The notes under the pieces: model-generated
Told to the model about the DNA's origin: nothing
What the model saw: only the letters and a program-made list of their open reading frames with translations
The model's database searches: none
In this document: positions 1-29,901 of the stretch, piece after piece
How the letters are laid out: every line of letters starts with the position of its first letter
How positions within the stretch are numbered: position 1 is the stretch's first letter
Assembly: GCA_046497275.1 (NCBI GenBank)
Contig: JAWOFX010000048.1
Coordinates: forward strand, 1-29,901
Direction: 5' to 3'
Origin: Promethearchaeia archaeon
GTDB taxonomy: Archaea; Asgardarchaeota; Lokiarchaeia; Sigyniarchaeales; SOKP01
Length of the DNA: 29,901 nt
Position numbers and translations under genes: made by a program

Positions 1-1251
1 ATCCCAAATCGATTGTCAATCCAACCTATGGAGGGATTTGATTCAAAGCGAAATGGAAGTCCCAGTTGTTTAACCTTTAGACGGTATAAACGATACGCTC
101 ATGGAGGAGCAGGGATTATTTGGTGTGAAGCAACATCTATATTAGAAGAGTATAAATCAAATCCTCATCAATTAGCTCTTACAGAAAATAATGTTGCGGA
201 ATTTAGAAAATTTGTTGAATTCATCAAATCTGAAAGCAAAAAAACGTTAGAGAATCTGGGGTTTCATCAACCATCATTAATGATTTTACAATTAAATCAT
301 TCTGGAAGATATTGCAAAAAAGGAGATCAAAAATACCCAATTAGGGCATACCATAATATGAGTCTTGATGTTGCGATTAATGTTTCTAAAATTGATGGAA
401 AAATCATTAGTGACGAAGAATTAAATCAAGTCGAAGATATTTGGGTGAGTAAAGCATTATTGGCAAGAGAAGCGGGATTTGATGGAGTTGATATAAAGGC
501 ATGTCATGGGTATCTTATAAGTGAACTTCTAGGTGCTCGAACAAGAAAGGATTCTATTTATGGGGGAAATGATTTGATGAATAGATCTCGACTTTTATTA
601 AACATAATTAAAAAATTAAGAAAGAAAATCCCTAAAGATGACCCATTTCTGATATCTTCTCGATTGGGAGTTTATGACGGTGTTCCATACCCATTAGGTT
701 TTGGAATTGCTCAAACTAAGGGAGAAATATTTCCTGCCTCTATTGATCTTACTGAACCTATGAAAGTAATCAAAAAATTATATGAGCTGGGAGTAAGATT
801 AATTAATATATCTGCGGGAAACCCACACTATAAGCCTCATATTACTAGACCATTTGATATACCTGTCAAAGGAAGAGAAAAACCAGCGGAACATCCACTT
901 TGTGGGGTTTATCGTTTGATAAAAATGACTGAAAAAATACGAAATATTATCCCTCCAGAGATGAAGATTATAGGATCAGGGTATTCTTATCTGAGAGAAT
1001 TTGCTCCCTATGTATGTGCTGGTTTGATTAGAGATAATAAAGTCGATATATGTGGATTTGGCAGAATGGCGTTCGCGAATCCTAATTTTCCAAAACAGAT
1101 TTTTGAAATGGGAACAATTTCTAAGAAGAGTGTATGTATCGCATGTTCGCAATGTTCTCAGCTTATGAAAAATGGGGTAAGTACAGGCTGTGTTATTCGA
1201 GATTCTGCTTACGAATTAAAAAATAAACCTAAAAGAAGAAGGATCATTTGA
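1..1251 (+). CDS. NADH:flavin oxidoreductase (old yellow enzyme family) with C-terminal Cys cluster; 5'-truncated by the window edge
   Basis: The frame is open from base 1 (IPNRLSIQPMEG, a typical OYE N-terminus). OYE motifs: GGAGIIWCEA, LQLNHSGR, GFDGVDIKACHGYLISELLG, GFGRMAFANP. The C-terminal CIACSQCS-x10-C resembles the Fe-S motif of 2,4-dienoyl-CoA-reductase-type OYEs. Confidence 0.9.
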   Translation: MPNRLSIQPMEGFDSKRNGSPSCLTFRRYKRYAHGGAGIIWCEATSILEEYKSNPHQLALTENNVAEFRKFVEFIKSESKKTLENLGFHQPSLMILQLNHSGRYCKKGDQKYPIRAYHNMSLDVAINVSKIDGKIISDEELNQVEDIWVSKALLAREAGFDGVDIKACHGYLISELLGARTRKDSIYGGNDLMNRSRLLLNIIKKLRKKIPKDDPFLISSRLGVYDGVPYPLGFGIAQTKGEIFPASIDLTEPMKVIKKLYELGVRLINISAGNPHYKPHITRPFDIPVKGREKPAEHPLCGVYRLIKMTEKIRNIIPPEMKIIGSGYSYLREFAPYVCAGLIRDNKVDICGFGRMAFANPNFPKQIFEMGTISKKSVCIACSQCSQLMKNGVSTGCVIRDSAYELKNKPKRRRII

Positions 1252-3265
1252 AAATCTTTTCTTCTTTAAATTCTTTTAAGGTATTTTCGAACCATCCAAA
1301 ATCGGTAGGAATAGGTCTCACCTTTTCCCATACAATTTTTAGCTCTCCATCTAAATATTGTATGGTTTGGATTTTCTTCTTTAAAGTTTTCTTACTGGTG
1401 AGAAATTGAAATTCTTTTAAATTATCGTGTGGAAGAATTATTTTTTCCCCATAGCATTTTTCAAGATTATCTCGTAAGATCAAGAAGGATCCTCTGCTCC
1501 TTCCATATTTATTATGGTAATTTAAGAACGCATTCAAAAAGAGTAGTTGCGTCTTAAGCAAATCTTTCATCCTTAAATAGGATAAAATTTCTCGATTTTT
1601 TTCAATTCCAATATTTAAAGATACATTTTGAATTTGATCTTCAATGTTTTCTATTTCATCAGCGAGTCCCTTTAGTGGTCTTCTAATCGAGCCATATTTA
1701 GCCATTCTTATCTTAATTTGCTTTATGATTTGCTTGGGTGTAGTTTTTTCAGCATTCTTGTTTGCTAAAACCGACTTAAATTCATCAATTCGAGATTGTA
1801 GATATTTTTCAATAAGTTTAATAATTTTATTAGAATCGGTCATGTTCATTTTATTATCGGTATGAGCTATCTTTTGAGCGGTTCTAAGACCACCAACTTG
1901 CCCAGAATTTAGAGCTGATCCTCCAGGACGATGAATTCCGTGACTGCCATTCACCTCTCCTATTGCGAATATTCCTTCTATATTTGTTTCCCACCAAATA
2001 TCTCCTTTAACTCCACCATTAAGATGCTGATTACATAGTGCAATTTCTAGAGGTTCTTTCCGTAAATCAATATTATGTTCCTTATATAAATTGATAGCAG
2101 CAGGATTCAATTTTTCCAGGCGTTCGATTGGGGTATTAGCGAGTGCATTTGATTTTTCTAAATAGGTTTTTGCCTTTTGATTCATTTGCGTCTTATCAAA
2201 ACTTTTTGGATTTTTTCTATAATCTAAAAAAACTTGATTTTTCAATATTTCGATTTCATAAAAAACTGCAAGATCGATAAGAGAGGAGCCATATTCTTCG
2301 ATACGGTCTGAATTAAATGGCCATTGATAACCTTTCAAAAAAATAGCTCTAGATAAGTGGTTAAAAGAAGGAAAGTACTCCTCTAAAAATTCCCTCTCTT
2401 CCTTTTTATCATCAAGGGAAAAGTATCTTGGAATAACTTGTTGATATGAACCCGATAGATTCCATCTGAATTTAGTAGAGGCTAAGCCAAATTGCGATTC
2501 TGTTAAGTTCAGAAGTATACATCCAGCATCTATAGCAAGACTCATGCTTCCCCATTGAGAAAGTGGATATACAGAATATTTATACAGAGCAGCTGGACCA
2601 CCGGTAGCGAGAATTATATTATTTGCTAAAACAATTTTCATTGAATTTATTAAGTTAGACAAGTTTTTATCATCAGATAGTTCCTCGAGCTTGATAGTGA
2701 TTACTCCTATTGCCCAATTTTTATTTGCTTCATTATTTATCATTAAATCAATTGCATAATTATTGTCGAGAACTTTTATTCCAGTTTCTCCAATCGCACC
2801 TAGTAAACATTCACACATAGTTTGAGAAGTCAAAGGGCCAATAGAAGTTGCTCTTTGTCTAGGATCATTATCCGTTTTATATCCTACATATGCACCATAT
2901 CTATCATGAGGAAATGGTACTCCTAGATGAATTAAATGAAAGAACTCCCGCAAAGAATTATTTGCTTCTAATAAAGCAATATCTCCATGCATCGCCCCTC
3001 CAGCAATATAATCTTGAGCCATTTTATAAGGACTATCTTTCTTATCTCCTATAATTGACATTTTATAATAGGTTTGTTTATCTGAGCCTGTATTGAATGA
3101 GGTTCCAGCCCCTAATTTTTCTGTTATTATTGCAATTTCATTTGCAGGGATACCCTCTTCATAAAGATGAAGCGCGCAATTTAATCCCGCGGCTCCTGAC
3201 CCAATTATTACACTATGATAAGATTCTATTTCTAACAAATGATTATTTATTTTAAAACTTGACAT
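1244..3265 (-). CDS. FAD-binding protein of the SdhA/FrdA/NadB-like flavoprotein superfamily, function unknown
   Basis: Rossmann motif VIIGSGAAG, plus ILATGG, QHLNGG and GIFAIGEVNGSHGIHRPGGSAL (FAD_binding_2-like). No covalent-FAD His in the expected segment (GAGTSFNTGS). Overlaps the convergent OYE gene by 8 bp. Confidence 0.85.
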   Translation of the reverse strand: MSSFKINNHLLEIESYHSVIIGSGAAGLNCALHLYEEGIPANEIAIITEKLGAGTSFNTGSDKQTYYKMSIIGDKKDSPYKMAQDYIAGGAMHGDIALLEANNSLREFFHLIHLGVPFPHDRYGAYVGYKTDNDPRQRATSIGPLTSQTMCECLLGAIGETGIKVLDNNYAIDLMINNEANKNWAIGVITIKLEELSDDKNLSNLINSMKIVLANNIILATGGPAALYKYSVYPLSQWGSMSLAIDAGCILLNLTESQFGLASTKFRWNLSGSYQQVIPRYFSLDDKKEEREFLEEYFPSFNHLSRAIFLKGYQWPFNSDRIEEYGSSLIDLAVFYEIEILKNQVFLDYRKNPKSFDKTQMNQKAKTYLEKSNALANTPIERLEKLNPAAINLYKEHNIDLRKEPLEIALCNQHLNGGVKGDIWWETNIEGIFAIGEVNGSHGIHRPGGSALNSGQVGGLRTAQKIAHTDNKMNMTDSNKIIKLIEKYLQSRIDEFKSVLANKNAEKTTPKQIIKQIKIRMAKYGSIRRPLKGLADEIENIEDQIQNVSLNIGIEKNREILSYLRMKDLLKTQLLFLNAFLNYHNKYGRSRGSFLILRDNLEKCYGEKIILPHDNLKEFQFLTSKKTLKKKIQTIQYLDGELKIVWEKVRPIPTDFGWFENTLKEFKEEKIFK

Positions 3266-3275
3266 TGAGATCCTC

Positions 3276-4067
3276 TCATAATCTTTTTAAATGAAAACCA
3301 CCATCGATATGGATAACATCTCCAGTTGAATATGGAAGATATCCCATAACTATACCCTCTACGGCTCTTGCGACCTCTTCTGGCAAACCCCATCTATTTA
3401 TCGGAGTGATACCTTCTTTGAACATTTTATTATACTTTTCCTCCACAGGCTTCGTCATTCTTGTTTTGATAATCCCAGGTTGAATTTCAAAAACGGGTAT
3501 TCCGAATTCTGCAAGGCGATCGGCATACAATTTAGTCATCATTGTCATACCTGCTTTAGAAACGCAATATTCCCCTCTATTAGGAGAAGAAGCAAAACTC
3601 GAAAGGGAAGAGATATTAATAATATAGGGAGAATAGTTATTAAGTTCATTTGTTAATATGATCATCCAATTTGCGATATCTTGAGTTAAGAAATAGGGCC
3701 CTTGTAAGTTAACTTTCATAACTCTTTCATAAGATTCCTCTGTAGCTTCTAATAAATCCTTTCTCTCAATGGGGGGTATTCCCGCATTATTTACAAGAAT
3801 ATCTATACGATTATAATTTTCTTTTATTATCTCTATTAATTTTGATCGTTGATCTTTAACGGAGATATCTGCTTGAACATAAATGTACATTTTATCTATA
3901 TTTCTGCCATAGATTTTTCTTAGTTTTTCTTTATAAGTATTTGAGAGTTCAGTAGTAGAGGCTCCATTTATAATAATGTGATGTCCGTTTTCTGCTAATT
4001 TTATAGCAATTGCTTTTCCGATACCACTAGTGCTTCCAGTCACTAAAGCAACTTTCTTGGTTTCCAT
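3276..4067 (-). CDS. Classical short-chain dehydrogenase/reductase (SDR)
   Basis: TGSTSGIG cofactor motif, LVNNAG, NISS and catalytic YxxxK (EYCVSKAG). It ends 10 bp upstream of the flavoprotein start, so the two are likely co-transcribed. Confidence 0.92.
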   Translation of the reverse strand: METKKVALVTGSTSGIGKAIAIKLAENGHHIIINGASTTELSNTYKEKLRKIYGRNIDKMYIYVQADISVKDQRSKLIEIIKENYNRIDILVNNAGIPPIERKDLLEATEESYERVMKVNLQGPYFLTQDIANWMIILTNELNNYSPYIINISSLSSFASSPNRGEYCVSKAGMTMMTKLYADRLAEFGIPVFEIQPGIIKTRMTKPVEEKYNKMFKEGITPINRWGLPEEVARAVEGIVMGYLPYSTGDVIHIDGGFHLKRL

Positions 4068-4246
4068 AATCTAATAATAAGAAAGAGAATTAGATAAATT
4101 TTTATAAAATTGGATATATATCCAAAGAGATTTGTTTGAGTTTGAGAAGAAAATATATTTTAAAAGCTTAATTGAACATTTTGACTCATAAGATTCCTTT
4201 ATTTAAGTTTTAAAAGCAATATTAGACTCGAGCTCATAATCATGAT

Positions 4247-5212
4247 TTAATAAATTCTCCCAATTGCAATAATATACATTGAATTAAATATAAAGAGCCC
4301 GAAAAATAAAATTATTGTTAGATATACCATAAATCTATATTTTTTTTTAGAAATATATTCTAAAATTATTAGAAATCCGAAAGAAAAGATCAAAAATGGT
4401 GCTGGTTGAAAGAATGTTAAATAACATGAAAAAACTTTAGAAACTATATCTGGAGAGGCAACACCAAAAGCTCCACCTATGAATTCAAAAAGATAATTTG
4501 GAAATAAAATATAGGGAATGAGAAATAAAAGAAATGGAGAAATGAATTTAGGCAGTTGTTTTAAATCTAATTTTTTTGTTAATAATAAGATTGGAATCAT
4601 ACCAATAACATAAATTTTAAAACATGCTAAACCAAAAAAAAATCCAGCGATCCAAATTCTATTCTTAAAATTAGAATTGTCTAAATATTTATATGATAAA
4701 TATAAGAAAAAAAGTATGAGAAAATTTGAATTTCCTAAAATTGTATCAAAAATGTATCCAAAAATGAACGGAATTAGAAAAACAAAAAAATTATTACGAT
4801 CTCTTGAAATAGTGTAAATATTTTTCACGATAAAGATCGAAAGTCCCGTTCTTAAAATCTCCCAAAAATAAATTGAAATATAAGGTGGTATTATACCAAA
4901 AGGAAAAAATATGAAATACCAATAATATAAATAAAGAGGCATTCTAGATTTACTTGCTGTATTATAATAGTTAAATAACCCTTCTTGTTGAGCTTCACTT
5001 AAAATGTAGAAATCTTCACTAGTATAATATTCTAAAAATGTAGGAAAATCAAAAATAATATACAAATTTCTAAAAATAATTACCGAGATGGTAATTAAAA
5101 GAATAATGATAATGACTAAATTAATATATTTGGAATCTATTCTTTTTTGAGAAATGTCTTTCGTTTTGGTATCTTTTTCAGGTATTAATTTATAAAAGTT
5201 GACTATGTGCAT
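4247..5212 (-). CDS. Polytopic membrane protein, glycosyltransferase family 87 (DUF2029)-like
   Basis: Multiple TM helices with the GT-C pattern: DFYI, a YxYxxxF..P loop, GNSNFLILFFL and GLACFKIY. Confidence 0.7.
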   Translation of the reverse strand: MHIVNFYKLIPEKDTKTKDISQKRIDSKYINLVIIIILLITISVIIFRNLYIIFDFPTFLEYYTSEDFYILSEAQQEGLFNYYNTASKSRMPLYLYYWYFIFFPFGIIPPYISIYFWEILRTGLSIFIVKNIYTISRDRNNFFVFLIPFIFGYIFDTILGNSNFLILFFLYLSYKYLDNSNFKNRIWIAGFFFGLACFKIYVIGMIPILLLTKKLDLKQLPKFISPFLLFLIPYILFPNYLFEFIGGAFGVASPDIVSKVFSCYLTFFQPAPFLIFSFGFLIILEYISKKKYRFMVYLTIILFFGLFIFNSMYIIAIGRIY

Positions 5213-5373
5213 TCTTTTTAGGATAAAGTGAATGAATAGAAAATAAATCTAAATATTAACTATGGTTTAATAATTTTTCTTGTTCTATAATTATTTGATT
5301 AAATTTTCTTGAATGTTATATAATGAAGTATAAGAAAGAGGTTTTAAAAAATATTGAATCTAACCTTTTTTAA

Positions 5374-6168
5374 CTAAAATTCAATCAATTTTGCAGTATC
5401 ATATAAATAAGCGAAATAATAATTAGCTGCTGGACCAAATGCTATATGATCTGTGACCACACCAAAATAAGAGAGTTTTTCGAAAAATTTTTGTGATAAT
5501 ATAATAAAAGCATCTTCTCCTTCATCAATAATGATTGATGTTCCAAATAATTGATCACGATATTTAATCTCAGCAATCTCTTCATATTTTTTTAATAAAT
5601 TTATAAATTTTTTCTCTTCAAGCGCTTCCTCTTCAATAAGAAGTTTAATATTAGTAACTCCTCTTGCCCTTGCTTTTTTAAAATCCTCATAAAAAATATC
5701 AAGGAATTCAAAATCGGTCGAGACTAAAAATATTGCTGTTTTCGCAAGATTGATTAATGAAAGCGCTCTGTTTAAACATACGTCTCTTCCTCTATGAATA
5801 TAGAGAGCAATTTTGATGGGAGTATCATGGCTTTGATATATGGGGTTGAGTTGATGGATGATCAAATTAGAATGTTCATTAAACATATCATTATATTGTT
5901 TTTTTGCGATTACTAATGCTTCATCTGGAGATTTCGCAAAATATCGAGATGGTCTAGATTCCTCTTCCTTTATGATCCACTTTTTCTCCTTTTCAAGATT
6001 CGTCAGGATATTATAGATTCGAGAGTATGGAACACCTGAGGCGTCAGATAATTCACGCGCATCCATCGGTCCTTTCGAGATCAAAGTTAAGTAAATCGAT
6101 ATTTCATAATCAGTTAAACCTATTTCATGTAAACTTTCCTTCACATTGTCGGGGATTTCATTTGACAT
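5374..6168 (-). CDS. trmB: TrmB-family transcriptional regulator
   Basis: N-terminal LHEIGLTDYEISIYLTL...ARELSDASGVPYSRIYNILTNLEK wHTH, followed by SRPSRYFAKSP and a C-terminal effector-binding domain. Confidence 0.9.
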   Translation of the reverse strand: MSNEIPDNVKESLHEIGLTDYEISIYLTLISKGPMDARELSDASGVPYSRIYNILTNLEKEKKWIIKEEESRPSRYFAKSPDEALVIAKKQYNDMFNEHSNLIIHQLNPIYQSHDTPIKIALYIHRGRDVCLNRALSLINLAKTAIFLVSTDFEFLDIFYEDFKKARARGVTNIKLLIEEEALEEKKFINLLKKYEEIAEIKYRDQLFGTSIIIDEGEDAFIILSQKFFEKLSYFGVVTDHIAFGPAANYYFAYLYDTAKLIEF

Positions 6169-6177
6169 TGTTCATCT

Positions 6178-6183
6178 ACCTCC
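6178..6183 (-). promoter_or_regulatory. Shine-Dalgarno sequence of trmB
   Basis: GGAGGT on the minus strand, 9 nt upstream of the ATG at 6168. Confidence 0.7.
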
Positions 6184-6605
6184 ATATTTTTAGATTTAAA
6201 ATCGCAATATATTTGCTAATGTGATATGTAAATAGTTGATTAGTAAAATCAATAATACATTTAATATTTTGATTACTATTAATTTTATGATTTGGAAAAT
6301 GAAAAAATTTATGCGACGATTATCAAAAGTTTTTTTAGTTTATTGTAATCTTTTATTTTTGACATATATTGTGTTGATTCACTATTTAAACTTTTAGAAT
6401 TGATTGGTTTTGGATTAAACTAAATTTTTATTAAATATCTATGAAATTTTTAATAATATTAAATTATGGTAAAACATATCTTCTCTGAGACGTATGAAAT
6501 AATTCTAACGATTTCTGAATTAACTGTTTCTTTTGGTCTATATTTGAGGCTCAAATTATAATCAAGTCTAATTTTTAGGCTTTCGCATATATCTCGAAAA
6601 GCATT

Positions 6606-7015
6606 TTATTGGATAAAAACATTATAAGACATTTTTACTACAATATATACTACGAGTGGTATAGAGGAGAGCGTCAAGATTAAATTCAGTATAAGAAGAA
6701 ATAGATCATAAATCATAACATAAAAAACTATGAAACTAATATAAAATGATATTTCTGCAATTATAATATCCATTAGTGAATTCTCCTTAGTTTCTGACCA
6801 ATCCTTTAAATATTTCTTGTAAATGTATTTATTTATAACAGTATGCTTAAGAATTTCCCATCCGATAAATACAAAAACACTAAATGGTGATAAATACCCA
6901 TGTTATAAGAAAATTTAAATTTGAAAAAAATACTAAACACATAACTTACAATAAATCCAGCCATCATATGACCTAATGAAAATATATCAACAGATTTATG
7001 AAAATTTATTCCCAA
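6606..7015 (-). pseudogene. Frameshifted small membrane protein (DUF2585-like); pseudogene or sequencing error
   Basis: The N-terminal frame (TTG at 7015, GGGAG SD upstream) encodes SVDIFSLGH..G. A second frame from about 6899 to the stop at 6608-6606 encodes GWEILKH...WSETKENSLMDIII and further TM helices. Joining them gives the D.FS..H...WE...E...NS..D pattern and needs a -1 shift between 6902 and 6861. Confidence 0.6.
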
Positions 7016-7129
7016 TCTACAACTCCCGTTCTTAATTTGATAAAAATTTTTTATTTTATAAAAAATAGCAAATTAGAAAAGTAATTTAACCAAAATGATA
7101 GAATGAGAAAATAAAAGAGAAACTTACTC

Positions 7130-8752
7130 TTAATAATATTTTTGTATAAATTCTTTTCTATATATTTCAGGATTCTCTGCATTTTTAAGTACAAATTTTT
7201 CAAATTTATTATAAATTTGAAGCATATCATCATATAAAGATGCATTTGTAAGATCTGGATTAATTTTTTCTTGTTTTTGATTTTCCATAAAGGAATCTAT
7301 TAAAGTCTCCCATTTCATATTGGGATTTTGTCTAATATAATAAGAATAAGATGCCCTTAAGGCAGCTCCTAATGCAGCAGAATCCGTTATTTCATATTTA
7401 ATTATGGGTGTTTTGAAAATATCTGCAGCAATTTGCAGAATATCTTTATTTACGGAGGCACCCCCCGTGGCATAAATTCTTTTAGGTTCATCTTCGATCC
7501 AATCAGAATGAAGTCGCATTGAAAGGAATTGGCCTTCTATAATAGCTCGAATATTTGCTTCCATATCAGTTTCATCAAATCCAAATCTATAAACTTTCGG
7601 TTCTAAAACGATTGGTACGATTTCTGGAAAAAAATAAGGAAGCATAATTCTTCCATAATTTCCAGGAGGGGTTTTATTTAAGATGTTTGAAAATTCCCTC
7701 CAAGTTAAGTTATAATTGTCCTTAATCTTTTCTCTTGCTAAAGAACCATTTTTAAAACAAATTAAACTCATATAATCTCCAGAGGGTGCTCCAAATATAT
7801 GTCCTTCTCCTTTCAAATCAAACTGAAGCTTTTTTAAATATCCGAAATAGGTGTCGCTAGTGCCTAAACTAAAGGCAAATCTGCCTTTTTTAATTAAACC
7901 TGTACCAATTAAACTATTGGGATTATCACCTGACCATGCAATAATTTTTGTCTCTGGAGAAAACTTATATTTTTTGATAAAATATTGAGAAATGTTTCCA
8001 ATGATTTTATATGATTCTGTAAGAGGGGGTAATTTCTCCTTTAAATTAGGAGCTGTCGCATTTAAAGCGTTTTCATCCCATATTTTTTGCTTGATGTTCA
8101 TTAAATTCATCCCAGCTCCATCCCCATAGTCTATAGGAGCTTTTTTACCTGTTAGAATAGATGCAAGAAAAGAACTAATAAGATGAATTATTTTAGTATT
8201 CTCATATTTTTGTGGATATTGTTGGTAGAATTTCCTTATTTGCGGTCCAGAAAATCGTTCAAACGTATCTGAACCTGTCAAAATTATAACTTTTTTTTTT
8301 CCTCCAAGCTTTTCTCGAATTTCCTTACATTGTTTCGTGGTGCTTGAATCCATCCAAATCGGGCTCGTTTCTCGAGTAAATGAATTCTTCAATTGGTCGA
8401 CTAAAGACGCATTAGGACCCAAATTTTTAATTTTTTCTTCAAACTTATCATTTAAATATACTGTTCCATGTTGTTGTGCTGACCCAGAAATTGCTTTAAT
8501 GCATTTAATGTTTATCTCACTAAAGAGTAATTTTTGAAAAAAAAGTTCTAATGCTTCAATCCACATTAATGGATTTGAGTGAACTTGCGGACTGTTTTCA
8601 TCAACTATTATACCATTTTTAAATCTATAAAGACTTAGATCATGGCCATAATTTATATGTTCTCTGTAAATCACTTGCTTTAATCTATAGTCAATGATAA
8701 TTCCAGTTAAACTTTGCGTGGAAAAATCAAGTCCAAGAAATAATTCCGACAT
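7130..8752 (-). CDS. xylB: Xylulokinase (FGGY family, eukaryotic XYLB/XKS1-like subfamily)
   Basis: LGLDFSTQS, SGSAQQHGTVY, IWMDSST, ERFSGPQIRK, GDNPNSL, SLGTSDT, CFKNGSLARE, IYATGGASVN. Confidence 0.85.
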   Translation of the reverse strand: MSELFLGLDFSTQSLTGIIIDYRLKQVIYREHINYGHDLSLYRFKNGIIVDENSPQVHSNPLMWIEALELFFQKLLFSEINIKCIKAISGSAQQHGTVYLNDKFEEKIKNLGPNASLVDQLKNSFTRETSPIWMDSSTTKQCKEIREKLGGKKKVIILTGSDTFERFSGPQIRKFYQQYPQKYENTKIIHLISSFLASILTGKKAPIDYGDGAGMNLMNIKQKIWDENALNATAPNLKEKLPPLTESYKIIGNISQYFIKKYKFSPETKIIAWSGDNPNSLIGTGLIKKGRFAFSLGTSDTYFGYLKKLQFDLKGEGHIFGAPSGDYMSLICFKNGSLAREKIKDNYNLTWREFSNILNKTPPGNYGRIMLPYFFPEIVPIVLEPKVYRFGFDETDMEANIRAIIEGQFLSMRLHSDWIEDEPKRIYATGGASVNKDILQIAADIFKTPIIKYEITDSAALGAALRASYSYYIRQNPNMKWETLIDSFMENQKQEKINPDLTNASLYDDMLQIYNKFEKFVLKNAENPEIYRKEFIQKYY

Positions 8753-9139
8753 ATTAATGGTTTAATTTTTGGATTAGTGACTTTTTTTATTTAATTATTT
8801 ATTTAAATTATTTTTTCCAATTAGGCTAAATAGTGTCTATTAATAATAAAGAATATGATTTAAAATTTTAAAATAAATCTAATGAAAGTTCCAAAGAGAA
8901 TAACTTATGATCTAAAAGTCCTTTCTCTTATAGATGATTTATTTGAGAAGATGTAACAATTTATAAATATGTTTTTGTTTCTTAGAAAAAAATATCATTT
9001 TTGTATAATGATTTCTCCAAAATTGAGATGAAAATGATAAATTTTAATTAATTTATAGAATTTTTTAATAATCATAATATATAATTTATTAAATTAAATT
9101 ATTAGATTAAAAACTGATAATAAACTAGAGGTTTGCAAA

Positions 9140-9559
9140 CTGGACGTAATAGATGTTAAGATTTTAGAAGAGCTTAAAAAAGATGGACGTAAATCTTATA
9201 ATGAAATTTCGGAGAATGTTGGTAAAACAGAAGCTACTGTAAGACGAAGAGTAAAAAAGATGCTAAAAAAAGGGATCATTAAGAAATTTACAATTGATTA
9301 CGAGATTAATTCTAAACCAAAAACAAAAGCCACTGTTAAAATTGAGCCTGATTTTAAGGAAATCAAAACAATCTTAAAGGGATTAAAAGATATAGAAGAG
9401 ATTACCGATATATGGCGTCTAAGCGGAGATTGTGGATTATTTATAAAAGTGGAAATCCCTTCAATTGAAGATTTTAATCCATTAATAGAAGAAAAAATAT
9501 CCCGTATCAATGGAATAAAGATAATAGAGACTTGTTTTATCACAGATATAATTAAATAA
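9140..9559 (+). CDS. Lrp/AsnC-family transcriptional regulator; true start lies upstream of the tracked ATG (probably CTG at 9140)
   Basis: The frame of the tracked 9260 ORF is open upstream and encodes LDVIDVKILEELKKDGRKSYNEISENVGKTEATVRRRVKKM, a complete Lrp HTH. The C-terminal RAM domain follows (WRLSGDCGLFIKV). GAGGT lies at 9128-9132. Confidence 0.85.
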   Translation: MDVIDVKILEELKKDGRKSYNEISENVGKTEATVRRRVKKMLKKGIIKKFTIDYEINSKPKTKATVKIEPDFKEIKTILKGLKDIEEITDIWRLSGDCGLFIKVEIPSIEDFNPLIEEKISRINGIKIIETCFITDIIK

Positions 9560-9713
9560 TTCTTTTTCTAAAATCTTCCATTTTTTTATATTATAAAAGA
9601 AATCTAAAAGATCTTAATAATTAAAAGAGTTAAATTTAGATTGGGAAAAATCCTTGAATTCATGTAATTTATATCATTAATTAACTCTAAATATTTTCAT
9701 AATTACATTCAAG

Positions 9714-10673
9714 ATGTCTATAGAGAACAATCAGAGATATTTTTTATTAGATACTGACATTGGTTCTGATGTTAATGATGCTATGGCCTTATTATTATGT
9801 TTAAAACTTGATAATATCCCATTGTTAGGAATTACCACAATGTATAATATTGCTACTTTAAGAGCTAAAGTTGCGAAAAAAATTCTATTATTAGCAAATG
9901 AAAATATCCCAGTCGCGATTGGAAAAGACCAAACAATAGATAAGAGGGGTTTCATTTGGAAAACTGGATTAGAAGGGTTTGGACTACTAACAGATGACGA
10001 ATTTAGGAAAGATCCAAAAGAGATGGGTATTATTGAAAATGGTGTTGATTTTATGATAGACTTAGCGAAAAAGTATCCCGGAGAATTAGAGATCATCTCA
10101 ATAGGACAATTTACTAATATAGCAACAGCGATTCAAAAGGATCCAAGCTTTAAAGATAACGTTAAAAAAATATGGTCTATGTCCGCTGGAATAACCTTTT
10201 TAGATCCTATACCTGAGGATTTTCCTGATCCCAATGAAAGATATAGCGCGATTCCGAGTCATAACATAAGGAGTGATGTTGATGCTGCAATAATAGTTTT
10301 AGAATCAGGGATTGATATAACATTTATTGGTAATGATGTGTCTACAAAAGTAGTTTTATATAAGAATGATATTGAAAAATTGAGAAATTACGATACTGAT
10401 CTTAATAAGGCTATAATTGATATGATGGACATTTGGCTAACCTATAGATCTCGACGTTTAGATAAAGATATAGATTTTACTTGTCTTCAAGATGCATTGG
10501 TGATTGCTGAGGCTATAGGAACGCAATTCACAGAAAAAATCCCAATTAAAATGAAGATAGAAGAAAGTGGTGCTACATTGATAAATTATGATGAAAATTC
10601 CCCATATGAAATTGCTTGGAAGGTAGATGCAGAATCGTTTATGAACTGGTATCTTAAAAAGTTAATTAATTAA
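9714..10673 (+). CDS. Nucleoside hydrolase (IU-NH family), variant active site
   Basis: LLDTDIGSDVNDAMALL, ISIGQFTNIATA, HNIRSDVDAA and LQDALVIA, where the family usually has ...DD and LHD. Confidence 0.85.
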   Translation: MSIENNQRYFLLDTDIGSDVNDAMALLLCLKLDNIPLLGITTMYNIATLRAKVAKKILLLANENIPVAIGKDQTIDKRGFIWKTGLEGFGLLTDDEFRKDPKEMGIIENGVDFMIDLAKKYPGELEIISIGQFTNIATAIQKDPSFKDNVKKIWSMSAGITFLDPIPEDFPDPNERYSAIPSHNIRSDVDAAIIVLESGIDITFIGNDVSTKVVLYKNDIEKLRNYDTDLNKAIIDMMDIWLTYRSRRLDKDIDFTCLQDALVIAEAIGTQFTEKIPIKMKIEESGATLINYDENSPYEIAWKVDAESFMNWYLKKLIN

Positions 10674-10681
10674 TTAATTAA
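10662..10681. repeat. (TTAA)5 perfect palindromic microsatellite spanning the nucleoside hydrolase stop codon
   Basis: ttaattaattaattaattaa read directly from the sequence. Confidence 0.85.
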
Positions 10682-10860
10682 GATCTCAAAATATGATACG
10701 TTAAAAATGTTCAGCATTTAAGGTAAAAAGTAATTCGTTGAAATTATTATTAATATATTTAGGAATTTTTAATACTCTTCAAAAATTAGGAAAAATGAGT
10801 TAATTTATTTATTGTCAATTATTCATATAAATATCACTCTTATGGTATTAGGGTCTTATT

Positions 10861-12192
10861 ATGAGTTATAAGTTCACGAAGGAAGAATTAAAAGAACTTT
10901 TAGTTGATTATAATGAAATTGCTCTTCAAGATTATAATCTTCCGAAAGAAGTGTGTATTTGGGATGAAACATTAAGAGATGGCGAGCAAAGCCCTACAGT
11001 CTATCTTACTTTGGATGAAAAGATACATTTAGCGAAATTGATGGATGAAATTGGAGTCAGAATGATCGCAGTTGGATTTCCAGCAGTCTCAGAAAGCGAA
11101 AAGAATATTGTAAAAACAATCGTGAACGAAGATTGTAAACATGCATCTATATTGGGAATAGCTCGTCCTAAAAAAGAAGATATTGATGCATGTATAGATG
11201 CAGATCTAGAAGAAATCGTTGTTTTTATGCCTGTTTCTCCTATATTTATGAAAACCCTGAAATTGAGTGAGGAAGAGGAGCTTCAACAAATCACTTCAGC
11301 AATTCATTATGCTAAAGATAATGGATTTAAGGTTAATTGGGTTTCGGAGGATGGCACGAGAGCGGAATTTAATCATTTAAAAAATGTTTTTCAGACTGCA
11401 ATTAAAGCAGGGGCAGAGAGAATAGTCTTGGGAGATACAGTGGGAGTTTTAACGCCTCCATCCGCAAGCTATTTGGTGGGAAAAATTAGAGATGAAGTTA
11501 TTAAACCATTAAATAAGGATATTCCTATGGGGATTCATACTCATAATGATTTTGGATTAGCGGTTGCAAATACAGTTATGGGTGTTTTTGAAGGATGTCA
11601 ATATCCTCATACATGTATAAATGGATATGGTGAACGAGCCGGAAATGCTGCTCTTGAAGAGGTTGCGACTATTTTGGAACGAATGGGAATTAATACAGGA
11701 ATTGATTTAACTAAATTACCTGAATTAAGCAGCATTTGTGAAGAATATTTTTGTCAACCTATTTCTCAATATAAACCTATTGTGGGAGATTATGCATTCA
11801 GTCATGAAAGTGGATTACATATTGCAGCGATTCTCGCTCATCCACTGACATATGAACCAATCAATCCAAAAATGGTGGGGAGGAGAAGGAAATTTTATTT
11901 AGGAAAATTCTCGGGTTCTAAATCAATTATGCATGCTTTAAAGGATAAATTAAAAGTACTTGATTTAGAATGTATTCCGGATGAGGTTATAAAAAAAATA
12001 GTCACTGAAGTAAAACAGAAACATGAATCAAAATCAAAAGAAGAGATTAGAAAATCCTTTCATATCATAAAAAATGAGCTTGAAAAAATTACAAAAGGTC
12101 TCACAGATAAAGAATTTTTCAAAATAGTTAATGAATATGCACAACCCTTTGTACCACAAGAATTTAAACCTAAAAATAAAAATTCTGAATAA
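10861..12192 (+). CDS. Homocitrate/isopropylmalate/citramalate synthase family (DRE-TIM metallolyase), lacking the LeuA regulatory domain
   Basis: DETLRDGEQSP, EDGTRA, LGDTVG, GIHTHNDFGLAVAN, NGYGERAGNAALEEV, FSHESGLH, LGKFSG. At 443 aa there is no room for an allosteric C-terminal domain. Confidence 0.9.
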   Translation: MSYKFTKEELKELLVDYNEIALQDYNLPKEVCIWDETLRDGEQSPTVYLTLDEKIHLAKLMDEIGVRMIAVGFPAVSESEKNIVKTIVNEDCKHASILGIARPKKEDIDACIDADLEEIVVFMPVSPIFMKTLKLSEEEELQQITSAIHYAKDNGFKVNWVSEDGTRAEFNHLKNVFQTAIKAGAERIVLGDTVGVLTPPSASYLVGKIRDEVIKPLNKDIPMGIHTHNDFGLAVANTVMGVFEGCQYPHTCINGYGERAGNAALEEVATILERMGINTGIDLTKLPELSSICEEYFCQPISQYKPIVGDYAFSHESGLHIAAILAHPLTYEPINPKMVGRRRKFYLGKFSGSKSIMHALKDKLKVLDLECIPDEVIKKIVTEVKQKHESKSKEEIRKSFHIIKNELEKITKGLTDKEFFKIVNEYAQPFVPQEFKPKNKNSE

Positions 12193-12202
12193 AAAAAGAG
12201 TA

Positions 12203-13603
12203 TTATTTTTCTAATGCGGAAGAAATTTTTCCAATTCTTTTCCTGATTTTTTTAATTTCCGTTTGAAGTTTCTCTTTTTGTTTATTATAATCATTTTCAT
12301 CCATTTTTCCTGAGATATAATTTTTTTCTATGAAATCCATAAGATTGAGTAAAGATTTTAACTTTTTTTCTAAACTCCCAACTTCTTCTCTTAGTTCTTC
12401 TCGCCTTTCTCCAACATTTATTATTTCTTCCTCGATATTTTCTTCGAATTCTTCAGTGATTTCTTCAAGTTCTTCGATTTTTTCTTCTTCGATTTGTTCA
12501 TCTTCGGATTCTTCCTCTTCGATTTCCTTTTCGTTCGCTTTTTCCTTTTCCTTTCCAGTCGTAATTTTTTGTTCTTCATCTTTTAAGGATTCGAAATCTT
12601 CTTCGGTGAATAAGGGTTCTTTTACTGTTTGCGTATTCTGTTTTAGTGTCTTTTCTTTAAAATTTATGATTTGATCTTCTGAAATCGAAATTGCCTTGAT
12701 CAAATTCTCAAGAGTCTCTTCCATAGTTTTTATATGATCTAAATAGGTTTGTAATAGATTCATCAAATCGCTTTTATTCGATATTCTTATATCAACTTTC
12801 AGATTTGGTGATACAATACCTCCAATTTTTCTCCCTGTCAATGACCTTTCTAAATCCATTTGTGATATGTCAAGTGAAGCTTGAGGTTCCGGAGGTGTAT
12901 ATGTTTCGGTTGATTTTAAATCTAATCTGTATTCTGAGACTAACCACCTAAAAATATTAAGTGCTAAATCAGTATGGGTTTCATAAAGAAGACCTCCCCC
13001 AATTTTATCCCGAAACACTTCATAACTCCCGCTACAGCATATTCTTCCCTTTTCAGGTTCGGAGACACAAATTAAGGGGGATGAAAAAGGATCAGATGAT
13101 TCATTAGAGATTGCAATTGGAATTGCAGACCCAATAATAGATAAAGAACAACCAGCTCGATAACACATTTTCTTTATTCCAGTAGTTATAGGATGAGGAG
13201 GGGTAAAATTGGAAATAATAGGTAAATTTTCTAATCCAAAATTGTTTTGTGTATCAAGTACTTGATCATTTTCGAACATAATCCCAAAAATCTCACTTAA
13301 TTCGCTTAAATTACTGCTCCTTCCCTTATCTCCCCCAGCATGGGATAAAAGCAATAATCCTCCGCCATCTTGTTTAACCCAATTTTCAATTTCTAATATT
13401 TCATTACGAGAAATCTTTGCGAAATCAGGGCAAGCAAATACTAAAATATCATAACCTTGAAGAGAATCTTGTGTTATAGAACTCTCCAAAAAATCATGAC
13501 ACATAATATCATTTGCTTCTAACAATTCTTTAAGCTGGGAATAATTGTCTGTGAGCTTTCCTCGTTCTTTATGACCTGAATCAAAAGCTACATATGTTTT
13601 CAT
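12203..13603 (-). CDS. Cytoplasmic protein: N-terminal GIFT (GldG/IFT52/DUF4350-like) domain, acidic linker and C-terminal coiled coil/helical hairpin
   Basis: VAFDSGHKE, YSQLKELLE, YDILVFACP, GGGLLLLSHAGG, NLSELSEIFGIMFENDQV, HPITTGI, GRICCSGS, LNIFRWL. No signal peptide or TM segment. E-rich tract, then LMDFIEKNYISGKMDENDYNKQKEKL. Confidence 0.7.
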   Translation of the reverse strand: MKTYVAFDSGHKERGKLTDNYSQLKELLEANDIMCHDFLESSITQDSLQGYDILVFACPDFAKISRNEILEIENWVKQDGGGLLLLSHAGGDKGRSSNLSELSEIFGIMFENDQVLDTQNNFGLENLPIISNFTPPHPITTGIKKMCYRAGCSLSIIGSAIPIAISNESSDPFSSPLICVSEPEKGRICCSGSYEVFRDKIGGGLLYETHTDLALNIFRWLVSEYRLDLKSTETYTPPEPQASLDISQMDLERSLTGRKIGGIVSPNLKVDIRISNKSDLMNLLQTYLDHIKTMEETLENLIKAISISEDQIINFKEKTLKQNTQTVKEPLFTEEDFESLKDEEQKITTGKEKEKANEKEIEEEESEDEQIEEEKIEELEEITEEFEENIEEEIINVGERREELREEVGSLEKKLKSLLNLMDFIEKNYISGKMDENDYNKQKEKLQTEIKKIRKRIGKISSALEK

Positions 13604-13707
13604 ATAAATTACCTTTTTAAAGGATCTAATTTAAAAAAATTTTCATTAATATAACTAAGAGATTTTAGTTATTAAAATATCTTTGAAATTTATCAAAAAT
13701 TAGAAAA

Positions 13708-14805
13708 TTAATAAACACATTTGTCCCCAATTATTAAATTCTTTTTGGAAAGATTTTCTATAGTGACATTACTTCCTATTATTGAGTTTTCAGAAATAAT
13801 ATTATTTAACTGAGTATTTTTCTCTATTACGCAATTTTCTAAGATTGAATTTTTAATTAGACAATTTTTTCCTATAGAAACATAGGGTCCGATAACACTA
13901 TTTATGATTTCTGTATTTTTTCCTATATAGGAAGGATTTTTTACTAATGATTTTTCAATTTTGACATCTGTTTCTTTATAATACTCTACATTATGGGATT
14001 GTTGTTCTAATAAATATTTATTGCCTTTTAGAAGTGAAGAGGGTTTTCCGAAATCTAAAATACCTTTTTTTAATTCTACTGCTGCAATTTTAAAACCATC
14101 ATCAACTAACTTCTGTAGACTCTCTGTTAAATAAATTTCTTGATTTTTTTCTTTTTTTTCATTTAATTCTTCCTTTAGATTATTAAATAATGATTGGGAA
14201 GCATGATAAGAAAACGCATAAATACCAGCGATAGCTAGATTGGAGATATAATTTTTGGGTTTTTCAACCAATTTTTCTATTATTCCATTATCATCCACAT
14301 CCACAATTCCATAAGAGCTTGCATCTTCTTTAGGGACTCTCATCACGGTGATTATACCATCCACATCTGATTCATAATAACGGTACATAAGATAAGAATA
14401 CTCATCTAATAGAATCATATCCCCCAAAAAGATTAAACATCCTTCTCGCTTGTCATCTTCATGATCCTTAATTTCTATATTTTTAAAACGTTTATGTGCC
14501 AAATAAACCGCTTCGCCAAGACCCCAATAATAAGGAACATTATCTTGAAAACCACGTGGGATTTGTTCTATAAATGTCAGATTAAACTTATCTGAATAAT
14601 GTTTTTTTACATAATCTATAATTTGCCTTTTTTTATAACCAACAATAAGAATCAATTCAGTGTCAGAGCTAAAAGTATTCAAAAATTTTGTTAATATATG
14701 GTCTAACACTGTTTTTCCCGCTACAGTAATAAAGGCTTTAGGTTTACTAAGTGTGAACGGGCGTAATCTTGAACCAATTCCTGCGATGGGACCTATTATC
14801 TTCAT
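13708..14805 (-). CDS. Sugar-phosphate nucleotidyltransferase (long-form glucose-1-phosphate thymidylyltransferase-like) with C-terminal beta-helix
   Basis: IAGIGSRLRPFTLSKPK, GLGEAV, FLGD, YGIV, LVEKP, EIYLT, DFGKP and hexapeptide repeats (IGKNTEI, IGPYVSIGKNCLI). Confidence 0.9.
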   Translation of the reverse strand: MKIIGPIAGIGSRLRPFTLSKPKAFITVAGKTVLDHILTKFLNTFSSDTELILIVGYKKRQIIDYVKKHYSDKFNLTFIEQIPRGFQDNVPYYWGLGEAVYLAHKRFKNIEIKDHEDDKREGCLIFLGDMILLDEYSYLMYRYYESDVDGIITVMRVPKEDASSYGIVDVDDNGIIEKLVEKPKNYISNLAIAGIYAFSYHASQSLFNNLKEELNEKKEKNQEIYLTESLQKLVDDGFKIAAVELKKGILDFGKPSSLLKGNKYLLEQQSHNVEYYKETDVKIEKSLVKNPSYIGKNTEIINSVIGPYVSIGKNCLIKNSILENCVIEKNTQLNNIISENSIIGSNVTIENLSKKNLIIGDKCVY

Positions 14806-14865
14806 AAGAATTTTTTATTTTATTTTGATGATATATTTAATATTATAATGCTAATTATCATTTAT

Positions 14866-15642
14866 TTAATAAAATTCTGATTGATCTGAGTCAAATATTC
14901 GTTGTAAATAACCAAATAAAAGATCAAGGGAATGTTCATCTATAGTGGAGCAAGGAATCAATTCCGCAGTTGATCCCATCTGAACAAAAACATCGGATAT
15001 TAGTAATGATAATTGTCGTATTAATCCTTTTTCCCGCTCGTTTGTGGAATCCTCTAAAGCAAAGAAATCTTGACTCCAATTAATGATCATATCGATTTGA
15101 TCTTCATCTAATATGTCTGATTTTGACAAAACATTAATCTGAGGAATGTTTTTAAATCTAAATTGGACAGATGCAGCTAATAGTAATGTGGAGACAAATC
15201 CATTTGGTCTTTTCACAAAGTTAGAATCGAAAAGGAAGGAAACAGATTTCTGCACGTCCCCAATCCCCAAGGAACTTGCGATGAGTGGGCCCGTTTCTCG
15301 AAAAGAAAATAATTCAAGTTGCCCTGCTGTATCCACTAGTAACCAATCAGGGTTGTATTGATCAATCTCAAATTTCAAATCTTCCAAATAATTTATCATT
15401 AAATCAGAGGAAAGTATCATAGCACCATTTGGACCTAAATTATATTCATCCATTATCTCTTCTAAAACAATATAATCTCGAATATCTATATCTGGAACGT
15501 AAGGCATGTTTTTAACTCCTGGATCCAAATTAAGAGTAATAACCGAAACTTCTGGATTTCTATTTAAAATATAAGTTTTTAAATTTGCAGTCAGAGTTGA
15601 TTTTCCAGACCCTGCAGTTCCAATAAAATAATTTAAAAGCAT
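14866..15642 (-). CDS. GPN-loop GTPase
   Basis: GTAGSGKST Walker A, NLDPG, the GPN loop in LGPNG, VDTAGQLELF and NVLSKSD. Confidence 0.95.
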   Translation of the reverse strand: MLLNYFIGTAGSGKSTLTANLKTYILNRNPEVSVITLNLDPGVKNMPYVPDIDIRDYIVLEEIMDEYNLGPNGAMILSSDLMINYLEDLKFEIDQYNPDWLLVDTAGQLELFSFRETGPLIASSLGIGDVQKSVSFLFDSNFVKRPNGFVSTLLLAASVQFRFKNIPQINVLSKSDILDEDQIDMIINWSQDFFALEDSTNEREKGLIRQLSLLISDVFVQMGSTAELIPCSTIDEHSLDLLFGYLQRIFDSDQSEFY

Positions 15643-15732
15643 CGTAATTTACCTACAAAAATAATTATTCTGATAAAAAAATATGATTTAGCCAACGTAA
15701 TGTAATTAATTTATGCTGTAAAAAGAATTTTT

Positions 15733-16134
15733 TTATTCTTTTAATTGTGATAAATAATATATTGGTTTGTCTAATTCATTCTTAAAATACTCAATCTCTT
15801 CTTTAGATTGGTCTCCAATATAATTAGCAATATCTAATACTAAGATTGCATCTTGTTTTTGTAATTTTCTGAGTGCAATTTTTTGAAGCTGATCCCATTC
15901 GTACTCAGAAAATTTTTCTTTATTGAGTAAGCCATCCACAGAACAGATTGATACAAGCTTTTGATGCATAATTTGAAGAATAGATTCAATCTTGATAAAA
16001 TACTCCTTCGCTTTTGAAATTGATCCCACCAAGAAAATATTCTCCTCAGTGATGTTAGAAAAATTATACTCCCTAAACTCCTTCAGAAATGAAGAATTCA
16101 AACGATTTTCTTCCATAAATATATAAAATCTCAC
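15733..16134 (-). CDS. Small protein with a nucleoside-2-deoxyribosyltransferase-like (DUF4406-like) pattern
   Basis: IFLVGS ... RKLQKQDAILVLDIANYIGDQSKEEIEY...KPIYYL matches the K(I/L)..D.I.V....YIG.S...EIEY...K.I.Y pattern. The real start may be the second Met (MEENR). Confidence 0.55.
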   Translation of the reverse strand: MRFYIFMEENRLNSSFLKEFREYNFSNITEENIFLVGSISKAKEYFIKIESILQIMHQKLVSICSVDGLLNKEKFSEYEWDQLQKIALRKLQKQDAILVLDIANYIGDQSKEEIEYFKNELDKPIYYLSQLKE

Positions 16135-16266
16135 ATTATTGTTTAATTCTCACATTGAAAAATTAATTAGAGATTTAAGGACATCGAAAAATATTTTCAA
16201 GATAAAAAAAGATTAAATATAAGATTATACAAATATAGTTAAAAAAATGTTACAGAGGAAAATTAT

Positions 16267-16620
16267 ATGGTAGATAAAAAATATGCGTTATATGCATTTA
16301 ATGGAGACCCTATGTGTTTTATCCATGTAATATTAAACGCGCTAGATATGGATGAAAAAGGTTTTGATGTAAAAGTGATCGTTGAAGGATCGGCCTGTAA
16401 ACTCGTTGAGGAATTTGAAAATGAATCTAATCCAATGCACAGCCTTTATAAAAAGCTTGAGGATAAAGACTTATTAGATTGTTTCTGCAAAGCCTGTTCA
16501 AATAAAATGGGGGTTTTAGAAAAAGTGGAAAAGGGGGGATTTCCTACATGCGATGAGATGATGGGACATCCAAGTATGGCAAAATATATTGAAAAAGGAT
16601 ATAACATTATAACTTTTTAA
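16267..16620 (+). CDS. DsrE/DsrF-like family protein
   Basis: KYALYAFNGDPMCFIHVILNALDM, VKVIVEGSA, CFCKACS, GHPSMAKYIEKGYNIITF. GAGG SD upstream. Confidence 0.75.
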   Translation: MVDKKYALYAFNGDPMCFIHVILNALDMDEKGFDVKVIVEGSACKLVEEFENESNPMHSLYKKLEDKDLLDCFCKACSNKMGVLEKVEKGGFPTCDEMMGHPSMAKYIEKGYNIITF

Positions 16621-16653
16621 AACTGATAGGAACCCAAGAGGAAAAAGAAAAAG

Positions 16654-17469
16654 ATGCTAATAACTCCAAATATAATTATTGGACTAATTATAGGGATCAT
16701 TGCTTATACAATTTTAAATATTGGAAAAGGGATTCAAAAGTATGCGATTGAAGGTTTTAAAGTTGATAGGCAAATCAAGAGTAAAAATTCAGGAGTATGG
16801 ATAATTGGAACTATCCTCACAGGTACATATATGTTCATTCAATGGATTGCGCTTCTTTTTGCTCCCATCAATATAATTGCCCCTCTCGATGGATTTGGAC
16901 TTATAGTTTTCATTATTTTTTCATATTTTGTGCTAAAAGAAGAAATATCAAAGGTAGAGATTCTTGGAATAGTTTTTATCATAACTGGGGTAGTTTTAAT
17001 TACTGCATTTAATCCAAATAAAGGAATTATTCAAGCAAGTGATTTTAACGGAATCAATTTTCTTATAATTTCCATCTCTTTAATAGTAATTGAATTATTA
17101 TTAATTTTGATTTCTCGCTCAAAGGACTATAGAGTTTCGGGACTAATTCTTGGTGTTACTGCGGGAACTTTAATGGCCATTCAAAATGTATCAAAAAGAA
17201 TTACAGCTGTTTCGGATGTCACATTAACAATCATCTTTGGTATTTTAACATTAATTATGGCCACGTTAACATTAATTACGACACAATTTGCCTTCACGAA
17301 ATCTAACGCAAATCGCGTAGTCCCTTGTTTTACATCAGCAAGCATAATTTTATCAATATTAATGGGGATTATGTCCCTCAATGAAGATATATTATTGATA
17401 CAGATTATTGGGATAATTACAATTATAACTGGTATTATATTACTCAGCGCTTTCAGAAGGGAGAATTAA
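16654..17469 (+). CDS. DMT-superfamily transporter (EamA / NIPA Mg2+-transporter-like)
   Basis: About 9 TM helices with GIQK, WIIG, ALLFAPINIIAPLDG, LKEEI and TQFAF..SNANRVVP. Confidence 0.7.
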   Translation: MLITPNIIIGLIIGIIAYTILNIGKGIQKYAIEGFKVDRQIKSKNSGVWIIGTILTGTYMFIQWIALLFAPINIIAPLDGFGLIVFIIFSYFVLKEEISKVEILGIVFIITGVVLITAFNPNKGIIQASDFNGINFLIISISLIVIELLLILISRSKDYRVSGLILGVTAGTLMAIQNVSKRITAVSDVTLTIIFGILTLIMATLTLITTQFAFTKSNANRVVPCFTSASIILSILMGIMSLNEDILLIQIIGIITIITGIILLSAFRREN

Positions 17470-17476
17470 ATTAAAT

Positions 17477-17854
17477 TTAATCTTTTTTAATGATAATATC
17501 TCTAATTCCAATCCATTCTTTTGCTTCATCCAAAGAATGGACAATCTTCCTTTTTGGCGAATTAGCTTTATTTAGTATGTATTTTATCTCTTCTCTTAAC
17601 GGAGGATTATAAGGGACAACAAAAGAAGATTTAATTAATTTTTTATTATTCTCCTTTAATAAATTTAATACTATTTCTATAGAATTCAGTTTTAAGAATA
17701 TACCATCAACTAGATCGACAATTACAGAAAATAATTCTAATTTTTGAGTGAGTGATAAGAATTCCTCGGAAAATTTATTCGCTATTGAGGGCGGAAATGT
17801 ACCTATAATTTTTACAAAAAATTTATTTCCGTTAATCTTTTCTATTTTATACAT
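17477..17854 (-). CDS. STAS/SEC14 (SpoIIAA-like) small protein
   Basis: Alpha/beta pattern with VIVDL and a C-terminal HSLDEAKEWI typical of SpoIIAA-like proteins. Confidence 0.55.
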   Translation of the reverse strand: MYKIEKINGNKFFVKIIGTFPPSIANKFSEEFLSLTQKLELFSVIVDLVDGIFLKLNSIEIVLNLLKENNKKLIKSSFVVPYNPPLREEIKYILNKANSPKRKIVHSLDEAKEWIGIRDIIIKKD

Positions 17855-18265
17855 AAAAAATTCACTTTTTTTTAATATAGAGATAACTATTTTTCTTTAA
17901 AAATAATTAGATCTTCTAAATTAGTGGTTTAATATAGATTAATATTATGGAGAAATATATGATTAATCTTGAAATGAACGTTTCACGATTGTCTTTAATC
18001 ATAAGTTTTTACAAAAAAGTATCGTAAATTAATTTTTTTAATCCAAAACTTTTTAAAAAGAATCTTAGATAAAATGATAAAGTTTAAATAAATCATTTTA
18101 GAAGGTAATATAAAAGTTTTATGGTTTTTTCTCCTGGTTTTGAGAAAACTCATAGACTTTTTAGACTATAAAAGGTCAATTTTTTTAAATAAATAAGATT
18201 TATAGGCATATATTATTTTTGAGCAATAAAAAATATTCTCTAATAACTAAAGGAGAGTTGAGATA

Positions 18266-20512
18266 ATGTTATTTGAATTGCCCGCAATTGTAGATTTAAG
18301 GAAGATTCTTGAAAATTTCTCTGATAATATCATATTTTTCATTGCCTTATATGTTATTATCCCTGTGACTTTGATTATTTCATTTGCTTGTGTCATTTTT
18401 ATTTTTCGAAGAATAAATTCATTAGAAGAGAGAAACTTACGCATGAGAGAACTTAATAAAGAAATCACTATAGGGGCTAAAATATATCTCAAAGACCAAG
18501 CAAGATATTTACTCCTCATCTTAGGTATTTTATTCATTCCCGTAGGTTTTACAGGAATTCAATATCTAGGAATTCCATTATTAGCTGTAATATTTACTGC
18601 ATTAATTTTTCTTTTAGGGGGAATGAGCTCATTGTTAGCAGGATATATTGGGATGATCAGTGCAACAAAAACAAACATTTTAGTGGTTGAAGCTTCTATA
18701 AACGATCCAAATGAGGGATTTAAATTATCTTACTTTGGAGGTATGATCACTGGAATTCTTAATATTTCGATGTTTGTGTTTGGAATTTGGCTAATTTTTA
18801 TATTAACACAAGGAAATATTTATTTATTAGTGGGATATGATTTTGGAGCAAGTGTGGCAGCATTATTAGCTCAAGTAGGGGGAGGAATATATACTAAATC
18901 CGCTGATATGGGTGCTGATCTTGTCGGTAAATATGAGTTAAATATAAAAGAAGATGATCCACGAAATCCTGCGATTATTGCGGATTTAGTTGGAGATAAT
19001 GTTGGAGATTGCGCTGGAAGAGGTGCTGATTTGTTTGAAAGTGCTTCCTCAGACGCTGTGGGTGGAATGCTTTTAGGAATCACAATATTTCTTTTTATTG
19101 GGGAACCAATTTTCATTATAACTAATATTACAATTATTTCACTCGGTTTATATTCATTATTCTTTACAATATTATTCTTAGATATCGACTTAGAGAGACC
19201 CTCTAAAAGTATTTGGAGAGTATTTATCTCCTCAACCTTATTTAATGTATTGGTCTTGTTAGTAATCAATCTAATCTTTTTTGGAATACCTGGTCTATTT
19301 TTATTTTTTGCAAGTTTAATTGGATTACTTGCCGTGTTTTTGACAATCGTCTTTACTACTTATTATACTCGGATAGAGTATAGTCCAACAAGAAAAGTTG
19401 CTTTCGCCTCGGATGTTAGTCCATCGGTTAATATATTAAGCGGATTATCAACAGGTTTTAAATCAACCTTTGGTCCTATCGTAATATTTGTAATTTCTGT
19501 TGTTGCATCTTATATATTTGGATATTATACTGGTATAATTTATTCCGACTTAGGATTAGGAGGACCCCCTTCTGCATTATTCTTTATCGCTTTTGGAATT
19601 TATGGTGTCAATATGGCTTCTTGTTCAAGCGATATAATAATAAGCACTATATTAAGTTTTGATACATTTGGACCAATTGCTGACAATGCAGCAGGAATAG
19701 CTCAAATGGCGAGTGATGAGGCTCCTGAAGGACTCAGAGAGAATCTAGATAAATTGGATGCTGTTGGAAATACAACCAAAGCAGTTGCAAAAGGTTTTGC
19801 ATTGGTTTGTGGAGGACTAAGTAGTATTGTAATGTTTTTAACATTTTTAATGACTACAACTACATTAGCTCCAGATTTATTTAGTTTTATACCAGAAAAT
19901 GAACTAATTAATATATTTGATTTCTTAGATATCAGCAATCCATTAATTATTCTTGGATTAAGTATTGGGACTGTTCTTTCTACAGTATTTGCCGCTCAAA
20001 TCTTCAAAGGAGTACAAAAAGGTACAATGGCTATGATAAAAGAAGTAAGATGCCAATTTAATGAAACACCAGGACTTAAAGAGGGTAAAGTTAAGCCTAA
20101 TTATCAGGCATGTATTGATATCTCGGCAAATAACGCCTTGAGATATATGATGGAACCTGTCGCATTAATAATTATCACTGAATTAATTATCGGTATTTTA
20201 TTTGGTCCAATGGTTGCTGGTGCATTCTTAGTCGGGAATCTAATAGGGTGTCTTATCAATGGATTATGGATGAGTATTGGGGGTGCAAGTTATGATAACG
20301 CCAAAAAAGCGATAGAAAATGGACTTTTTGGTGGAAAAGGGAGTTTTGCTCATAAATCGGCAATTATCGGAGATACTGTTGGAGATCCATTAAAAGATGC
20401 TGCTGGACCAAGCATGAATATCCTGATTACAACCGCCAATACTCTTGCATTGACTTTCTTACCAATCTTTATTATGACAGGTTTCCTTTGGAATTTGATT
20501 CCAATAGTATAA
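18266..20512 (+). CDS. hppA: Membrane-bound H+-translocating pyrophosphatase, K+-independent type
   Basis: GGGIYTKSADMGADLVGK, EDDPRNP, DLVGDNVGDCAGRGADLFES, GPIADNA, LDAVGNTTKA (Lys at the K+-dependence determinant), DNAKK, GDTVGDPLKDAAGP. About 16 TM segments. Confidence 0.95.
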   Translation: MLFELPAIVDLRKILENFSDNIIFFIALYVIIPVTLIISFACVIFIFRRINSLEERNLRMRELNKEITIGAKIYLKDQARYLLLILGILFIPVGFTGIQYLGIPLLAVIFTALIFLLGGMSSLLAGYIGMISATKTNILVVEASINDPNEGFKLSYFGGMITGILNISMFVFGIWLIFILTQGNIYLLVGYDFGASVAALLAQVGGGIYTKSADMGADLVGKYELNIKEDDPRNPAIIADLVGDNVGDCAGRGADLFESASSDAVGGMLLGITIFLFIGEPIFIITNITIISLGLYSLFFTILFLDIDLERPSKSIWRVFISSTLFNVLVLLVINLIFFGIPGLFLFFASLIGLLAVFLTIVFTTYYTRIEYSPTRKVAFASDVSPSVNILSGLSTGFKSTFGPIVIFVISVVASYIFGYYTGIIYSDLGLGGPPSALFFIAFGIYGVNMASCSSDIIISTILSFDTFGPIADNAAGIAQMASDEAPEGLRENLDKLDAVGNTTKAVAKGFALVCGGLSSIVMFLTFLMTTTTLAPDLFSFIPENELINIFDFLDISNPLIILGLSIGTVLSTVFAAQIFKGVQKGTMAMIKEVRCQFNETPGLKEGKVKPNYQACIDISANNALRYMMEPVALIIITELIIGILFGPMVAGAFLVGNLIGCLINGLWMSIGGASYDNAKKAIENGLFGGKGSFAHKSAIIGDTVGDPLKDAAGPSMNILITTANTLALTFLPIFIMTGFLWNLIPIV

Positions 20513-20670
20513 ATTTCCACGACGAGAATATTTAACAACATAGTGTTCTCAAAAACTTATTCTATAGTAAACTCAAATCTTTTTTTGATTTCTCTTAAGT
20601 AATCTAATTTATTCAATATATCAATAATTATTTAGAATAAGAATTTAGAAGAGTGGTGGGGACTGCCGGA

Positions 20671-20701
20671 GTTTCATCAATTTCCGAATCGGAAATGTTG
20701 G
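20671..20701 (-). other. tRNA intron 2 (T-loop, position 59/60), 31 nt
   Basis: Central helix TTCA/TGAA, a 3' bulge AC^T, the 5' site AA^C in an internal loop, and intron hairpin TTTCCG-ATT-CGGAAA. Removal restores GCCGGTTCAAATCCGGC. Confidence 0.85.
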
Positions 20702-20739
20702 TTTGAACCGGCGACCAACAACTCTGGAGGCTGCCGCGA

Positions 20740-20768
20740 TTCCGGATCCGAGTATAATTCAAAGGACT
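20740..20768 (-). other. tRNA intron 1 (D-loop, position 21/22), 29 nt
   Basis: Central 4-bp helix CCGG/CCGG, a 3-nt bulge TA^A and inner helix GTCC/GGAT. Removal restores the D-loop AGCCCGGTA. Confidence 0.8.
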
Positions 20769-20972
20769 TACCGGGCTTCGCCAAGTCCCCACCTTGATGG
20801 CATTTAAGAATGCTAATATTTCCTATCCATAAGAATAGAAATATACTTTTACTAATTCATTATCATATTTGAGGTTAATCAATTGTATTAGGCGTCTTTA
20901 TCATTATAAATAATGATTTGGATTGATTTATTTTTATTTTAAAAACTTGTCTAAATTAATTATATTTGGATA

Positions 20973-21521
20973 ATGATAATTTTGACGGGTTTTGAAAAGT
21001 TTAGCCTATTCAGTGAAAATATAAGTGAATCGCTTACAAAATCATTCCCTGAATCTATTCAAAAAATTCAAATTATCAAAAAAGTTCTGCCTGTGAGCTG
21101 GATGGATTCTATCGAAAATTATAAGAATCTTTTAACCACCCTAAAGGGATACCCTAATTTAGTGATTTTGACAGGAGTTTATTCCGGAAAAAAAGTATTG
21201 ATCGAAAGATATGCTTGGAATCTAGCAATTGGATTAGATAATTCAAATAAATATAAAATAGGATTTATTAACCTAGCTGAACTATTTAGAAAGAAAACTT
21301 CTCTGGATTTAGAGAAAGTTATTTCCATTATAAATAAACCTAACAAAATTTCTATATCCAGTTTCCCGGGATTTTATCTCTGTAATTATATTTATTTTTG
21401 GGCTTTAACACTGGGAAAAGGAAACTATCCAGTAATTTTTATTCATTTGCCTTCCAGTGTGAATATAAGAAGACTAAAAAGAAATCTTGTTAATATCATT
21501 AAAATTATAATTAATTATTAA
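20973..21521 (+). CDS. pcp: Pyroglutamyl-peptidase I (C15 family)
   Basis: ILTGFEKF, VLPVSW, ERYAWN (Glu), GFYLCNY (Cys), FIHLP (His): the catalytic triad is intact. Confidence 0.85.
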   Translation: MIILTGFEKFSLFSENISESLTKSFPESIQKIQIIKKVLPVSWMDSIENYKNLLTTLKGYPNLVILTGVYSGKKVLIERYAWNLAIGLDNSNKYKIGFINLAELFRKKTSLDLEKVISIINKPNKISISSFPGFYLCNYIYFWALTLGKGNYPVIFIHLPSSVNIRRLKRNLVNIIKIIINY

Positions 21522-21695
21522 TGAAAATCATTCTGAAATTATTCATCAAATTTTAATTCTTCTAAGAGAATATTGTGTCTCTTAATTTGGATTATTAACA
21601 AGATTGGTATGAAAAATAAAGAAATTTATTAATTAATAGTTCTTATTATCCTAAAAAACGATTCTTCCATCAAGGGTGATTCACCTATCGCAAGA

Positions 21696-22487
21696 ATGGA
21701 ACATCACGGCGCTTATGCGTTTTTGATTTATTATGTAATATGGATAATTTGGAAAGGGAGATTCATTATTGGTGGAGAGAATCGATATCTTGTGCTTTTA
21801 AGTATAATATTTGGTATATTTCCAGATTTCGATGGTCTTTACTACTTTATAAAGAATAGATTGATGAGAAAATTTAACAAAGAGGTCCAACACCACTTTT
21901 ATTCTTGGACTCATTGGCCGTTATCATATTTTCCACTAGTAATCCTTTTTATCGTAAGTTTAGTAATTGGATACTATCCCGAATTCTTTCTCACTCCAGT
22001 AGTTAGTATATACGTTGGACATTTTATTTTTGATAGTATTTCCTCTGGAGACGGAATAATGTGGGGGAAAATTCCGTGGAAAAAGCGACAATACGCCCGA
22101 TATATTAATTTATTACCAGATATTACCGATGGCTATCATGATGGATATTGGGCAGCGAGGTATAGAAATACTATAATTGCAAAAATTGGGAACTTCGCTT
22201 TAATAATTAGCATTATAATTATTGCCTATTTTATAGGTGCTGAATATCCAGAGATTAGTTGGTATTATGTGGTACCAATTGTGTTTTTTATAACTGGTTT
22301 CTTCATAGGTGTCAAAAGACCACCCAAAAGATTCTTTAAAGAACCTCCAGAAGGCAGATATGTAGATTATCGCATAAAAATCGAATATATCAACGGATTG
22401 AATGCTAAGAACAAAAAAAGGCACATTGATAAGTATGAAATTCTATTAAAAAAGAAAGGAGTAATGGAAAAAATAAATTCGAAATAG
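21696..22487 (+). CDS. Membrane-bound metal-dependent hydrolase (YdjM-like)
   Basis: HH near the N-terminus, GIFPDFD, HHFYSWTHWP and GHFIFDSISSGDGIMW with TM segments. Confidence 0.75.
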   Translation: MEHHGAYAFLIYYVIWIIWKGRFIIGGENRYLVLLSIIFGIFPDFDGLYYFIKNRLMRKFNKEVQHHFYSWTHWPLSYFPLVILFIVSLVIGYYPEFFLTPVVSIYVGHFIFDSISSGDGIMWGKIPWKKRQYARYINLLPDITDGYHDGYWAARYRNTIIAKIGNFALIISIIIIAYFIGAEYPEISWYYVVPIVFFITGFFIGVKRPPKRFFKEPPEGRYVDYRIKIEYINGLNAKNKKRHIDKYEILLKKKGVMEKINSK

Positions 22488-22712
22488 GTTTTATTTTCGT
22501 ATTGGATATTGATTTCTAGTTTTACTTTTACAATTTTAGAATACTTTTTATAAAAAATTACTTTTTTTAATAATTCTAAGCACTTTAGGACAAATATTCT
22601 TATATTCATTATTTTCTCTAACTTTTTTTTTTCTTTAAATATAACAAATCTATAAAATGTCTAATACTCAAAAATGAAGAGAAAAAAACACTTGTAAAAA
22701 AATAATTGAACC

Positions 22713-23966
22713 ATGGCTTCAAAAGAATATTTAATACAAGATGAAATAATTTATCCAGAATTAGTTGAACCGAGAGTAATCTTAAATGAAATAAAACCGA
22801 ATTTTATTCATGATTTTTTGAACTCATTTAAAAATTATATATCCACGGATTTAACGAAAGAATTTCGATTAAATGTTAAAATTCGAAAAAAAGAAACTAA
22901 CAAATATAATCCTTTTCTTCGATTAGCTAAACTTGAAGAGGCAAAAGATATTGCATATATCGTAAAGGATGATTATGAAGGAACTTATCCGTATAAAGAA
23001 ATGGAAGATCCGCATGAAATTAAAAGAATGATAAAGTCAGATAAGTATAAATTTATTGTATTTTTGAATGAAGAAAGTGAGATCATCGGCTCCACTTGTT
23101 TTGTATTAGATCTTCAGGAGAAAAAAGGGTATCTTAGAAGTCTCGTTGTAAGAAAGAATTGGATAGGAAGATTGGATGCTAAAAAAGCATATATAACCGC
23201 ATGTTTAATGGTATGGAATGTTTATAAAAAAAAAATCCTACTTTGGTGGGCAGAAACTCGTACTGCAGATGCAAAAGCACAATATATCACCAGAGAATGT
23301 AGTTTAAGGCCGATCGCTTGGTTTCCTAATAAAGATATTTTTTATAATAAAATTGAATCAGATCTTTTAATTATAGCTTATAACAAAGAAAGAATTGAAA
23401 AATATAGAAGTAAAAAATTACCTGAAATTATACCTAGCGTATTTGGATGTTATTCATACTCTAAAATTAATTATAATCTAGAAACACCAAGACTAATAGA
23501 ACCTAAGTTAATATTTGATAGAGAAAATTTATTAAGATTAGAAAATCAAATTAAAATTCATAAAACAGAAAAGAATTATCATTACATAAAATTTCATTTT
23601 AGTCTGGATAAATCAACTTCATATTTTGAATTTATTTATACTCCAAGAGTTCATAATTTTGAAAAAACACACTATCAAGTAAGGAATCCTAGTGAATTAT
23701 TTGTTTTTCTAAAAACATTTTTATCTTTAGCTGATAAATTAAATGTACGATATGTTGAAACTTACGTATCTGCTTATATACCATCTCATCAACAAGTATT
23801 TTTTGCTCATGGATTAGTTCCAAGAGGATATCTTCCAGCATGGAAGTTAAATCATTACACAAATTTATTTGAAGATTATATCCTCTTTAATAAATATAAA
23901 GAGAGATTAAGTGAAATGGAACTAACTAGAGAAGGAAAATATCTCTTAAATTTCATCAAAATTTAG
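22713..23966 (+). CDS. Tandem GNAT-fold (acyl-CoA N-acyltransferase-like) protein
   Basis: LRLAKLEEAKDIA..YEGTYPY, EIIGST, YLRSLVVRKNWIG, AETRT and AQ in the first domain. A second repeat has YVETYVSA..QQVF..HGLVPRGYLPAW. Confidence 0.65.
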   Translation: MASKEYLIQDEIIYPELVEPRVILNEIKPNFIHDFLNSFKNYISTDLTKEFRLNVKIRKKETNKYNPFLRLAKLEEAKDIAYIVKDDYEGTYPYKEMEDPHEIKRMIKSDKYKFIVFLNEESEIIGSTCFVLDLQEKKGYLRSLVVRKNWIGRLDAKKAYITACLMVWNVYKKKILLWWAETRTADAKAQYITRECSLRPIAWFPNKDIFYNKIESDLLIIAYNKERIEKYRSKKLPEIIPSVFGCYSYSKINYNLETPRLIEPKLIFDRENLLRLENQIKIHKTEKNYHYIKFHFSLDKSTSYFEFIYTPRVHNFEKTHYQVRNPSELFVFLKTFLSLADKLNVRYVETYVSAYIPSHQQVFFAHGLVPRGYLPAWKLNHYTNLFEDYILFNKYKERLSEMELTREGKYLLNFIKI

Positions 23967-23995
23967 AAAAAAATTAAAAAAAATAATTTTTATTC

Positions 23996-24823
23996 TTAGG
24001 ATTTATAATAGTTTGCTTTTTTGATTAATCCAATAAATATTATTGCAAATACAATTATTTCAAGAATTTCAGAAATTATGGAATTAACCTTAGGATCGAT
24101 AAGATTATGACCTAATGTTCTAAAAATTGATGTTAATAAGAATATTCCAAATCCTAAAGCAACAATTAACGGATTTATGTCGGAGAGTCGCTGAGTTCTG
24201 TAAGCAAATAAAAACATCCAAAAAATTATCAAAAGAGAAGTTAGAGAAATAAACGGATATATAGTAATTATAATAGAATAAGTAGGTGCTAATAAAATTG
24301 CTATGGATTCTAATAAAGCTATCAAAATCAATGTAATTTTTTGAATTTTTTTAAAAAAAGCTTTATTTCTAAGCTTTTTAAATCGATCCATCAAAGAGAA
24401 ATATATCAATATCATTTCTATGCTTAAAAACAACATTGGTATTACATTTATAACCATTAATAAGAATCTGATTTTAGATAATATAAGAAGCTCTGCAGAA
24501 CTCACCTGAAAAAAAACTAGATTAATCACAATATCAATAGTTTTTGCGAAAACTAAGAAGAAGAAAAAAATACTAAATAAAAAGCGTATATCAGAATAAT
24601 ATTGGTCTTCTTGATGATACCACTTATATAATAAAAAACACCCAATTGATGATATTATGACTATTTTGATTAGAATTATAATTACTAAAAAAATAGATTC
24701 TTCTACAGTATTTAAATAATTTATAATTTCTTCAAAATAAAAAACATATAATGAATATATAAATATACTACCAATTAAAAAAGATAAAAAAATTACTAAG
24801 AGAGCTAAATTTTTTCTTTTCAA
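23996..24823 (-). CDS. Polytopic membrane protein (7-8 TM), unknown function
   Basis: Seven to eight hydrophobic segments with no enzymatic motif. TTG start with a GGAG SD. Confidence 0.75.
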   Translation of the reverse strand: MKRKNLALLVIFLSFLIGSIFIYSLYVFYFEEIINYLNTVEESIFLVIIILIKIVIISSIGCFLLYKWYHQEDQYYSDIRFLFSIFFFFLVFAKTIDIVINLVFFQVSSAELLILSKIRFLLMVINVIPMLFLSIEMILIYFSLMDRFKKLRNKAFFKKIQKITLILIALLESIAILLAPTYSIIITIYPFISLTSLLIIFWMFLFAYRTQRLSDINPLIVALGFGIFLLTSIFRTLGHNLIDPKVNSIISEILEIIVFAIIFIGLIKKANYYKS

Positions 24824-24907
24824 GATAATCTCCTAGATAAGATATTAATTACTGATAATTATTTTCTTAAAACCTTTAAAAACTTATATAATTTCTTCAA
24901 TCTCAAA

Positions 24908-26071
24908 TTAGTTTTTTATTCGCTTTTGGAGTACAATGTGAGTCCTGATTGTTTCTGAATGCGGAAAAATAGTTTTGATCGCTTGATCATTATTGGACCA
25001 AATACTCGTACCTTCTGCATAAGATATACCATTAATTCCAGTCACGATCCTCCCTATATTGTTTAAAGAAGAAAAAATACCTTTTCCTGTATGATCCTTG
25101 CTTATCATTACCGTATCTACATTCGCTTCAGTTAGTGATTCATTTCGCCAAATCTGAAATAAGTTGGGAAGACTTATAATTAATCCTATTAATTTTCCCG
25201 TGTTTCGTTCAAATGCCATTGGCATCCATGTTATTACATTTTCTAAATCACAAAAATTTATTGCTTCTAAGAATTCTGAAACGTCCGTATACTCTCTTGG
25301 GTCAAAATTATCTGAAAGCTTATAATGTGATTGGGAAATGAGAGAAAAGAGGTGAGCCATTTCATCAAATCGATCTTTTCCTCCCGGAGCATCCGCCAAA
25401 ATTGAATGAAACGAACCTTTTGCAAGACTTATGATCTCTTTCCGCATCGCTTTAAATTCTTCTAAGGTTTTATATCGTATTTTTATGCTAGGATCGACAA
25501 TATTTCCTTTTTCCCACTTATCTTTTATGACATGGACACAGCTATACTTGGATTCTCGCTCAAATCCTAATCGGTCTAAAAAATGTAACTCGCGCACATT
25601 CGGACGGTGAAAATTTACCCCTGACATCATTCTTTCTGAAAATCCTTTAATTTGAAATCCAAGTCCTCCAACAAGTTTCGGATAATTAATTGGTCCTCTT
25701 AATTTACGGATGTTTTGTGCCCTCATAAATTCTTCACATGCATTTATTAATGCAGCACATGATTCAAAATTAGTTGCATACAGCCAGCCAAACGTGCCAC
25801 ATTTCCGTCCATAACTACGATATTCCGGATCGATTTGGCTAACCACAATCCCAGAGATAATTCGTCCTTCTTTTGCGATAAATATCTTAAGAGGATATAA
25901 ATCATCTTCTAATTTCATTTTCAGATAGATCATCAATTCATGAATAATATGCGGTTTCAACTCCTCTTCGGGCACATAAAGTAGTTTTTCAAACGCATAG
26001 TGAATTTTTTGTGGCTCTGTAATATCATACATTTTTATTTGTTTTTGAGATTCTATTTGTGATACTTGCAT
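24908..26071 (-). CDS. GNAT-fold protein, YghO-like family
   Basis: KIFIAKEGRIISG, GTFGWL, LINACEEFMR, LRGPIN, MSGVNFH, LGFERESKY in the first domain. A C-terminal GNAT has MISKDHTGKGI and AEGTSIWSNN. Confidence 0.65.
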   Translation of the reverse strand: MQVSQIESQKQIKMYDITEPQKIHYAFEKLLYVPEEELKPHIIHELMIYLKMKLEDDLYPLKIFIAKEGRIISGIVVSQIDPEYRSYGRKCGTFGWLYATNFESCAALINACEEFMRAQNIRKLRGPINYPKLVGGLGFQIKGFSERMMSGVNFHRPNVRELHFLDRLGFERESKYSCVHVIKDKWEKGNIVDPSIKIRYKTLEEFKAMRKEIISLAKGSFHSILADAPGGKDRFDEMAHLFSLISQSHYKLSDNFDPREYTDVSEFLEAINFCDLENVITWMPMAFERNTGKLIGLIISLPNLFQIWRNESLTEANVDTVMISKDHTGKGIFSSLNNIGRIVTGINGISYAEGTSIWSNNDQAIKTIFPHSETIRTHIVLQKRIKN

Positions 26072-26120
26072 ATATTTTACACTTTATGGTGTTTCTTCAC
26101 TATAGGTAGGGTGAGTATAT

Positions 26121-26155
26121 AAAGAAAAAATCATATTAATAGCAATTTTTTCTTT
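26121..26155. promoter_or_regulatory. 10-bp inverted repeat flanked by TATA-like boxes in the divergent YghO-like/ThiF intergenic region
   Basis: AAAGAAAAAA-N15-TTTTTTCTTT. TTTATATA lies on the minus strand at 26123-26116 and TTTAAATA on the plus strand at 26153-26160. In an AT-rich genome this could be chance. Confidence 0.3.
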
Positions 26156-26181
26156 AAATAGAATTCTCTTCTAAGAATATT

Positions 26182-27006
26182 ATGCTCATTGAAGATACAT
26201 ATTATTCACGAGTGGAAAGAAATATTGGTCACATCACTCACCAAGAACAAGAAAAAATAAAACATTCGAAAATTGCAATTATGGGAGTAGGAGGGTTAGG
26301 TGGGCCTCTTTCGGATCAATTGGCCCGAGTAGGATGTCAACATCTCGTATTATGTGATAATGATATATATGATGAATCAAATTTAAATCGTCAATTATGT
26401 ACGACTAAGGATCTTGGTACATATAAAGTCGATCATTTGCAAGAACATCTACTCAATATCGATCGTGAGATATCAATATCAAATTATAAAGATATTAAAT
26501 GTTCAAATATAGACAAAATTTTAAATAAGGTGAAGGTAGTGTGTCTTTCTTTGGATGACCCGATTACTTCCATTATTATCGCCCGGAAATGTTGTGAGAA
26601 AGGGGTTCCAATGCTTGAGTCGTGGGGGATACCGTATCTTTGGGCGTGGTGGTTTACATCAAATTCAATTGATTATGAATCTTGCTATGATATGACCACT
26701 AAACATCTCAGTTTAAAAGACTTGGAAAAAAAATCCCTTGATGGATATAGAGAGTTATTACCAAAACTAGTTCAATTTCCAGGGTTTCGAGAGATTTATG
26801 ATCGTGAATATGGATATTTCGAAAAAATGAAAAATGGTGAGATTCCATATCGTTCATTTGCACCTTTTGTCCATCTGACTGCCTCTTATTTAGCAACGGA
26901 AATTATATTTGCAGGTTTACTTAAGATGAAAGAGAAAATATTAGCACCAAATGTCGTTGGCTATGATTATATCAGAATGAGACCACTCATATTTCAAATC
27001 AAATAA
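26182..27006 (+). CDS. ThiF/MoeB/E1-like adenylyltransferase lacking the Zn-binding CxxC pairs
   Basis: YSRVERNIG..EQEKIKHSKIAIMGVGGLGG, LCDNDIYDESNLNRQ, KVDHL and LSLDD. No CxxC pair anywhere in the protein. Confidence 0.9.
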   Translation: MLIEDTYYSRVERNIGHITHQEQEKIKHSKIAIMGVGGLGGPLSDQLARVGCQHLVLCDNDIYDESNLNRQLCTTKDLGTYKVDHLQEHLLNIDREISISNYKDIKCSNIDKILNKVKVVCLSLDDPITSIIIARKCCEKGVPMLESWGIPYLWAWWFTSNSIDYESCYDMTTKHLSLKDLEKKSLDGYRELLPKLVQFPGFREIYDREYGYFEKMKNGEIPYRSFAPFVHLTASYLATEIIFAGLLKMKEKILAPNVVGYDYIRMRPLIFQIK

Positions 27007-27175
27007 ATAATTATGTTTTAATTGGATTTTATTTATGCATTTTCGAAAATTTAATTAGACAATAAATGAATAATATTGAGTTTATCTCGCAAGCAGAAGA
27101 ATTAATTCAAAAAATAGAATATTAAGAAATTTTTAATTTGACCCATATACTACCTGTTTCTCTTTTTTAAACAAC

Positions 27176-27532
27176 TTATTCAAGTCTTTGGAAGATCTTC
27201 TGTATTCTCTTAGCAATTTGTTCTAAAAATTCTTCTCTTTCTCTAAGCTGATCTCTAATCTGTATAGAATCATCAATGTTCTCTTGAGAAGAGTAAATCT
27301 TATTAGAAAAAGATTCGATCTCTTGTTTGCTTATAATATTATCAAAATAAAATGGGATGAAACTACACAAATTCTCATATATACTTGCTAAGTAGTCGAG
27401 TATCATTGTGAGAATTACTTTTTCACTTAAATGTTCATCTACTCGTTTCATTAATTGCTCTTTCAATTCCTTTAATTTCACCTCATCAAATACCCATTTT
27501 TCCAAATATTCCTCTAAAGTGGATTCTTTCAT
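27176..27532 (-). CDS. Small helical hypothetical protein, apparently translationally coupled to the upstream gene
   Basis: 118 aa, charged and helical. Its ATG overlaps the upstream TAA by 1 nt (TAATG at 27534-27530). Confidence 0.7.
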   Translation of the reverse strand: MKESTLEEYLEKWVFDEVKLKELKEQLMKRVDEHLSEKVILTMILDYLASIYENLCSFIPFYFDNIISKQEIESFSNKIYSSQENIDDSIQIRDQLREREEFLEQIAKRIQKIFQRLE

Positions 27533-29901
27533 TAATATTTCTCCTTAATTTGTAAGTGAGTAAAATAATCATGAAGTTTGTGGAACAATCTAAGAAAATT
27601 TTCAAAATTTTCATGGATTCGAGCTCTTCGTTCTGACTCTTCTAATCCTCCTATTTTACATGAATCTAAAAGGTCATAAATTCTTTGCTGTGATATCGGA
27701 GGATTGAGATGCTCATAAAGAAATGATATAGCTTTTTCTGTCTGTTGTTGGGAAATCTCATTTTTCTCCTCTGAATAAAACTCACAGAAAAGATTTACGA
27801 AAAACTTCCGTAATATACTCATTTCAAGTAATAAGGCTTTCTCAAAGTCTTTTTTATTTAAGGAAAGATTAATTTGGGAAAGATCAAAGAAAAAATCTCG
27901 CATTAAGCATTCTAAAAATGTATCTATTAATTTTTTTTTATTAATATGATCCTCTTGTTCTTCTGAATATTCTCTATCTTCTGGAGGGAAAAGAGCTTCC
28001 AGTTTATACCCTTCATCCGATTCTTTTTCAATTGTCTCAACTTTTATCCCTAGTGGCTTTTCTTTTTTTGAATTAAAATAATCTTTTAGAGATTCACTAT
28101 ATTGTGGTCCCACAGAGTATGATGTTCTAATGGATTGCGACCTACTTGCTCGTCGTGGATGATCTTCAATAATATAATTATATTTAAGAAATAGATCGAA
28201 AAGCTTATCTCGTATCTCTTTAATTCTGAAGGAATTATTTTTAAATTTTTCTTTTGCTTTTGGATGGATTAATTTTAATAATTCTTCTTTGATCTTTGCT
28301 TTATATAAATTGCCCACTTTATCCAATTTACTCAAAACCTGGAAAAATTGTATTATCTCCTCCAAAAAGATAATATAATTATGAAAGTGAGTCTCAAAGA
28401 GTGTTTTATCTGTAGCAGATAAAATCCGATTCTCTGTATCAGTCAAATTATACCCTTGCCTAAACATATAGTTCACAATACTCTGATGGTCCATTTTTTC
28501 ACTATCATTTAATTCATTGTTTATCAAAATAGGGTAGGGTTGATTATAATCATCACGACGGACTAATGCTTCTCGTTCTTGAAGGTTTATGAGAAAATCG
28601 ATCTGATATGAATCATTTCGGCTATTGCTATAATATCCAACACCATGTAGTTCTGAGAGATTCATCATATTCTTAAGTGAAGAGATATCGCGTGAATCTA
28701 CTGCCCGAAAACTGATTATATTTCGAAAGTAGTTGAACACATTCGGATGTAGGTATCGAATTTGATTTGATGTGATGGTAAGTCCAAAGCCTCGCTGTTG
28801 TAATGGTTCTATTATCTTATTGATTTTTCCATACCTAAGATGGTTAAACCTATCTAAATACCAATTATCAAAGAGTATATCAGCATTGGGGATGATAAAT
28901 ATTTTTTGGAAATAATCCTCATACTGTTGAATATAATGAATAATTTTAGCGACAATTATAAAAGAAATAAAAATCTTTTGTTCAAGATCTTGAAGAATTG
29001 AGAGATCTAATATGATCGTGTGGTCATTCTGAACGAAATGATTGGGAAGGATCTCCAGCTCCTCTTCTTGTTCGTCTACTTTGGGAATATATATCGCATT
29101 TTCCGTGAAATCCTTAAATAAGGCGATAATAGAATCTGCATAAGGGCTTTTTTCCCATTTTTTCTGGGTTTCAATCTCCAATACCATTGTAGATAAGTCA
29201 ATATCTTTCCCCTCTCCAAATTTTTTGACATATTCTCGAAAAGTTTCGGTTGCTCTCTGATTTTGCTTAAATGACATTGCCCAAATATCCATTAAAAAGT
29301 CACGATATTGTCGCTTATATTTATCAAACAACAGGTCTGTATTTAAGGGATTGATGCGGAAGGTACTTCCCAATTTGAAACATAAAAATTTATCTTCATA
29401 TTTACTACCTTCAAAATATGTAAGCAATTTAGAAAAACTCCCAGAAAAGTCAAATATAATAGAAGGGATTCCTTTTTTCACCAATTCTGAAGTGATTTTA
29501 AGCAATGCATTCTCTCGATCCTCAAAACTTCCATTTGTAATTAATAGATTTTTCACTTGTTCGATAGTGAATCCAGCATCAATTTCCTCCTCTAAGAATT
29601 CGGTATTAATCGTGTGTCCTATATTAATCTCATTTAGTAGATTTAACGGAGAGTTAAATTCCGCAGCAATTCGAGTCTCTATTCCCTTCTTAAATTCAGG
29701 TGCAATTTCACATAGATTCATAAGCGATTTACCTTGGATCACAGAATAATCTAAATGAGTGCCTGTGAGGCGGAAAAACTTCGTCTTCATCATGGTTGCC
29801 ATTAGTCCTGAGATACGTGTCTGAGAAGAAAGTGTTTTAAGATGGTAATTGGGAAAATTTGCCTTATAAGTATTAATAAATTCCTTATGTGTAAGGTCTA
29901 A
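27532..29901 (-). CDS. Large HerA/FtsK/VirB4-like P-loop-fold protein with degenerate Walker motifs; 5'-truncated by the window edge
   Basis: The frame is open to base 29901 (LDLTHKEFINTYKANFPNY...). The HerA-like scaffold GIPSIIFDFSG, LG..FRINPL, RGFGLTITSNQ, NIISFR and REALVRR is present. Walker A reads LLITNGSFEDRE and Walker B reads IFIIPNAD. Confidence 0.7.
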   Translation of the reverse strand, partial: LDLTHKEFINTYKANFPNYHLKTLSSQTRISGLMATMMKTKFFRLTGTHLDYSVIQGKSLMNLCEIAPEFKKGIETRIAAEFNSPLNLLNEINIGHTINTEFLEEEIDAGFTIEQVKNLLITNGSFEDRENALLKITSELVKKGIPSIIFDFSGSFSKLLTYFEGSKYEDKFLCFKLGSTFRINPLNTDLLFDKYKRQYRDFLMDIWAMSFKQNQRATETFREYVKKFGEGKDIDLSTMVLEIETQKKWEKSPYADSIIALFKDFTENAIYIPKVDEQEEELEILPNHFVQNDHTIILDLSILQDLEQKIFISFIIVAKIIHYIQQYEDYFQKIFIIPNADILFDNWYLDRFNHLRYGKINKIIEPLQQRGFGLTITSNQIRYLHPNVFNYFRNIISFRAVDSRDISSLKNMMNLSELHGVGYYSNSRNDSYQIDFLINLQEREALVRRDDYNQPYPILINNELNDSEKMDHQSIVNYMFRQGYNLTDTENRILSATDKTLFETHFHNYIIFLEEIIQFFQVLSKLDKVGNLYKAKIKEELLKLIHPKAKEKFKNNSFRIKEIRDKLFDLFLKYNYIIEDHPRRASRSQSIRTSYSVGPQYSESLKDYFNSKKEKPLGIKVETIEKESDEGYKLEALFPPEDREYSEEQEDHINKKKLIDTFLECLMRDFFFDLSQINLSLNKKDFEKALLLEMSILRKFFVNLFCEFYSEEKNEISQQQTEKAISFLYEHLNPPISQQRIYDLLDSCKIGGLEESERRARIHENFENFLRLFHKLHDYFTHLQIKEKY

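Follow-up and report, generated by a model that had tools for sequence, protein, structure and literature searches.

Within the window, the whole stretch of 29,901 nucleotides that we analysed, the minus strand from 20790 to 20654 is a tRNA-Trp(CCA) gene composed of three exons and two introns, with the 3' CCA encoded (Table 1). [quoted passage not shown] The gene is a well-supported Loki-type example of the intron-rich tRNA genes already published for Asgard archaea, not a new kind. The host assembly comprises 3.85 Mb in 188 contigs, with 30.4% GC, and is 98.9% complete.

Table 1. Features of the tRNA-Trp locus (window coordinates) and other tRNA genes of the genome with T-loop introns (contig and coordinates)
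Feature	Coordinates	Strand	Evidence
tRNA-Trp(CCA) gene	20654..20790	-	sequence; ARAGORN on spliced product; cloverleaf 30/30
TATA-box-like element AAATATTA, putative archaeal promoter	20814..20821	-	24-31 nt upstream of position 1; direct reading
Exon 1, 22 nt: positions 1-21, 5' acceptor strand, 5' D-stem strand, D-loop	20769..20790	-	
Intron 1, 29 nt, between positions 21 and 22	20740..20768	-	
Exon 2, 38 nt: positions 22-59, 3' D-stem strand, anticodon arm, variable loop, 5' T-stem strand, most of T-loop	20702..20739	-	
Anticodon CCA, positions 34-36	20725..20727	-	sequence; ARAGORN on spliced product
Intron 2, 31 nt, between positions 59 and 60	20671..20701	-	
Exon 3, 17 nt: positions 60-73, last T-loop base, 3' T-stem strand, 3' acceptor strand, discriminator A, CCA	20654..20670	-	
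Genomically encoded CCA of tRNA-Trp	20656-20654	-	sequence
tRNA-Arg(CCU), T-loop intron	C85:8694-8819		
tRNA-Val(CAC), T-loop intron	C156:83679-83784		
tRNA-Leu(CAA), T-loop intron	C34:27775-27920		
tRNA-Pro(CGG), T-loop intron	C172:75565-75699		
tRNA-Phe(GAA), T-loop intron	C122:1367-1529		

In-silico splicing yielded a product of 77 nt (22 + 38 + 17) that ARAGORN called tRNA-Trp(cca), with 64.9% GC. The predicted spliced junctions read ...CCCGGUA^UCGCGG... and ...GGUUCAAA^UCCGGC... (carets mark splice sites here and below). The product has the acceptor stem GGGGACU/AGUCCCC, the D stem GCGA/UCGC with a 9-nt D-loop, the anticodon stem GCAGC/GUUGU with the loop CUCCAGA, a 5-nt variable loop, and the T stem GCCGG/CCGGC with the loop UUCAAAU, followed by discriminator A and the encoded CCA. 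All stems, of 7, 4, 5 and 5 bp, were complete (21 out of 21 pairs), the anticodon loop and the T-loop each had 7 nt, and U8, A14, G18G19, U33, purine 37, U54U55C56 and A58 were all present. Direct reading also gave discriminator A73 and a G1:C72 pair, which we take to fit archaeal Trp identity. In our numbering, the extra D-loop base is counted as 17a, which places the inserts at 21/22 and 59/60. The exons have a GC content of 65%, compared with 41% for intron 1, 39% for intron 2 and the genome value given above. The initial annotation had placed this tRNA at 20654-20790 and had described a perfect 77-nt cloverleaf after removal of inserts of 29 and 31 nt; the position and strand are correct, and both the ARAGORN call and a cloverleaf score of 30/30 bear out the fold.

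We examined the splice sites using a BHB rule in which the last two exon bases and the first intron base form one bulge, the four exon bases before this bulge pair with intron bases n-5 to n-2, and the other bulge consists of the last two intron bases and the next exon's first base. This rule selected exactly 21/22 and 59/60, with 4/4 central helices, and sliding either junction brought the helix below 4/4; for intron 2, any slide also altered the spliced product. The central helix of intron 1 is CCGG (exon)/CCGG (intron), with H 4/4, h' 4 and h 0. Its 5' site lies in a clean 3-nt bulge (UA^A) followed by a 4-bp intron helix (GUCC/GGAU), and its 3' site (AA^U) lies within a 3x2 internal loop that parts the D stem from the central helix. 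For intron 2, the central helix pairs UUCA (T-loop 54-57) with UGAA (intron) and stacks on the 5-bp T stem; under the rule, H is 4/4, h is 5 and, in register, h' is 0. Here the clean 3-nt bulge holds the 3' site (AC^U). A 3x1 internal loop contains the 5' site (AA^C), which faces one unpaired A and is followed by an intron hairpin of 2 bp + 7 bp. With one clean bulge each and the other site in an internal loop, neither intron has a strict hBHBh' motif; both have relaxed BHB motifs (BHL-type), of the form HBh' for intron 1 and hBH for intron 2. In the minimum free energy fold of the whole precursor, the acceptor and anticodon arms were kept and both intron motifs formed at once. The relaxed motifs proposed from the letters of the sequence, each with a 4-bp helix, one clean 3-nt bulge and one internal-loop site, were therefore confirmed. 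The proposed junctions gained support both from the 4/4 helices under the BHB rule and from the intron-less orthologues described below, which have the same 9-nt D-loop.

The 3' end of intron 1 resembles the D-loop exon, and we considered whether the two might represent a duplication; this was rejected, as the palindromic CCGG helix explains the likeness. A blastn-short search of the genome found no paralogous copies of either intron, so nothing points to a mobile intron family.

To score candidate excisions, we counted 21 stem pairs and added 9 points for conserved bases, giving a maximum of 30. This score replaced a census of ARAGORN calls after trial excisions, because that census was too permissive. 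When every pair of excisions of 25-35 nt with a 4/4 central helix was tried, the real precursor reached 30/30, as against maxima of 22 for 150 precursor shuffles and 25 for 150 random genomic windows of 138 nt. An unrestricted search ranked the solution with 21/22 and 59/60 top among all two-intron removals. Other D-loop excisions tie with it on cloverleaf score, with a different D-loop length, so the 21/22 junction rests on the motif rule and the orthologue comparison. The folding energy of the precursor was unremarkable on its own (z = -1.56). A loose genome-wide scan for BHB-like T-loop introns returned 83 matches in the real sequence vs 42 in a reversed-sequence control, and a loose BHB motif scan in orthologue loci likewise indicated that relaxed motifs alone are weak evidence. 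Because loose BHB-like motifs are frequent by chance, the case is carried by the cloverleaf, by the orthologues and by how exactly the motif fits the junctions.

The unspliced gene was missed by ARAGORN in the window, by Rfam at the gathering threshold, by Rfam at E values up to 10 in the interval 20400-21000, and by an RF00005 search of the whole genome. The initial annotation had anticipated that standard annotation may miss this tRNA, and this proved to be so for both ARAGORN and Rfam/Infernal. Using nine mature tRNA-Trp queries, we found no second tRNA-Trp by blastn-short in the draft of 188 contigs, and a search of the genome with the full precursor returned one match. An intron-less tRNA-Trp elsewhere, which would have marked the present copy as a pseudogene, was likewise not found in this 98.9%-complete draft assembly. 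The only detectable tRNA-Trp of the genome is thus invisible to ARAGORN and to the Rfam tRNA model, which is an annotation matter: pipelines may report this organism as having no tryptophan tRNA, and inferences about completeness or codon usage would then be wrong.

When only the exon sequences flanking intron 1 were used as a search pattern, a single contig, L140, was recovered from metagenome contigs. This contig is syntenic with the tRNA-Trp locus and 90.2% identical to it over 4.6 kb. Its tRNA-Trp exons are identical at 77 out of 77 positions, and both introns lie at the same sites, with one substitution each in the apical hairpin, outside the helix and bulges. At a divergence of ~10%, ~7 exon changes would be expected in 77 nt without constraint, and 0 were observed. 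Purifying selection is shown to act on the exons and the intron cores. Upstream of the gene, the TATA-box-like element is a possible archaeal promoter element; it is preserved in L140 as AAATATAA.

We identified two EndA paralogues in the genome, of 201 aa (contig C46) and 200 aa (contig C168), both with an N-terminal and a C-terminal EndA domain and matching PF02778 and PF01974. Over its full length, the 201-aa protein can be aligned with the catalytic alpha subunit of Aeropyrum pernix (3P1Z_B; E = 3e-38), and it keeps the catalytic Tyr/His/Lys residues, including the histidine mutated in 3AJV. Its S-K-P-R motif aligns without gaps to E-K-P-R of A. pernix, which contains K44 and R46 of the Crenarchaea-specific loop. 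In the 200-aa protein, a valine replaces the residue of the Methanocaldococcus jannaschii enzyme (1A79) that we take to be its catalytic histidine, as expected for a structural beta subunit. This combination indicates a predicted (alpha-beta)2 enzyme with the Crenarchaea-specific (L1) loop. This loop and its lysine (K44) have been shown to enable cleavage of D-loop introns as well as bulge-helix-loop introns (Hirata et al. 2011, PMC3241643). A broad-specificity endonuclease had been postulated for the host from the tRNA alone, and a predicted pair of this kind is indeed present, with the triad and the loop Lys/Arg in alpha and no such histidine in beta. The genome also contains two full-length paralogues of the RtcB ligase, at C100:5154-6461 and C145:7959-9266, with open frames of 487 and 503 aa, respectively.

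In the maturation pathway that we propose, a precursor of ~137 nt would be transcribed, with the D-arm and the T-arm each lengthened by a short hairpin intron. The predicted heterotetrameric (alpha-beta)2 EndA, with the Crenarchaea-specific loop that would allow relaxed motifs and motifs outside the anticodon loop, would then cut this precursor. On either strand, the cut would lie two bases beyond the 4-bp central helix, so that positions 21 and 59 would be the last exon bases before the introns and positions 22 and 60 the first after them. The three exons would then be joined by an RtcB-type ligase into a 77-nt tRNA-Trp that already carries its CCA end.

With the precursor and an intron-less relative as BLAST queries, and our own spliced aligner as a second step, we recovered tRNA-Trp(CCA) in 33 other genomes of the class. 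The gene is intron-less in 4 out of 33 (G012, G029, G123 and G141), and these copies are colinear with the predicted spliced product. Exon 1 is 95-100% identical to the 5' part of the relatives' tRNA-Trp, and exon 2 matches the intron-less tRNA-Trp of G012 with 97% identity across 37 nt (E = 3e-12 in a search of the whole genome). In the 16 orthologue reconstructions that we laid out by stem, the D-loop had 9 nt in all cases (16/16), read AGCCCGGUA or differed from it by one base in all but three, and was accompanied by a UUCAAAU T-loop in 13. Covarying pairs span the introns, in acceptor pairs 5-7, in D-stem pairs 3-4 (including A13:U22) and in T-stem pairs 1-3. The 3' CCA is gene-encoded in the host, in L140 and in the congener G001; the other orthologues examined have none and show a T-rich tract after the discriminator.

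The remaining orthologues have introns of ~25-40 nt at about a dozen sites, with junctions accurate to about 1-2 nt. These sites are ~14/15 (G035 and G065), 20/21 (three g8 species), 22/23 (G017 and twelve g2 species), ~29/30 (G022), 37/38 (G006, G022, G035 and G065), ~40-44 (G032, four g3 species and G014) and 58/59 (G023 and G013). The 21/22 site is used in the host genome and L140, and 59/60 in these two and G069. G006, a member of the host's genus, has only a canonical 40-nt intron at 37/38, without C/D boxes. Altogether, the host's genus contains three tRNA-Trp intron architectures, and differences in intron presence or absence occur within genera. Closely related species can therefore carry very different intron sets in one tRNA, and the tRNA-Trp of this Loki-type family is a convenient locus for the study of gain and loss of EndA-type introns. 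Three patterns were tried on the tRNA-Trp of the congeners G002-G005, with matches at noise level only, and a search for related loci with the H+-pyrophosphatase gene gave no confirmed relative.

Twelve species of genus g2 (L159-L172) have a 30-nt intron at 22/23, which two others (L156 and L158) lack. The inner helix of this intron covaries (ACUUUG/CAAAGU vs ACUAUG/CAUAGU), and the intron strand of its central helix, gcug vs accg, still pairs with the invariant exon CGGU. These compensatory and pair-preserving changes support structural selection on D-arm introns of tRNA-Trp. Between genera, introns at neighbouring or even identical sites cannot be aligned in sequence; this fits repeated gains or fast turnover, as has been proposed for other Asgard classes (preprint 10.64898/2026.10.13.758758).

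Another member of the host's genus, G001, has a tRNA-Trp at L029:96-199 (+) with a 30-nt insert in the 5' part. Here two copies of the exon sequence CUUGGCG(U/G)AGUC form a 12-nt imperfect direct repeat flanking an 18-nt hairpin core. The junction is ambiguous, and the best BHB-type solution leaves a D-loop of 13 nt. The insert looks like an insertion with target duplication. We consider it rather unlikely that tRNA-Trp is a hot spot of ongoing intron gain and loss across the 34 genomes with the G001 insert representing intron birth by target-duplicating insertion, a route left unidentified in published surveys. In G014, the tRNA-Trp (L044:1501-1662, +) apparently has three introns of ~28-31 nt, all in the anticodon arm, at about 31/32, 38/39 and 42/43; none of these has a good motif under a simple in-register rule.

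Could the tRNA be real and spliced, with one or both junctions at least one base away from 21/22 or 59/60, for example at 20/21, 22/23 or 60/61? The mature D-loop length or base 60 would then change slightly. In each intron, one splice site sits in an internal loop instead of a clean bulge, several alternative D-loop excisions tie on cloverleaf score, and relatives have introns in the D-arm at 20/21 and 22/23 and in the T-loop at 58/59. However, only 21/22 and 59/60 give a 4/4 helix with cuts two bases after it on both strands, and the 9-nt D-loop that they yield is identical in sequence to that of most orthologues. The T-loop also matches that of most orthologues, including 3 out of 4 intron-less ones, and the A13:U22 pair, which covaries with C13:G22 in relatives, is kept. 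Neither junction of intron 2 can be moved without an altered product. We regard shifted junctions as improbable, and we retain 21/22 and 59/60.

It is less probable still that the copy analysed here is disabled or decaying and that a working one lies in an unassembled part of the genome. The assembly is a draft, as noted above, and metagenome bins often miss tRNA genes. Genes neighbouring tRNA-Trp were present in 12 metatranscriptome runs from three salt-lake studies; within 20300-21100, Logan contigs from four of these runs covered only the end of the neighbouring H+-pyrophosphatase gene, with no contig or joint across the tRNA. By contrast, none of the 21 stem pairs or of the scored conserved bases is lost, the exons show none of the ~7 changes relative to L140 expected at ~10% divergence, and the helix and bulges of both introns are preserved. 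No other Trp-like sequence was found in the assembly, and interruptions of this kind affect most of the genome's other tRNA genes. That the inserts are of another kind altogether, namely self-splicing or mobile elements or an assembly artefact, is hardly credible. Nothing specific speaks for this, apart from a box-C-like hexamer (UGAUGA) in intron 2. At 29 and 31 nt, the inserts are far too short for group I or group II introns, and the genome contains no paralogous insert copies. An assembly artefact is ruled out, since the same inserts occur in the independent metagenome contig L140.

Multiple non-canonical introns that escape tRNAscan-SE have been reported in Asgard tRNA genes (2024, PMC11291895; Goswami et al. 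2026 preprint, 10.64898/2026.10.13.758758), and an Asgard (alpha-beta)2 EndA with an L1 loop has already been described (Kaneta et al. 2018, PMC5829648). The published Asgard cases resemble the present one in having short non-canonical introns, several per gene and many of them in the D-arm, that are missed by standard finders. They are also alike in the (alpha-beta)2 EndA with the L1 loop, predicted for the present host, and in a pattern suggestive of repeated lineage-specific gains. Those papers deal mainly with Atabeyarchaeia and Freyarchaeia/Jordiarchaeia, or with one genome per Asgard phylum, whereas the genomes compared here belong to a Loki-type (Promethearchaeota) family. We found no published description of this tRNA-Trp or of its intron-site turnover, supplementary tables apart. 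The initial annotation had presented such genes as best known from Thermoproteales and a few other lineages. Its reading of several non-canonical introns holds, but the novelty it implied was too generous, as such introns, together with an (alpha-beta)2 EndA bearing this loop, had already been reported for Asgard archaea (PMC5829648, PMC11291895, 10.64898/2026.10.13.758758).

D-loop and T-loop introns with strict or relaxed (BHL, HBh') motifs are likewise found in Thermoproteales and other Crenarchaeota (PMC3241643), and cutting of the D-loop intron in tRNA-Thr by A. pernix EndA has been shown experimentally (PMC3241643). The crenarchaeal enzyme is a heterotetramer with Lys/Arg in the alpha loop (PMC3241643); the alpha subunit predicted for the host has the same residues. 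Unlike the hyperthermophilic Crenarchaeota, the host belongs to a different phylum, is AT-rich and comes from a salt-lake-type sample, and its introns are very uniform, at ~29-31 nt. The host tRNA-Trp leaves the known splicing mechanism unchanged.

In Euryarchaeota, the tRNA-Trp intron carries a box C/D guide (PMC11408192). The euryarchaeal and host genes are alike in that the same tRNA species contains an intron and is spliced by EndA, as predicted here for the host. The euryarchaeal intron, by contrast, is long, lies at 37/38 and has box C/D and C'/D' elements, with guides for C34 and U39, all of which are absent in the host. The expected lack of a 37/38 intron and of a box C/D guide was borne out: intron 1 has neither box, and intron 2, of 31 nt, has UGAUGA and no CUGA. 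With no box D, the inserts are not C/D guide RNAs. Position 39 of the host tRNA-Trp is G, so there is no Um39 target. A genome-wide search for a trans-acting C/D guide for C34 returned 8 weak matches, none of which had proper boxes.

The RF00005 search detected 26 tRNA genes in the genome, of which 16 were about 20-60 nt too long. Cloverleaf scoring placed introns at 37/38 in several of these over-long genes. The clearest non-canonical sites were 44/45 in Val(GAC), 22/23 in Ser(GCU), 39/40 in Arg(UCG) and, together with 37/38, 59/60 in Arg(CCU). An insert is also present in Glu(CUC), Met and Lys(CUU), where several solutions tie and the site is less certain; in Glu(CUC), it is probably in the D-arm. 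The 59/60 site and the UUCA central helix of tRNA-Trp are also used in Arg(CCU) and Val(CAC). The tRNA-Trp gene is typical of the tRNA genes of its genome. T-loop introns of 30-34 nt at 58/59 or 59/60 occur in five other tRNA genes (Table 1), several of which have a second or third intron; D-arm introns of this size are likewise seen among Leu(CAA), Pro(CGG) and Phe(GAA), with a D-loop intron in Leu(CAA).

The genome encodes at least five eukaryote-type actins. At C66:10869-11683, a match to the actin family falls into three pieces, one of which contains an in-frame TAG; this locus could be a broken paralogue or an interrupted gene.

Next to the tRNA-Trp gene, the spacer at 20847-20972 separates it from a pyroglutamyl-peptidase-like open reading frame (20973..21521). 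A sub-threshold match of this spacer to RF00309 (C/D snoRNA; E = 2.3) was rejected, as it has no C or D box, and no homologue was found in 60 relatives beyond AT-rich noise. The spacer differs from L140 at only 1 out of 126 positions, against an overall identity of ~90% between the two lineages, and contains a perfect 8-bp palindrome at 20900-20917.
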